In this document: positions 1 through 64,000 of the stretch, piece after piece
Layout of the letters: every line of letters begins with the position of its first letter
Numbering within the stretch: position 1 is the stretch's first letter
Source of the DNA: an uncultured Christensenellaceae bacterium
Lineage (GTDB): Bacteria; Bacillota; Clostridia; Christensenellales; Borkfalkiaceae
Direction of reading: 5' to 3'
Length of the DNA stretch: 64,000 nucleotides
Assembly (NCBI GenBank): GCA_910587825.1
Contig: CAJUNJ010000006.1
Coordinates: forward strand, 34,732 to 98,731
Program-made: the position numbers and the translations under genes
The notes under the pieces: model-generated
Seen by the model: only the letters and a program-made list of their open reading frames with translations
The model's database searches: none
Told to the model about the DNA's origin: nothing

Positions 1-2910
1 TTTTGGGAAATAGATACATCCGCAAACAAAGTAACCGTAAGAGACAATGAACGCAACGAAGAACAATATTCAACCGACGGCGTAAAATACGTAAGCGAAT
101 ATATTGCCGTTCAGAACGGTTTCGTCACGTCGGCGGAAAAGTACGAATATATTCCGAGGGAAAGCAAAACAGTGACTAAGGCAAAACGTTCTTCGCTGTA
201 TAAAGATTTGTCGGAATTTGTGTTTGCCGACGGAGAAATAAACAAAACCGTTTTAAACAAATTCAGTCAGCCGATAAGCGAAACGACCCGGAATATGCCC
301 GTGTCAGACGGAGTATATGCCGATGTAACCAAGACATACTCATATAACGCGGAACGCAGACTTACGAAAGACGTCACGACGGTAACTTACAAATTCGCAA
401 CTCCCAAAACTTACGTATTAAACAATACTTACGAGTATAACGAATACGGTTTACCGCAAAAGAAAACAAGTTGGGTTACGGGTGAAGAAGCAACCGAAGG
501 CAAGACCGTCGAGGAGTACGTCTACGATAATTACGGCAGACAGACCGAAAGCAAAGTGCATAATACTCTGGACGGCAAAATCTTCTCTTCGGGAGAAAAA
601 GTTTACGATATTTTCGGCAGAGTCATAACGGAGTTTAAACCTGCGGAAACGGTCAGACCCAAATATGAATACGAATATGACGGCACTACTGACAGACTGT
701 CTTCTGTAACTGCGCCCAACGGTTGCGTTATTAATTATACATACGATTTGCAGGACAGGCTTATAAAAATAACCGCAACGGACGGCGAAGAAAACGGCAA
801 TGAAATTTTGTACGATTCGGGTGAAATAACTCAGCTTAAAAGCAAGACCAATACAATAAATTATACCTACGACGGAAGCCGCCGGGTAAGCGGAATAAGC
901 GTGGACGGGGTACTGCACCAAAGCTACGTATACGACACCCACGGCGCGGACGGAAAAGTAAAAAGCCTTGCAAGCATAACGGTTACCAATGCCAAAAACG
1001 AAAGCTTCAAAGCCGAAGAAAATTTTCAGACGGATACCACCACGGCATACTTAAACGGCGGCAAACAGCTTGAAGCCGTATACCGCGCAGACGGCAACGT
1101 CAGCAAAATAAACGACTGCTTAACGGGCGAAGTTTCAACGTTTACATATGACGGAAGCGGGCGGCTTACCAATTACTTGACTGTTAAAGACAACAGTCCC
1201 AAGTATGCGGAAAGCATTACATACGACGGCTACGGTGAAGTGACGAAGATATTCCAAAACGACGATTTCAGCGGACTTATGCGCGCGACACGTGGAATGA
1301 CGTACGATTATACATACGCGGACGGATACGCGCACAGGTTAAAAAGCATAAGCATAAGCGGAGTAGGCACTATATCGCCCGACTATGACAAAACGGACAG
1401 GCATAAGGGCAGGCAGGTAAATTCCGCAAGCGGAAGAAGACTGTTAACCGAAGCAATAAAATACGAAGACGGAGATATATACGCGAAGACGCAGCCTTAT
1501 GAAATAGAATATACGTTTGCGGGCGGAAGTAAGGAGAAGATAAGTTATTCATACGATAAAACGGGCAATATAACAGAAATAATCTATCCGGACGGTAAAG
1601 GCGTAAACTATAAGTACGACAAACTTAACAGGTTAATCCGCGAAGACAACAAGGCGTTGTACAAAACCTATCTGTACAGCTACGACGCAAACGGAAATAT
1701 GCTAAGGAAGGAAGAGGCGATATATACCAAACCCGATTATCCCATAACCGCGCCGAATACGTTAAAGACCGAATACAAGTATGAAAACGGTAAGCTTAAA
1801 CAGGTAGGCGAAGAAGCGTGTATGTATGACGCGGTAGGCAACCCCTTACAGCACAGAATGCGAATGGGCTGGACGGGCAGGAAGTTAACGTCGTGTATGG
1901 GCAGAAGAATAAACGTAATTTTCGAATACGACGGCAGGGGCAGGCGAATAAGAAAGGGAATGACCGAGTATAAGTACGACTCGCAGGACAGGCTGATATC
2001 GTCAAGCGACGGAATGAAATATTTCTATGACGAAGTTGGCGTTGCGGGCTTTATCTACGACGGCGCAACTTATTACTACGTGCGGGACGTACAGAAAAAC
2101 GTAATAGCCATACTTGACAGTAGCGGTGTAAAGGTGGTAGAATACAGTTACGATGCTTGGGGTAACCAGCAGGTAAGCGGAAGCAACACAACGCTTGGCA
2201 ACCTCAACCCATTCAGATACAGAAGTTATTTCTACGATACCGAAACAGAGCTGTACTATTTAAACACAAGATATTACGACCCGATATATTGCAGGTTTAT
2301 AAATATGGACAGCTTCGACTACGCCGACCCCGAACAGCTTAACGGTTTAAACCTTTACGCCTACTGCGCCAACAACCCTGTAATGGGCTACGATCCCGAC
2401 GGAACGTTTGTTATATCGATAGGTATAGTTACGGCATTGGGAATCTTAGCTGCCGGAAGCGCATTATTAGCTTGGATAGAACATACTTTTCATCCGATAC
2501 AAAATGCTTTAAACGATTTGGGTGACGCTATCGGCGATTTGTTTAATGATTTATCGTCTAACATTTCGGGTGGGAATGATTTTTCAACTTTAACATCAAA
2601 TAATGCTATATATTTTGAAACTATTATTTTTGATTATAGTATTCTATATAGATATGGTAAATCGAAATATAAGCCTAAGAGACCGGGGGTTAGAGTTAAA
2701 GGGAAATCTAAGAAAGACGCTGAAGAAAAAGCAAGACGACGTGGCGGTGGTAAGAAGCCGAGATTTCACAAACGTAGATATAATGAAAAATTAGGTAAAT
2801 GGATAGGTCCACATTTTCATCCGGGTGTTCCTAATGGTCATCCATATTATCACGATCATTACTTTTATTTAATTTTTCTATTATTTTATATGAATGATTA
2901 CGAGGAGTAA
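1..2910 (+). CDS. RHS/YD-repeat polymorphic toxin (5' end lies upstream of the window) with variable C-terminal toxin tip
   Basis: Frame 1 is open from base 1, with no stop before the GTG at 172, so the gene enters from upstream. It has many YD repeats (YEYDGTTDRL, YTYDLQDRL, YTYDGSRRV, FTYDGSGRL, YSYDKTGNI, YKYDKLNRL, YSYDANGNM, FEYDGRGRR, YKYDSQDRL, YSYDAWGNQ). These are followed by the RHS core end RYYDPIYCRFINMDSFDY...NPVMGYDPDGT, a hydrophobic segment and a ~110-aa Lys/Arg/His-rich tip. Confidence 0.9.
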   Translation, partial: FWEIDTSANKVTVRDNERNEEQYSTDGVKYVSEYIAVQNGFVTSAEKYEYIPRESKTVTKAKRSSLYKDLSEFVFADGEINKTVLNKFSQPISETTRNMPVSDGVYADVTKTYSYNAERRLTKDVTTVTYKFATPKTYVLNNTYEYNEYGLPQKKTSWVTGEEATEGKTVEEYVYDNYGRQTESKVHNTLDGKIFSSGEKVYDIFGRVITEFKPAETVRPKYEYEYDGTTDRLSSVTAPNGCVINYTYDLQDRLIKITATDGEENGNEILYDSGEITQLKSKTNTINYTYDGSRRVSGISVDGVLHQSYVYDTHGADGKVKSLASITVTNAKNESFKAEENFQTDTTTAYLNGGKQLEAVYRADGNVSKINDCLTGEVSTFTYDGSGRLTNYLTVKDNSPKYAESITYDGYGEVTKIFQNDDFSGLMRATRGMTYDYTYADGYAHRLKSISISGVGTISPDYDKTDRHKGRQVNSASGRRLLTEAIKYEDGDIYAKTQPYEIEYTFAGGSKEKISYSYDKTGNITEIIYPDGKGVNYKYDKLNRLIREDNKALYKTYLYSYDANGNMLRKEEAIYTKPDYPITAPNTLKTEYKYENGKLKQVGEEACMYDAVGNPLQHRMRMGWTGRKLTSCMGRRINVIFEYDGRGRRIRKGMTEYKYDSQDRLISSSDGMKYFYDEVGVAGFIYDGATYYYVRDVQKNVIAILDSSGVKVVEYSYDAWGNQQVSGSNTTLGNLNPFRYRSYFYDTETELYYLNTRYYDPIYCRFINMDSFDYADPEQLNGLNLYAYCANNPVMGYDPDGTFVISIGIVTALGILAAGSALLAWIEHTFHPIQNALNDLGDAIGDLFNDLSSNISGGNDFSTLTSNNAIYFETIIFDYSILYRYGKSKYKPKRPGVRVKGKSKKDAEEKARRRGGGKKPRFHKRRYNEKLGKWIGPHFHPGVPNGHPYYHDHYFYLIFLLFYMNDYEE

Positions 2911-2926
2911 AAAATAAGAAAATTAT

Positions 2927-3325
2927 ATGGACAGAAAAATCGAAGAAATATTTGTCAAAAATTTTATTGTTAAAGACAAGAGGGAACGTACTCTGTTCGA
3001 GTTGTCTTCGGATAAAAAAAGGGATAGCATAATACACCGCATTTTCGGTTTGCTTGATGATAAATACAAAGTTTTTTGCGAATACAAAATCAACTACGAA
3101 GAATTTTTATCGATCATAAAAAAATATGCCGACGTAAAAAAAAATTGTTACGTTATTGCTGACAGCGCCGACGACGGGCAGATATTGCGGTTAGATAAGG
3201 CTTATAATAATATGATGTTTGAATCGGGTGATTATTTTATTTTTTATCAGGATAACATTGTTATAGCTAAAGAGGAAGTGATTTTCGGTTCGCCTTATAA
3301 AAAAATACTTGTAAAGAACGTTTAA
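2927..3325 (+). CDS. putative cognate immunity protein for the RHS toxin tip (no family recognised)
   Basis: A 132-aa ORF starts 17 nt after the rhs stop on the same strand. It is AT-rich like the toxin tip and is followed by a hairpin. This is the canonical rhsI position. Confidence 0.5.
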   Translation: MDRKIEEIFVKNFIVKDKRERTLFELSSDKKRDSIIHRIFGLLDDKYKVFCEYKINYEEFLSIIKKYADVKKNCYVIADSADDGQILRLDKAYNNMMFESGDYFIFYQDNIVIAKEEVIFGSPYKKILVKNV

Positions 3326-3365
3326 TGCTTTTTATATAATGATAGTACAAATCCATATAACCAAA

Positions 3366-3395
3366 GAACGGGTTCGGCATAACGCCGAATCCGTT
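3366..3395 (+). terminator. hairpin after immunity gene 1
   Basis: GAACGGGTTCGGC-ataa-CGCCGAATCCGTT. The same hairpin family recurs at 4747, 6540 and 7350. Confidence 0.5.
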
Positions 3396-3430
3396 ATTAC
3401 TTAGCGTAGAAATCGTATTTTGAAGCCCCA
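3396..3430 (+). repeat. 35-nt orphan-cassette leader, copy 1
   Basis: ATTACTTAGCGTAGAAATCGTATTTTGAAGCCCCA lies directly 5' of the restarted rhs core. It recurs at 4774 and 6567 but is absent from the full-length gene. Confidence 0.8.
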
Positions 3431-4190
3431 CTTGACAGTAGCGGAGCAAAGGTGGTAGAATACAGTTACGACGCTTGGGGGTAACCAGCAGGTAAGCGGA
3501 AGCAACACAACGCTTGGCAACCTCAACCCATTCAGATACAGAAGTTATTTCTACGATACCGAAACAGAGCTGTACTATTTAAACACAAGATATTACGACC
3601 CGATATATTGCAGGTTTATAAATATGGACAGCTTCGACTACGCCGACCCCGAACAGCTTAACGGTTTAAACCTTTACGCCTACTGCGCCAACAACCCTGT
3701 AATGGGCTACGATCCCGACGGAACGTTTGTTATATCGATAGGTATAGTTACGGCATTGGGAATCTTAGCTGCCGGAAGCGCATTATTAGCTTGGATAGAA
3801 CATACTTTTCATCCGATACAAAATGCTTTAAACGATTTGGGTGACGCTATCGGCGATTTGTTTAATGATTTATCGTCTAACATTTCGGGTGGTGATAACT
3901 TTACATACACGGAATTTAACGGCATTGAAGCTATAAATGGTATAAGAGCTGAAGAATTTTTAGCTAACTTAGCTTTAACCTTTGAGGTAAGCAATATTCT
4001 TTTATATGCAGAGCATACAAAAGAAACACCGTGTTTAAAAGATAAGCATCAAAAAGGTCAAAGGCGTAAAGGAAAAGACAAATCAGGCGGAGAAAAAGGA
4101 GATAGAAATAGACCTTACAGAAGGGGAGGGAAACATACAAAACGTCATTTCATTTCTTTTTGTTTAGGTTTGTTTAATATAATATTTTAA
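3431..4190 (+). pseudogene. orphan rhs C-terminal cassette 1 (core fragment + alternative toxin tip), promoterless and frame-broken
   Basis: 3431-3892 matches 2113-2573 of the full-length gene almost base for base. One extra G in a G-run (TGGGGGTAA versus TGGGGTAAC) creates a TAA stop. The DPDGT boundary and hydrophobic segment are retained, and a different ~100-aa basic tip begins after ...NISGG. The ORF track only picks up the internal Met at 3624. Confidence 0.8.
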
Positions 4191-4200
4191 AGAGGTAGTT

Positions 4201-4728
4201 ATGAAAAATTATTTACAGGAGATTAAAGATAAAAATATTCTGTGCGAGATTTATAATGATAAGTCCGATTCGTCAAAGTTTTTTTTAGGCTATATTATAG
4301 CTTACGACGAAAGAGTAATGATAGTAGAGAATATTTCGTCAAACGGAGTTCACGACGGATATTATTGTTTGCCTTTGGAAAGTATTTTCCGTATTTGTTG
4401 GGATACTGTATATATTAGAAATTTTGTAAAATTGTTAGCAGGAAAAGATTTTAAACGCGGAAATTTAAAACTTGACGTTAAAAATTTGTTAAGCGGTTTT
4501 TTGGCTCAAATAAAATCGAGCAAAATTTTATGTAATGTGGAATTGTACAACGATGAATTGAGCGAACTAACGGGATATTTGGAAGATGCAGACGAAGTGA
4601 ATTTGTTAGTAAATTTAATTAATACTGACGGCCTTTCGGACGGCAAGGCATTGATAAGGCTTGAAGATATATCGTGTGTGTCCATAGATACGGAGTATCT
4701 TAAAAAAATCAAAGCATTCTGTTCATAA
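4201..4728 (+). CDS. putative immunity protein of orphan cassette 1 (internally duplicated, ~2 x 80 aa)
   Basis: The 175-aa ORF starts 10 nt after the orphan tip stop, behind the RBS AGAGGT. Its two halves are similar (ILCEIYNDK...ESIFRICWDTVYI and ILCNVELYNDE...EDISCVSIDTEYL). Confidence 0.5.
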   Translation: MKNYLQEIKDKNILCEIYNDKSDSSKFFLGYIIAYDERVMIVENISSNGVHDGYYCLPLESIFRICWDTVYIRNFVKLLAGKDFKRGNLKLDVKNLLSGFLAQIKSSKILCNVELYNDELSELTGYLEDADEVNLLVNLINTDGLSDGKALIRLEDISCVSIDTEYLKKIKAFCS

Positions 4729-4746
4729 TTTGTAACTTTAACGGAG

Positions 4747-4771
4747 CGGGTTCGGCTTTATGCCGAACCCG
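4747..4771 (+). terminator. hairpin after immunity gene 2
   Basis: CGGGTTCGGC-tttat-GCCGAACCCG. Confidence 0.5.
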
Positions 4772-4773
4772 TT

Positions 4774-4808
4774 ATTACTTAGCGTATAAATCGTATTTTG
4801 AAGCCCCA
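4774..4808 (+). repeat. 35-nt orphan-cassette leader, copy 2
   Basis: ATTACTTAGCGTATAAATCGTATTTTGAAGCCCCA differs from copy 1 at one position. Confidence 0.8.
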
Positions 4809-5094
4809 CTTGACAGTAGCGGAGCAAAGGTGGTAGAATACAGATACGACGCATGGGGCAACCGGCAGGTAAGCGGAAGCAACACAACGCTTGGCAACCT
4901 TAACCCGTTCAGATACAGAAGTTATTTCTACGACACCGAAACAGAGCTGTACTATTATTGGTGGTTTTGGAGGCGGAATGTTTTTCGATGATACAATCAA
5001 TGGTAATTTAGGTAATGGTAATTATTTGGGTGAAAGAATAAAAAATAATATATTTGGTGATTTTTTATCAAGGTTAGTTGGACTGTTTAGTTAA
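4809..5094 (+). pseudogene. orphan rhs cassette 2: ~150-nt core fragment joined out of frame to a short Gly-rich tip
   Basis: The core frame reads LDSSGAKVVEYRYDAWGNRQ...NPFRYRSYFYDTETELYY and then stops after 13 more codons. The tip (IIGGFGGGMFFDDTINGNLGNGNYLGERIK..., ORF 4891-5094) is in another frame. There is no DPxG boundary motif. Confidence 0.7.
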
Positions 5095-5109
5095 CTAATA
5101 GGTGAATAA

Positions 5110-5622
5110 ATGTTGGATAAAGCTGATAAATTTTTGGAAGCTGTACTACAAAACGAAGGAACTTTTGTTAAAGGCTTCCCGATAAAAAGCATATATATAG
5201 TTTTATATTTTTCGGTTTGTGCTTTGGGTATTTTGGCGGTGCTGGGCGGATTTTTATATGAAATGCTATGCAACAACGAAATTTTATACGGTTTTCTATT
5301 CGGTATGACTGCAATGTTTTTATGCTTTACCGTTCCTGCTTTCATATTGCTTTATTTTAATTATGGCATATCAAGACAAAAACGCGCAATACTTTCCGAT
5401 GGAAATTCATTTGAAGTTAGTGTAATTCCTTATAAGGTTTATACTGATATAAAAAAGGGTAAAAATTCGGGATTTAAACTTGAAATTAAGTTTGAATGTT
5501 GCGGAAAAGAAGTTGTAATACAAACGGCGGGGCTATTTAAAAAAACAACATTAGTCAAGCCGAACGAGGAAATTCGCATAGTTTATTCGCCAAAGTATAA
5601 TGACGCTTTAATTAAAAGATAA
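5110..5622 (+). CDS. membrane protein, putative immunity for cassette 2
   Basis: The 170-aa protein has about three hydrophobic helices in its N-terminal half (YIVLYFSVCALGILAVLGGFL, LYGFLFGMTAMFLCFTVPAFILLYF). It lies immediately after the orphan tip. Confidence 0.5.
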   Translation: MLDKADKFLEAVLQNEGTFVKGFPIKSIYIVLYFSVCALGILAVLGGFLYEMLCNNEILYGFLFGMTAMFLCFTVPAFILLYFNYGISRQKRAILSDGNSFEVSVIPYKVYTDIKKGKNSGFKLEIKFECCGKEVVIQTAGLFKKTTLVKPNEEIRIVYSPKYNDALIKR

Positions 5623-5630
5623 AACAATTT

Positions 5631-5660
5631 AAGAGTTCGGGCAGGTTGCCCGAACTCTTA
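5631..5660 (+). terminator. hairpin after immunity gene 3
   Basis: AAGAGTTCGGGC-aggt-TGCCCGAACTCTT. Confidence 0.5.
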
Positions 5661-5672
5661 AAATTTACCTCA

Positions 5673-6101
5673 CTTGACAGTAGCGGTGTAAAGGTGGTAG
5701 AATACAGTTACGCCGCCTGGGGTAACCGGCAGTTAAGCGGAAGCAATACAACGCTGGGCAACCTCAACCCGTTCAGATACAGAAGTTATTTCTACGATAC
5801 CTAAAGTAATGGGCTACGACCCCGAGCTTCGTTGTCCAATATCGGTAATATTTATTTAAGCCGTGAAAGAAATCGTGGGCGGGACACTGGTTTAATGGGG
5901 TTAAGCGATAAGCAATTGGAAGATGAGCTAAATGATGCAAAACGAAAACATGATTCTGAAAGAATACAAAAAATTTTAAAGGAAATGAAAATACGCGGTC
6001 TTAGAAATAAACGGAAGCAACGTGGCGGACCGCATATGAGAGGCTTTTTATTAATTTTATTGGGTATAGGCGCAGGATTATATAATGAGAGTAGAAATTA
6101 A
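5673..6101 (+). pseudogene. orphan rhs cassette 3: core fragment with internal deletion, stop and frameshift, followed by a basic tip
   Basis: The core frame reads LDSSGVKVVEYSYAAWGNRQLSG...RYRSYFYDT then TAA. A remnant of the boundary (VMGYDPE) follows. The tip ORF (5832-6101, Lys/Arg-rich, ending in a hydrophobic stretch) is in a third frame. Confidence 0.7.
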
Positions 6102-6531
6102 GGGATTAAACTCAAACGAAGTTTATTGTTGTAAAAAATCCGACATAAAAGCTGTATTCGGGGACACTGATATAAACGTTTATTTTGGCGTATTGAATAT
6201 CAGAAGAGATGAAAGGTCAAACAGCGTCTTTTACCGCCCCGATAAGAAATGCAAGGACAGGATAATTGCCCAATTCATAGTGCATAAGCGTTATATTAAC
6301 AGAATTGGTACTGAATCCGAGCCGCGTTTAAAATTTTTTATTCTTGAAAAGTCATATTATACGGAAGAATTGCATTTAAAATTTGTGACGGAAGTTTTGC
6401 CGGAGTTGAGGAGATTTTACGAAATACATAAAGATGACGACCCGATTATAAATCACGGCGAGTTTTCCTTGACAATAGGGTTAAAAGACGATAATTTCAA
6501 TTTCTATGAAACATTAGAGGGTAAAACTTAA
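6085..6531 (+). CDS. putative immunity protein for cassette 3
   Basis: The 148-aa ORF overlaps the tip ORF stop by 17 nt (translational coupling geometry). No family was recognised. Confidence 0.45.
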   Translation: MRVEIKGLNSNEVYCCKKSDIKAVFGDTDINVYFGVLNIRRDERSNSVFYRPDKKCKDRIIAQFIVHKRYINRIGTESEPRLKFFILEKSYYTEELHLKFVTEVLPELRRFYEIHKDDDPIINHGEFSLTIGLKDDNFNFYETLEGKT

Positions 6532-6539
6532 CCAAAGAG

Positions 6540-6564
6540 CGGGTTCGGCTTTATGCCGAACCCG
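6540..6564 (+). terminator. hairpin after immunity gene 4
   Basis: CGGGTTCGGC-tttat-GCCGAACCCG is identical to the hairpin at 4747. Confidence 0.5.
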
Positions 6565-6566
6565 TT

Positions 6567-6601
6567 ATTACTTAGCGTAGAAATCGTATTTTGAAGCCCC
6601 A
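6567..6601 (+). repeat. 35-nt orphan-cassette leader, copy 3
   Basis: ATTACTTAGCGTAGAAATCGTATTTTGAAGCCCCA is identical to copy 1. Confidence 0.8.
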
Positions 6602-7061
6602 CTTGACAGTAGCGGTATAAAGGTGGTAGAATACAGTTACGACGCATGGGGTAACCAGCAGGTAAGCGGAAGCAACATAAAGCTGGGCAACCTCAACCCG
6701 TTCAGATACAGAAGTTATAGGCGGAACAGTAGGCGGTGCCGGCGGCGCGGGTATGGCAAGCGGAGCTTATACGGCAGGAGCATTTGCCTTAGCCGGCGGA
6801 GGTTCATCATCGGCAGGCACGGCTATTGCAGGCGCAGGAATCTTTGCTTTAAATATTTTGTTTTCAAAAGGATCTGGTCGTAGAATAGGGCATAACAAAC
6901 ATGAAAATCAAATGTGGGACGAAGCAATGCGATTATTGGATATTCATGATAAAGATTTAATACAAAGACTACATCAGAAAAACAGAAAAATGCCATATGC
7001 TGAAACTTTAAAAGAATTAATTAAAAATTTAAAAGAAATTTTGAGTAAATTAGGTCTATAA
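6602..7061 (+). pseudogene. orphan rhs cassette 4: core fragment joined out of frame to a Gly/Ala-rich hydrophobic segment + basic tip
   Basis: The core frame reads LDSSGIKVVEYSYDAWGNQQVSGSNIKLGNLNPFRYRSY and then runs into an Arg-rich nonsense frame (ORF 6623-6883). The plausible tip (GGTVGGAGGAGMASGAYTAGAFALAGG...RRIGHNKHENQMWDEA..., ORF 6753-7061) is shifted by one base. Confidence 0.7.
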
Positions 7062-7289
7062 ATGAGAAAAGTAAATAAAGGCGAAGAGTATTTAAATAAG
7101 TTTCCTAAATTCAAAAAATGGATAAATGAGTGTGTTTGTTGCCACAGAAAAGGATATAACCCCGATATGCCTGAAAAAATCACCGTGGTTGATGGCTCGT
7201 TAGAAGTTTATTTTTTAAAAAAATATTTTAAACCTTTGCGCTTAAATTCTTATGGGCTTTGTGAAATTTGTGAAAAACTTAAAAATTAA
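7062..7289 (+). CDS. small Cys-rich (zinc-ribbon-like) protein, putative immunity for cassette 4
   Basis: The 75-aa ORF starts at the base after the tip stop (TAAATG). It has CVCC near the N-terminal part and CEIC near the C-terminus. Confidence 0.45.
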   Translation: MRKVNKGEEYLNKFPKFKKWINECVCCHRKGYNPDMPEKITVVDGSLEVYFLKKYFKPLRLNSYGLCEICEKLKN

Positions 7290-7349
7290 TTTTTATTAAT
7301 TCAACGGATAGCAAGTAAAAAACAGAAGCAAATACAATAAACGGAAAAG

Positions 7350-7374
7350 CGGGTTCGGCGATATGCCGAACCCG
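7350..7374 (+). terminator. hairpin closing the rhs array
   Basis: CGGGTTCGGC-gatat-GCCGAACCCG followed by TTTTAC. Confidence 0.55.
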
Positions 7375-7428
7375 TTTTACTGTGTCGGTATGAAAATTAA
7401 ACCATACAAATAATTATTAATTAATATA

Positions 7429-7458
7429 TTGACAATAAAACGTGGTTTGTTATATAAT
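7429..7458 (+). promoter_or_regulatory. sigma-70/SigA-type promoter for the surface-protein gene
   Basis: TTGACA (7429-7434), an 18-nt spacer and TATAAT (7453-7458), about 45 nt upstream of the ATG at 7504. Confidence 0.6.
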
Positions 7459-7503
7459 TAAAGAGTAATTTGGGGAATATTCTTATTTTACAGAGGTAGT
7501 TTT

Positions 7504-9618
7504 ATGAAATACAAATTTTTCACGAGGGGTCTTTTAGCGGTTCTGGGCTTGATGTGCGCAGTTTGCTTTGCGTTGGGGCTACATTTTACCGAGACGGCTT
7601 TTGCTGCCGATGGCGACCGGATAGACATAGAAAGTTATACCCTTACGCTTGACGTAAACGAATTTACATATTCGGGTTTGGAAATTAAACCGACAGCGAC
7701 CGTAAATAACGGCACGGCAAACCTTGTTGAGGGAACTGATTATACTATTTCGTACGAAAACAACGTAGAAGCGGGCACGGCAACCGTCAAAGCAGAGGGT
7801 AAGGGTGATTATACCGGCACTTTATCCGCACAGTTCACGATAAATCCCGCTACCGATAACGCCTGGCAGAGAAGTGATATTGACTCGGACGTGATTTTCT
7901 ACGGTTCGTACAATCCCGAAGTTCCTGCTTTTACCGTTTGGGCGAAGTACGGTTCCGAAAATGCAATTTTCAAATTTTACGACGGCGACAATAAAGAAAT
8001 TTCCGCCGCCGATCTTGCCACGGCAGATGCCGGCGAATATAAGGTAACGGCTCAGATAGCCGCAACCGGCAGTTATAATGCAATAGAAGAAATATTGACG
8101 GACACTTTCAGGATTTATCCCGCAAGAAATAACTGGACGCAGGCGCCCAAGGTTGTTGAATGGGAGTACGGTAAGTTCGACGCAACCGTCAACCTGTTTA
8201 TGGGTGTTGCCGAACACGGCGACGTCAGGTTCACGATATCTAACCAGAATGAAACTTTTATCAGAGATTTTACCGTTAACGAAGGTGTCGTTACAAACCA
8301 AAATTACGTAAAAATTCTTTCGGATGAACTTACCGCCGGAAAATACACGCTTAGCGCAACTGTCAACGGAGGAAATAACTATCAGGATATACCTGCTACT
8401 CAGGTAGAATTCGAAGTAAGGCAGACTTCGAACGACTGGATGACCTTTCCCGACGTCGTCGAATGGCAGTACGGAAATTATAACAAGGACACCAACCTGT
8501 TTTTAGCTTCCGTAAATTACGGCACGGTGTGGTTCAAAGTCAAAACTGCGGAAGACGGTGAAGACTTAACAAGTGAATTTACCGCGGTAAACGGAATTAT
8601 ACAGGAAGAAGACGGCGAAATTTCAAACGTGCTTTCCAAGTTTGAAAAGGGCAAATATTATGTCAGCGTGCGCGTGGACGTGGGCGACGCCAACCGCGAA
8701 GAGATACACGCAACGGGTTTTGAGTTCGACGTTATTCAAGCCGCGAACGGCTGGCAGGCGTCACCCAACGTAATTGCGTGGGAGTACGGCGGATATAACC
8801 CCAACGTCAATTTGATAATAGGTACGCCTTTGCACGGTACGGCAAAGTTCGTTATAACCGACGGGGAAAATAATCTGACAAGAGAATTTTCACTTTTTGA
8901 AGGCATTATAGACGAGGCGGACAACGGCGACGTTTTGGCAATTATTAAGAATCTGCACGCGGGCGATTACTATCTTGTCGCCACTGTCGCTTCGGACGAA
9001 AACGGCAATTATTCGGCTATAGAAGGTCAGACGCCCTTGCAGTTTACGGTAAATCAGGCGGTCAACGATTGGAAAGTTACGCCCAGCATAGAAAGCTGGG
9101 TAAAGGGCAAATATAACGCGGAAGTCAATTTCGTCACTGCGGAAGCCGAGCACGGCGTTGTCGATTACGTCATTTATAAGACTACGGACGAAGAAAGCAT
9201 TATTTATCAGGTTAGTAACGGAGAAGTAATTGTCGACAATCTTGCACAGGCGGGAGTGGGTTATTATACGTTGAAAGCGACCGTTGCGGCTACGGACGAT
9301 TTCTCGGGCGTGGAAAGGACGTTTACGTTCAACGTCTTTGCGCAGGGACTGCCCTGGTGGGCGATTGTAATTATCGTCGTCGGTGCTTTGGGCATAACCG
9401 CGCTTGTGTTCTTCATTCTTCACCAGAAAGGCGTATTACAGATGCTTACCGAAAAGGTGATAGTTGCTATGCGCACCAAGATGACCGTTGACGCGACGAT
9501 TGCGGCTGTAAGGGCAAACAAGGTTGCGGAGGCGGCGAAACGTTCTGTTGCGGCGGCCGAAGAGGAAGAAAGGCGCAAAGCCGAACAAGACAAAAACGAC
9601 GGAAATTTAAACCAATAA
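7504..9618 (+). CDS. cell-surface protein with signal peptide, MBG/Ig-like domain, five tandem ~100-aa repeats, C-terminal TM anchor and charged tail
   Basis: The RBS is AGAGGT. The signal-like N-terminus is LLAVLGLMCAVCFALG. An MBG-type module (YSGLEIKPT...GTDYTISYENNVEAGTATVKAEGKGDYTG) follows. The repeats share N(N/D/G)W...P.V..WEYG.(Y/F)N..VNL. The C-terminal TM is WWAIVIIVVGALGITALVFFIL. Confidence 0.8.
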   Translation: MKYKFFTRGLLAVLGLMCAVCFALGLHFTETAFAADGDRIDIESYTLTLDVNEFTYSGLEIKPTATVNNGTANLVEGTDYTISYENNVEAGTATVKAEGKGDYTGTLSAQFTINPATDNAWQRSDIDSDVIFYGSYNPEVPAFTVWAKYGSENAIFKFYDGDNKEISAADLATADAGEYKVTAQIAATGSYNAIEEILTDTFRIYPARNNWTQAPKVVEWEYGKFDATVNLFMGVAEHGDVRFTISNQNETFIRDFTVNEGVVTNQNYVKILSDELTAGKYTLSATVNGGNNYQDIPATQVEFEVRQTSNDWMTFPDVVEWQYGNYNKDTNLFLASVNYGTVWFKVKTAEDGEDLTSEFTAVNGIIQEEDGEISNVLSKFEKGKYYVSVRVDVGDANREEIHATGFEFDVIQAANGWQASPNVIAWEYGGYNPNVNLIIGTPLHGTAKFVITDGENNLTREFSLFEGIIDEADNGDVLAIIKNLHAGDYYLVATVASDENGNYSAIEGQTPLQFTVNQAVNDWKVTPSIESWVKGKYNAEVNFVTAEAEHGVVDYVIYKTTDEESIIYQVSNGEVIVDNLAQAGVGYYTLKATVAATDDFSGVERTFTFNVFAQGLPWWAIVIIVVGALGITALVFFILHQKGVLQMLTEKVIVAMRTKMTVDATIAAVRANKVAEAAKRSVAAAEEEERRKAEQDKNDGNLNQ

Positions 9619-9632
9619 GGAGAAAATAATAT

Positions 9633-9860
9633 ATGTCACAGAGAACAAAAATAGCAAAAGAGATAAACACTCTTGAAAAAGAAATTCTCAGTCTTGAAGC
9701 AAAACGTTCGCGGTCTATGGCGGTTCTTTTGGAAGCGCTTATAAGCAAGACTACGCCGAACGACGAGGACGTCCAGTTTTTCAGAACGTTTTCGGCTACG
9801 ATAGAAATTAAGCGCGAACAGCTTCAAATGCTGACAAGACAGCTTGAAGGTATGCTTTAA
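9633..9860 (+). CDS. small coiled-coil protein, unknown function
   Basis: The 75-aa ORF has the RBS AGGAGA 8 nt upstream and a heptad-like sequence. A strong terminator follows it. Confidence 0.5.
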   Translation: MSQRTKIAKEINTLEKEILSLEAKRSRSMAVLLEALISKTTPNDEDVQFFRTFSATIEIKREQLQMLTRQLEGML

Positions 9861-9869
9861 TTTCAAATA

Positions 9870-9906
9870 AAAAAATCTCAACGGTAAAACCGTTGAGATT
9901 TTTTTA
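9870..9906 (+). terminator. rho-independent terminator
   Basis: ATCTCAACGG-taaaa-CCGTTGAGAT followed by a T-run. Confidence 0.8.
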
Positions 9907-9967
9907 TTAAAACACCTTAAAATTGCTTGTAATTTTTATTCTGATTATATATAATAATTAAGAAATT

Positions 9968-10042
9968 GGGGTGTCGCCAAGCGGTAAGGCAACGGACTCT
10001 GACTCCGTCATTCGTTGGTTCAAATCCAGCTACCCCAGCCAA
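9968..10042 (+). tRNA. tRNA-Gln (anticodon CUG), CCA encoded
   Basis: Hand-folded cloverleaf. The acceptor stem is TGGGGTG/TACCCCA, the D arm GCC-AAGCGGTAA-GGC, and the anticodon arm ACGGA-CTCTGAC-TCCGT (CTG in the centre). The T arm is GTTGG-TTCAAAT-CCAGC, with discriminator G and CCA. Total length is 75 nt. Confidence 0.9.
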
Positions 10043-10102
10043 AAAGCCTTTTTTTCGTGTGTTTTTAACCGAAATTCACGAAGAAAAGGTCTTTTTTTAT
10101 GC
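9998..10102 (+). repeat. attL: left copy of the ~105-bp direct repeat (3' 45 nt of tRNA-Gln plus ~60 nt downstream)
   Basis: CTCTGACTCCGTCATTCGTTGGTTCAAATCCAGCTACCCCAGCCAAAAAGCC...GGTCTTTTTTTATGC recurs at 25052-25158 with 3 differences. Confidence 0.85.
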
Positions 10103-10129
10103 TGTTTTGGGTGTAAATTTGGGTGTAGG

Positions 10130-10939
10130 CTATTCCGTAATGAACTTAACCTTGTTCATCTGCCTAATCATAAAGTCATCTTTGTAATGTACGTAAGTTT
10201 TACCGACAAGCCGTTCGGGGCATACTGATGCAAAGGTGTGCCGCAGATTGTAAAAGGTTACGCTTGCATCATCGAATATCTTTTTAAACAAGTCTAAACT
10301 CTTCGGATAAGACATTGAAAAGGTTATCGGCTCGTCAAAGTTTAAATATTCCCGTGCTTGCTTCGGTATGGGAATTTTTTTATACTCAATTTTACCGCCT
10401 TTGCGCTTACGGTTACGACAAATCAAAAAACCATTTTCAAATCTTGCTTCTTTGTCCAGTTCGCACGGACGCAAACCGAAGAAGTAAAGCACGTAAGCTC
10501 CCTGACGTATTCTATCGTATTTCGGGTCTTTAATCTTGTTGAAGAATGTGTGTATTTTTTCGGGAGATAAATCGCCCCTGCTTTCGCGTTCGGCTCTTTT
10601 AAAAGGAAGTAGAGTAACGGGGTTATGATTAATGATACCGCTTGCAATAGCGTATTTAAAAGTTTGATTTAACACGCTGCGCAACTCTTCGTACATTCTG
10701 GGAGCGTCGGCAAAGTTATGTAGAATCCTGTCAATATCAGATGTCCGAATAGCTGAAATTTCAATATTGCCTAAGTCATTTAAAATAAACCGCTCGCCAA
10801 GACTTTTATAATCTCTGCAAGTTCCTTCCGAAATTTGTCCTTTTTTGTATTCAAGCCATTCGGTGAATACAGCAGTAAAATCAAATTTAAAAACCGAAGG
10901 AAGTTTAGGCGTATCAATTATGGCAAGCGGAATCGCCAT
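10130..10939 (-). CDS. int: tyrosine site-specific integrase (short, 269 aa)
   Basis: It has a core-binding-type N-terminus and catalytic-domain landmarks GLRPCEL (Arg I), NLRHTFAS (Arg II/His) and KTYVHY (candidate Tyr). It lies 88 nt from the tRNA end, reading toward it. Confidence 0.75.
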   Translation of the reverse strand: MAIPLAIIDTPKLPSVFKFDFTAVFTEWLEYKKGQISEGTCRDYKSLGERFILNDLGNIEISAIRTSDIDRILHNFADAPRMYEELRSVLNQTFKYAIASGIINHNPVTLLPFKRAERESRGDLSPEKIHTFFNKIKDPKYDRIRQGAYVLYFFGLRPCELDKEARFENGFLICRNRKRKGGKIEYKKIPIPKQAREYLNFDEPITFSMSYPKSLDLFKKIFDDASVTFYNLRHTFASVCPERLVGKTYVHYKDDFMIRQMNKVKFITE

Positions 10940-11032
10940 AGTTTTAGACTGTTTGGAAATAGACCCGCTGAAAATCGGTCAGCAGTCGCCCGCGCAGACT
11001 TCGCGATTGCTTATAAAATTCTTAAACGAAAC

Positions 11033-11384
11033 AATGGCAAAATTTCGGTTTTTGCAATACGTACGGCGGCGTTGGATATTCGAGTGCGCAGAAGGGGGAC
11101 AAATGCTGAGATTGCAGTTCGCCGATGACAGCGGAGAAGAAACTTATCTTGTAACCAATAAAAGCATTATGGGCGACATCAAGCGGGTGCGCTCAATGCT
11201 TTCTGAAAGGATATTGTTTTTCCACAGCGACGTGAACGTTAATACTATTCAACTAATCGAAGATATTGAAAATTACGTGTTTGACGACAAGACGGGCGAC
11301 ATAAAAAAACAGCAGCGCGACGATACAATCGACAGTTTAGAGTACGCGACGAAATTATATTACGACGCGCCCGTTGCCGCTTAA
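11033..11384 (+). pseudogene. C-terminal remnant of a phage terminase large subunit
   Basis: ...IEDIENYVFDDKTGDIKKQQRDDTIDSLEYATKLY resembles the end of the terminase nuclease domain (Y.wD...kp.k..DD..DalrYa). There is no ATPase half, and the upstream part of ORF 10845-11384 overlaps int. Confidence 0.5.
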
Positions 11385-11415
11385 ACAGTTGTAAAATTTA
11401 AAGGAGTATGATATA

Positions 11416-11760
11416 ATGAAATTCGACGAAAGCGAACACCCGCGCGGACAACCTGATAACAAGGGACAGTTTGTTAAAAAGGGCGGCAGAAAATCAGAAG
11501 AAGCCGAAAAAATTTACGGTTCGGATACTCAACCGAATTTTAGCTTGTCCAAGCGGGAATATGCGGTTCTGCGTAAAGAAGTAATGCGTAAGAACGTCGC
11601 GCAAAAGGGGAAAGTAAAACAAATTAATGGTGCATTTACAAGTAACAATTTTTACGTCTATTCTACGCACGGTGGAGATAGCTTCGTCCCGTTAAAACAA
11701 TTCGATATAGAAAAAGACAGAGATAAAATAAATTATTGGCTTAAAAGATTAGGAGATTAA
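11416..11760 (+). CDS. phage-type hypothetical protein with N-terminal HPRG..G.F motif
   Basis: The RBS is AAGGAG. MKFDESEHPRGQPDNKGQFVKKGG is a motif I associate with phage head-morphogenesis/polyvalent proteins (from memory). Confidence 0.45.
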   Translation: MKFDESEHPRGQPDNKGQFVKKGGRKSEEAEKIYGSDTQPNFSLSKREYAVLRKEVMRKNVAQKGKVKQINGAFTSNNFYVYSTHGGDSFVPLKQFDIEKDRDKINYWLKRLGD

Positions 11761-11967
11761 ATGTTTACGCCTACTGAAAATCAAGAAAAATTAGCGGACT
11801 ATTTAAAACAAAAAGATTTTGAAAAAGAAATGAAATTAGGTATTCTATTATGCTGTGAAACGGACGAACAGGCAAAAAAAATGCTTGAATTTTGTTTGGC
11901 TAATCCAGAACTTGAAGATTATGAATATTTGGAAAAAGCGGTAGATATTTCTAACGGGAAAGAATAA
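11761..11967 (+). CDS. hypothetical small acidic protein
   Basis: The 68-aa ORF starts at the base after the previous stop (TAAATG) and has a terminator downstream. Confidence 0.4.
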   Translation: MFTPTENQEKLADYLKQKDFEKEMKLGILLCCETDEQAKKMLEFCLANPELEDYEYLEKAVDISNGKE

Positions 11968-11976
11968 TAAAATTTT

Positions 11977-12003
11977 AAGCACGACGTAAGCCGTGCTTTT
12001 TTA
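11977..12003. terminator. hairpin between convergent genes
   Basis: AAGCACG-acgtaagc-CGTGCTT followed by TTTTT. Confidence 0.6.
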
Positions 12004-12036
12004 ATGCAAAAAAGGAGGAATAATGTCACAATCATA

Positions 12037-12384
12037 TCAGGCATTGGCTGGCGGCACGGCGCGTAAAGCGATAATCTCTTTTTCAACGTCCTTTTTCTTT
12101 TTGGGAATAGGCTTGTCCGTTGCCTTTTCAACCGCTTGTGTAAGTTCTGTAAGTTCGGCTTGCTTGCGTTCTGTCTGTTCGTCGATTTCCGAACCTCGCT
12201 GTTTGGCGGTTTCAACAATCTTTTTTGCCTTGTATTCTGCCGTATCAAGATGTACCGCCTGACTGTTTGGCTTGCCTCTGTCAAGTTCGTATTTTTCCCC
12301 GACTTTCTTCCATATTTCCGTCTGCAACTGCGAAAGCTTTTTGTTGAGAATCGGTATTAGCTCGGCGCAACTTCGGCGTTGCAA
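12037..12384 (-). pseudogene. coiled-coil C-terminal fragment of a frameshift-decayed gene (possibly mobilisation/recombination-type tail)
   Basis: The TTG-initiated ORF reads ...HLDTAEYKAKKIVETAKQRGSEIDEQTERKQAELTELTQ. The 160 nt upstream reads on in a second frame (TEPVTLDKIRSDFPFITGYLRAENSVLEGVNLNELYAYIKDKQSELQGQN...), which itself abuts ORF 12547-12753 in a third frame. Confidence 0.3.
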
Positions 12385-12546
12385 TGTTCCTTGAATTTTA
12401 AAACTACCGAATACATATTTTGTCCTTGAAGCTCTGACTGTTTGTCTTTAATGTAAGCGTAAAGTTCGTTGAGATTTACGCCTTCCAAAACAGAGTTCTC
12501 CGCCCGTAAATAACCTGTTATAAACGGAAAATCGCTACGGATTTTA

Positions 12547-12753
12547 TCAAGAGTAACAGGTTCGGTTATCGGCTTTCAAATCGTCCGAGAGTAGTAATAA
12601 CATACTCGTTATTTTGTCGGTAGCAAGCTCGTCAAATTCCTTGTCACGGAACATAAATTCAAGTAATTTTTTAAGAGATTGTCCTGCTTCGGTGTGGGTT
12701 AAGTTGCTGATGTTGTCCATATAAGACTTGTAAAAGTTGAATTGTTTAATCAA
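12547..12753 (-). CDS. hypothetical protein (possibly the N-terminal piece of the decayed gene downstream)
   Basis: The 68-aa ORF has the RBS GGAGGAAA 7 nt upstream. Confidence 0.35.
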   Translation of the reverse strand: MIKQFNFYKSYMDNISNLTHTEAGQSLKKLLEFMFRDKEFDELATDKITSMLLLLSDDLKADNRTCYS

Positions 12754-13084
12754 ATAATTTCCTCCGATAATTTTTATTTTTCCGCTTGTTTACCGACTTG
12801 CGGCATAAGTCTTTTTAATTGTTTGTTAGCTTGTATCCATATTAACCTCCGAAATAATTTATATCTTCATCCACGCAAAATAGCGCGGTACGATAGCTGA
12901 AATAAGGGTACAAAAAAGCCGCTGATACGCACAACGTAATCACCGACTTAACCGTATTTAGCAATGCTCAAATGCTCTATGGTGGTTAGCCATTCTATGA
13001 AATTTTTTGTACGCTGAAATTAACCCTCAACTCGTCGCAACACACTCTTTTGTCAGCCATTTAAGCAATGGCTTGACTTTACGG

Positions 13085-13136
13085 TTGGTTGCTCCTCTTC
13101 CCAAAAAGTTCTTCGATACTTTTTGGGAGCCCTAAT
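13085..13136. repeat. hairpin-containing ~52-nt repeat, copy A
   Basis: TTGGTTGCTCCTCTTCCCAAAAAGTTCTTCGATACTTTTTGGGAGCCCTAAT has an internal stem CCCAAAAAGT/ACTTTTTGGG. Confidence 0.7.
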
Positions 13137-13224
13137 CTCATGGGAATCTCGGATAACTCCGGTTGCGCGTCGCAATCAAACATAATGTGCACGCAATAAA
13201 TTTCATTCATTGCTTAGCTAAATG

Positions 13225-13277
13225 TTTGTTGCTCCTTTTTCCAAAAAGTTCTTCGATACTTTTTGGAAGTCCTTAAT
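13225..13277. repeat. hairpin-containing ~52-nt repeat, copy B
   Basis: TTTGTTGCTCCTTTTTCCAAAAAGTTCTTCGATACTTTTTGGAAGTCCTTAAT lies 140 nt after copy A. Both copies are preceded by GTCGCAA(C/T)A(C/A)AC about 50 nt upstream. Confidence 0.7.
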
Positions 13278-13422
13278 AAGGGTATCATACGAACTCTATC
13301 GTATAAGTTTATTATATCATAAATTTTATAGATGTCAAGAGAAAACAAACATTTGTTTATATTATTTTTTTGTATCTTATTGTCTATTTTATAATTAAAG
13401 TGTCGAATTTCAAATAAGTAAA

Positions 13423-13446
13423 CCGCCGACGGAGTCCCGTCGGCGG
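13423..13446 (-). terminator. terminator hairpin downstream of fic
   Basis: CCGCCGACGG-agtc-CCGTCGGCGG, followed by a T-rich stretch on the minus strand. Confidence 0.6.
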
Positions 13447-13468
13447 CTGGCTGGCTATTTTAACCTTT

Positions 13469-14323
13469 TTAATCTTCTGTTTCGTAATAGTAGGAATAGT
13501 CTATACCTTTCATAAACATTTCACGGTTGTCAATTTCGTCTGTAAGCGCACTGCTGATAAGTGCAAGAATATCGGTATAATCCATAGGACTTTTCTGCAT
13601 TGCTGTAAGATACGCCCGCTTGTCTATCTTGCTCCAATCTACGCATTTGCGCAAATTCTTTTTCAAAATCAGGTCAAGCCAGATTCTCGTGCTTCTGCCG
13701 TTGCCTTCCATAAATGGATGAGCGACATTCATTTCTACATACTTCTTCACAATGTTTTCAATTGTATCTTCCGGCATCTTGTCAATGATTGCAAGATTTT
13801 CTTTCAGGTACATTGACGGGGCAAACGCAAATCCGCCTTTTGCAATGTTCAAGCCGCGAATTTTACCCGCAAAATCGTAAAGCCCGCCGAAAATAAATCC
13901 GTGAATTTGCTGTAAACCTTTCGTAGTACCTACTTCGATTTCGTCTATCAAGCCGTTTTCAAAGAGTTCGTAAGCCTTTTGTTTGCTCTTTTCGTCTAAT
14001 GTGCTTCCGATTCCTTTTACCCATCTGGAAAAGTTCTCTTTGTTTTTTGCAGGTATGAGCGCAGTAATAAGGGTAACGCCGTTTTCGTCCACGACGTCTG
14101 TAAGGTAGGACTTTCCGTCGTTTGCCTTTAATTTCAGTTGTTTGCAAATTGCAATCAACTGAGTATTTCGGCGTTTCATCGTAGCCCAATAAACACGTGG
14201 ATTATTACTTTTTGTCAACGCCTGCGAAATGTCCATAGCGCAAAACCACCATTTGGAAGTATCGTCATCCCAAACGGCTCTCACGGGAATATCTTCAAAA
14301 AATCTGATAGACGTCTTTATCAT
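13469..14323 (-). CDS. Fic-domain protein (AMPylase-type motif) with Bro-N-like N-terminal domain
   Basis: It carries the canonical Fic motif [12 protein letters not shown] (HxFx[D/E]GNGRxxR). The N-terminus [31 protein letters not shown] resembles Bro-N/antirepressor domains. Confidence 0.85.
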
Positions 14324-14423
14324 GCTAATTCAATCCGTGTGCTTTTTCTCTATTCTACCACAAAAAATAGATTCTTGCAATCTGTTCAAACGCATTTCCA
14401 CAGAAGATGTTTTTCTGGTTTTA

Positions 14424-14453
14424 TTGACAATAGACAATAAAGTATGCTATAAT
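14424..14453 (+). promoter_or_regulatory. strong extended -10 promoter at the head of the XRE/R-M operon
   Basis: TTGACA (14424-14429), an 18-nt spacer and TGcTATAAT (14445-14453). A tandem GACAATA GACAATA overlaps the -35 box. Confidence 0.65.
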
Positions 14454-14477
14454 ATGTTATAATTTGATAGGTGTATT

Positions 14478-14681
14478 ATGGAATTCTCAAAATTCTGCCT
14501 TGAAACAAGGCTAAAGCTCAATTTAAGTCAGGAAATGTTGGCACGGAAGCTCGACGTTTCTTTTGCAACAATCAACCGCTGGGAGAACGGCAAAGCCCTT
14601 CCCCAGAAACTGACACTATACCGTTTTGAAAAGTTCTGCGAAGAAAACGGTATAGAATTTGTCACAAACTTGACTCTTTGA
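14478..14681 (+). CDS. XRE-family helix-turn-helix regulator (controller-protein-like position)
   Basis: LSQEMLARKLDVSFATINRWENGKALP is a classic HTH_3 signature. It is the first gene of the operon and is divergent from fic. Confidence 0.85.
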   Translation: MEFSKFCLETRLKLNLSQEMLARKLDVSFATINRWENGKALPQKLTLYRFEKFCEENGIEFVTNLTL

Positions 14682-14706
14682 AAATTTTACGTGCGAGGAA
14701 ATTATT

Positions 14707-15540
14707 ATGGCTACGAGTAAGAAACTTGAAATTATATACTACAACGGACAACCTGACGGTGTGCGTTCTGTCCGTCGTCATCTGTCTACAATTACTACTT
14801 ATGTAATACCGCGTCCTTTGCTATCGGAAGCAAAGAAGATTTCGGGTATTACAAGACCCGGCATCTATTATCTAATTAATGAGAACGATGAAAATAAAAT
14901 TGCACAAATCTATATTGGGCAGACGCGCAACGGTGTAACACGCCTTGATGACCATAACCGTTCCAAAGATTTCTGGAATAAGGCGATTGTGTTCCTTGCC
15001 GACAACAAGACCTTTTCTCTTGATATGATAAGCGGGCTTGAAGAATACGCCATTATTAAAGCTCACGAAGCAAAGCGTTATAAGGTCGAAAATTCAGTTA
15101 AACCTAAATATGAGATTGACGAATACGACCTTCCCTCTATCGAAGAAGTATATGACGAAATTCAATTCGTCATGGCAACGCTCGGATATAAGATGAATAA
15201 TGCAAAAAAGAACGAAGATCAACGAGAAGTACTCCACACTACTCGTAACGGAATTACAGCTTATGGGGTATATACCGGAGATAAATTTGAAGTACTTGAA
15301 GATTCCGAAGTCGATATGAAAACCAAATGCCTTGAATGGCAAAAAATTCAACTTCAAAGACAAAACGCTTTAAAAAATGGTGAAATTGTTGAAAAAAATG
15401 GAAAATACATATTAAAGGTTTCAGTGTCATTTTCTTCACCTAGTGCTGCCGCAGCTTTCATTTTGGGGCACAATGCCAATGGTTGGATATCGTGGAAAAA
15501 CAAAGATGGAAAAACATTAGACGAAATTTACAGAAAATAA
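14707..15540 (+). CDS. GIY-YIG nuclease domain protein with C-terminal DUF4357-like domain
   Basis: The GIY-YIG landmarks are GIYYL...QIYIGQT...R(LDDH)...LEEYAI...VEN. The C-terminal SPSAAAAFILGHNANGWISWK matches my memory of DUF4357. Confidence 0.7.
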   Translation: MATSKKLEIIYYNGQPDGVRSVRRHLSTITTYVIPRPLLSEAKKISGITRPGIYYLINENDENKIAQIYIGQTRNGVTRLDDHNRSKDFWNKAIVFLADNKTFSLDMISGLEEYAIIKAHEAKRYKVENSVKPKYEIDEYDLPSIEEVYDEIQFVMATLGYKMNNAKKNEDQREVLHTTRNGITAYGVYTGDKFEVLEDSEVDMKTKCLEWQKIQLQRQNALKNGEIVEKNGKYILKVSVSFSSPSAAAAFILGHNANGWISWKNKDGKTLDEIYRK

Positions 15541-15586
15541 ATTAAACAGAATTATTCCGCTTATACAGAAAAACGAAAAACATAAT

Positions 15587-16882
15587 ATGGAAGAGAATTT
15601 ATTTAACAAAATTTTAACCCGAGTTCACGCAGATGAAATTACCACTTCAAATTTCTATAAAGACGAAGAGTTTGAGAATTTTATTGAAATTCTTAACGAA
15701 GACATAGGAAAATTTAAAAATTATACTTATGACGGCAAAGCTCAAGACTTGATATTTAAGGGATTAAAAAAGTTTAGTCCCCTAGCTACTAAATATGGTC
15801 AATTTCTAAAGTATTTGGAAGTTGAATTCGATAAGTTAGTTGTACCTTGCATCATTTTAATACCTCTGAATTTTTTAAATGATAATGTTTTGAAATCTGA
15901 TTTATCTCTCACCGACAACATAAAACTATTTAAAACTGAGAAAGCAAATACAGTTCAAAAGCTAAAAATATCAAAGAAAAAGTCTGCTTTAGAAAAATAT
16001 GTTGAAACAACTATATATGCAAAATTACTGAAAGAACATATTTTACTTGCAAAAGATAAAAACTTTTTTAACTTTCCTATATTAGCGATTAATATTAACT
16101 GTATCAATTATCAGGCTGACAATGAATCTTCCATCATAACAGAAGCTACATATAGTTTTATCAGAATGTTAGATTATTCTTCGCCCCGAGATGGATATGG
16201 GTGGGGAATATTGGATCAAGATAAACTTCCGACTAGGTTGTATGGTGTTTATTATAACGAAGTTGGAACATCTCCAAAAGCTCCGTACAATAACGGATAT
16301 GGTTATTCAGGGCGTTTTAAGTTTTCGCCCTATTTGGATATTAACTCAACTGAATTTATTAAACAAATTGACCTTTTCCGTGATTTGCTTGTTAAATTTT
16401 GTAATAATTGTTTTTTAGATAAACGAAAGATAGACAAAAAGACAGTCTTAAAAATTGAAAAATGGCAAAAAGCAGTTCTTTTATATAATACCGCTTATGA
16501 GTTTGCATCAATAGAAAAATATGATGAATGCCTTTTACAGCAAATTATAATTTTAGAATTATTGTTTCTTGGAAATTCGGAACATAACAAGCGGGTTGCA
16601 TTATGCGATAAAATAACTCCTTTCATGGAGAATAATTACGGCGCAGATTCCGACGCCATAAAAGAAGTTATAGAAAATGCTTATAAAAAGAGAAACAAGT
16701 TTGTACACGAAGGGCAAAGCATTTGTTACAACTTTTCTACATTTAAGTCGTTAAACAGCCATCAAGGTCTTATACGAGGCATGAAGCCTTTTGCTTATGG
16801 TGGCGGAGATATCCCGATAGATAACATTAAACTTCTGAAAAATTTATTTGTTCTTATAGGCAAAATTATTACGAAGTATTGA
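15587..16882 (+). CDS. 431-aa protein with C-terminal HEPN-like domain (Rx4H), N-terminal region unassignable
   Basis: The C-terminal ~120 aa is predicted helical and contains IILELLFLG and AYKKRNKFVHEG (R-N-K-F-V-H = Rx4H, as in Apea-/DUF4145-type HEPN). No other motif was recognised. Confidence 0.5.
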   Translation: MEENLFNKILTRVHADEITTSNFYKDEEFENFIEILNEDIGKFKNYTYDGKAQDLIFKGLKKFSPLATKYGQFLKYLEVEFDKLVVPCIILIPLNFLNDNVLKSDLSLTDNIKLFKTEKANTVQKLKISKKKSALEKYVETTIYAKLLKEHILLAKDKNFFNFPILAININCINYQADNESSIITEATYSFIRMLDYSSPRDGYGWGILDQDKLPTRLYGVYYNEVGTSPKAPYNNGYGYSGRFKFSPYLDINSTEFIKQIDLFRDLLVKFCNNCFLDKRKIDKKTVLKIEKWQKAVLLYNTAYEFASIEKYDECLLQQIIILELLFLGNSEHNKRVALCDKITPFMENNYGADSDAIKEVIENAYKKRNKFVHEGQSICYNFSTFKSLNSHQGLIRGMKPFAYGGGDIPIDNIKLLKNLFVLIGKIITKY

Positions 16883-16914
16883 CATTACAGAAATAAAAAT
16901 TAGGAGAAATTATT

Positions 16915-18546
16915 ATGGCAAAGGATAAAGAAAAAACAGTATCTTTGGAAGATGTTCTGTGGGATTGCAGAGTCTCTTTGCGTGGCGTTGGCAGTCTTGA
17001 TAAAAACAGAGACGCTGTTATCAGTTTAGTATTCTTGAAATTTGCAGGAGATAAATTCAAAAAATGCCGTGAACAGATTATTAAAGAATATGGCGAGATT
17101 CCCGCTTTCGTGGAAAAGCCTTCGTTTTATAATGCTGAAAATGTATTCTATCTGAAAGAAACCGCTCGTTGGACGTATATAGTAGACCACGCAAGCCAAA
17201 ACGATATCGCCGTAATAATCGACCAAGCAATGGCTGATATCGAGAATGACAATCCCTCTCTTGCCGGTGCTTTATCAAAAAATTTATTCTCCACGCTCGG
17301 GGCAGATAAAAACAAAATTAAAAGTTTGATAGACAGTGTAAACCGTATTGACGAAAAGCGGTTTCACGAAGAAGATTTGATAGGCAGAGTTTACGAATAC
17401 TTTCTGCAAATTTATGCTGCGTCCGGAACGAAAGAAGACGGTGAATTTTATACTCCCGCTAGTATTGTAAAACTTATAGCCGAAATGATAGAACCTTATG
17501 ACGGCGTTGTTTATGACCCCTGTTGCGGAAGCGGCGGTATGTTTGTTCAGTCAATGAAGTTTGTAGACAAGCATAATGGAAACCGCGATAAAATATCGGT
17601 TATCGGACAGGAAAGCGTACAAGAAACTTGGCGTCTCTGCAAAATGAATCTCGCTATCCGCGGCATTGCGCATAACCTTGGTAAAACCAACGCTTCAACG
17701 TTTACTGACGACCAGCACAAAGATAAAAAAGTTGACTATATAATGGCAAACCCTCCGTTCAACCTTAAAAATTGGAGAACGGAAAACGAACTTATAAATG
17801 ACGCCCGTTGGAGCGGTTATTGTGAAACGGCACCTCGCGTCTCTAATGCTAACTATGCTTGGATTCTGCACATGATTTCCAAGCTTGATGTAAATCACGG
17901 AATTGCCGGCTTCTTACTTGCCAACGGTGCATTAGGCGATTCAGACGATGCTGAAATCCGCAAGAACATATTACTTAAAGATAAAGTTGAAGCGATAATT
18001 GTTTTACCCCGAGATATGTTCTATACAACTGATATATCCGTTACACTTTGGATTATCAACATGAATAAACGCGCAGGAACAGTAAACGGCAGGAAAGTTC
18101 GTGACAGAAGCCACGAAGTATTGTTTATGGATTTGCGCACTTGGGATAACAATATAGAAGAAATCACTATTGATAAAGGCAAGAAAAAGAAAAAAACCGT
18201 ACTTACTGACGGCCAGATTGCAAAAATAAAAGAAATATATACAAATTGGCAAAGCAAAGATAGAACGCTTTATCGGGATATACCAGAACTCTGTAAATCG
18301 GTAAAAGTAAACAACAGCGATTTAACAGACGAAGAGATTAAAAACAACGTTGTTACTATTGAAAAGCAGAACTATGCTCTTATGCCAAGCAAATATATCG
18401 AGTTTATCGACCACGACTTGGATATCGATTATCACACTGAAATGCAACGTATTCAAAAAGAAATGTCAGAAGTCATAAAGCAAGAACGAGAATCACAAAA
18501 ATTATTGTCTGCCGCTTTCAAGGGGATTGGCTATGGCATTGACTAA
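16915..18546 (+). CDS. hsdM: type I restriction-modification system, N6-adenine DNA methyltransferase subunit
   Basis: It has an HsdM N-terminal region, the AdoMet motif VYDPCCGSGGMF and the catalytic NPPFN. Confidence 0.95.
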   Translation: MAKDKEKTVSLEDVLWDCRVSLRGVGSLDKNRDAVISLVFLKFAGDKFKKCREQIIKEYGEIPAFVEKPSFYNAENVFYLKETARWTYIVDHASQNDIAVIIDQAMADIENDNPSLAGALSKNLFSTLGADKNKIKSLIDSVNRIDEKRFHEEDLIGRVYEYFLQIYAASGTKEDGEFYTPASIVKLIAEMIEPYDGVVYDPCCGSGGMFVQSMKFVDKHNGNRDKISVIGQESVQETWRLCKMNLAIRGIAHNLGKTNASTFTDDQHKDKKVDYIMANPPFNLKNWRTENELINDARWSGYCETAPRVSNANYAWILHMISKLDVNHGIAGFLLANGALGDSDDAEIRKNILLKDKVEAIIVLPRDMFYTTDISVTLWIINMNKRAGTVNGRKVRDRSHEVLFMDLRTWDNNIEEITIDKGKKKKKTVLTDGQIAKIKEIYTNWQSKDRTLYRDIPELCKSVKVNNSDLTDEEIKNNVVTIEKQNYALMPSKYIEFIDHDLDIDYHTEMQRIQKEMSEVIKQERESQKLLSAAFKGIGYGID

Positions 18547-19648
18547 ATATAAATTAGGGGAACTTATTGAACTTTCTGAAGAAAGAAATTTTCATAGGCA
18601 ATTTACATTGCATTCTGTAAGAGGTATAGCTACAAAAAAAGAATTTATTGAAACAAAAGCAGATATGGACGGTGTAAGTTTAAATAGTTATAAAATCGTT
18701 TATCCAAACTTTTTTGCTTATGTTCCTGACACATCTCGAAGAGGTGATAAGATTTCATTGTCTATAAATAAATCCAATAATGTTTATTTAGTATCGTCTA
18801 TATCGACTGTATTTAAAATAAGTAACCACCATATTTTACTCCCAGATTATTTATTTATGTACTTCAATCGTCCTGAATTTGATAGATACTCTCGCTTTAA
18901 TTCTTGGGGGTCGGCAAGAGAAACTTTTTCATGGGAAGAAATGTGCGATATTGATATTGTCCTACCTCCTATTGAAATTCAGAAAAAGTATGTTGATGTT
19001 TACAATTCAATGGTTGAAAATCAAACAGCATACGAAAAAGGTCTTGAAGATTTAAAACTTGTTTGCGACGGCTTTATAGAAGACTTACGCCGAAAAATGC
19101 TTTGTGAGAAGATTGGGCAATATTTGGAATACCACGATATAAGAAATTCAGACAATAAATGCACTAATGTAAAGGGTGTAACAGTATATAAGAATTTTAG
19201 AGAACCCACGTCAAAAGTAAATAGAGATGAGTTGCGCGGATATAAAATTGTAAAGCCTTCTTGGATTACTTTTGTGCAAACAACTCACAACGAAAAAGTA
19301 TTTGCGTATGCCTTTAATAACACAAATGAAGATATAGTTGTATCTTCGGTAAACGAGGTGTTTTCCACAAACACAAAAAAACTTTTACCGCAATATTTGT
19401 GTATGTTTTTCAATAGAAAAGAATTTGACCGATATGCGCGATTTCATTCTTGGGGATCGGCGCGAGAGACTTTTACTTGGAATGATTTGATTGAAGTTGC
19501 TATTCCTATACCCGATATAGATATTCAGCAATCCATTGTTGATATTTATAATCAATACATAACACGAAAAGAAATCAACGAAAAACTAAAAACACAAATC
19601 AAAGACCTTTGTCCTATTCTAATCAAGGGTTCTTTGCAAGAAGCATAA
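18527..19648 (+). CDS. hsdS: type I R-M specificity subunit
   Basis: It overlaps hsdM by 20 nt. It has two target-recognition halves, each ending in a conserved repeat (RPEFDRYSRFNSWGSARETFSWEEM...IEIQKKYVDVYN and RKEFDRYARFHSWGSARETFTWNDL...IDIQQSIVDIYN). Confidence 0.9.
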   Translation: MAMALTKYKLGELIELSEERNFHRQFTLHSVRGIATKKEFIETKADMDGVSLNSYKIVYPNFFAYVPDTSRRGDKISLSINKSNNVYLVSSISTVFKISNHHILLPDYLFMYFNRPEFDRYSRFNSWGSARETFSWEEMCDIDIVLPPIEIQKKYVDVYNSMVENQTAYEKGLEDLKLVCDGFIEDLRRKMLCEKIGQYLEYHDIRNSDNKCTNVKGVTVYKNFREPTSKVNRDELRGYKIVKPSWITFVQTTHNEKVFAYAFNNTNEDIVVSSVNEVFSTNTKKLLPQYLCMFFNRKEFDRYARFHSWGSARETFTWNDLIEVAIPIPDIDIQQSIVDIYNQYITRKEINEKLKTQIKDLCPILIKGSLQEA

Positions 19649-19662
19649 GGAGATAAAATATT

Positions 19663-20430
19663 ATGGATTTTGAAAAATTAAATTTATTGATTGCCGAAGC
19701 CGATTGGTTAATAGACGAAGGTGTAACATCAGGTGATAGCAGATTTCAAGCATGGAAAATGAAAGTTTCACGATTTTTAATTAAGACCTTTGGTGAAAAA
19801 AGCCATGAATATGAGTATTTTCAACACACATCCTTTTCTTTAGGGGTATACACATTATCAACGCCAGATAGTGCTTTTGTAGAGGCTTGTACTAATGGAT
19901 TACGTATTACAAGAGATGTGTTGTCTACTTATCTCGACGAAATGGAAGAAGAACTGCCAAAAAGAAATATCAAAGCTAAGGTAAGCACTAATTTCTCAAA
20001 AGTTTTTATTGTGCATGGACACGATGGAGAATTAAAAGAAGCAGTTGCACGCTTAATTGAGCAACAAAGTATCGAAACGATTATATTATCTAATAAAACA
20101 AATGAAGGCAAAACAATTATAGAAAAAATCGAACATTACAGTGATGTGAGTGCGGCTATATGTTTATTTACCGCAGATGATAAAGGGAAAGCCAAATCGG
20201 AAAAATCATTGAGTGACCGAGCAAGACAAAATGTGGTATTCGAAGCGGGATATTTTATGGGGAAACTTGGTCGAAATCGTATGGTTATTGTGGCTGAAAG
20301 TAATGTCGAACTTCCTTCCGATATGAGCGGAATGGTTTACACTAATAAATCCGATTGGAAAGTCGAAGTATTAAAGGAATTGAAATCGATGGGTTTTGCT
20401 ATCGATTTCAATAAACTTTTTGAGGAATAA
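19663..20430 (+). CDS. TIR-like domain protein (Cap12 / Pycsar-effector type), with ~110-aa unassigned N-terminal domain
   Basis: KVFIVHGHDGELKEAVARLIE...TIIEKIEHYSDVSAAICLFTADD...RARQNVVFEAGYFMGKLGRNRMVIV...ELPSDMSGMVY matches the prokaryotic TIR-like family pattern (VFIVHGhD ... ARqNVifElGyF ... PSDl.G). It includes the conserved Glu. Confidence 0.7.
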   Translation: MDFEKLNLLIAEADWLIDEGVTSGDSRFQAWKMKVSRFLIKTFGEKSHEYEYFQHTSFSLGVYTLSTPDSAFVEACTNGLRITRDVLSTYLDEMEEELPKRNIKAKVSTNFSKVFIVHGHDGELKEAVARLIEQQSIETIILSNKTNEGKTIIEKIEHYSDVSAAICLFTADDKGKAKSEKSLSDRARQNVVFEAGYFMGKLGRNRMVIVAESNVELPSDMSGMVYTNKSDWKVEVLKELKSMGFAIDFNKLFEE

Positions 20431-20433
20431 CAT

Positions 20434-23400
20434 ATGACCTACCATTTTACCAAAGGACAATTTAATGAATCTGAGCTTGAAAGTGCAATAATAGAATTGT
20501 TCAAAAATCAAGAATATGATTATATTCACGGAGATAGTATTCACCGTAAATATGAGGACGTATTACTTGAAGATGATTTGCGTGCTTATTTGTCTGAACG
20601 CTATGCGAAAGAAAGCCTTACCGAAAGTGAAGTGCAAATGATTATCAATCGCATAAAGCTTATTCCTTCAACTCCTCTTTATGCGGGAAACCGCGAAACG
20701 TTTTGGCTTATCAACGAAGGTTTTGACCTTGTAAGGGATGACCCTGATAAAATTGCTTTACATGTCGACTTTATTAATTTTGATTCTCCTAAGCAAAACA
20801 AATTCAAGGTTGTAAACCAATACTACGTTAAGGGCGAGCATTTACGTTGTCCCGATATGCTAGTGTTTATCAACGGTATACCTATGGCAATTTGGGAATT
20901 CAAATCTGCTATAAAAGAAGATACTACTATTTACGACGCATGGAAACAAATTAATATAAGGTACAACCGCGATATTTCTAAACTGACTAAATACTGCTTT
21001 CTTTCCGTTATTTCTGACGGTGCGAATACAAGGCTTGGAACTATCTTTACTCCTTATAAATTTTATTTTTCTTGGAATAAAGCAAACGAACAAGATACAG
21101 TTTCAAACGGTATAAGCTCACTTTTTACTATGGTAGAAGGCGTATTCGCAAAAGAACGCATTATTTCTATCCTGCGTGATTTTGTTTTCTACCCCGATAA
21201 TAGCGACAAGGAAGAAGCTATCATTTGCCGTTATCCGCAATATTTTGCTGCAAATAAAATGCTACAAAGTTTAAAGAATCACAAAAAGCCGTCCGGAGAC
21301 GGCAAGGGTGGAATTTATTTCGGGGCTACCGGATGCGGGAAAACATATACTATGTTGTTCTTGTGCAGAATGTTAGCACACAGAGACAGCGCAGCTTTTG
21401 GCAATCCCACTTCACTTATCTTGGTTGACCGCGAAGACTTAGATAATCAAACATCGGAGTTGTTTGAAAGAGCAAAAAGATTTTTAAGCGATAAAAATGT
21501 TCGCAGCATTGAAACCAGAAAGGATCTGCATGATACGTTAATTGTTAATCAAAGCGGCGGCGTCTATATAACTACTATTCAGAAATTCTGTGAAGATACA
21601 GGTCTTTTATCGGAGAGAAATAATATTTTCTGCATTTCCGATGAGGCGCACCGTACACAATTGAGTGTTGGCAATAAACTTAAAAAGACTGAAAAAGGTC
21701 TAGTAAATACATACGGATTTGCACAATATCTGCGTTGGAGTTTTCCTAACGCTACCTATTGCGGATTTACAGGTACGCCTATTGACGAGGCTATTGCGGT
21801 ATTTGGAGATATTGTTGATAGCTACACTATGAAAGAAGCCAGTGATGACGGTATAACTGTCCGCATTTCCTATGAACCCCGTCTCGCGCGGGTTATTCTA
21901 TCAGAGGAACAGGCGAAAGAGATTCAAATGTATTACGATAAATGTGCTGAAGAAGGTTCAACGCCCGAACAGATTGAAGAAAGTCAAAAGGCTATGTCCA
22001 AAATTTCTGCTATCCTAGGACATCCCGATGTATTAAAACGGTTGGCAAAAGATATTGTAGAGCATTACGAGAATCTTTGTAATGAAAAACCTAATATAGT
22101 TCAAAAAGCAATGATTGTTTGTGCCGATAGAATTCTGGCATATAAATTATTGCAAGAGATTTTGAAAATCAGAAATGATTGGGGTAAAGCAAGGAAAGCT
22201 GAAGACGAAAGCAAGCTTACAAAAGAGCAATTGGACAAGCTTAAGGCATTGCCTAAAATTAACCTTGTTGCAACGCAAGGCAAAGATGATGAGAAAAAGC
22301 TTTACGACCTTTGCGGTTCTAAGGCTTATCGGCAAATGCTTGATAAACAATTCAAAGATGACAATTCCAATTTCAAAATCGCTGTTGTTGTCGATATGTG
22401 GATTACAGGCTTTGATGTCCCTTCGCTTTCTGTTATGTACATAAATAAACCTTTACAGAAACACACGCTTATCCAAACTATTTCAAGAGTCAATAGGGTT
22501 TTTGAAGGCAAAGAAAGAGGACTTGTAGTTGATTATATTGGCATTAAAAACGATATGTTGAAAGCCGTTAAAAAATACGGAAGCCCGCAGGAAAGTCCTA
22601 TTGACGAAATTAATATTTCATTAGGAATATTCCGAAATCATCTGTCAATGTTGGATGATTTGATGATAGGTTTCAATGCAACCCGCTATTATACTGGTAA
22701 TTCTCTTGAGCGCTTATATTGCTTAAATGATGCAGCCGAATATGTACAGCTAAATAAGGAAATGCAAACGAGATTTATGGGGCTTTCAAAACGTTTGAAA
22801 GGGGCTTATCAGATTGTATTCCCTACAGGAGAACTAACTCAAATCGAAATATCCAAGGCACAATTTTATCTTGCTATTCGTTCAATTATTTACAAGCAAA
22901 CTATCGGCGATGCGCCTGACGCAGAAGTAATGAATAGCATTGTAGAGGAAATGGTAAAACAAGCAATAACATGTACTGGCGTTGAAAATATAATTGACGA
23001 GAATAAATCTGTCGACTTATTCAGTGAAGAATTTTTAAAAGAGCTGGATGCAGTTAAAATGCCTATTACAAAGTTCAACGCATTAATTAAGTTATTGCGA
23101 AAAGCTATTGTTAGTTATGGCAAAGTCAACAAAGTTAAATCGTTAGAATTTGACGAACGCTTAAAGCGCGTTGTTGATGCTTACAACAACAGAGATAAAC
23201 TTACATTCGCAAGTGAAGTTGTTGCCGATTTTATGGACGATTTGTGTAATCAGCTAATTGATATCTTCAATGACTTGAAAGAAGACAAAACATCTTTTGA
23301 AAAGTTAGGAATTACATTCGAAGAAAAAGTGTTCTACGATATTCTGGTAAAAGTACGCGATACTCACGGTTTTGAATACGAGGATAAAAAATGCGTGTCG

Positions 23401-23601
23401 CTTGCAAAAGAAATCAAAAAGATTGTTGAAGACAAAACACAATATGTCGATTGGTCTACTCGCTCTGATATAAGAAACAAATTAAATAAGGAGTTGACTA
23501 TACTTTTGTATAAAAACGGTTATCCTCCCGAATGGGACGAAGAAGTTTTTGAAAAAGTAATGGAACAAGCTGAGAATTTCAAACGGTACAATGGAGATTA
23601 A
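20434..23601 (+). CDS. hsdR: type I R-M restriction (helicase-nuclease) subunit
   Basis: The 1055-aa protein has an HsdR N-terminal nuclease region, Walker A GATGCGKT, the DEAH box SDEAHRTQ, helicase C-terminal motifs and a type I-specific C-terminal helical domain. Confidence 0.95.
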   Translation: MTYHFTKGQFNESELESAIIELFKNQEYDYIHGDSIHRKYEDVLLEDDLRAYLSERYAKESLTESEVQMIINRIKLIPSTPLYAGNRETFWLINEGFDLVRDDPDKIALHVDFINFDSPKQNKFKVVNQYYVKGEHLRCPDMLVFINGIPMAIWEFKSAIKEDTTIYDAWKQINIRYNRDISKLTKYCFLSVISDGANTRLGTIFTPYKFYFSWNKANEQDTVSNGISSLFTMVEGVFAKERIISILRDFVFYPDNSDKEEAIICRYPQYFAANKMLQSLKNHKKPSGDGKGGIYFGATGCGKTYTMLFLCRMLAHRDSAAFGNPTSLILVDREDLDNQTSELFERAKRFLSDKNVRSIETRKDLHDTLIVNQSGGVYITTIQKFCEDTGLLSERNNIFCISDEAHRTQLSVGNKLKKTEKGLVNTYGFAQYLRWSFPNATYCGFTGTPIDEAIAVFGDIVDSYTMKEASDDGITVRISYEPRLARVILSEEQAKEIQMYYDKCAEEGSTPEQIEESQKAMSKISAILGHPDVLKRLAKDIVEHYENLCNEKPNIVQKAMIVCADRILAYKLLQEILKIRNDWGKARKAEDESKLTKEQLDKLKALPKINLVATQGKDDEKKLYDLCGSKAYRQMLDKQFKDDNSNFKIAVVVDMWITGFDVPSLSVMYINKPLQKHTLIQTISRVNRVFEGKERGLVVDYIGIKNDMLKAVKKYGSPQESPIDEINISLGIFRNHLSMLDDLMIGFNATRYYTGNSLERLYCLNDAAEYVQLNKEMQTRFMGLSKRLKGAYQIVFPTGELTQIEISKAQFYLAIRSIIYKQTIGDAPDAEVMNSIVEEMVKQAITCTGVENIIDENKSVDLFSEEFLKELDAVKMPITKFNALIKLLRKAIVSYGKVNKVKSLEFDERLKRVVDAYNNRDKLTFASEVVADFMDDLCNQLIDIFNDLKEDKTSFEKLGITFEEKVFYDILVKVRDTHGFEYEDKKCVSLAKEIKKIVEDKTQYVDWSTRSDIRNKLNKELTILLYKNGYPPEWDEEVFEKVMEQAENFKRYNGD

Positions 23602-23629
23602 AGATTAATTAATCTTATTTCGATAATTT

Positions 23630-24685
23630 ATGAAACAAAAGAAACTACGGACGGATATACTTTTTCTAATAATTTTTATTATTTGGACAATTATTGCTGC
23701 AACTCTATTTTTTGCCGTTGCAAAAAATGAAAATGCAGATACAGCAATTATCCTTAAAATATTGAAAATCTTAATCGGTATTTTTTATATGCCAGTACCG
23801 TTCTTGCCTTTTGTGTTAATTTATTTACATAAACGCAGTAAAGCAACTGGTGATGGGAAGCCTTTGAGTGTTGAGGCAATGCGTGAAAGTAAAAAACATA
23901 TACCAGAAAAAATTTATAAGTTCTGTTCTTTGACTTCCAAAGGTGAAAATGAAAAGTTAAATAAGAGTAAATTAAAAACTCTTGCAAGCAATGAAATTTG
24001 GCTATCAAGGTGTTCTGATTTGAACGACCCATTTGAAGGAATTAAATTCATTTTACCTGAAAGTAATTTCTCGCAAAACGGGCTACCAGAAGAAATCAAA
24101 AATAGATATAATGTTAAAAATACGGGTGAATTAATCGATTTTTTAAGCAGTTTTAGAGATAAATACTGTCAAACATCCTTTTCTTCTTCGTATAATGATG
24201 TCCAAATGTGGGGTTACTATGCTAATGGGTGTAGAGGTTACTGTGTAGAATATAAAGTATTGGAAAAAGAAATGCTATTTCCAGTATTTTATGTTAATAA
24301 ACGCATAATCCTATCTGGATTATTTAAAAGTGCACGGTATAAGCGGCAATGCTTGAAAAATTTAAAGCAATTGCATAAAAGTCTACGTAGTGTTCCAACA
24401 AAGGAATATGTTCAATATAACTTATATTTGCAATCATTTAAGTACGCCAAATGGCAGTTCGAAAAGGAGATTAGAGCAATTGACATAACAGCACCATATT
24501 ATAAAGGCGGTAATCAGTCTGCAACTAATTTTGGATTACAGCCAACAAAAATTATTGCTGGATACTTGTCGGAGTATATTGAGGAACTAAAACAAATAGC
24601 AATTCAAACAAATATATCATTTTCTATTATGAAACCTAATTTTGAAACAAATAAGTTTGAACTTAAAGAACAAAAGATTTTATAA
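23630..24685 (+). CDS. DUF2971-family protein with two N-terminal transmembrane helices
   Basis: IYKFCSL...IWLSRCSDLNDPFEG and MWGYYANGCRGYCVEY match the DUF2971 signature (YkY.s...fs....fNDPfE ... mWshYa....G.c). The N-terminal TMs are LFLIIFIIWTIIAATLFFAVA and ILIGIFYMPVPFLPFVLIYL. Confidence 0.7.
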   Translation: MKQKKLRTDILFLIIFIIWTIIAATLFFAVAKNENADTAIILKILKILIGIFYMPVPFLPFVLIYLHKRSKATGDGKPLSVEAMRESKKHIPEKIYKFCSLTSKGENEKLNKSKLKTLASNEIWLSRCSDLNDPFEGIKFILPESNFSQNGLPEEIKNRYNVKNTGELIDFLSSFRDKYCQTSFSSSYNDVQMWGYYANGCRGYCVEYKVLEKEMLFPVFYVNKRIILSGLFKSARYKRQCLKNLKQLHKSLRSVPTKEYVQYNLYLQSFKYAKWQFEKEIRAIDITAPYYKGGNQSATNFGLQPTKIIAGYLSEYIEELKQIAIQTNISFSIMKPNFETNKFELKEQKIL

Positions 24686-24699
24686 GCAAATACAATGTG

Positions 24700-24733
24700 A
24701 AACAAAATCGGGGCGAAAGCCACGATTTTGTTT
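24700..24733 (+). terminator. hairpin terminating the R-M operon
   Basis: AAACAAAATCG-gggcgaaagcca-CGATTTTGTTT. Confidence 0.6.
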
Positions 24734-24751
24734 CCTGAAAATTATACATTT

Positions 24752-24959
24752 TTGGGAGCTACCCTAAATTTGGGAGTTATACTCCCAAAAATCGGCTATA
24801 GGGCGTTGTGGAAATTGGGAGTTGCTCCCAAATTGGCATTGAATGACGGACAAAAGTGGTTTTTTGTCCGTCATTCAAAAATTGTGCGATAAAATTTGCA
24901 AAGACAAGGTAAAAAAATACCCCCAAACGATGTAAAATCATTTGGGAGAAATATGGGAG
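24752..24959. promoter_or_regulatory. cluster of seven TTGGGAG / CTCCCAA heptamers (two forming palindromes) next to attR
   Basis: TTGGGAG occurs at 24752, 24769, 24815 and 24942, with ATGGGAG at 24953. CTCCCAA occurs at 24782 and 24825. There is also a separate hairpin, GAATGACGGACAAAA-gtggt-TTTTGTCCGTCATTC, at 24841-24875. Confidence 0.5.
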
Positions 24960-25051
24960 TTAAAAATTGAAAATCATCGAAAGTTGCTTATATTGTGGTT
25001 ATTGTTGTTGAAAAACACTACATATTGTGGTTGTAAAGTTCGTCTTTAAGC

Positions 25052-25158
25052 CTCTGACTCCGTCATTCGTTGGTTCAAATCCAGCTACCCCAGTCAAAAA
25101 GCCTTTTTTTCGTGTGTTTTTAACCGAAATTCACGAAGGAAAGGTCTTTTTTTTATGC
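25052..25158 (+). repeat. attR: right copy of the direct repeat (tRNA-Gln 3' half, no CCA, no 5' half)
   Basis: It matches 9998-10102 except for C>T in the CCA, A>G in GAAGAAAAGG and one extra T. Confidence 0.85.
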
Positions 25159-25217
25159 GGAAATCAGCCGAATTTGCGTGCAACTTGCGTGTATGCCGCT
25201 TCGATTATATAATATAG

Positions 25218-25834
25218 TCAACTTTCTGCGCTTCTTTTAAGATAAACTCCGGCGAAAAATGCGTATATACTTTGCTCGTCTGGGTGTTGTCGGCTGCGTG
25301 ACCCGCCCAGACGGATACGACTTCGCGCGGAACTCCGCATTCCTGCGCCCGCGTGACTCCGCAACAGTATTACGAGAGCTACCGCAAGAAGAACGATGAA
25401 CACGGCAAGAAAGACTGAAAGCACAATCATAGGCGTGTTCTGCGGGATAGACACAATCCATACCGTCGCGCCCGAGTCGTATGCGGCGTCCTTTCGGCAT
25501 AAATTATCGTCACGATTAACCCTGCGAAGGCGGCTAACAGCAGAACGCCCACGGTCAACGGCAGCGCTATATTTCTTTTTGCGCCTTCTACGTTTACGCC
25601 GTCGGGTTGCCGTACGGCGCTGTCGGCTGTAAGTTCGGCATCGGGGTCGAAAAGGTTGTTCGCGTCGATGTTGAAAGCCTTACACAGATTGGAAAGCTGT
25701 ACTGACGACGGTACACTTTTGCCCGATTCCCAACGGGATACGGTCTGGCGCGACACGTCAAGCATTTCCGCAAGTTCCTGTTGCGAAAGCTTGTTTTAGT
25801 CTCTCGGTTTTATCGGTATTTCGCGGATATTCAT
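25218..25834 (-). pseudogene. decayed membrane-anchored XRE-family regulator
   Basis: MNIREIPIKPRD-TAA-NKLSQQELAEMLDVSRQTVSRWESGKSVPS has an in-frame TAA at 25796-25798 inside the HTH lead-in. The TM/C-terminal part is split over overlapping frames (ORFs 25427-25765, 25218-25454, 25237-25500). Confidence 0.65.
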
Positions 25835-25918
25835 TTTGTCACCCCAAAATATTATGCCAAAACGGTTTTGCCGTGTCAATGCTGTTTTTAACCGTCATTA
25901 TTTGTTTATATATAAATT

Positions 25919-26782
25919 ATGAAGCTTTACACAGGACAAAATTTCCCCGACGAGAGGGATTTATACGGTGCGGACGGCGTTAAATTAATAGGTTGTACGT
26001 TCGACGGGGCGGCGGACGGCGAGTCGGCTTTGAAAGAGGCGCGCAACGTAATTCTTGAAAACTGTTATATGAACCTTCGCTATCCGCTGTGGCACAACAA
26101 TGCGGTTGAAATTAAAGGGGTGGAGATGACCGAAAACTGCCGTGCGGCGCTTTGGTATTCGTCGGAAGTTAAAATATCCGAAAGCAAGCTTAACGGCATA
26201 AAAGCCCTGCGCGAGTGCGAGGACGTTACAATAGATAAAAGCCGTATATGTTCGCCCGAATTCGGTTGGAAGAGTTCGGTTATACGTATAACGGACACGG
26301 AGATTTTAAGTCAGTACGCCTTTTTGCTTGCGCGCGACATAAAGCTTGATAAGGTTAAATTTACGGGTAAGTACGCATTTCAGTACGTGCGCAGCGCTGT
26401 AATAGAAAACAGCGTTCTCGACACAAAGGATGCGTTTTGGCACGCGCAGAACGTCACGGTCAAAAACTGTACGGTCAAAGGCGAATATCTGGGCTGGTAT
26501 TCGGAAAATATGACTTTTATAAACTGTGAAATAATTGGCACGCAACCGCTGTGCTATTGCAAAAATTTGAAACTTGTGAACTGCACGATGCGCGACACCG
26601 ATTTGTCTTTCGAATATTCGGACGTAGACGCGCATATTTACGGAAGTATTCTTTCCGTAAAAAATCCCCGTTCCGGCAAAATAAACGCCGACGGCATAGG
26701 AGAGGTTATTCTCACCGAAGACAGCAAATACCCTTGTAACTGCAAAATTACGATAGGCGCGCAACACAGCAAGGGTGCGTAA
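25919..26782 (+). CDS. DUF3737-like right-handed beta-helix protein
   Basis: KYAFQYV, GEYLGWYSENM, GTQPLCYCKNL and VKNPRSGKINADGIG match my recollection of DUF3737 family proteins from Firmicutes. Confidence 0.65.
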   Translation: MKLYTGQNFPDERDLYGADGVKLIGCTFDGAADGESALKEARNVILENCYMNLRYPLWHNNAVEIKGVEMTENCRAALWYSSEVKISESKLNGIKALRECEDVTIDKSRICSPEFGWKSSVIRITDTEILSQYAFLLARDIKLDKVKFTGKYAFQYVRSAVIENSVLDTKDAFWHAQNVTVKNCTVKGEYLGWYSENMTFINCEIIGTQPLCYCKNLKLVNCTMRDTDLSFEYSDVDAHIYGSILSVKNPRSGKINADGIGEVILTEDSKYPCNCKITIGAQHSKGA

Positions 26783-26966
26783 ACATTACTTACGGCACAT
26801 TATGCGCCCGCGAACACAGTTCGCGGGCGCAGATTTTTTTAAGTTATTTTGTTGCGTAAGTTGTACGCATATATACAAAATTATTAATGTGCATATTACA
26901 GCCCTATTTTATTTAACTTTTATACGCGCGGGTGATATAATTGTATTGTTTTTTTCGGTATAGGGT

Positions 26967-28334
26967 ATGGAAGGAGTAAAGGCGAAAAATAAAACGGATA
27001 TGCTTCACGGTCCGTTGTTCAAAAAAATATTATTGTTTTCGTTGCCGATAGCGTTCAGCGGTATTTTACAGCAGTTATTCAATTCCGCGGACGTGGCGGT
27101 TATAGGCTGGTTCGAAGACAGCAACGCACAGGCGGCGGTAAACAGCAACGGCCCGCTTGTCAACCTGCTTATAAATTTGTTTACCGGGCTTTCGGTAGGG
27201 GTTACGGTCGTCATTGCGGAGTACATAGGCAAGGATGAGACCGACGATATACACAGCGTAGTGCTTACGGCAATGCTTATTGCGCTTGTAAGCGGGGTTT
27301 TCCTGCTGGGCGTCGGTATGCTTGTCGCCGAACCGGTACTTGCGCTTATGCAGACTCCGCAATCCGTAATGGGTCTGGCGGCGCAATATCTGCGTATATA
27401 TTTTGCTGGAATGCCCTTCGTTATGCTTTATAACTTCGGTTCTGCGGTGTTGAGAAGCATAGGCGACACGCGCACGCCGTTGATTGCGCTTTTACTTGCG
27501 GGCGTGCTTAACGTCGGGCTTAATCTTTTGTTCGTCGCCGTATTTAAAATGAGCGTTGCGGGCGTTGCGACGGCAACCGTAATAGCGGATGCGTTAAGTA
27601 CGGTTATAGTAATTATATTCATAATGAGAAACCCGTTGCTGCGCATTAAGTTCGGCAAATCGAAGGTGCGTGCGGTATATCTTAAAAACGTCTTCAAAAT
27701 AGGAATACCCGCAGGGTTGCAGGGCGTAGTGTTCTCTCTTTCCAACGTGTGCATTCAGACGGCGATTAACGGCTTCGGCGATAAGGCGATGGCAGGCAAC
27801 GGCGACGCGCTTTATTTCGAAGTTTATATCTATTATTTCGTAAGCGCGTTTGCTTCTGCCGCGGTAACGTTTGCGGGGCAGAATTACGCCGCAGGCGAGT
27901 ACGAAAGATGTAAAAAGGTTTTCAGGATAACTATGCTTTCGGCGCTTGCCGTGTCTACGGTGTTGTCGGTTTGTTTTGCGCTCGGAGGGCGGCTGTTCAT
28001 AAGAATTTATACTTCCGACCCCGAAGCCATAGAATTTGCAATGCTTAGGTTAAGGTACGTCCTGCTGTTTGAAATGCTGACCTGCTTCTACGAAATTGCA
28101 GGCGGGGTGTTGCGGGGAATAGGCAATTCGCTTCTCCCCGCGGTGATGACCCTTATAGGTTCCTGCGGACTGAGATTGGTGTGGGTATATACTGTGTTCA
28201 GACTGTTTTCAACCGACTTCCGTATGCTTATTATCATATATCCTATCACCTGGTTGGTAACGGGCGTTGCCGTCCTTATTTCGTATTTTGTTATCACTAA
28301 AAAGAAATATAAAAGACATATTACGGCGGAGTAA
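26967..28334 (+). CDS. MATE-family efflux transporter
   Basis: The 455-aa protein has about 12 TMs. The N-terminal LLFSLPIAFSGILQQLFNSADVAVIG is typical of MATE/NorM-like proteins. Confidence 0.85.
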   Translation: MEGVKAKNKTDMLHGPLFKKILLFSLPIAFSGILQQLFNSADVAVIGWFEDSNAQAAVNSNGPLVNLLINLFTGLSVGVTVVIAEYIGKDETDDIHSVVLTAMLIALVSGVFLLGVGMLVAEPVLALMQTPQSVMGLAAQYLRIYFAGMPFVMLYNFGSAVLRSIGDTRTPLIALLLAGVLNVGLNLLFVAVFKMSVAGVATATVIADALSTVIVIIFIMRNPLLRIKFGKSKVRAVYLKNVFKIGIPAGLQGVVFSLSNVCIQTAINGFGDKAMAGNGDALYFEVYIYYFVSAFASAAVTFAGQNYAAGEYERCKKVFRITMLSALAVSTVLSVCFALGGRLFIRIYTSDPEAIEFAMLRLRYVLLFEMLTCFYEIAGGVLRGIGNSLLPAVMTLIGSCGLRLVWVYTVFRLFSTDFRMLIIIYPITWLVTGVAVLISYFVITKKKYKRHITAE

Positions 28335-28350
28335 ATTTACGGAGAATTAA

Positions 28351-29211
28351 ATGGAATATCTTGCAATTATAGTTATAACCTTTATTTCGGGCGTATGCGG
28401 CACGGGCATAGGCGGGGGAGTAGGCGCGGTTCTCAGACGCGATTCCGGTAAAGCCGTAAGCCTTTTGCTGTCATTTGCGGCGGGCATAATGCTTGCCGTC
28501 GTCTGCTTCGATTTGATGAGCGAACCTATCGGAATGATGAATGCGGGCACACTGCCGTCTTATACCCCCGTAATAGTGGTTGCGGCTGTTGCCGTGGGGT
28601 ACGCCGTGGTCTATCTTCTGAACTTTGTAATAGACAGACATACTAACCGTGAAGTAAAACATATCGACCGCGACCACCCCGCAACCGCGGACGATCTGGA
28701 CGAGCTTATTCACGCAGACCATTACGCCACCCATAAAAATTCAAAAACCAATTTGTTTATTGCCGGACTTGTTATGATGTCCGCGATAGCGTTGCACAAT
28801 TTGCCCGAAGGTATGGTAATAGGCGCTTCTTATGCTTCCGTAGAAAATATTACTTCTAATTTGTTTTCGGGCAGCGGGTTCATTATGGCAATAGTAATAG
28901 GTCTGCACAACATACCGGAAGGTATGGCTGTCGCCGTTCCGCTTATTTCGGGCGGTATGGGCAAAGCAAAGGCTGTGGGGCTTACAGCGTTAAGCGGACT
29001 GCCGACGGTATTGGGCGCTTTGATAGGCTATGCTCTCGGCGGAATAAACAGCATAATGCTTGTTCTGTCGCTCGGTTTTGCAAGCGGAGCAATGCTGTAC
29101 GTCGTATTCGGCGAACTTCTGCCCGAATCTATCCTGATGTGGAAGAGCAAACTGCCCGCGCTTGCCGTATTTATCGGCGTTCTCGTCGGCTTTCTGCTTG
29201 TAATGTTTTAA
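28351..29211 (+). CDS. ZIP-family divalent metal (zinc) transporter
   Basis: It has paired HNLPEGMVIG and LHNIPEGMAVAVPL motifs, a His-rich loop and about 8 TMs. Confidence 0.85.
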   Translation: MEYLAIIVITFISGVCGTGIGGGVGAVLRRDSGKAVSLLLSFAAGIMLAVVCFDLMSEPIGMMNAGTLPSYTPVIVVAAVAVGYAVVYLLNFVIDRHTNREVKHIDRDHPATADDLDELIHADHYATHKNSKTNLFIAGLVMMSAIALHNLPEGMVIGASYASVENITSNLFSGSGFIMAIVIGLHNIPEGMAVAVPLISGGMGKAKAVGLTALSGLPTVLGALIGYALGGINSIMLVLSLGFASGAMLYVVFGELLPESILMWKSKLPALAVFIGVLVGFLLVMF

Positions 29212-29343
29212 GGCAATTAATAACCGCCTGTAAGGGTGTATTTAATAGTGATAAAAAGCAAGGAGAATTATTGCCTTGCTTTTTTGCTGTGAATTTGCTA
29301 TAATGATACTGCAATAGGCAGTAATTAAGTATAGTATTGTGTT

Positions 29344-30474
29344 ATGGATAAATATTCCGGAAAAATTTTATACGAATACAGCGACTCGAAGCACGCTCTC
29401 GATATGACGAAAAGCGAAAGACGCAGGTATATCAAATCGTTTACGGCTGTATGGATTATGATTTGCGTTTTGCTGTTGACCGCTTGGTGTATTGTAAATT
29501 GTGTGCTCGACGTGCGGCTTTACGGCAGTTCTGCGGTAAAAAGTTATGTCTTTATGTTTATAGTGCTCGGCGTTATCATATTGATAACGGTGCTGACCGT
29601 TTTCGGACTGTGGGGCATATTTATGCGCAAAGTAAGTAAAAGTTACCGTCCGCGCGAAATAGAGTCGCGCCGAAGAATGGAAGAATTGCAAAGCGAGTTC
29701 CGGGCAATCGATGCGCATAAAAGCTGCGAAAACTCTTTGACGATTTACGGCGACCGCATTGTAATTAAAACAAAATGTGTAGACCGCGTTATAGACAGAA
29801 GCGAGCTTTCCGGTTGTTCTATGATAAATTCAAATGCGGGTCTTTATCTTGTGTTTTGCATAAGAAATAATAACGAAAAGATACCCGTTGGATGTTTGCT
29901 TCCGCGCGCGGACGCTTATTTGCTGAAAAAATATTTGGGCGATGAATTGGAGGAGATTAAAGTACCGAAAATCAGACGCCGCACGAAAACCGGAGAGGCG
30001 GATGAAGTTGCGGGACGTAATAAAAGAAGCGATGCAAAGATTGGGAAAAGGAAGTCCGATGATACGGAAAAACCGCCAATCGAAAAGGGCGCGCTTTTTG
30101 CGGGCGCGGCTTGTATCGTCGTCGGCATAGCGATAACGCTTTTGGGATATTTTGACGTTATGGGCGGTATGCCCGCCATAGTGGGAGGCTTCCCGATAGG
30201 CTTGGGTATGCTTTTCATAGTTCTCGCTTTTTACAGATTTGAAATTGTTAACGTCTTTGTAATTAAGGTTGCGGTAGCGGCGATGTTCATTTTTATGGGC
30301 ATAATGTTTCTTATAGTCATAGAGGAAGGTGTAACAAAAGCGCCCGTAACGTTTGCATCGCTTTTACGTCATCCGACTGATTATGCTTTGGCGTGTCTGT
30401 TCTTCGTTTCCGTCGGCATATCCTTTATTCCTAACGCAATAAAATCGCTTGTTGAATATATCAAATACAGATAA
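29344..30474 (+). CDS. polytopic membrane protein, unknown function
   Basis: The 376-aa protein has two N-terminal TMs, a soluble middle domain, a charged linker and about 5 C-terminal TMs. Confidence 0.5.
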   Translation: MDKYSGKILYEYSDSKHALDMTKSERRRYIKSFTAVWIMICVLLLTAWCIVNCVLDVRLYGSSAVKSYVFMFIVLGVIILITVLTVFGLWGIFMRKVSKSYRPREIESRRRMEELQSEFRAIDAHKSCENSLTIYGDRIVIKTKCVDRVIDRSELSGCSMINSNAGLYLVFCIRNNNEKIPVGCLLPRADAYLLKKYLGDELEEIKVPKIRRRTKTGEADEVAGRNKRSDAKIGKRKSDDTEKPPIEKGALFAGAACIVVGIAITLLGYFDVMGGMPAIVGGFPIGLGMLFIVLAFYRFEIVNVFVIKVAVAAMFIFMGIMFLIVIEEGVTKAPVTFASLLRHPTDYALACLFFVSVGISFIPNAIKSLVEYIKYR

Positions 30475-30620
30475 GTGTTAGTGTTTATATCTATGGATAA
30501 ATTTCGGTTTATCGTTTTAACACGAAAAGTATAGCCCGCTAACTTCGAAAGCGAAGTGTAGCGGGCTGTTTAATTGTCCACGGAATAAATCTTTCAGAAA
30601 AACACTTTTGGTGCGGTTTT

Positions 30621-31526
30621 CTATTTTTCAACGGAAATCAGATTTTGCATCCATATATTAATTGCTTTTTCGTAAACGGAGTCGGTTATAATCTTTAATG
30701 CCGTAAATATCGCAACGGCGACGCCTGAGGCTATCAGCCAAGAATATTGCAGTTTGAATTGTGTTGCGTTTACGGTATTTGCAAGATAAAGTTTTATATT
30801 TACCGATGCAAAGACGATAAACAGGACGACGGCTGTAAAGACGGTTGCGCACTCTGTTATTTTCAGCGCATAATAACTTGTTTTGCGGTTTGGATATTTC
30901 GCACAGAAAACCGCAAGCGCATATTCCTGTAAACGTATAAAAAGCGTTTGGTCCGACGCGCCTTTTTCAGCCAATGCGGCGACTACGCATTCTCCGTCGA
31001 GATTATCAAGTAAAATTCTTTTGTAAAACCTGTTTGCAAAAATGGCAGTTTTGAAGTTGTTAACGGAAACAACCGCAAAAACTAAAATTGAAGCGGATGC
31101 CGTCAAAGCAAGCGAAGTTTTATAAACGCTGTCCGACTTCAAAATAAGGTCGGCTTTTTTTGCCAAGTCGGCAATGCTTGTTCCGTTATTTACACTGTCC
31201 CAATCGTTTTTCCAGAATACGAAGCAGTTGAGTACTGCAAACAAGATAAGAGCAAAGGCTATAATTTGCGCTGCAACGGTTAATATTTTAAAAACTTTTT
31301 CCGCGCCTTCGTCTACTGTAAGATAAGCTTTATATTTTGTTTGCAGTGTTTCTTCGTTACGGCTATGTAAACTAAATATTTTACCGCAGCTCGGACAGCA
31401 ATCGGTTTGACCTATATATGTATAACCGCATTCCGGACAGTTTGAAATTTTAACGCCGCAGTGTGGGCATACTGATGCTTTTGACGAAATTTCATTGCCG
31501 CATTCGGGACAGTTTACCAAAGCCAT
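30621..31526 (-). CDS. double zinc-ribbon membrane protein
   Basis: It starts with CPECGNEISSKASVCPHCG followed by CPECGY...CCPSCG, then several TMs. Confidence 0.6.
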   Translation of the reverse strand: MALVNCPECGNEISSKASVCPHCGVKISNCPECGYTYIGQTDCCPSCGKIFSLHSRNEETLQTKYKAYLTVDEGAEKVFKILTVAAQIIAFALILFAVLNCFVFWKNDWDSVNNGTSIADLAKKADLILKSDSVYKTSLALTASASILVFAVVSVNNFKTAIFANRFYKRILLDNLDGECVVAALAEKGASDQTLFIRLQEYALAVFCAKYPNRKTSYYALKITECATVFTAVVLFIVFASVNIKLYLANTVNATQFKLQYSWLIASGVAVAIFTALKIITDSVYEKAINIWMQNLISVEK

Positions 31527-31527
31527 A

Positions 31528-32076
31528 TTATTTTCCTTTTTCCTTTCTGCTGTTTTCCTCAGCTATCAGACGGTTGTATATGATTTGCTGTTTTATTGTA
31601 AGCTCAATAGGAAATTGCAGTTGCTTACTCTCATTCAGCCAGTTTGCAAGTCTTATATCGTGAAGAAGGGTACGCTTGTTAAGTATAGGCGTTCTTATTT
31701 TTACAACTATCACTAAAATCAGAGAAATAAGTAAAAATACGGCAAAAACGATAAGCGACAAAATGTTGAATGCTTTTGTAAAATACAGTATTATGAACAA
31801 AACCGTTAAAATGCAAATAAAAACGGTAACGGCGTAGTATAAAATATTGTGTCTTTTAACTTTGTCCATATGCTTTTTTTCGGCAGGGAAAGCCGAATAA
31901 AACTCTTTGCGCAGGGTTTGTTGTTCGTTTTCGGGCAGCTTGAAAAAATTTGTTTGCCTGTTTGTTATCTCTTTGTTTGCGGTAAAATCATATCCGCATT
32001 TAGGACAGCGGTTTGCGCTGTCGCTAACCTTGTTTCCGCAGCACGGGCAATCTGTCAAAGCCATAATTTCTCCCAT
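31528..32076 (-). CDS. zinc-ribbon membrane protein
   Basis: It has CPCCGNKVSDSANRCPKCG followed by two TMs. Its stop abuts the start of the next gene. Confidence 0.6.
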   Translation of the reverse strand: MGEIMALTDCPCCGNKVSDSANRCPKCGYDFTANKEITNRQTNFFKLPENEQQTLRKEFYSAFPAEKKHMDKVKRHNILYYAVTVFICILTVLFIILYFTKAFNILSLIVFAVFLLISLILVIVVKIRTPILNKRTLLHDIRLANWLNESKQLQFPIELTIKQQIIYNRLIAEENSRKEKGK

Positions 32077-32079
32077 ATA

Positions 32080-32150
32080 TAGAATATTCTATTTTGACTC
32101 ATAATAACATAGAAAATTCTATATGTCAAGAAAATTTATAGAATTTTCTA
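32080..32150. promoter_or_regulatory. three spaced 12-bp palindromic operator candidates TAGAA-N2-TTCTA
   Basis: TAGAATATTCTA (32080-32091), TAGAAAATTCTA (32110-32121) and TAGAATTTTCTA (32139-32150) have centres 30 and 29 bp apart. They lie in the divergent intergenic region between the zinc-ribbon genes and the XRE gene. Confidence 0.6.
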
Positions 32151-32163
32151 TAAACTGTTGAAT

Positions 32164-32373
32164 ATGGAAATAGCGTTTAAAGATATATTGGAAGAATTTT
32201 TAATAAACAACGGTTTGACGCAGAAAGCGTTTGCAGACAAAATAGACGTAAAGCAAAGCCAGGTAAGCGAATGGCTTAAAGGCAAGGCAAAACCGGGATA
32301 TGATATATTAAGGCGTATGGCGCTGGCGTTTAATATTTCCGCAGATTATTTTCTCGGCATAAAAGACGATTGA
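32164..32373 (+). CDS. XRE-family helix-turn-helix regulator
   Basis: LTQKAFADKIDVKQSQVSEWLKGKAKP is an HTH_3 signature. The ATG at 32164 is preferred over the TTG at 32158. Confidence 0.8.
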   Translation: MEIAFKDILEEFLINNGLTQKAFADKIDVKQSQVSEWLKGKAKPGYDILRRMALAFNISADYFLGIKDD

Positions 32374-32376
32374 CAC

Positions 32377-32419
32377 TTAAATAACGGGTGAGGATAGTTT
32401 GTCCTAACCCGTTATTTAA
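32377..32419 (+). terminator. long hairpin after the XRE gene
   Basis: TTAAATAACGGGT...ACCCGTTATTTAA with inner AGGA/TCCT pairs. There is no clear T-run. Confidence 0.45.
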
Positions 32420-32830
32420 ATGTCAATAATAAACCGCTACCTGGAACGTAAATCTTATTTACGAACTGGGACAAAGCGTTGGCGAAGAAGGACTTTGGGG
32501 CAATGCGAGTGGCGACGGAACGCCTTACAGCGGTTGGTACGCGTCCGTGGGACTGTTTATCTGGGGCGGCTTTACCGTCCGCGGTACGCTTAAAAGGACA
32601 AGGGCGCAGGAGGATATAACTTCCTCAGTACCCGACGCAAAAACAGAATAATAAAGGGCGGAGCGCCGTGGGACGCTCCGCAGTTTATTTTTAATAACCT
32701 ATGGATTATATTTCTGGAACGACATAATACATAATCAGCGGTTGCTGTCAAGTCGGCGGTAGAGTCCGCCGACCTGCGCAAACAAAGTTTGCTTGCCTCC
32801 CCTCAAATTCCTCATCCGCTTGCAAATAAT

Positions 32831-32861
32831 AAATAGCGTAACAACAGTCGTTACGCTATTT
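32831..32861 (-). terminator. hairpin downstream of tRNA-Ser
   Basis: AAATAGCGTAAC-aacagtc-GTTACGCTATTT lies immediately 3' of the tRNA on the minus strand. Confidence 0.6.
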
Positions 32862-32862
32862 A

Positions 32863-32953
32863 TGGCGGAGTGGGAGGGATTTGAACCCTCGCCACCTTTA
32901 ACAGTGCTAAGCCCTTAGCAGGGGCTCCCCTTGAGCCACTTGGGTACCACTCC
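32863..32953 (-). tRNA. tRNA-Ser (anticodon GCU), long variable arm, CCA encoded
   Basis: The reverse complement is GGAGTGG TA CCCAAGTGGCTCAAGGGG AGCCC-CTGCTAA-GGGCT, then variable arm TAGCACTGTTAAAGGTGGC, GAGGG-TTCAAAT-CCCTC, CCACTCC G CCA. Total length is 91 nt. Confidence 0.9.
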
Positions 32954-33338
32954 GTGTCAAGTTAAAATAAATATAAAATCGACTGTCTTAATATATCATA
33001 AATTTATTGCTTTGTCAAAGCATTATTTCAAACATTTTCAAAAATTATTAATTTAAATTATCCGACGGCAAACTTAACGTTTAAACGATTTAAGCTGAAA
33101 ATACATTTATGCGCATAAAATGTATAATTAATTATTTACGGCAGAAAAAACAGTTTAATTTTAAAGCGTATTTAAATCGTTTTAAAAACACAAAATAGGT
33201 AAAATAATGTAATTTTCAGATTAAGCGGTAAGCGTATTTATAACGCCCATTATATATATGGTATAGTAATATATAAATGCAGCTTATTTTTGTGCTTTAA
33301 ACTATTATATATTTTCACTTAAAAGCCGTATAAATTAC

Positions 33339-33367
33339 TTGAATTTTTATTCGGTGTATTGTATAAT
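33339..33367 (+). promoter_or_regulatory. SigA-type promoter ahead of the surface-protein/ABC block
   Basis: TTGAAT, a 17-nt spacer and TATAAT (33362-33367) lie at the end of a ~500-nt AT-rich intergenic region. Confidence 0.55.
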
Positions 33368-33485
33368 GGACAAGGATATGATTATGCCGTTTTGCCGTCC
33401 GACGGCGGTTTAAGTATGTTTTTTGACACCGTCAAGCGTCAGGGCGAGCAGTTAAGCTTAATAAATTTTATTTTCGGAGAACCAA

Positions 33486-36400
33486 ATGAGCAACACAGTG
33501 AAGAAGTATCTGGTAATAATACTTGCACTTTTATGCATGGCGTGCCTTACGGCTGTCGCTTGTAAAAGCGCGATGTATACTATAAATTTCGAGACAGTGG
33601 CAGGGGTTACGATAGACAGTGAAGTCCAATCCGGCTATGAAGTAAAAAAGGGTTACCGCGTGACCTTTAAACTTGTGCTTGCGGACGGCGCCACGGGTGA
33701 AGCCGTAGTTACGGCGAACGACGAAACGCTTACCGCAAATTCAAACGGACAGTATTCTTTCGTTATGAAAGCGGATACAACCGTCAGGGTAACGGGCATT
33801 ATCGCTCCCGACGAATACGACGTTACTTTCGGGGTCGGCGTAGAAGTGGAAGATGATGACGGCAATACTTCCATAGCGTTAGTCCGTTCCGAATTCGTAC
33901 TGTTTTTCGACCCCGACGGCAACGCGCTTTCCGAAATTAAAATGAGAGCGGGCGAAGTAATAAAATTCAGGGTAAAGTTAAGCGTTTACTATGACGGACT
34001 TGCTTACCGCGTAGCGGCAGGTAACTCTATACTTTCCGCGGACGCCGACGGTTATTACACATACACGATTACCGGCGCTGTTGCTATTTCGGTAAGAGAT
34101 TTGCCCGAAACTTTCGATAATACCTTCCTTTCGAGAGAAGACGGCGGAAAAGGGACGGCGGACGACCCGTTCAAAATCAAAACGCCGCTCGACCTTTACG
34201 CTATGGCGGACGTAATTTCTAATACGATGAATACTTCGGACACTTACCGTACGGCGTATTACAGCCTTGAAAACGATATCGACTTGCGCGGTGAAAAACT
34301 TTACATTATCGGCGATGCAACGTGGGAAGGTTCGATTTTTGCAGGTGTGTTCGACGGAAACAACCATACAATTAAAAACTTCTATATGACTGATACGCTT
34401 ATCGAACAGTCTGATTTCCAGCAGGTACACCTTCCGTACATCGGACTTTTCGGACTTGCGCAGGCTTCTTCGGCGCGTAATGCGGGAATATACAATCTCA
34501 ATTTAAAAGATTATACCATAAACGTAAACGCCGCGCAGGGCGGAGCGACTGCGTTTGTCGGTTCGATAGTCGGTTACGGCATAGGCGTGGATATTTCAAA
34601 CTGTTCTGCGGAAGGAAAGATAGTAATCGACGGGCACTATAACGCATTTACGTATGCGGGCGGATTAATAGGTTTCCAGCAGTCTGCTTATACAAGCGAT
34701 AATGTCAGGTATTATTCCGTTGTGCAGTCCTGTTCTTCGGGTGTGGATATTACCGTTATGCAGGGTAACGTAATAGCCGCAGGCGGAATTACGGGAAATC
34801 TGAATACTTATGAAGAAAATACGACGGCGGCAATTTTTAACTGCTATTCGACCGGCGACATCGAAGGCGCGATACGCGCAGGCGGAATAGTCGGTTGGGT
34901 TACTGCAAACGGCTCGGTGGAAAATTGCTATGCGACGGGTTACGTAGGCGCGTCAAGCAACATATTGCTTATGGACAATGCTGAAGGTTATGCGTATGCG
35001 TATGCGGGCGGTATTGCCGGATATGTCGAATACGGCGCTATAATTTCCGACTGCTTCTTCAAAGGCGACTGTCGCGCTTCGGCGGTCGAAGGCGCGAACT
35101 ATCAGTTCAGCGACGGTATTGCGGCGCATACCGAGCCTGCCGGAACGGCTTTTATACACACCAACGGCACGCTTATAAGAAATTGTTATTCTCCCGAAGA
35201 CCATAAGGTTATAGACGACGCATTTATTAAGACTGCGCTCGGCTGGGAAGATGCCGACTGGAAGTTCAACGGCGACGGAACGCCCGACATTAACCGTGAA
35301 GAAGCGCAAAAAACGTATGATATAACGGTTATGATAGGAAATACCGAAGTCACTAAGCTTACGGTTGAAAATATGTACGTGCCTATGACTTACTGGTATG
35401 CCTTGGCTTTGACAAGCGAAGACGGAGAAGGTTTAAACGAATTTATCGGAAGCGGTAAAAACCGCACTTACGGATATTATTTCGATGCGGAACTTACCCA
35501 AAGGGTGCCCAACGGCTTTATTCCTACGAGGGCTGTAACGCTTTACGCGGCTTACGCCGACTATACGGAAGTTACCGGCGATTACTATATAGAAGGAACG
35601 GACGGTTCGTACTTTACGCTTGATGAAAACGGTTATTTAAGCTACCGCGACGGTGCGCGTAACAGTATATCCACTTATATTTACGACGGCGACAAACTGA
35701 CGCTTTTCAATACTTTCTTTGCGATATTGGCAGACCCCGAAAACGGCTTCCGCACTTTCTTTGCGGAATTGGAAAACGGAACGATTAAGATTTACGACAA
35801 CGATGTTTATACGGAGAGTTCTCCGCTTACGGCAAACGCGCCGGTCGTAAACTTTAAATACGGTTCGTATTTCGATGCCGACGGCAACGAATATCTCTTT
35901 AACAGAAACGGGACGGGTACGGTTACCCGCGGAACAAACACGGTAGCGTTTACTTTCAAAGTAAACGAAAGTACGCTTGAAATAACCGAAAACAACGCCA
36001 ATGTTACAGGCAGTGTGGACGCCGACGGCGTTGTTACCGTATACGGTACGGCAACGCTTACCCGCAACGACGTGTTCTACGGCGTATGGGAAAGCTCGTC
36101 TTTGCCTACAAAGAGCTTTAAGTTCAATAACGACGGCACCTGGAATTACGAATATTACGGATACAATTCAAACGGGTTGAAAGAGGTGATAGGCGCAACC
36201 CAAAGCGGAACCTACACCGTTGACGGCAACACGGCAAATTTAAGTAGTGGTGTGACGGCAACGTTCCTGGACGGACATATAGTCATAGACGGCGAACATT
36301 ACTATGCGGAAAACAGCTTTGTTGGAAGTTGGATATACGTTGCTTCCGCGCCCGTTATTATAACTTTTAACGGTATAACGGCAGACGGCTACGGCACGGC

Positions 36401-36878
36401 TACGGTAGATTACGGTTCGCACGGCGGTAAGATAACAGACATAACTTATCAGGCAGTCGTCAGAAACGGAAGGATAGATATAGAAATGTACCGCTTCTAT
36501 GAAGATTTCGGTTTGTTTTCGTTTAACGCTTCCGATAAAACTCTTTCCGGCGAACTGCTTATACTTGACAGCAATTCGGTCAATGAAAACGTAAGGCTCT
36601 GCAAATACGACAAGCTTAACGGAAGCTGGAATTTCGAAGGCAGCACGTTAAACTTCAACGGGCTCGGATATTACGATATAAGCAAAGTAGTTCGCGGAAC
36701 CATTTACGACGGGGCGAGATTGGTAGGAACTTATTATCTTACCGACGCGACGTTCGTCGGAACTATGACCTATAACAGTGTGGAATACACCATAACTTAT
36801 AACGAAGAAAACGATACGGTGACTGCGGTTCCCGTAAACGGCGGAGATACGGTTACTCTTACAAGACCTGCCGAATAA
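33486..36878 (+). CDS. large secreted lipoprotein with GLUG-motif repeats
   Basis: The signal + lipobox is LALLCMACLTAVAC. The central region has repeated GG(L/I)(I/V/T/A)G-type GLUG units (YAGGLIGF, AAGGITGN, RAGGIVGW, YAGGIAGY) flanked by N(C)Y/S patterns. Confidence 0.7.
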   Translation: MSNTVKKYLVIILALLCMACLTAVACKSAMYTINFETVAGVTIDSEVQSGYEVKKGYRVTFKLVLADGATGEAVVTANDETLTANSNGQYSFVMKADTTVRVTGIIAPDEYDVTFGVGVEVEDDDGNTSIALVRSEFVLFFDPDGNALSEIKMRAGEVIKFRVKLSVYYDGLAYRVAAGNSILSADADGYYTYTITGAVAISVRDLPETFDNTFLSREDGGKGTADDPFKIKTPLDLYAMADVISNTMNTSDTYRTAYYSLENDIDLRGEKLYIIGDATWEGSIFAGVFDGNNHTIKNFYMTDTLIEQSDFQQVHLPYIGLFGLAQASSARNAGIYNLNLKDYTINVNAAQGGATAFVGSIVGYGIGVDISNCSAEGKIVIDGHYNAFTYAGGLIGFQQSAYTSDNVRYYSVVQSCSSGVDITVMQGNVIAAGGITGNLNTYEENTTAAIFNCYSTGDIEGAIRAGGIVGWVTANGSVENCYATGYVGASSNILLMDNAEGYAYAYAGGIAGYVEYGAIISDCFFKGDCRASAVEGANYQFSDGIAAHTEPAGTAFIHTNGTLIRNCYSPEDHKVIDDAFIKTALGWEDADWKFNGDGTPDINREEAQKTYDITVMIGNTEVTKLTVENMYVPMTYWYALALTSEDGEGLNEFIGSGKNRTYGYYFDAELTQRVPNGFIPTRAVTLYAAYADYTEVTGDYYIEGTDGSYFTLDENGYLSYRDGARNSISTYIYDGDKLTLFNTFFAILADPENGFRTFFAELENGTIKIYDNDVYTESSPLTANAPVVNFKYGSYFDADGNEYLFNRNGTGTVTRGTNTVAFTFKVNESTLEITENNANVTGSVDADGVVTVYGTATLTRNDVFYGVWESSSLPTKSFKFNNDGTWNYEYYGYNSNGLKEVIGATQSGTYTVDGNTANLSSGVTATFLDGHIVIDGEHYYAENSFVGSWIYVASAPVIITFNGITADGYGTATVDYGSHGGKITDITYQAVVRNGRIDIEMYRFYEDFGLFSFNASDKTLSGELLILDSNSVNENVRLCKYDKLNGSWNFEGSTLNFNGLGYYDISKVVRGTIYDGARLVGTYYLTDATFVGTMTYNSVEYTITYNEENDTVTAVPVNGGDTVTLTRPAE

Positions 36879-36965
36879 CGACTTTAAATGCGAAAGGGCA
36901 ATACCGTTGCCCTTTCAAGGCGTTTTAATAATCGGGTCGGTATTCATCAAATTACGGAGGCATTT

Positions 36966-39900
36966 ATGACTAAAAAAATTAAAAGGGCGTCGTGCCTGTG
37001 CCTTACTGCCGTTATGGGCATATCGCTTGCGGCAAGCGGCGCGTTTGCGTTCGCGGACGGTAAAAACGGAAAAACGGCTGGGACGCGTTACGAATCTGTT
37101 GCGTTTGAAGACGTAACGGGCAAAGTTGATTTAAGCGGCGTAGCAATGCAGAATTTTTCGTCGCAGGTAATAGAAAACGCAGGGTTAAAAGTTAAAAACG
37201 AGACTAAGACCGTAATAGTGCGGCTTGAAGGCGACAGCATTATCGAATCGGTTCCCGAAGATACGGAAGTCGGCGATTATCTTAATACCTACACGGGCGG
37301 AAGGGCTTTAAAAAAGATTGAACGCGAACAGACGAACTTTCTCAATTCGCTTTCTTCGCTTGGAGTGAAGTACGAAGTCGTTTATCATTACACGAACGTT
37401 ATAAATGCCGTTGCCATTAAGGTCAACACGCAGTATCTTACAAAAATAAAGAAACTTGACAACGTAAAGTATACTTCGGTGTCACAGACGTTCGCTTATC
37501 CCGAGGCCGTCGAAAGTTCGTCTTCCGACACTTCCGGCATAACTACCAACCCCAGCAACGTATACGAGACGGGTATTTACGATTCGTCCAAATGGGTCGG
37601 CGAAGGATACGACGGAAGCGGTATGACGGTCGCCGTTCTGGATACGGGACTCGATTACACTCACACGGCATTCCAGAATATGCCTGAAACGGTAGCATTT
37701 ACCAAAGATTATATAAAGAATATAGACGCAAGCAAGCTTGCGGCGACGCAGCTTTCCGCAGTTAACGGCGTAAGCCTTTCGGGCGAAGACGTTTATGTCA
37801 ACGCAAAAGTGCCGTTTGCATACGACTATGCCGACGGCGACAACGACGTATATCCCTCTTATTCGCAGCACGGCGTCCACGTCGCGGGTATAGTGGCGGG
37901 CGAAGCCGACAGATACACCAACAGCGAAGGCGAATGGGTTATGAACGGTAACGAATATATTCCGTTCAGAGGCGTTGCTCCCAAAGCCCAGCTTGTAATA
38001 TGTAAGGTGTTTACAGACGATTTTGAAAGCAAAGACCTCGGCGGCGCTACTTCGGAATCGATTATCGCTGCGCTCGAAGATTGCGTTACGCTCGGCGTAG
38101 ACGTAATAAATATGAGCCTCGGCACTTCCGCGGGATTCGGTACGGTTGCGATTGAGGGCGACGACGAAGGCGCGGCTTTGAACGAAGTTTACGGCAGCGT
38201 ACGGAATAAGGGCATCAACCTTATATGCGCGGCAAGTAACGATTTCAGCTCCGGTTCGGGCAGTGCGTTCGGTACCAACCTTGCATCTAACCCCGACTCC
38301 GGTACGGTAGGCTCTCCGTCAACGTTTACGGGCGCGGTATCGGTTGCAAGTATAAACGGACAGCAAGCGCCTTATATGCTTGCAAACGGTAAATCGATAA
38401 TTTATTATCAGGATTCAAGCGACGCAAACGGCGTCAGAAACAATTTTATAGAACAGATGCTTGGAAGCGCGAACAGTAAAACTTTCAGATATATTGCGCT
38501 TAACGGCACGGGGCAGGCGGGAAATTACACTCCCGAAATCAAAGAAAAATTAAAAAACAAACAGCCCGACGAAAAGATAATAGTAGTAGTAAGGCGCGGC
38601 GGCAATACATTCCAGAACAAGATAACCATTGCCGAGGAAATGGGCGCGGACGCAATTATAGTACGCAACAACGTTGCCGGACAGATAGGAATGTCTTTGG
38701 GCGACCTTGAAGACCCCATCCCCGCAGTGTCGGTCACGATGGACGCGGGCGAACTTCTCTGTTACGACGAGAACGGCAAATGGATTTCCGAAGGAGAAAT
38801 CGAACTTAACAAGTCCTATCTTGCGGGACCTTTTATGAACGATTACTCGTCCTGGGGAACCACGCCCGATTTACAGATTAAGCCCGAAATAACCTCGCAC
38901 GGCGGTGAAATAACTTCTGCGGTGTCGGGTGTGGACGCATATACCGAAATGAGCGGAACTTCAATGGCTTCGCCCAACCTTGCGGGCTTTGTCGCACTGT
39001 TAAGGGGAAAAATTCACAGGGAGCATCCCGAATGGACTGCGCAGGCGTTGACAGCGCGCGTCAACCAGATTTTGCTTAGTACGGCGGTCACGGTGTTCGA
39101 CCAGGACGGTAAACCTTACTCGCCCAGAAAACAGGGCGCAGGGCTTGCGACTCTCGACCACGTGTTTACAACTTCAGCGTTCCTTTACACGGGCGAAGGC
39201 GCAAACAAGGAAGTCGACGGCAGACCCAAATACGAACTCGGCGACGACGCGGCAAAGAAGGGTGTTTACAACATTACTTTCTACGTCGCAAACAGCGGGG
39301 ATACGCCTTTAAGGTTTAAACCCGACACGCTGTTTATGACCGAAAGTCTTTCTTCGGACGGGCTTGCGGTTGCCGAAAAGGCGCATATGCTTACGGACGT
39401 CAAACCCGTATGGAAGGTCAACGGAACGACGCTTGCCGACGACGGCGAAATAGAAGTGCCTTCGGGTGCGGGCGTGGACGCCAACGGCGCAAACACAAGC
39501 GATTTTAAAATAGAAGTTACGCTTACCCTTTCCGATGCGGAAAAGAATTATATAGATAAAAGCTTTGTAAACGGAATGTTCGTAGAAGGGTTTTTAAGAC
39601 TTCTTAGTACCGACGAAAAGCAGTGCGGACTGACGTTGCCCTTTATGGGCTTCTACGGCGACTGGACAGCCGCGCCTATGCTCGATTACAGCGTATTCGA
39701 GGTTGCCGAATTCGAGAAAGACCCCAACTATACGGACGAAACCCGCCCCAGCGAACAGATATGGGCGACACAGGCTTACGCAACTTACAATAACGACCGT
39801 TACAGCGTGCCTATGGGAAGCTATGCGTACGTGCAGAACGAAAATGCGGACCAGATATATGCGGAAGAAGAACATTCTGCGATTTCCTGCTTCGACATAT

Positions 39901-42900
39901 TTAACGCGGCATACGGTCAGGAATCTTACACCAACTACGTCACGGCAAACGGCATAAGGGCTTTGTATGCGGGTCTTCTGAGAAACGCAGAATTAGTCAC
40001 TTACGACCTTTACGACGATATAACCGGCGAACTCATATTGCAGGACAGAGATTACAGGCTCGGAAAAGCGCACGCTTCGGGCGGCAACACCGTTCCTGCC
40101 AATGTAGAACTCGATCTTTATCCGTCGGATTTAGGGCTTGTCAACAACGGCAAATACAGACTTAATTTCCATTTCTACTTTAAAGCCGAAGATGAAAAAA
40201 ATCCCGCAAAGCAGACCGACGACAATACTTTCTCGATGACTTTCTACGTCGACTATGAAGCTCCCATTCTCGCGGACAGCCGTATAAGGTATTACGATTA
40301 TAAGGATAACAACCGCGACAAGCAGAGGGTTTACCTCGACCTTGACATTTACGACAACCACTATCCGCAGGCGGTAATTCTGTGTTATACGGACAGGGAA
40401 GGCAACACCGATAACTTAAAGCTTGCCACCGATTATATTACGCCTGTATACAACCCCAACAAAAACGACATCAACACCGTATCTATAGAAATTACCGAAT
40501 TTTATAACGAATACCGCGGTAAACTTTACGTCCAGATTGACGACTATGCGCTCAACCACAGCGTATACAGCATAAACTTCGTCGAATCGCAGAGAAATCC
40601 CCTGCCCGACGACTTTACGGTAGACGGCGACACCGAAATAACGATTGGCGTTAATGAAACTTACAAAGTCGCGCTAAACTACGAAGGGGAGGCAAACCTT
40701 TCCAACTTCACCTGGCGTTCTTCAAGCGAACGTTACGTGCGCGTCAATAACGGCGAAATATTCGGCGTAAGTCCGGGAACGGCATATGTCACCGTTACTT
40801 CGAAGCGCGGTTCGCAAAGAATTACCGTACACGTAGTCGAAAGCTCTTCTACGATAACGTCGTTGCCGAGTCTTTCGTTCGGGTCGATAGTAAACTCTAC
40901 CGACGGACTTCAACAGGCGACCGGCACCGTAAACGTCAATGCGGGGCAGAATTTCAGACTTACGGTCCAAGCCGACCCGTGGTATTTCCCCATTGAAACT
41001 TTGAAGTTTAATTGGAGTTCTTCCGACGAAAATATAGCGACTGTCGACCAGAACGGCAACGTTCGTACCCTTGACAAAAAGGGAATGGTAAATATAAGGG
41101 CGGTCATAGACGGCAAAAATTACGGACCTGTCGTGACGCTTAACGTTCAGGATCCGTTCACTGTCAAAGGAGGCACGCTGACCGATTACCACGGCACGGG
41201 CGGAACGGTCTATCTGCCCGACGACGAAAATATAACGTCTATCGGTACGCAGGCTTTCAGGGACAACGACAATATAAGGGTGTTGGTAATTTCCAAGACG
41301 GTTACGCAGATTTCCGAACGCGCTTTCGAAAACTGTACCGCGCTTGAAGAAATTTATTTCATACAGCAGACGCCTTTGGCAATTCCCAACGCAAATCTTT
41401 CGCTTATTCTGCGCGACGCATTTATAGGCTGTACCAAACTGAGAAAGGTTGACCTTTCCAATACCAAGACGATAACGCTTGACGCGCGCGTGTTCAGAGG
41501 CTGTACTTCGCTTGAAGAAGTTGTGGCAATGAACCATATAGGCACGATGAACGCAATGGCGTTTGCGGGTTGCACTTCGCTTAAAGAAGCCGATATAACG
41601 GGTCTGCACAACTCCGGCAGGGAAATTTTTGCGGGCTGTACGGCTCTCGAAACAGTCAAAACCGCATATTACACGTCGCTCGGTCAGGGAATATTCAGGG
41701 GTTGCACCGCACTTGAAAGCGTAATTATAAACACTCCGACCGTAATGGCGGAAGCGTTCAGCGGATGCGGCAATCTCAAAACCGTAGAATTCGGCGGGGC
41801 AGGCGCGGAAGCAAGACTTACTTCTTTCAATATAGGTACAAGGGCGTTTGCTGAATGTATCAACTTAATATCGGTTGACTTCAACGGCAAAAACGTAGGC
41901 AACATAGGCGATTATGCGTTTACAGGCTGTTCCCGCCTTGCGCAGATAAGTCTGCCCGAGGGTGTGAATTTAGGCATCGGCGTATTCGAAGGCACGCAGG
42001 TTAACGATTACGCGGACGACGTCTTCGGCGGAGCTATTTATAAGGGAACGACGCTTATGTCGGCGCCCGCAAGCATACCGGCTGACTTTAAAATAAGAGA
42101 GGGTACTACCGAAATTGCCGACTACGCGTTTATGAACAGCAGGTTTGCAAGCGGATACACTCTTGAAATACCCGCAACGGTGACCCGCATAGGCACAGGC
42201 GCATTTATGCGCAGTAACTTGCAGGCGGTTACTCTGCCCGAAGGTTTGGCTTCAATACCGGCTTACGCTTTCTCAGGGACTTCTCTCGGTAGTATAACCG
42301 TTCCCGCAAGCGTAACTTCAATCGGCGCATACGCGTTCTCTTACGGCTCAAGACTTAACGGCGTAAGCTTTGCGCAGAGGCAGACCGCGCTCGAACTCGG
42401 CGAAGGCGCGTTTACGGGCTGTACTTCGCTTGAAGAAATTGCGCTTCCCGCACTGGTTGCTTCCGACGGAAAAGTCGTGCTTGCTTACAGCGCGTTTGCG
42501 GGCTGCTACGCACTTACTTCCGTAGACCTTTCCAACGTAACCGAAATAGGCGCAGGCGCGTTTGCGGGTTGCCGTTCCATTGCCGAAATCGACCTTAAAA
42601 ACGTAACGGTTATAGGCTACGGCGCGTTCGGCGGAATTGTCTCGGGCGAATCCACGGTCAACTGTTCGTCGCTCAGCTCCGTAACAGGACTTGAAAAAGT
42701 CACGCATATAGGCGAGGCGGCGTTCAACGGCGCACCGCTTGAAAATATAAACATTTCTTCCGCAACCGAAATAGGCGCGACGGCGTTCTACGGTTCGGCG
42801 GTAAGTTCGGTGACAATCGGCGCAAACCTTAAAACACTCGGCGGCGGGGCGTTTGCAAACAGCGCAAACCTTACCGCGTTTACGGTTAATGCAAACAACG

Positions 42901-44066
42901 CAAACTTCTTCGCGGAAGACGGCGTGCTGTACCGTATAATAAGCGGAACAAAGGAAAACGGAACTTACGAACTTTGCGCTTATCCTACGGCAAAGCGCGC
43001 GGCAGGTTCGGGAAAGGTTTACAACGTGAAGGACGGCGCCGTCACGGTATCGGCGTACGCTATGGCGTTCCTTGCAAAAGATACGGTAAGCGAAGTTGTT
43101 CTTCCTTACAGCGTAAAGACTTTGGGTAACGCCGCATTCTATTCAAGCGGAATAACTTCCTACGTGTTCAACAGCATACAGGCTCCCGTACTTCTTACAG
43201 AGACGTACGACGTGTCCGAATATATTTCAAGCTACCGCTTCGGCTATGCATTGAACTTCGAAGACGGTTTCGTAACGCACATTCCCATTACCGGCAATGC
43301 GGTAGAAAGTCAGCTTAAAATAAGCTATCCCGAAAACGGAAGCGGTTACGACAACTACGTTTACGAAAATTACTTCGGTCAGAAAGTTACGCTCGGCGAA
43401 CTTATGGACGACAGAACGCGTTCGTTAAAAGCCCAAATCGAAGGCTTTGAATCCGCGCAGACGGTTGCTGGCTGGAATTCGCTTGAAGTCAACGAACAAA
43501 ACACTGCAATGGTCGCGGCGTTCTCCGACAGGGTAAAAGCCGCGCACGCGGAGTACAACAATATTACAAGCCAGACACAGCTTGACTATCTCGGTTCGCA
43601 AAACATTCAGAAGCTTTTCGATATCGAAAGCGCATTGAAGTCGGTTAAGGCAAGATTCGGAATTGCGCTTACGGTAAGCTCTTTAAGGGTAAGCCCCGAC
43701 AGTACGCACAAGACCGAATACAAGGTTGGCGACAAGTTTGACCCCACCGGTCTTAAAATTATAGTAACTTACGACGACTATTCCACAGAAGAAGCCGATA
43801 TAAGCAAAGTAACCTTTGACAACATCGATGAAGAACTTACCGTTCTCAACCGTTACGTAAGGGCGAGATACGCCGGCAGAATGGTTCAGATTGCAATTAC
43901 GGTAACAGAAGACGGCGGAGAGGAAAAGCCGGAACCTCCCAAGAAGGGTTGCGGTTCTTATGCGGAAAACGCGGTTATATGCGCGGTTGCATTAGGCGTT
44001 ACGCTTTGCGCGTATGCGACTGTTGCGGTCGTAAAAAAATTATCCCGTAAAGAGGAAGATAAATGA
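36966..44066 (+). CDS. cell-envelope S8 (subtilisin/lactocepin-like) serine proteinase with PA insert, Big_2 domains, ~700-aa BspA-type leucine-rich-repeat region, Big_3-like domain and C-terminal TM anchor
   Basis: The ATG at 36966 sits behind GGAGG and gives a signal peptide (MTKKIKRASCLCLTAVMGISLAASGAFAFA). The catalytic triad contexts are AVLDTGLD, HGVHVAGIVAG and SGTSMASPNLAGF. The PA domain is VVVRRGGNTFQNKITIAEEMGADAIIVRNN. There are dozens of F.GCTSLE.(I/V) LRR units. YKVGDKFDPTGLKIIVTYDDYSTEE is Big_3-like. The terminal TM is AVICAVALGVTLCAYATVAVV. Confidence 0.85.
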   Translation: MTKKIKRASCLCLTAVMGISLAASGAFAFADGKNGKTAGTRYESVAFEDVTGKVDLSGVAMQNFSSQVIENAGLKVKNETKTVIVRLEGDSIIESVPEDTEVGDYLNTYTGGRALKKIEREQTNFLNSLSSLGVKYEVVYHYTNVINAVAIKVNTQYLTKIKKLDNVKYTSVSQTFAYPEAVESSSSDTSGITTNPSNVYETGIYDSSKWVGEGYDGSGMTVAVLDTGLDYTHTAFQNMPETVAFTKDYIKNIDASKLAATQLSAVNGVSLSGEDVYVNAKVPFAYDYADGDNDVYPSYSQHGVHVAGIVAGEADRYTNSEGEWVMNGNEYIPFRGVAPKAQLVICKVFTDDFESKDLGGATSESIIAALEDCVTLGVDVINMSLGTSAGFGTVAIEGDDEGAALNEVYGSVRNKGINLICAASNDFSSGSGSAFGTNLASNPDSGTVGSPSTFTGAVSVASINGQQAPYMLANGKSIIYYQDSSDANGVRNNFIEQMLGSANSKTFRYIALNGTGQAGNYTPEIKEKLKNKQPDEKIIVVVRRGGNTFQNKITIAEEMGADAIIVRNNVAGQIGMSLGDLEDPIPAVSVTMDAGELLCYDENGKWISEGEIELNKSYLAGPFMNDYSSWGTTPDLQIKPEITSHGGEITSAVSGVDAYTEMSGTSMASPNLAGFVALLRGKIHREHPEWTAQALTARVNQILLSTAVTVFDQDGKPYSPRKQGAGLATLDHVFTTSAFLYTGEGANKEVDGRPKYELGDDAAKKGVYNITFYVANSGDTPLRFKPDTLFMTESLSSDGLAVAEKAHMLTDVKPVWKVNGTTLADDGEIEVPSGAGVDANGANTSDFKIEVTLTLSDAEKNYIDKSFVNGMFVEGFLRLLSTDEKQCGLTLPFMGFYGDWTAAPMLDYSVFEVAEFEKDPNYTDETRPSEQIWATQAYATYNNDRYSVPMGSYAYVQNENADQIYAEEEHSAISCFDIFNAAYGQESYTNYVTANGIRALYAGLLRNAELVTYDLYDDITGELILQDRDYRLGKAHASGGNTVPANVELDLYPSDLGLVNNGKYRLNFHFYFKAEDEKNPAKQTDDNTFSMTFYVDYEAPILADSRIRYYDYKDNNRDKQRVYLDLDIYDNHYPQAVILCYTDREGNTDNLKLATDYITPVYNPNKNDINTVSIEITEFYNEYRGKLYVQIDDYALNHSVYSINFVESQRNPLPDDFTVDGDTEITIGVNETYKVALNYEGEANLSNFTWRSSSERYVRVNNGEIFGVSPGTAYVTVTSKRGSQRITVHVVESSSTITSLPSLSFGSIVNSTDGLQQATGTVNVNAGQNFRLTVQADPWYFPIETLKFNWSSSDENIATVDQNGNVRTLDKKGMVNIRAVIDGKNYGPVVTLNVQDPFTVKGGTLTDYHGTGGTVYLPDDENITSIGTQAFRDNDNIRVLVISKTVTQISERAFENCTALEEIYFIQQTPLAIPNANLSLILRDAFIGCTKLRKVDLSNTKTITLDARVFRGCTSLEEVVAMNHIGTMNAMAFAGCTSLKEADITGLHNSGREIFAGCTALETVKTAYYTSLGQGIFRGCTALESVIINTPTVMAEAFSGCGNLKTVEFGGAGAEARLTSFNIGTRAFAECINLISVDFNGKNVGNIGDYAFTGCSRLAQISLPEGVNLGIGVFEGTQVNDYADDVFGGAIYKGTTLMSAPASIPADFKIREGTTEIADYAFMNSRFASGYTLEIPATVTRIGTGAFMRSNLQAVTLPEGLASIPAYAFSGTSLGSITVPASVTSIGAYAFSYGSRLNGVSFAQRQTALELGEGAFTGCTSLEEIALPALVASDGKVVLAYSAFAGCYALTSVDLSNVTEIGAGAFAGCRSIAEIDLKNVTVIGYGAFGGIVSGESTVNCSSLSSVTGLEKVTHIGEAAFNGAPLENINISSATEIGATAFYGSAVSSVTIGANLKTLGGGAFANSANLTAFTVNANNANFFAEDGVLYRIISGTKENGTYELCAYPTAKRAAGSGKVYNVKDGAVTVSAYAMAFLAKDTVSEVVLPYSVKTLGNAAFYSSGITSYVFNSIQAPVLLTETYDVSEYISSYRFGYALNFEDGFVTHIPITGNAVESQLKISYPENGSGYDNYVYENYFGQKVTLGELMDDRTRSLKAQIEGFESAQTVAGWNSLEVNEQNTAMVAAFSDRVKAAHAEYNNITSQTQLDYLGSQNIQKLFDIESALKSVKARFGIALTVSSLRVSPDSTHKTEYKVGDKFDPTGLKIIVTYDDYSTEEADISKVTFDNIDEELTVLNRYVRARYAGRMVQIAITVTEDGGEEKPEPPKKGCGSYAENAVICAVALGVTLCAYATVAVVKKLSRKEEDK

Positions 44067-45322
44067 GAACAGGCAGACTGAAAGTTATTACGGTCCTTGC
44101 GGCTACAGCCGCCGCGGCTTGTCTTTTCGCCGGCTGTAAAATCGGCGAAATGAAGCCCGACGAGTATCTGTCACAAAACGACGCCGCCGACCAGTGCGTA
44201 ACTTATCTTGCTAACGGCGGAACGTTTAACGACATTGCCGACTTCACCAAAATGGACGTGTATTACAAAGCCGACTCCTATATAATGACGGAAGCGGAAG
44301 GATTTAAAATATCGCGTACCAATTATATTTTCGAAGGCTGGTACTACGTCGAAACGGACGAAACCGGCGGCTTACAGACGCTGGGTAAAAGAGTGGAGGT
44401 CGGCGACAGAATAGCTTCGGGCGAACATAAGTACGTTATTGCAAACTGGAATGCGGAAATCGCCATAGACGTCTATCTCGTAGCAGACGGCTTTGACGTA
44501 AAGCAGACTGTCGACGGCGAAGAAGTAACTTACAAAAACGGCGATTTAATAGCAACGCACAACTTCGGTACGTCTGACGAATACGGTTTAAGCGGTACGC
44601 AGGCGATTAAAGCCGACAATGCGACTTATCTGCATTTCTTTGCGGACGAAGCCTGCACAAAGCCCATTACCAGCGTAACCAAACCCGCGGAGGGCGTAGA
44701 CACAAACGTAAAAGTTTACGCAAAATATATAGAAGGCGACTGGACTGTCGTAAGCACGGCAAGAAACGTTTACGATATGTTTACAAACGCGGGATTCGGC
44801 GGTAACTACTATCTGTTCACCCCCGACGCAAGCAACGTAATAAATTACGGCAGGCAGACTGCGGTATCTCTTAAAACGGGTGCGTTTAACGCCAATATAG
44901 AGGGCAACGGAGTGACTATTGACGGTATATCGTTTACCGGCAGGGTAACGACGGGTACCTATTCGGCGCTCGGCAACCTTTCCAAAACGTCTTCGATAAA
45001 GAATTTAACCCTTAAAAACGTATCCGTGGATGTAACGGTGTCGGGCAGAATTATAAATCTGTATCTCTTCAACCACGGCGTTGAGAACGGGGCGAAGATT
45101 GAAAACTTAAAACTCGACACAGTCAATATGAATATTGTCTGTCCGCAAACCACAATAATCGAAAATATCCAGCTTATCGGCGACGTTTACAGTACGGGCA
45201 ACTGGATGTTCGGCGGAAAAAACAGCGACGACGAATTTATACAGGCAATGGGCGGTATAAGCGTAAAAGATGCTTCGCTTACGATAAACAACAAAAAAGC
45301 AGTTGAAAATATCAGTAAATAA
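44063..45322 (+). CDS. lipoprotein with Listeria-Bacteroides-type repeat, unknown function
   Basis: Its start overlaps the previous stop (ATGA). The lipobox is LFAGC, and YIFEGWYY is typical of the repeat. Confidence 0.55.
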   Translation: MRTGRLKVITVLAATAAAACLFAGCKIGEMKPDEYLSQNDAADQCVTYLANGGTFNDIADFTKMDVYYKADSYIMTEAEGFKISRTNYIFEGWYYVETDETGGLQTLGKRVEVGDRIASGEHKYVIANWNAEIAIDVYLVADGFDVKQTVDGEEVTYKNGDLIATHNFGTSDEYGLSGTQAIKADNATYLHFFADEACTKPITSVTKPAEGVDTNVKVYAKYIEGDWTVVSTARNVYDMFTNAGFGGNYYLFTPDASNVINYGRQTAVSLKTGAFNANIEGNGVTIDGISFTGRVTTGTYSALGNLSKTSSIKNLTLKNVSVDVTVSGRIINLYLFNHGVENGAKIENLKLDTVNMNIVCPQTTIIENIQLIGDVYSTGNWMFGGKNSDDEFIQAMGGISVKDASLTINNKKAVENISK

Positions 45323-45336
45323 CAGGAGGACTTCCT

Positions 45337-48012
45337 ATGAACAGGATTTTAAAATCTATTCTTTGTTTAGGCGTGTGCGGTACTATGCTGCTCGGCGCCG
45401 CGGGCTGTAACAAAAAGCCGGACGGACCCAAACAGCATGATACGGAAAAGCGCATTCTAAACCTTTCGACGGGCAAGCTTGACGGCAACTTCAATCCATT
45501 TTTCTACACGGCCGGCAACGACGGAAACATGATTTCAAACACGCAGATAGGTATGCTTACTCTGAATGAAAGCGGCAGACTTGTCGCAGGTCAGAATTAT
45601 CCCACCGCTGTACTTGACTTCAAAAAGACGATGTATGATTCGCACGGCAACGTATCGGCAAGCGGGGCGACGGACGGTAAAACAGAGTACGAATTCGTAA
45701 TCAAAAACGGAATAAAGTTCAGCAACGGCGAAGAGCTTACCATTGCGGACGTTCTGTTTAATCTTTACGTCTATCTGGACCCCGTCTACACAGGCTCAAA
45801 TACAATTTATTCAACCGAAATTGTCGGTCTTAAAGCTTACCGTGCACAGGATCTCAGCGCGGAAGAGTCTGACGCGGACTTTGACGAACAGTTTGTATCC
45901 GCGGCGCGCCTCAGAATAAAAGCGCTTGTCGACTGGTCCAACGGCGACACTTCCACGGTGGACGAAAGCGACCTTGAAAAAGTGCGTACAGCGCTGAAAA
46001 AAGAGCTTACCACAGACTGGAATATGTTGTATTCTTCCTGGAGCGATACTTATAAAGATACTTACCGCTTTACCGAAGCGTGGCAGGCGTATCTCTATGA
46101 AAACGGCATAATAGAAGACCAGACGAGAAGGCTTTCCAACGGTAACGTAATCAGATATTACGAAGATAAAAACAGTAACGGCGTAAGGGACGACGGGGAA
46201 CTTTACTATACGACAATCGACGAATGGCAGTCCGGCGCGATAGGCGCTCCCAGCAACGGCAATACCCCCCGCGATCAGGAGCTTATCGACAAAATTGCAG
46301 AAGTCAAGGCTTCGGCAACGGGAGACGTATCGGCCGATGACGCAGTGCGCGATTACTGCATACAGCGCGTTTACGACAGTCTTTCAAGTAAAAGCGAAAT
46401 AGCAAACGTTTTAACGTTCCGCTCTACCGCCGGCACTATACTCGAACAGTTCACAAACGAAGCCCGTTCCAAATATATACAGGATCAGAAAGACCAGGGC
46501 AAGGGAGTAGACAGCATTTCGGGTATCACTACGCAGACTGTATCAGGCAGTACGCTCAACTCGCAGTTCAAGGGCGATATGGGCGAAAAATTCGATAACG
46601 ACCAGACCTATTCGGTACTGAAAATTCAGATTTACGGCGTAGACCCCAAGGCTATATACAACTTCTCGTACACGGTTGCTCCGCTCAGTTATTATTCCAC
46701 CGACAACTACAAAGGTAAACATTATATAAGCGAAGCGCTTGCCGGCGAAGGCTTCGGACTTGAAATGGGAAATACCGATTTCTTCGAAGAAGTTTTGCAG
46801 GCATCGGAAAAGGTAGGCTTGCCTGTCGGCGCGGGCCCCTATATGGCCGCCGACAATGACGGCAACCCGACAGACAACAGAAACAAATTCTATTCGGGTT
46901 CTATGGTAAATTTCGTCCGTAACGAAAATTTCAAAACGCTCGGTACGGGAATAAGTAATGCAAAAATCAAACGCGTCCGCTTCAACGAAATTCAGGACGA
47001 TATGATTATGACTTCTATTGTCAGAAAGGCTATCGATTTCGGTATGCCCAACGCAACTACGACAAACAATACTACTTTAAACAATAACAAGGCTTTTCTC
47101 GGTTCGGCAAACTATTATACCAACGGTTACGGCTACGTCGGCGTCAACCCCAAATTCGTACCCGAAGTGACCGTAAGACAGGCTTTGATGAAGGCTATGG
47201 ACGCGTCGGACGCAGTCAGCTTCTACGGCACACAGTTTGCAACGGCTATTAACAGACCTATGACTCTCAATTCATGGGCTTATCCGCGTGGTATCGGTCC
47301 TTATGAAGGCAAAAGCAATAACCCGCTTGATAACGGCGTCGAATATACCTCCATTGACGAAGAAATTACAAGACTTGTCGAAATGGCTGGATATGAAAGA
47401 CCCGGCGGTACGGGCGTATACACAAAGGTGAGAAACGTCGACGGAATGCACAATGCGCCTATGGGTTCGACTCTTAAACTTTCGTTTACAATCGCCGGCG
47501 AAACTACGGAGCATCCCGCATACCGTATGTTCTGCAACACACGCGACAGGCTTAACCAGCTTGGCTTCGATATAAACGTAAAAACTTCGGTTACTGCATT
47601 GCAACAGCTTGCAACCGGCAACCTTGCGGTATGGGCGGCGGCTTGGTCGTCTGCAATCGACCCCGACCCCTATCAGGTTTATCACAAGGACAGCCGCGCA
47701 ACCAGCGTGCTTAACTGGAATTACAGAAATATTCTGAATAACGAAAGCGAATGGACGTATGAAGCACCCATAATCAACGATTTAAGCGAGCTTATAGAAA
47801 GTGGCAGACAGACCAACCTTGAAAACGAGCGCACCGCAATCTATCACGACTGTCTTGATATGATTATGAGTCTTTACGTCGAATTCCCGCTTTACCAGAG
47901 AAGGGACCTTTGCGTATACAACACAGAAGTAATAGATGCAAATTCTCTTGTTAAAGAGCCTTCTTTCACGATAGGGCTTTTCGATAAGCTTTGGGAAATA
48001 GATTACGTTTAA
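45337..48012 (+). CDS. oversized (891 aa) family-5 (peptide/nickel, OppA/DppA-like) ABC substrate-binding lipoprotein
   Basis: The lipobox is LLGAAGC. The family assignment comes mainly from context with Opp/Dpp-type permeases and ATPases, plus the general SBP_bac_5 layout. Confidence 0.7.
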   Translation: MNRILKSILCLGVCGTMLLGAAGCNKKPDGPKQHDTEKRILNLSTGKLDGNFNPFFYTAGNDGNMISNTQIGMLTLNESGRLVAGQNYPTAVLDFKKTMYDSHGNVSASGATDGKTEYEFVIKNGIKFSNGEELTIADVLFNLYVYLDPVYTGSNTIYSTEIVGLKAYRAQDLSAEESDADFDEQFVSAARLRIKALVDWSNGDTSTVDESDLEKVRTALKKELTTDWNMLYSSWSDTYKDTYRFTEAWQAYLYENGIIEDQTRRLSNGNVIRYYEDKNSNGVRDDGELYYTTIDEWQSGAIGAPSNGNTPRDQELIDKIAEVKASATGDVSADDAVRDYCIQRVYDSLSSKSEIANVLTFRSTAGTILEQFTNEARSKYIQDQKDQGKGVDSISGITTQTVSGSTLNSQFKGDMGEKFDNDQTYSVLKIQIYGVDPKAIYNFSYTVAPLSYYSTDNYKGKHYISEALAGEGFGLEMGNTDFFEEVLQASEKVGLPVGAGPYMAADNDGNPTDNRNKFYSGSMVNFVRNENFKTLGTGISNAKIKRVRFNEIQDDMIMTSIVRKAIDFGMPNATTTNNTTLNNNKAFLGSANYYTNGYGYVGVNPKFVPEVTVRQALMKAMDASDAVSFYGTQFATAINRPMTLNSWAYPRGIGPYEGKSNNPLDNGVEYTSIDEEITRLVEMAGYERPGGTGVYTKVRNVDGMHNAPMGSTLKLSFTIAGETTEHPAYRMFCNTRDRLNQLGFDINVKTSVTALQQLATGNLAVWAAAWSSAIDPDPYQVYHKDSRATSVLNWNYRNILNNESEWTYEAPIINDLSELIESGRQTNLENERTAIYHDCLDMIMSLYVEFPLYQRRDLCVYNTEVIDANSLVKEPSFTIGLFDKLWEIDYV

Positions 48013-48021
48013 ACTACGGAT

Positions 48022-48050
48022 ATTGTCCGCGGTTTTGTACCGCGGACAAT
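48022..48050 (+). terminator. intra-operon hairpin (attenuator/processing site) after the binding-protein gene
   Basis: ATTGTCCGCGG-ttttgta-CCGCGGACAAT. Confidence 0.5.
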
Positions 48051-48073
48051 AATAAATTAATTCAGGGTAAAAT

Positions 48074-49042
48074 ATGGCAAAGTATATAATCAAAAGAATA
48101 CTGCTGGCAATTCTAATTCTGTTCGGCGTATCGCTTATACTTTATATTCTCGTAAGGTGTATGCCTATGAACTATATAGAGTCCAAGTTTCTTACGCTTA
48201 AACAGACAAACGGTTTGTCGGACGAAGATTATGCAAACCTGCTTGCGCTGTACGGGCTTGACGACGACAGTTTTCTCGGCATATTAAAGGGATACTGGAA
48301 CTGGCTGTCAAATTTCCTTCAAGGCGATTTGGGTAAATCGTGGAAATTTATAATTCCCGTTACCGAAGTTATCGGCAGTAAAATGGGCGTATCTTTTGCG
48401 GTCGCTTTCGTATCTCTTATTATCGAAATGCTTATCGCAATACCTCTCGGCATAAAGTGCGCCTGCAACCAGTACGGTAAGCTTGACTACATAGTGACTT
48501 TCCTGTGTATGATAGGCATATCGTTCCCGTCGTTCTTCTTAGGCAATATGTTTATCAAGTGGTTTGCGGTAGATCTCGGCTGGTTCGACGTTCTGGGCGG
48601 ACTTGGCGAAGGCGGACTCGATACGATATGGCACCTCGTTCTGCCCATTACTGTAATGGTAATTATCGATATGGGCGCGCTTATGCGTTATACGCGTACA
48701 AATACGCTTGAAGTGCTTAATGCTGACTATATAAGGACGGCGCGCGCAAAGGGTCTTTCCAACGGAAAGGTTATATACAAGCACGTTTTCAGAAATACGC
48801 TTATCCCGCTTATCACAACGCTTTCTTTTACGCTTCCTACACTCTTCGGCGGTGCGATGATTTCGGAACAGATATTCAATCTGCCCGGAATCGGACAGGC
48901 GGCGTACCAGGCGCTGAGCGAAGGCGATATAAATCTTATTATGGGTTACAATATGTTCCTTGCCCTTTTAACGGTTTTGGGTACTTTACTTGCCGACATA
49001 ATGTATGCGGTGGTAGACCCGAGAGTCAAGTTGGGTAAATAG
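48074..49042 (+). CDS. ABC transporter permease (OppB/DppB type)
   Basis: MAKYIIKRILLAILILFGVSLILYIL is the typical N-terminus. It has the EAA-type loop ADYIRTARAKGLS. Confidence 0.9.
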   Translation: MAKYIIKRILLAILILFGVSLILYILVRCMPMNYIESKFLTLKQTNGLSDEDYANLLALYGLDDDSFLGILKGYWNWLSNFLQGDLGKSWKFIIPVTEVIGSKMGVSFAVAFVSLIIEMLIAIPLGIKCACNQYGKLDYIVTFLCMIGISFPSFFLGNMFIKWFAVDLGWFDVLGGLGEGGLDTIWHLVLPITVMVIIDMGALMRYTRTNTLEVLNADYIRTARAKGLSNGKVIYKHVFRNTLIPLITTLSFTLPTLFGGAMISEQIFNLPGIGQAAYQALSEGDINLIMGYNMFLALLTVLGTLLADIMYAVVDPRVKLGK

Positions 49043-49050
49043 GGGGAATT

Positions 49051-50121
49051 ATGGAAGAAAAGAATCAGGAAATCAACGAAGAAGCTGTCGAAAACGGAAA
49101 CTTCAACGACAATCTCCACGGAGAAAATTTAACCGACAGGGTAAAAGTTTTATCCCCCGGTATGACGGTAGTAAAGCGGTTTTTCCGTTCTAAACTGTCT
49201 ATTTTCGGACTTGCGGTACTTATTTTTCTGTTTGCGTTTTCGTTTATCGGACCTCTGTTTTCCCCTTGGAGCGCAAACGGCGGTACGGTAAAGGACACAA
49301 GCAGTCCTTCGTACAATTATACTTACAATACCATTGCATATACGGGTCCCGACGGCGAAACCTATTACGCTTACAACGTAGTCATAGACGAATACGGCAA
49401 TTACAGCTCGCTTGACGGTATATCGGGCAAGCACTGGCTGGGAACGGACGTTGACGGCAACGACGTTTTAACCCGTCTTATGTTCGGCGGGCGCGTGTCG
49501 CTTACAATCGGTTTTATAGTCATTATTCTCGAAACTATTCTGGGCTGTATTTTAGGCGGACTTGCGGGGTATTTCGGCGGTTGGGTGGACCAGCTTATAA
49601 TGCGTATAGTCGATGTGTTAAGCTGTATACCTACGCTTCCCATACTTTTAATACTTTCTGCTATTTTCGACAATATAGTGGATATTTCAAAGCTATACTT
49701 TATAATGATGTTTATAACGCTTATAGGGTGGGTAGGAATAGCAAGGCTTGTCAGGGGACAGATTCTGTCTTTACGCGAACAGGAATTTATGCTTGCGGCA
49801 AAGTGTTCGGGTCTGTCCACGGGTAAAAAGATATTCAAACACCTTATCCCCAACATTATACCCCAGCTTGTCGTGTCAATGACAATGGGTTTGGGCAGCG
49901 TAATTTTAATGGAGGCGACGCTCGGCTATCTCGGACTCGGCGCGCCCTTGGGTACGGCAACCTGGGGCAACATAATACAGCTTGCACAGCAGGAAAGGTT
50001 CAGAAATTTCTATCCCAACATCTGGCTTGGCGCGGGCGTGTGCATAACGCTTGCAATTCTTGCGTTCAACTTCGTCGGCGACGGTCTGCGCGACGCGTTC
50101 GACCCCAAAATGAAGAGGTGA
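49051..50121 (+). CDS. ABC transporter permease (OppC/DppC type) with extended extracytoplasmic loop
   Basis: HWLGTDVDGNDVLTRLMFGGRVSL and EQEFMLAAKCSGLS are OppC landmarks. Confidence 0.9.
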   Translation: MEEKNQEINEEAVENGNFNDNLHGENLTDRVKVLSPGMTVVKRFFRSKLSIFGLAVLIFLFAFSFIGPLFSPWSANGGTVKDTSSPSYNYTYNTIAYTGPDGETYYAYNVVIDEYGNYSSLDGISGKHWLGTDVDGNDVLTRLMFGGRVSLTIGFIVIILETILGCILGGLAGYFGGWVDQLIMRIVDVLSCIPTLPILLILSAIFDNIVDISKLYFIMMFITLIGWVGIARLVRGQILSLREQEFMLAAKCSGLSTGKKIFKHLIPNIIPQLVVSMTMGLGSVILMEATLGYLGLGAPLGTATWGNIIQLAQQERFRNFYPNIWLGAGVCITLAILAFNFVGDGLRDAFDPKMKR

Positions 50122-50125
50122 CGGT

Positions 50126-51430
50126 ATGGCGGATAAAAAGAAAGAAATCAAAAAACACTATATATCCCGTTCGGAATCCCGCCGTATAGCAAAAGAAAAT
50201 TCAAAAGCCATTGCAAAATTTCAGAAGATGAAAAAGCGCAAGGCGCGTCCCGAAGAATACGTCACACAGATGAAAGACGACAACAATATCGTCGAATTCG
50301 AAGATTTGCACACCTATTTCTTTTCGGATTCGGGTACGGTTAAAGCGGTCAACGGCGTTACTTTCTCAATACCCGCGGGGTCTACCGTCGGGGTAGTGGG
50401 TGAAAGCGGCTGCGGCAAAAGCGTAACTTCGCTTTCCTTAATGCAGCTTGTGCAGGCTCCCAGCGGACAGATAGTAAGCGGTTCCATAAGGTTCCGCGCC
50501 GATATGTTCAAACGCGACAATCTCGGCAGAAAAATTCCCGTTTACGAAACTGAGACAAATCCTAACGGCGAAACTTTCCGCAAAGTTGACGCGAAAGGCA
50601 AGCCTATTATCCGCAAAAACGAGCTTGGCGGAAATATGTACGAGATGGAAAGGCAGGTCGTAGACATTGCCAAAATGCCCGCAGAAGCAATGCGTTCTAT
50701 CCGCGGAAGAGAAGTTGCAATGATTTTTCAGGAACCGATGACTTCTCTTAACCCCGTGTTTACGATAGGCAACCAGCTTGACGAAGTAGGCAAACTTCAC
50801 ATAGAAGGCATTTCGAAAGCCGACGTCAAGGCAAGAAGCATAGAAATGTTGAAGCTTGTCGGCATTGCCGACCCCGAAGGAGTCTACAAAAAATACCCCC
50901 ACGAACTGTCGGGCGGTATGCGCCAGAGGGTTATGATAGCTATTGCGCTTCTGTGCAATCCCAAACTTATCGTCGCAGACGAGCCGACGACCGCGCTTGA
51001 CGTTACCATACAGGCGCAGATACTCGACCTTTTAAGAGAGATAAAAACAAAAATAAACGGTTCTATTATGCTTATAACGCACGACCTCGGCGTCGTTGCC
51101 GAAATGGCTGACTACGTCGTCGTTATGTATGCGGGCAAGGTAATAGAGATGGGTACCGCGGAAGACATTTTCGACCGTCCCCTTCACCCGTATACGATAG
51201 GTCTGCAAAAGAGCAAGCCCACCGTAGACCAGAAAGTGGACGAGCTGTACTGCATACCGGGCTTCGTCCCCAACCCAATAGATATGCCCGATTACTGCTA
51301 TTTCCGCGACAGATGCGATAAGTGTATGGAAAAATGTTCGGGCGAGTATCCAAACCTTATCAAGGTATCAGATACTCACAGTGTATCTTGCTACTTATAC
51401 GAAGGAAAAGCGGAGGTAAAAAATGGCTGA
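50126..51430 (+). CDS. ABC ATP-binding protein (OppD/DppD type) with N-terminal basic extension and ~55-aa insertion
   Basis: It has Walker A GESGCGKS, signature LSGGMRQR, Walker B LIVADEPTTALD and the oligopeptide C-terminal HPYT motif. The insertion lies between the Walker A region and the Q-loop (roughly 50495-50672). Confidence 0.9.
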   Translation: MADKKKEIKKHYISRSESRRIAKENSKAIAKFQKMKKRKARPEEYVTQMKDDNNIVEFEDLHTYFFSDSGTVKAVNGVTFSIPAGSTVGVVGESGCGKSVTSLSLMQLVQAPSGQIVSGSIRFRADMFKRDNLGRKIPVYETETNPNGETFRKVDAKGKPIIRKNELGGNMYEMERQVVDIAKMPAEAMRSIRGREVAMIFQEPMTSLNPVFTIGNQLDEVGKLHIEGISKADVKARSIEMLKLVGIADPEGVYKKYPHELSGGMRQRVMIAIALLCNPKLIVADEPTTALDVTIQAQILDLLREIKTKINGSIMLITHDLGVVAEMADYVVVMYAGKVIEMGTAEDIFDRPLHPYTIGLQKSKPTVDQKVDELYCIPGFVPNPIDMPDYCYFRDRCDKCMEKCSGEYPNLIKVSDTHSVSCYLYEGKAEVKNG

Positions 51431-53642
51431 CAATTTACAGACGGCTGAAAACAACAAATCCGCAAATAGTAAGCTTACCGTATTTTTACCCGAGCTTCTG
51501 CCTATTCTCGCGCTTGCAACCGCAGCGCTTGCGTTTGTGTTCACGTTCTTTGTCGGCGTAAGCAATTCCGCCGGACAGAGCAAATTCTTTTATTCTTATT
51601 TCAAAGATTTCAACGCGTTCGAAGGGTTGGAAGAGGTCTTGCGCGACGCCGTTCACACTGTATCGGTAGCGGGACTGCTTATAGGAATTTTCGGTTTGCT
51701 TGCCGTAACCGTCTGCGCGGGACTGACCTGCTTCAATGCCGTCCGCAAATACGCGTTTAAGCACGAAGCCGACGTCGAAAAATTTTCGCTTTGCACATAT
51801 TTCGCTTATATTGCGTTTTCGGCCGTAAACTATGCGCTTAACAACGCTGTTGCAAGTATCGACGGCGTTAAAGTAAGCGCAATCTACAACGGCGCGACTA
51901 TTGCGGGACTTGTCATAACCACGCTTGTCGCGGGCGCGTACGTCGGGCTTAAAACCTATATTAACAGAGGGTACTGCGCCGATAAGTTCAGGCTTGCCGA
52001 CGTCGTTTTCAAGGCTGTGCGCATAGTCGTGCTTGCAGTACTTGCGGGGCTTGTAACCGCGCCTATTCTCAATATTAAGCTTGAAAGCGGCGCACGCTTA
52101 GACACAAACTTTATTCCGCTTATCTCACAGAGTTTGTTTACTTCCAAGACAAACAAGATTGACGCCATTGCTTCCAGCTCTGCGGGCGGACTGCTTGTCG
52201 TTTCGGTAATAGTAATTTACTCGGTAGCGCTTATCGCGCTTAACCTGTTTTCGCTTTTCTCAAAGCGCAAGGACGATAAAGTCTTTTATATCATAGGCGC
52301 GGTAATAACGCTTGTGCTTATGTTCTTTGCCGCCGTTGCGTCAAGTAACTTTACCGATATTGCCGAAAATTCGAAATTTTCGATAGGCGTTCCTATCGCA
52401 GTAACCGTAATTTCTGCGGTACTCGCGGTTTCGGTAATCGTCTATCCCGCAGTTACGGCTTTCGTCGCAAAGAAAGCCGACGAAAAGAATTCGGCGACAA
52501 ACAGTGACGGGGCTTTCCTCGAAGTAAAGGACTTGTCGCGTTACTTTGTCGTCGGCAAAGACTTCTTCGGCAGACCGACAAAATATTTAAAAGCGGTTGA
52601 CGGAGTTACGTTTAAGTTGCAAAAGGGGCAGACGTTGGGCATCGTCGGCGAAAGCGGTTGCGGAAAGACGACGATGGGCAGAACGATTTTAAGGCTGTAC
52701 GACGTCACCAAGGGCGAAGTGTGGTTTAAGGGCAAGAAGATTTCTTCGCTCGGTAACCGCGATTTCGATAAGCTCCGCCCCGATATGCAGATGATATTTC
52801 AGGACCCCTACGCAAGCCTTTCTCCCAGACTTACCGTCGGCGAAATAATAGGCGAAGCCGTCAAACAGCATAAGTTGGTGTCAAAAAAAGAATATCACGA
52901 TTACGTTTTAAGCGTAATGAAGATGTGCGGGCTTCAACCACATTACTTCGAAAGGTATCCCCACGAATTTTCGGGCGGTCAGCGTCAGAGAATTTGCATA
53001 GCCCGTGCGCTTGCTTTAAAGCCGGAGCTCGTCGTTTGCGACGAACCCGTGTCCGCGCTTGACGTATCCATACAGGCGCAGATAATCAATATGCTTATAG
53101 ACCTGAGAAAAACTCTCGGTCTTACCTATATCTTCATCTCGCACGACCTTTCGGTTGTAAAGCATATTTCGGATATGGTCGGCGTAATGTATCTCGGCAG
53201 TATGGTGGAATACGGCTCCCGCGACAACATTTTCGAAAACACCCTTCACCCCTATACAAAGGCGCTGTTTTCGGCTGTTCCCGTACCCGACCCGCACGTA
53301 AAGATGAACAGAATAATTTTAAAGGGAGATATTCCTTCGCCCGTAAATCCGCCCAGCGGATGTAAGTTCCATACCCGTTGCGAAAGCTGTATGGAAATTT
53401 GCGGACGCATATCGCCCAGGTTTAAGGAAGTGGAAAAGGGGCATTTCTGCGCCTGCCATCTTTACAATACGATAGAAGACACTATTAAGCTTGAAAACGA
53501 GTACGCCGAACAGTTGAGACTTGCCGAACTTGAAGAAGCCGAACGCAAGCACGGCTTTGCAGAGAAGGTTAAAGACAAGTTAAAGTCTATAATCAAGAAA
53601 GATAAAACGCAGGACGGAAAGGACGATGTCCCGAAAGAATAA
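51423..53642 (+). CDS. fusion protein: ~370-aa polytopic membrane domain + ABC ATP-binding protein (OppF/DppF type)
   Basis: This is a single 739-aa ORF. Residues 1 to ~370 contain about 8 hydrophobic helices. They are followed by LEVKDLSRYF, Walker A GESGCGKT, signature FSGGQRQR, Walker B LVVCDEPVSALD, HPYTKALFSAVP and a C-terminal Cys cluster. Confidence 0.85.
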   Translation: MADNLQTAENNKSANSKLTVFLPELLPILALATAALAFVFTFFVGVSNSAGQSKFFYSYFKDFNAFEGLEEVLRDAVHTVSVAGLLIGIFGLLAVTVCAGLTCFNAVRKYAFKHEADVEKFSLCTYFAYIAFSAVNYALNNAVASIDGVKVSAIYNGATIAGLVITTLVAGAYVGLKTYINRGYCADKFRLADVVFKAVRIVVLAVLAGLVTAPILNIKLESGARLDTNFIPLISQSLFTSKTNKIDAIASSSAGGLLVVSVIVIYSVALIALNLFSLFSKRKDDKVFYIIGAVITLVLMFFAAVASSNFTDIAENSKFSIGVPIAVTVISAVLAVSVIVYPAVTAFVAKKADEKNSATNSDGAFLEVKDLSRYFVVGKDFFGRPTKYLKAVDGVTFKLQKGQTLGIVGESGCGKTTMGRTILRLYDVTKGEVWFKGKKISSLGNRDFDKLRPDMQMIFQDPYASLSPRLTVGEIIGEAVKQHKLVSKKEYHDYVLSVMKMCGLQPHYFERYPHEFSGGQRQRICIARALALKPELVVCDEPVSALDVSIQAQIINMLIDLRKTLGLTYIFISHDLSVVKHISDMVGVMYLGSMVEYGSRDNIFENTLHPYTKALFSAVPVPDPHVKMNRIILKGDIPSPVNPPSGCKFHTRCESCMEICGRISPRFKEVEKGHFCACHLYNTIEDTIKLENEYAEQLRLAELEEAERKHGFAEKVKDKLKSIIKKDKTQDGKDDVPKE

Positions 53643-53877
53643 GGACGACGAACTCGACACCCAAACGACTTTTGCCGATATGAATATAGAAGGGTTTAAA
53701 TGGTACGACCCGTCCAAAAAACAGAAAGGCAAATTAAAAAAAGTCAGAAAAAAGGTTGAAAAGGACGAATACCGCGATATGGTGCGCGGGGCGTTTGCGG
53801 CAATATTACCGTATGTTTTCATCTTTTTGCTGTCGGTCGGCATAGTCGGCGCGCTTCTGTATCTGTGGCTTACTTAA
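53626..53877 (+). CDS. small tail-anchored membrane protein
   Basis: The 83-aa ORF overlaps the oppF-like stop by 17 nt. It has a charged N-terminal part and one C-terminal TM. Confidence 0.45.
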   Translation: MSRKNKDDELDTQTTFADMNIEGFKWYDPSKKQKGKLKKVRKKVEKDEYRDMVRGAFAAILPYVFIFLLSVGIVGALLYLWLT

Positions 53878-53961
53878 AGCATATTCAATTAAAACGTTGC
53901 CGTCGAATAAAGACTGCAACGTTTTAAAATTTAAGGGTAATAAAAGAAAAATTATAATAAA

Positions 53962-53997
53962 GCGGGGGCGGTGATTTATGTAAATCACCGCCCCCGC
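53962..53997. terminator. bidirectional GC-rich terminator between convergent genes
   Basis: GCGGGGGCGGTGATTTA/TAAATCACCGCCCCCGC is a near-perfect 17-bp stem. Confidence 0.8.
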
Positions 53998-54006
53998 AAA
54001 GTTTTA

Positions 54007-55281
54007 TTATATATTTTTAATCATAAGTCTTATTATTTCTTCGTCGGTTTCCCGCATACCTATACGCGCAAGGTCGCCCACGTTTTCAATGGTGTTTTCA
54101 ACACCGCTTTCAAGTATACCGTCCCCGCCGTAGAACTGGTTTCCACGCCTGTACATTTCCATACCCGTAAGCCCCGCGTCTACTGCGGAAGCAATCTTTG
54201 CCGCACAGCTTGATTTTGCCCCGTCGCAGATAAGACCGGAATCTATCGCAAGGGCGTTGACAATCGTATGCGCAATATCTTCGTATCCGCCGCCGTAGAG
54301 GTAACTTACCGCCGCGCCCGCGCCTGCGCCCGCGCTTACAGCCCCGCAGTATGCCGAAAGTCTGCCTATTCCTGTTTTCAAATGCACGGTGATAAGGTCG
54401 GAAAGCGCAACCGCCCGTATAGTCTTTTCGCGCGAAGCGTTGAGATGCTTTGCGTATACCACAACGGGCAGGGAAGCCGTCATACCCTGATTTCCGCTTC
54501 CCGACACTATTACGACGGGCAATGAACAGCCGTTCATTCTCGCGTCGGAACCGGCCGCGGCAGTCGCCTTGGCACGGTTGTGCACTCCGTCGCCGAACGC
54601 CGAAAGCAACACTTTGCCGAGATTTGCGCCGTAATCGTTTTTAAGACCCTCCTCGGCAATGGCAGTGTTGTATTCAATCTGTCTTGAAATTATTTCTTCT
54701 ATATCGTTTATGTTTACCGTATCTGCAAATTCGACGATGTCCCTGACGTTTAAAATGCTTCTGTCGGTAAGCTTTCCGTCGCCTATGTAAGTCCGGCTGT
54801 TATGTAAGATGCTTTCGCCGTTTTTAGTAATTTCAACTACGTTTGTGTGATAGCCTTCTATACGTACGAACGCATTGTCGTCTCCGTTTGAAACTTTAAC
54901 GCCTATATCGAACACGCACCCGTTTTGCGCGTGGGTAACCTTGAAAGAAGCCGAATCTAAATACTGCTTTATTTTTACAAAGTCGTCTTCTGTAACTTCG
55001 GAAAGTACTTGCAATTTTTTGTCGGCTTTGCCTGCGGCAATTCCCGCAGCGGCGGCGGCGCACACGCCTTTAAGCCCGCCCGTGTTGGGAACGATTACGC
55101 TTTTTACGTTTTTAAGTATGTTGCCGCTTACGCTTATCTCCACGCTTTCGGGCAGACGACCCAAAACCTGCCGTGCAAGCGCGGCGGCGTAGGCAAGCGA
55201 AATAGGTTCGGTACAGCCCATTGCCGGCAGAAGCTCTTCGTTCAAAATATCGATGTATCCTTTGTAAATGCGCGCGTCCAT
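54007..55281 (-). CDS. UPF0597/YhaM-CdsB family protein (L-cysteine desulfidase-like; serine dehydratase alpha-related)
   Basis: The N-terminal LLPAMGCTEPISLAYAAALA is characteristic of the family, and the protein is 424 aa long. Confidence 0.75.
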   Translation of the reverse strand: MDARIYKGYIDILNEELLPAMGCTEPISLAYAAALARQVLGRLPESVEISVSGNILKNVKSVIVPNTGGLKGVCAAAAAGIAAGKADKKLQVLSEVTEDDFVKIKQYLDSASFKVTHAQNGCVFDIGVKVSNGDDNAFVRIEGYHTNVVEITKNGESILHNSRTYIGDGKLTDRSILNVRDIVEFADTVNINDIEEIISRQIEYNTAIAEEGLKNDYGANLGKVLLSAFGDGVHNRAKATAAAGSDARMNGCSLPVVIVSGSGNQGMTASLPVVVYAKHLNASREKTIRAVALSDLITVHLKTGIGRLSAYCGAVSAGAGAGAAVSYLYGGGYEDIAHTIVNALAIDSGLICDGAKSSCAAKIASAVDAGLTGMEMYRRGNQFYGGDGILESGVENTIENVGDLARIGMRETDEEIIRLMIKNI

Positions 55282-55395
55282 ATATCAAGAATAGCCTTTT
55301 ATTACCTGCTTGTCAAGCAAATAAAACACTTGACTGCAAACGCCTGTTTTTGTTATAATATCCTTATAATTATAAACATATTGGAGGAGCGGTAT

Positions 55396-56199
55396 ATGAA
55401 CGAAAAGACCGGAAAAATCGTGCGTCTTTCATACGGTTCTGCGCTCTCATTGATGACGGTAATAACGGGCGTGCTGTTTATATGGCAGGTGCTTGCCGAT
55501 TACTTTACCGTAAACGCCGACGGTTTCCGTTTCGACCAGGCAGGGCTTTTGGCGCGTTTTACGCGTATTTCGCCCGCTTTCTGGATATGGGTCGTAATGA
55601 TAATTGCGGGGTTCGTCGTCTGGGAAGTATTCCCCGTCACGCTTAAAAGAAGCGCGTACAACGACCCGCGTTATACCCTTAAACGGCTGAAAAAGAAATT
55701 TCCCGCGTCGGTAAGCCAAGATATGCAGGAGGGCTTTACCTACGTAAAAAAACAGGAAAAGCTTATCAACATACTTTGGCTGTGCTGTATGGCGGTGGGG
55801 CTTGCGGGAATAATCTATACGGTGGTATACCTTGCAATCCCTTCGCACTTCACCGTTCCGGACAACGCCACGCACGAGGTTATAAACGCCGCAAAGAACA
55901 TACTGCCCTGGGCGTTCGTCACGTTTGCGTTTGCGTGCGGTATAACCTTTTACGAGGGAGTATCGGCTAAAAGCTGTCTTGAATACGCAAGAAAGATTGC
56001 CGCAGGCAACAAGGCGGTTGAACCCGCCCGCGGAAAATTTTACGCAATTATTCATCATAAATACTTTATTCCCGCCGTCAGAATAGGCGTGGGGTGCATT
56101 GCCGTTGCGTTTATAATAACGGGCGCGTTTAACGGAAATATGACGAATATTTTGGATAAAGCCGTAAAAATCTGTTCGGAGTGTATAGGTCTTGGTTAA
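55396..56199 (+). CDS. membrane protein ending in a CxxC motif (CSEC)
   Basis: The ATG at 55396 sits behind GGAGGAGC. The annotated upstream extension from 55009 runs antisense through the cysteine desulfidase gene. The protein has about 5 TMs. The last 8 residues (KICSECIGLG) overlap the start of the next gene. Confidence 0.6.
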   Translation: MNEKTGKIVRLSYGSALSLMTVITGVLFIWQVLADYFTVNADGFRFDQAGLLARFTRISPAFWIWVVMIIAGFVVWEVFPVTLKRSAYNDPRYTLKRLKKKFPASVSQDMQEGFTYVKKQEKLINILWLCCMAVGLAGIIYTVVYLAIPSHFTVPDNATHEVINAAKNILPWAFVTFAFACGITFYEGVSAKSCLEYARKIAAGNKAVEPARGKFYAIIHHKYFIPAVRIGVGCIAVAFIITGAFNGNMTNILDKAVKICSECIGLG

Positions 56200-57862
56200 G
56201 GTTAAACATTTTTTTATAAGGGTCGGTCTGTGGTTTAAAAATCATGCGCCGACAAAACGGCGGCTTATTCAGATATACGCCGCATTGCTGTACAACGCAA
56301 ACATAAGGGGTTTTGTAACAGGTTCTATTTATCAGGGCGCGACCAAAAACGCCTGCGTCCCCGGGCTTAACTGTTATTCCTGCCCAGGTGCGGTAGGTGC
56401 GTGCCCGTTGGGTGCATTGCAGGACTCGCTTGCGCATTCGGACACTACCGCGCCCTTCTACATACTGGGTATACTCGGACTGTTCGGGCTTATCTGCGCA
56501 AGGACGATATGCGGTTTTCTCTGCCCCGTAGGGCTCGGGCAGGAGCTTTTATATAAGATAAAGACTCCCAAGCTTAAAAAAAGCAGGTACACGCGTCTGT
56601 TGTCATATCTCAAATATATTTTGCTTGTCGTAATGGTAATAGCCATACCGCTTTTATATCACGGCATACCCGCTTTCTGCAAATACATATGCCCCGCGGG
56701 CACGTTCGGCGGAGCGGGCGGGCTTCTTTCAAACCCCAACAACGGAAATTTGGGCAACAGCGGAGAAGACCTGTTCGACCAGTTGGGTTATCTGTTTACC
56801 TGGAAATTTGCTCTTTTAATCGGCTTTATAGTCGCAAGCATATTCATTTACCGCTTTTTCTGCCGTTTCTTCTGTCCGCTTGGTGCAATTTACGGCTTTT
56901 TCAACAAAATTGCGCTTATAGGCGTCAAGCTTGACGATAAGAAATGCGTGGACTGCGGAATGTGCATACAGACCTGTAAAATGGATATAAGGCACGTGGG
57001 CGACCACGAATGTATCAACTGCGGAGAATGTATCCCCGTTTGTCCGACAAAGGCGATAAGCTGGAAGGGCAGCAGGCTTGTGCTTGCAGGTATAGACACT
57101 TCGGTTATAGACGAAAAGCCTTTAAAGCCTATGGCTGTGACGGCGGTAAATTCTTCGGTCGGTGCTTCGATAAATTCTTCGGAAGCGCAACCGTCAGAGG
57201 GGGGCGCAGACGTTACGCCGTCGCCCGACGGGCGCGAAGAGAGGGTAAAGGCGGTTGAAAGCAAGATAAAAAAACGCAGCTTCTGGCTTCAATTTGCGGC
57301 TTGGGCGGTTGCACTTACGGTTCTTCTTACAGCGCTTATCTGTTACAACTTCGTCGGTGTAAAAGCAGACGGAAAGAACGACGTCTATAAGGTCGGAGAT
57401 ACCGCACCAGATTTCACGTTCGGAACGGTTTACGACACGGCGGGAGCAAGGCTTGAAGACGGAAGTTTGACTGAAAATATCAAGCTTTCGGACTTCGGGG
57501 GTAAGGCGGTAGTGCTTAACTTCTGGTACACGACCTGCGACCCCTGCAAGGCTGAGCTTCCCGATTTCTACGAAGCGCAGAAGACTTACGGCGACGACGT
57601 GGCAATAATAGTGGTACACGTAATTAACAGCGTCGACGACGCGGGCGTACAGGCCGAAATAGACAGACAGGGCTGGAACGATTGGGAATTAATCTTCACC
57701 CACGACACCGAAGAGGCGAAGATATTCAATTCTTTGGGCGGAAAGTCAACCTGTCCGAGAACGGTTATAATGGATTCCGACAGAAAAATAACATTTACCT
57801 ACACGGGCAAAATAGCAAACGACAGGCTTAACGAAGAGATAGTAAAGGCAATAGGTAAATAA
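56192..57862 (+). CDS. fusion of a NapH/polyferredoxin-type membrane 4Fe-4S protein with a C-terminal TlpA/ResA-like thioredoxin domain
   Basis: It has NCYSCPGAVGACPLGALQ, CGFLCP, CKYICPAG and CRFFCPLG membrane Cys motifs. Two ferredoxin clusters follow (CVDCGMCIQTC and CINCGECIPVCP). After a linker and one TM comes VVLNFWYTTCDPCKAELPDF (CxxC). Confidence 0.75.
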   Translation: MVKVKHFFIRVGLWFKNHAPTKRRLIQIYAALLYNANIRGFVTGSIYQGATKNACVPGLNCYSCPGAVGACPLGALQDSLAHSDTTAPFYILGILGLFGLICARTICGFLCPVGLGQELLYKIKTPKLKKSRYTRLLSYLKYILLVVMVIAIPLLYHGIPAFCKYICPAGTFGGAGGLLSNPNNGNLGNSGEDLFDQLGYLFTWKFALLIGFIVASIFIYRFFCRFFCPLGAIYGFFNKIALIGVKLDDKKCVDCGMCIQTCKMDIRHVGDHECINCGECIPVCPTKAISWKGSRLVLAGIDTSVIDEKPLKPMAVTAVNSSVGASINSSEAQPSEGGADVTPSPDGREERVKAVESKIKKRSFWLQFAAWAVALTVLLTALICYNFVGVKADGKNDVYKVGDTAPDFTFGTVYDTAGARLEDGSLTENIKLSDFGGKAVVLNFWYTTCDPCKAELPDFYEAQKTYGDDVAIIVVHVINSVDDAGVQAEIDRQGWNDWELIFTHDTEEAKIFNSLGGKSTCPRTVIMDSDRKITFTYTGKIANDRLNEEIVKAIGK

Positions 57863-57874
57863 CATAACATACAA

Positions 57875-57905
57875 AACGGACTTTCCGAAATTCGGAAAGT
57901 CCGTT
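57875..57905. terminator. bidirectional terminator
   Basis: AACGGACTTTCCGAA-a-TTCGGAAAGTCCGTT followed by TTT. Confidence 0.75.
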
Positions 57906-57920
57906 TTAAAGTTTTTAAAA

Positions 57921-58358
57921 TCAGTTTTGGGGAGCGGCTACGTCTTTAAGCACAAGCTTAACGTTGGGCTTTGACTTTGATACCGTAACTTCCTGCGTGG
58001 TCTCCATTACGGTTCCGTTCAACTGCATAACGTGCAGAACGTAACTTTCGGGAGTGGTAGTTATGCTGTCTATTTCTGCGACCCATTCTTCGATGGTGGC
58101 AATAGCAATAGTGAATTTACCGTTTGCGTCTATTTTGAGTGCGGTTTCGAAATCCATAGGCATATAGCACGCGCCGCCGTCAACGCAGACCTGAATTAAG
58201 TAGGGGTTTTTCGTTCCGTCGACAACTGTCGTTCCGTCCGAATAGTACACGGTTGCCGTAAATTCCTTTGCGTTATTGCAGGCGGATGCAAACACCGTCA
58301 TACATATTGCGGAAAGCGCGATAAGCGTTAATACCGCAAGGCGTTTAAAAGCTTTCAT
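57921..58358 (-). CDS. small lipoprotein, unknown function
   Basis: The start is placed at MKAFKRLAVLTLIALSAICMTVFASAC, behind GGAGG. The longer ORF start at 58403 lacks an RBS. Confidence 0.55.
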   Translation of the reverse strand: MKAFKRLAVLTLIALSAICMTVFASACNNAKEFTATVYYSDGTTVVDGTKNPYLIQVCVDGGACYMPMDFETALKIDANGKFTIAIATIEEWVAEIDSITTTPESYVLHVMQLNGTVMETTQEVTVSKSKPNVKLVLKDVAAPQN

Positions 58359-58433
58359 TAATATAAATCCTCCGTTAATTAAGTTATATCCATTATAGTA
58401 CAATAAAGATAATTATGCAAGAAATTTGCCGTT

Positions 58434-58463
58434 AAAAAAGTCTTCCCGTGGGAAGACTTTTTT
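58434..58463 (-). terminator. hairpin downstream of the 960-aa lipoprotein gene
   Basis: AAAAAAGTCTTCCC-gtg-GGAAGACTTTTTT. Confidence 0.7.
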
Positions 58464-58474
58464 AACTTTTTGTT

Positions 58475-61357
58475 TTAAATTCTTGCCGTGCCGTAATATT
58501 CGTAATATCCCGCAAACATCATCCAGGGACGGGCATTCAGTGTTTCGTTTCTGAACAGATACTTCTGAATAAGGTTTATAAGCTCTTCGCTTGCTTCCGT
58601 AAAGCCGTACAGCTCTTCTTCTTTGTCCTTGCCCGCAATAGATTTTTGATAATATTCAAGCATCTTGGCTTTGTCCTCGCCGTCGCCGAAACTTCCGCCG
58701 TTAATCATTTCGAGAAGCGTGCGACCGTTGTGGTTATAGAAGTTCTCACGGATAAAATCGATATATATTACAGAACCGTATTCGGGGCTTGACGCAGTTC
58801 CGACGTTATGGTAGTAAATACCGTTTACGGGGTTAAGCGCCGCGTTAATCGAAATATAGTACTGGTTATCGGGGTTATCGATATCCCACGTCCACATACC
58901 GTCGCCGCGGGTTGCAACGCGCAATATGCTTGCTCCCTCGCCGTAGTAAGAAATGTTCATTTCGTACTTGCTTACTCTGCCGGGAAGCCTTGTAGAGGCG
59001 TGGATATAATAGGTCTGACCTGCCGTCATTTCAACGAGCATATATACGTTGTCGACATTGGTGAAAATATGCGAATAGCGGTGGTCGTTTGTTCCTTCGG
59101 CTATCTGGCGCATATTGGAATTTCTTATTACGATATCGGGTTCTACGTTTTCATCTTCGTGGGTAGTGGTGAAGAGGTAAACGCCCGTTTTGGAAGGTGT
59201 GAACTTATATTTAAGTCCGCCGCCCGCTTCTTCGTCGGTTGCGATATTGTTCATCGTACTCGTAATATTTACGGTGGTATTGCCTTCCGTCGCCGTTAAG
59301 GGGTGGTCGTAGCTCATACCGATTACGGGGTTGTAGGAATCCGCGCAGATATGTCCGTCGGGTTTTGCGCCGTGGTGTCTGAAATAGTAACAGAATTCAA
59401 GCCACTGGTCTTCGTACCATTCGTCTTTCAAATCGAACTTGTCGTAAGCCTGTTTGGTAAATTCTATCATAACGTTTTTCAGTTCCTCGGTAACGGGTAC
59501 GTATCCGTTATAACTTCCGTCGGGGTTGACAGAGAAGTTTTGCAGATAGTAATTTTTGATTATATACGACTGCGGGTCGAACGGAATATACGTATATTCG
59601 CTCGTCTTATCGCGCATAAACCAGTATGAAAGCTGGTAAAGCGAAGCTTCGTATCTTCTCGTGCTGTTCTCTTCGGGACTGTTGAAGCTTATGTCGCCGT
59701 AATGCATTGTCGTCCAGGAGGTTACTTCCAGTATATCTGCATAGAGTATCGAACTCCGTTCTGCGCCCGTGTTGTCGGTATAGTGGTAGACGTAATAGTT
59801 GTTCGCGCTGTCGTATGTCAGGTCGGGATTGTATCTGTTGTTCGCGTCCAGTTCTTCGTTTTCGTTTACGGCATAAGGCAGGTCAATGGTATCCATACTC
59901 TGCGTTGCGTCGTAAACAGAAATATTATCTATATAGACAGGCGCGTTGACCGCTACGCCCGACGACTTGACGTAGGTAAACGCAAGCGTTAACGATACTC
60001 TGCGGTTTGCGATATAGAAGCCGCTGTAAGTCTGCCATCCGTTGCTGTTTTCGGAGAAGCGCTGTATAATTTCGCCGTCAATCATCAGGTACATAATGTT
60101 TCTGCTTGCTTTGGTGTCGGTAAAGTAATCGAACGAAAGTCCGTCGCCCGCTTGCAGATTTACGGTTGCGTAGAAAATTGAATAGGTGTAGTCGACCGAA
60201 TTGTGCGAAGGCATAATAACCGTTCTGCCGTCTACCGTCCCCGTTACCCAGGGCCAAGCGTTTTCGTCTACGGTGTCGCCGTAGTAGTCTATAATTTTAT
60301 TTTCCGCGCCTTCGCCCGTTATAGCCTGTGCTACGGTTTCGAAATCCGGCATTTCAAGACCGTCCGTAGGCTTTGCCCATTCGAAGTCGGTTACGTCGCC
60401 GGAAGTTATATCGTCCTGCGAATAGTCGTCGCTTGTATATTTTTCAAACAGAGCTTTCCAGTAAGCGACACTGTCGTCCGTACCGGAACTGATATAAGCG
60501 ACTACGCCGTATCTGTCTACAATGACGGTGGTGGGATAAGACTGAACGTTGAACAGCCTGTAAATTGCCGGCGTCTTTATGTCGGGATAAGCGGCGTCGG
60601 GTACGTCCAGCCCAATAGGGAAGGAAAAACTCGTGCTCGGGCTGTCGTTGTAGTCAAGCACCGACTTCATAGAAGGGTTAAGGTAACTTGCCAACGCGAA
60701 TATTTCTATGTCGTTTGCGTAAGAATTGTAAGCTTCTTCTATTGCGGGAAATTCTGCTCTGCAAGGTCCGCAATCGGGACCCCAGAAGTTAATCATTACG
60801 GCTTTCTTATTTGCAAGAGTTTCCGCAAGATTGTGTTCTATATACGTTTCCTTTATTTTGCCGTCTTCTATAATGTTGTCGCCGTTATCGTCCTTTTCCC
60901 TTATAACTTCGGTAAAAGTAAAGTCATACATAGCGCTGCCCAGCCTGTACCGTGTGCCTGCGGGTGCGCTTTCGTCGACGATAAGCTGCGAAGTAAGCGT
61001 TATTTTTGCGTTTGGCTCGGTCGCGCTTGTCGCAAATATTGCGCCATCGGGTACCGAAAAGCCTGCGGGCAGGCTGCTTTCGACGACTTTAAGTTCGTAA
61101 ACGTCGGGTTTAAGTTTAAATTGGATTCTGCCGTTTACGGAAATGAGGTTGTTGGTCTGGGGCTGTCCGTCTTTTATAACCTGTATTTCGACGTCGTTGA
61201 CGTTAAGTCCGCCCTGCGATACGACCGATACAACGTAATCTCCGCTGAATGGACCGCCGGGTTTGAAATTCGGACCGCAAGCCGCAATTCCGAAGCTTAA
61301 ACATATAAGAAAGCAGACGGAAAATACGGTTAACAGAATTTTTCTTGTTTTAGTCAC
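58475..61357 (-). CDS. 960-aa lipoprotein with thioredoxin-like (TlpA-type, CGPC) domain and large unassigned C-terminal region
   Basis: The lipobox is SFGIAAC. It has a carboxypeptidase-regulatory-like beta-sandwich N-terminus and MINFWGPDCGPCRAEFPAIEEAY around 60765-60790. Confidence 0.7.
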   Translation of the reverse strand: MTKTRKILLTVFSVCFLICLSFGIAACGPNFKPGGPFSGDYVVSVVSQGGLNVNDVEIQVIKDGQPQTNNLISVNGRIQFKLKPDVYELKVVESSLPAGFSVPDGAIFATSATEPNAKITLTSQLIVDESAPAGTRYRLGSAMYDFTFTEVIREKDDNGDNIIEDGKIKETYIEHNLAETLANKKAVMINFWGPDCGPCRAEFPAIEEAYNSYANDIEIFALASYLNPSMKSVLDYNDSPSTSFSFPIGLDVPDAAYPDIKTPAIYRLFNVQSYPTTVIVDRYGVVAYISSGTDDSVAYWKALFEKYTSDDYSQDDITSGDVTDFEWAKPTDGLEMPDFETVAQAITGEGAENKIIDYYGDTVDENAWPWVTGTVDGRTVIMPSHNSVDYTYSIFYATVNLQAGDGLSFDYFTDTKASRNIMYLMIDGEIIQRFSENSNGWQTYSGFYIANRRVSLTLAFTYVKSSGVAVNAPVYIDNISVYDATQSMDTIDLPYAVNENEELDANNRYNPDLTYDSANNYYVYHYTDNTGAERSSILYADILEVTSWTTMHYGDISFNSPEENSTRRYEASLYQLSYWFMRDKTSEYTYIPFDPQSYIIKNYYLQNFSVNPDGSYNGYVPVTEELKNVMIEFTKQAYDKFDLKDEWYEDQWLEFCYYFRHHGAKPDGHICADSYNPVIGMSYDHPLTATEGNTTVNITSTMNNIATDEEAGGGLKYKFTPSKTGVYLFTTTHEDENVEPDIVIRNSNMRQIAEGTNDHRYSHIFTNVDNVYMLVEMTAGQTYYIHASTRLPGRVSKYEMNISYYGEGASILRVATRGDGMWTWDIDNPDNQYYISINAALNPVNGIYYHNVGTASSPEYGSVIYIDFIRENFYNHNGRTLLEMINGGSFGDGEDKAKMLEYYQKSIAGKDKEEELYGFTEASEELINLIQKYLFRNETLNARPWMMFAGYYEYYGTARI

Positions 61358-61671
61358 TGTTTTTTATCTCCTATGCGTTATTTTTATCGTATGATACTTT
61401 TCCATATTATCATAATAAGGACTTTAAGGCAAGTAAATTAGCCTAAATTTACTTCCGTTATTTATAAATTATAGTTATAGTGCCTATATATGCGGCTTTT
61501 ATGCGTGTTTTTTAAAAGTTTATGCAAAAAATTGCATAATTTCAGTTGACCGAACATAAGCCGTCAGCGGCTTTTTTATAATTTTGCAAAAAATATGTGA
61601 TTTTTTTGTTTAAGGCGGTAACGAAAGTTTTATATTAATAATGTAGAAAAAAAGATAACAAAGAGAATGTA

Positions 61672-64000
<2,329 letters not shown>

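Follow-up and report, generated by a model that had tools for sequence, protein, structure and literature searches.

To our knowledge, the only role understood for Cap12/PycTIR-type TIR domains is that of effectors activated by cyclic nucleotides. A gene encoding such a domain lies inside a type I restriction operon of the window (the whole stretch of 64,000 nucleotides analysed here, from an uncultured Christensenellaceae bacterium), which raises the question of what its product does there and what switches it on. We lean towards the reading that the gene product is an autonomous abortive-infection effector made of a single protein, similar to SpbK, in which a TIR NADase is joined to an N-terminal sensor and which is often found in the slot between hsdS and hsdR.

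A TIR gene at the hsdS–hsdR junction

We found that hsdM, hsdS and hsdR around the TIR gene form a genuine type I restriction system, carried by a defence island with a GC content of 33–39%, compared with 45–50% from about 26 kb of the window onwards. The features are listed below.

13469 to 24685, strand not applicable: low-GC defence island carrying the hsd operon (Pfam and PADLOC gene assignments, GC content)
14424 to 14453, plus strand: candidate sigma-70-like promoter with a perfect consensus (12 of 12 matches plus an extended TG; a consensus match only)
16915 to 18546, plus strand: hsdM, type I methyltransferase (N6_Mtase, E 2.6e-83; HsdM_N, E 2.9e-13)
18527 to 19648, plus strand: hsdS, specificity subunit (Methylase_S; PADLOC Specificity_I, E 5e-147)
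19647 to 19652, plus strand: AAGGAG ribosome-binding site of the TIR gene, overlapping the hsdS stop codon (read from the sequence)
19663 to 20430, plus strand: TIR gene of the PDC-S35 family, 255 amino acids, ATG start (open reading frame list and translation)
19663 to 19953, plus strand: N-terminal four-helix bundle, residues 1–97, a putative sensor or clustering module (AlphaFold2 model)
19954 to 19998, plus strand: length-variable, low-confidence linker, residues 98–112 (model and 45-sequence alignment)
19999 to 20427, plus strand: TIR domain and C-terminal helices (PF10137 at residues 113–228; Foldseek; profile-to-PDB alignment)
20434 to 23601, plus strand: hsdR, restriction and translocase subunit (HSDR_N, SWI2_SNF2, T1R_D3-like and T1RH-like_C; PADLOC REase_I, E 3e-285)

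A preliminary description of this DNA had placed a 255-amino-acid open reading frame 14 nt past hsdS and 3 nt short of hsdR, and the coordinates agree: the hsdS stop codon (TAA) occupies 19646–19648, the TIR gene ends with its stop codon at 20428–20430 and the ATG of hsdR is at 20434. The AAGGAG motif ends 10 nt before the ATG of the TIR gene, and the ribosome-binding site of hsdR (GAGGA, 20422–20426) lies within the final codons of the TIR gene. Together with the Pfam-confirmed neighbours, these positions bear out the earlier claim that the gene occupies the slot of prrC. The candidate promoter lies upstream of the co-directional genes at 14707–24685, and the whole string may be driven from there. 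In addition to the TIR gene and the hsd genes, the island carries a Fic/Bro-N gene on the minus strand (PDC-S04), a GIY-YIG/DUF4357 gene (PDC-S14), orf431 and the gene of a DUF2971 protein (PDC-S31). As had been stated for the operon, there is no cyclase: the cyclase models of Pfam and PADLOC gave no match to any of the eight genes scanned between 13.4 and 24.7 kb of the window.

Proteins identical to the window TIR protein were present on 33 public contigs. A strong 3′-terminal hairpin of the TIR gene was considered as a conserved attenuator and set aside, as 23 further embedded loci showed no conservation of it.

The window protein belongs to a family that has already been catalogued. It matched the PADLOC model PDLC05005 (PDC-S35) over protein residues 3–252 and profile positions 4–262 of 264 (E 2.1e-88), and four more PDC-S35 models also matched it. 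PDC-S35 was proposed as a candidate through ‘guilt-by-embedding’ in BREX, DISARM or type I restriction systems (Payne et al. 2024, bioRxiv 10.1101/2024.01.29.577857; PADLOC-DB v2). The window protein is thus a member with a full-length match, embedded in a type I system like the genes from which the family was defined, and the family, being a listed phage-defence candidate, is not new. Our literature search found no publication that names or tests PDC-S35 or that gives biochemical or phage-challenge results for any member. We detected over 7,900 homologues of full length, and the family occurs in at least 518 species-level genomes.

Domain architecture and predicted active site

The C-terminal part of the protein matched PF10137, the Pfam family of CAP12/PycTIR TIR domains, over residues 113–228 and profile positions 1–116 of 119 (E 3.9e-38), with a score of 130.5 bits against a gathering cut-off of 24.7 bits. 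Judged by these profile scores, the TIR assignment is far beyond chance. All four peptide motifs from which a TIR-like pattern had been read are present in the translation of the open reading frame. An AlphaFold2 model of the whole protein (pLDDT 82.9) gave TIR-STING structures as its top Foldseek matches, with E values from 4e-6 to 3e-4; these included 9lmq and, as the best match, 7un8, the TIR domain of SfSTING (E 4e-6). The TIR-like fold that had been expected was thus found in the model, and a profile-to-PDB alignment of the TIR part reached both Cap12 and PycTIR. In an alignment of 45 homologues, R188, N190, E194 and D220 were invariant. They align in the profile-to-PDB comparison with R78, N80, E84 and D110 of SfSTING, the active-site residues whose roles have been described (PMC9402430), and they constitute the predicted active site of the window protein. 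E194 is intact, in agreement with the description of a Cap12/PycTIR-type TIR domain with a conserved glutamate. The model also contains the CC-loop β-hairpin known from this clade of TIR domains, at residues 171–187, with strands at 171–175 and 184–187 between βC and αC. As far as its sequence allows us to judge, the TIR domain of the window protein probably destroys NAD.

The N-terminal region is modelled as a bundle of four helices (residues 2–19, 26–43, 48–55 and 69–97), and residues 1–105 modelled alone reached a pLDDT of 91 and a pTM of 0.81. The linker that follows falls below a pLDDT of 50 at residues 98–108 and shows gaps and variation among the 45 aligned sequences. The preliminary description had left the N-terminal domain of about 110 amino acids unassigned, and our searches left it so: the first ~105 residues matched nothing in Pfam with a threshold as loose as E ≤ 1, and no fold in the PDB matched the bundle better than E 0.6. 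Nor did Pfam, PDB fold or PDB profile searches find any similarity to STING, SAVED or cNMP-binding domains in the N-terminal domain. Several candidate relatives of the bundle were rejected. FliS, HPt and the QseE sensor are generic helical bundles that appeared at E ≥ 0.6 in the PDB fold search, RGS domains gave chance-level matches in the profile search of PDB sequences, and DUF4145, which forms the helical N terminus of EcoEI-type HsdR in some loci, reached an hhalign probability of 0.3%. Because the bundle has no detectable relative of known function in sequence or structure, we assign it a putative sensor role by analogy. Among homologues, the N-terminal domain shares about 40% identity, compared with 65–72% for the TIR domain, and such faster evolution is what would be expected of a sensor.

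The N-terminal module is rare and is combined with different effectors. In a library of 1.8 billion entries it was found in only 155 representatives, fused to at least seven effector domains, namely PF10137, TIR_2, DUF4062, TIR, AbiH, DpnII-MboI and Hypoth_Ymh. Fusion to DUF4062, which was found in 6 of 74 representatives, provides a likeness to Evangelion, a single-gene defence with DUF4062 and a TIR-like domain (bioRxiv 10.64898/2026.06.25.731849); the window protein differs from it in carrying PF10137, not DUF4062.

Comparison with SpbK and a proposed mechanism

SpbK (YddK) is a single-gene TIR NADase of the B. subtilis element ICEBs1 that is activated by YonE, the portal protein of SPβ. 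It consists of a bundle (residues 1–94), an 18-residue linker and a TIR domain (residues 113–266), and its N-terminal domain binds the phage portal, clustering the TIR domains (PMC12847820). Set beside this description, the window protein has the same layout, with a bundle (residues 1–97), a disordered linker and a TIR domain (from residue 113 onward) in a single protein of about 260 amino acids. Both are products of single genes without a cyclase, on mobile DNA, and the mechanism of SpbK, in which N-terminal binding to a multimeric phage protein clusters the TIR domains, fits the anatomy of the window protein. The TIR domain of SpbK is reported to be closest to that of SPARTA, whereas the window protein has a TIR domain of the Cap12/PycTIR type, and SpbK, unlike the window protein, is encoded outside restriction operons. 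SpbK was not among the PDB sequence matches or the top 50 fold matches of the window protein, and none of the 150 best representatives listed for the N-terminal module has the published signature residues of SpbK.

The TIR domain itself is closer to those of Cap12, the TIR-STING effector of CBASS, and PycTIR, the effector of Pycsar, with which it shares PF10137, the active-site R, N and E together with the D acting in trans, and the CC-loop hairpin; NAD+ depletion after oligomerization is probably a further common trait. By contrast, the window protein lacks a STING or cyclic-nucleotide-binding domain and its operon lacks a cyclase, and an unrelated helical bundle takes the regulatory position.

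We propose that the C-terminal TIR domain of the window protein would act as an NAD+ glycohydrolase only once TIR domains come into contact with one another, as it is across the TIR–TIR interface that the active site would be completed. The four-helix bundle would stand in for the domain with which CBASS and Pycsar effectors receive cyclic nucleotides and would bind a phage-derived cue, probably a multimeric one. From the comparison with SpbK, we infer that binding of this cue would cluster the TIR domains, and that the resulting depletion of NAD+ would stop phage replication, as shown for SpbK in B. subtilis. The TIR gene would be co-transcribed with the hsd genes because the hsdS–hsdR junction tolerates insertions and is often used anew as a docking site by mobile defence cargo, and linkage to restriction may also provide layered defence and joint horizontal transfer.

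Genomic contexts and alternative explanations

Two features of the surveyed loci support this autonomous, cargo-like reading. First, some genomes carry a full-length homologue that has the N-terminal domain but no hsd genes beside it, which supports autonomy: examples are the Collinsella loci, loci that adjoin guaB/guaA, a type II methylase gene or an Abi_2 gene, and a Moraxella plasmid in which the homologue lies between moa and nar genes. Homologues found alone include those of about 28 Collinsella loci, as well as others with housekeeping-gene neighbours or on plasmids. Second, 12 of the 22 loci in which the gene is embedded in an hsd operon have one or two additional genes between the TIR gene and hsdR, encoding PIN_8, KAP NTPase, PDC-S32, Ser/Thr kinase and proteins of no known type, which supports the view of the slot as a site for cargo.

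The same survey contains evidence that points the other way. Embedding is recurrent: tabulating the neighbours of 80 species-level homologous loci, we found that 22 lie between hsdM/S and hsdR and that six more are hsd-linked, so the arrangement in the window is not a one-off insertion. Embedded homologues span two unrelated HsdR families, and further restriction contexts are, for distant homologues, type III loci (L069 and L073) and the neighbourhood of a type IIG enzyme (L072), and, in Collinsella, GmrSD. This enrichment for restriction genes, across two type I families, type III, type IIG and GmrSD, exceeds what pure hitch-hiking would most obviously predict and counts against our main explanation. 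Fusions of the N-terminal module to other effectors were also seen directly 3′ of hsdS, with DUF4062 in one case (P0163) and AbiH in two (P0185 and P0209). These are three of the five fusions with informative contigs, a count that excludes P0133, P0175, P0155 and P0179, whose contigs are too short to show neighbours; the other two (P0151 and P0219) lie away from restriction genes. This position of other effectors is an observation that sits uneasily with an effector that acts alone.

One explanation for the enrichment, which we consider rather unlikely, is that the protein guards the restriction complex in the manner of PrrC. The bundle would dock on the HsdM2S or HsdR complex or would sense an anti-restriction protein, for example an Stp-like peptide or a DNA mimic; as long as restriction works, the TIR NADase would be silent, and a phage that disables the enzyme would cause release or clustering and thus cell death. 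The precedent of PrrC, EcoprrI and Stp (summarized in bioRxiv 10.1101/2024.01.29.577857) favours a guard, as do the occupation of prrC's slot with tight coupling to both hsdS and hsdR, the 22 embedded and six further hsd-linked loci taken with the type III and type IIG contexts, and the three module fusions next to hsdS. In the prr locus of E. coli (hsdM–hsdS–prrC–hsdR), PrrC has the identical position inside the type I operon, and the window protein is, like PrrC, a probable suicide-type effector without an immunity gene of its own. However, PrrC combines an ABC-ATPase with a tRNA-Lys anticodon nuclease, to neither of which the window protein showed homology in Pfam and PADLOC searches, its helical bundle and TIR domain being unrelated; and PrrC is almost exclusively embedded, whereas members of PDC-S35 are often alone.

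The pattern of divergence also argues against a guard. The TIR protein is about 53% identical between the two type I families, in which the HsdM proteins are only 26% identical. N-terminal identity is 41–42% within an Hsd family and 39% between families, and this near equality gives no sign of co-evolution with a partner. The closest relatives of proteins embedded with one Hsd family are often embedded with the other family or not embedded at all, which also supports the view of the slot as a site for cargo. The preliminary description had suggested that the state of the HsdMS/HsdR complex might be the activating input; the full-length homologues without hsd genes, the two unrelated Hsd families, the lack of N-terminal co-divergence and the unrelated cargo that often shares the slot all speak against that suggestion, as do, for a guard, the two module fusions away from restriction genes.

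The fusions allow a broader version of a link to restriction, in which the bundle, as a sensor or adaptor linked to restriction and not described before, would couple interchangeable suicide effectors (Cap12-type TIR, TIR_2, DUF4062, AbiH, a DpnII-like nuclease and the Ymh domain) to restriction-modification status or to phage anti-restriction proteins. We regard this as distinctly unlikely.

It is a still more doubtful proposition that the protein is a signal-generating TIR, as in ThsB of Thoeris, which upon phage infection would make a messenger of the cyclic ADP-ribose type for another protein of the island, such as orf431 or the DUF2971 protein, or for one encoded elsewhere. Some bacterial TIR proteins do produce signals, SpbK makes N1-cADPR as well as ADPR (PMC12847820), and several uncharacterized genes flank the operon. 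Against this, the surveyed loci show no partner gene that is conserved along with the family, Pfam and PADLOC found no receptor domain of the SLOG, Macro or SIR2 type in the scanned window genes, and those members of the PF10137 clade that have been characterized act as effectors by depleting NAD+.

That the protein is an orphaned CBASS or Pycsar effector answering a cyclic nucleotide from a cyclase elsewhere in the genome seems very improbable to us: its TIR domain does belong to the Cap12/PycTIR family of Pfam and yields weaker PADLOC matches to CBASS TIR effectors (E 3e-17) and PycTIR (E 4.5e-13), but these span the TIR part only, whereas the best full-length match is PDC-S35 (E 2e-88), the N-terminal domain does not resemble a nucleotide receptor, and no cyclase was seen in the window operon or, in a non-exhaustive survey, among the annotated neighbours of homologues (an aggregate PADLOC scan of 109 neighbour proteins, which listed the 25 most frequent of 307 families, proves no absence of cyclases).

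The autonomous effector is thus the reading that we favour, and it bears on how TIR immunity is switched on. The PDC-S35 family keeps all the active-site residues yet lacks both a cyclase and a nucleotide receptor, and must therefore be activated in some other way; its trigger would be a new input to TIR immunity. The broader stake is whether genes at the hsdS–hsdR junction are hitch-hikers or a PrrC-style back-up for restriction. If the adaptor reading were true, the module would represent a ‘restriction guard’ of general and modular design, and PrrC would be no more than a special case analogous to it. A small single-gene protein with a swappable N-terminal module makes an easy experimental subject for these questions.

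A TIR-domain gene within a type I restriction operon

The preliminary description had placed a 255-aa open reading frame between hsdS and hsdR, and the coordinates bore this out, as did the translation for every peptide motif quoted there:

19646-19648, +, hsdS stop codon, from the sequence
19663-20430, +, TIR gene, 255 aa, ATG start and its own stop at 20428-20430
20434, +, hsdR start, from the sequence

The position of the hsdS stop thus leaves a gap of 14 nt, which holds an AAGGAG ribosome-binding site; that of hsdR (GAGGA) lies within the final codons of the TIR gene. The flanking genes form a complete type I system, with Pfam matches of HsdM to N6_Mtase (E 3e-83), HsdS to Methylase_S and HsdR to HSDR_N, SWI2_SNF2 and T1RH-like_C. 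A hairpin with a 14-bp stem followed by a T-rich stretch (20379-20412, +) sits in the last codons of the TIR gene, shortly before the hsdR start, and reaches a minimum free energy of -22.8 kcal/mol in a 90-nt window compared with a gene average of -12.2. No conservation was seen among 23 other embedded loci; the hairpin either arose by chance or attenuates hsdR expression in this lineage only.

The C-terminal part of the protein had been read as a TIR domain of the Cap12/PycTIR type, and our searches agree. Pfam PF10137 covers residues 113-228 (E 3.9e-38), and an AlphaFold2 model built on 45 homologues (mean pLDDT 82.9) found its best PDB matches in the TIR domains of TIR-STING proteins (7un8, E 4e-6; also 9lmq/9lmr). 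At the sequence level, the family profile also picks up Cap12 (E 9e-9) and PycTIR (E 1e-5), and it aligns RARQNVVFEAG with PRDNVVFEFG of SfSTING and ELPSD with DLPTD. After correction of an 8-residue numbering offset, R78, N80, E84 and D110 of SfSTING correspond to R188, N190, E194 and D220, which are invariant across the 45-sequence alignment. In SfSTING, E84 is catalytic and D110 completes the active site from a neighbouring TIR domain (PMC9402430). The CC loop of the model contains a beta-hairpin (strands 171-175 and 184-187), a feature described as typical of the Cap12/PycTIR-type clade. The C-terminal half therefore looks like a catalytically competent TIR domain of this type, and we predict that the protein is an NADase.

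In PADLOC, the whole protein matches model PDLC05005 of family PDC-S35 (E 2.1e-88). PDC systems are 145 "phage defence candidates" added to PADLOC after a "guilt-by-embedding" analysis of genes that lie inside BREX, DISARM and type I restriction systems (bioRxiv 10.1101/2024.01.29.577857), so that the family is already predicted as a defence gene on the same grounds of embedding. Our literature search found no paper naming or testing PDC-S35, and published tests of other PDC families did not include it; RefSeq names its homologues "nucleotide-binding protein". We detected more than 7,900 homologous proteins, conserved along their full length, and a relative is encoded in at least 518 of 185,579 species-representative genomes.

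Genomic contexts of the homologues and the surrounding island

The preliminary description had proposed tabulating the neighbours of homologues. For the best 80 loci, we called open reading frames and used iterated profiles and Pfam to classify the neighbours.

Position of the TIR gene in the best 80 homologous loci
Between hsdM/hsdS and hsdR: 22
Contig end upstream, hsdR directly downstream: 1
hsd genes on the upstream side only: 5
GmrSD-like gene upstream, decayed or intact (Collinsella): 25
Collinsella, no GmrSD-like gene in range: 3
Elsewhere: 24

We count the approximately 28 Collinsella loci as one to three independent events, because the copies are near-identical: their TIR genes (L004-L039; for example, L017 7662-8756) share 99-100% identity in 25 or more species-level genomes. 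A few genomes retain a complete GmrSD_N (DUF262) gene upstream (606 aa), and most have only remnants of 96-146 aa. On the downstream side there is a KAP NTPase or a conserved 412-aa protein without a match in Pfam or PADLOC.

Among the closer metagenomic relatives (100% and 68% identical), the gene order is always hsdM-hsdS-gene-hsdR, with Hachiman and AbiE genes nearby. Embedded loci span two unrelated restriction families, one with a T1RH-like HsdR C terminus and the other with DUF4145 and an EcoEI_R C terminus. Between these families HsdM is 26% identical and the TIR proteins 53%, compared with 57% for TIR proteins within one family, and the nearest neighbours of a TIR protein often belong to the other family or to non-embedded loci. 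Of the 22 embedded loci, 12 have one or two further genes separating the TIR gene from hsdR, among them PIN_8, KAP NTPase, PDC-S32, a PD-T4-6/Stk2-like kinase, an additional HsdS and unknowns. A Ruminococcus locus (L059) carries two tandem TIR paralogues (7187-7930 and 7989-8744) between hsdS and an EcoEI-type hsdR. On contigs with an identical TIR protein (L081-L086), HsdS variants of 368 and 371 aa correspond to window 18527-19648, which suggests that the TIR gene stays constant while specificity alleles around it are swapped. Distant homologues (approximately 40% identical) occur in type III restriction loci (L069, L073) and beside a type IIG enzyme (L072); others are next to sigma factor, HipA, efflux or ClpB genes, sit 3' of guaB/guaA or adjoin an Abi_2 gene. 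One homologue, on a Moraxella plasmid, is flanked by molybdopterin and nitrate reductase genes.

In the window, a low-GC island of approximately 11 kb (13400-25000; 33-39% GC compared with 45-50% from approximately 26 kb onward) contains the operon:

9967-10041, tRNA-Gln gene, approximately 3.4 kb upstream of the island
13469-14323, -, PDC-S04 (Bro-N and Fic; PADLOC)
14424-14453, predicted perfect-consensus promoter ahead of seven co-directional, closely spaced genes
14707-15540, +, PDC-S14 (GIY-YIG and DUF4357; PADLOC)
15587-16882, +, orf431 (431 aa), directly upstream of hsdM
23630-24685, +, PDC-S31 (DUF2971; PADLOC), with a predicted N-terminal membrane segment

The remaining three cargo genes that could be identified also belong to PDC families, and with them around the type I genes the island is a dense stack of candidates. 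orf431 matches nothing in Pfam, PADLOC or the PDB sequences. Its C terminus holds KKRNKFVHEG, an Rx4H motif like those of HEPN RNases. The related metagenomic contigs L081, L082 and L086 carry orf431 together with the hsd operon, and it could be a further toxic defence effector. Proteins that flank the island are found on approximately 250 public contigs and the TIR protein on 33, which points loosely to an accessory element. The GC content, the nearby tRNA-Gln gene and these contig counts are consistent with a strain-variable, horizontally acquired element. No integrase was identified for the island, and a Mob_Pre relaxase gene adjoins the operon on one related contig.

A portable N-terminal bundle and the possible trigger

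Modelled alone, residues 1-105 form a four-helix bundle (helices 2-19, 26-43, 48-55 and 69-97; pLDDT 91, pTM 0.81) followed by a disordered linker. Relaxing the threshold to E <= 1 gave no Pfam match for the bundle, and it has no PDB fold match better than E 0.6 and no meaningful match to PDB sequences; kinship with DUF4145 was rejected (hhalign probability 0.3%). A search of 1.8 billion representative proteins found it in only 155 clusters. PF10137 is the partner in 44 of the 74 bundle-bearing representatives that reach 200 aa; others carry TIR_2 (10), DUF4062 (6), classical TIR (4), AbiH (2), a DpnII/MboI-type nuclease (2) or Hypoth_Ymh (2); in several, the C-terminal region has no Pfam match. 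The bundle is therefore a portable module ahead of interchangeable toxic effectors. Its portability and low conservation (approximately 40% identity among homologues compared with 65-72% for the TIR domain) are as expected of a sensor or regulatory domain.

On balance, we lean towards an autonomous sensor-NADase that acts by abortive infection, in which the bundle would recognize a phage-derived cue and the hsdS-hsdR junction would be an often-reused docking site for cargo such as the TIR gene. SpbK of Bacillus subtilis ICEBs1 shares this anatomy of a small helical bundle, flexible linker and TIR domain, and in both proteins the TIR active site needs a second TIR domain. In SpbK, an 18-residue linker joins the four-helix bundle (1-94) to the TIR domain (113-266); binding of its N-terminal domain to the phage SPbeta portal, a dodecamer, concentrates the TIR domains, which then form filaments and hydrolyse NAD+ (PMC12847820). 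Cap12 and PycTIR are likewise activated by ligand-driven oligomerization.

The preliminary description had instead proposed a PrrC-like guard governed by the state of the HsdMS/HsdR complex, which we consider rather unlikely. In its favour, prrC sits in exactly this slot, and the family is enriched beside several types of restriction system. Bundles fused to DUF4062 (P0163) or AbiH (P0185, P0209) also lie directly 3' of hsdS, which makes three of the five fusions with informative contigs (P0151 and P0219 lie elsewhere). However, many of the homologues are found alone, the gene passes freely from one unrelated Hsd family to another, and the bundle does not co-diverge with them (41-42% identity within families compared with 39% between). 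The fusions after hsdS in type I operons are at L095 2103-3437, L096 963-2342 and L100 2273-3916, the last followed by a Schlafen/AlbA_2 gene ahead of hsdR. A ThsB-like signalling role is improbable, as no partner gene is conserved in the surveyed loci, and an orphan CBASS/Pycsar effector is more improbable still: the protein has no nucleotide-receptor domain, and neither a CD-NTase nor a pyrimidine cyclase was found among the individually annotated neighbours of homologues.

The remaining interest of the family lies in the trigger of a Cap12-type TIR domain without a cyclase and in the portability, newly noted here, of the N-terminal module, which often lies directly 3' of hsdS.
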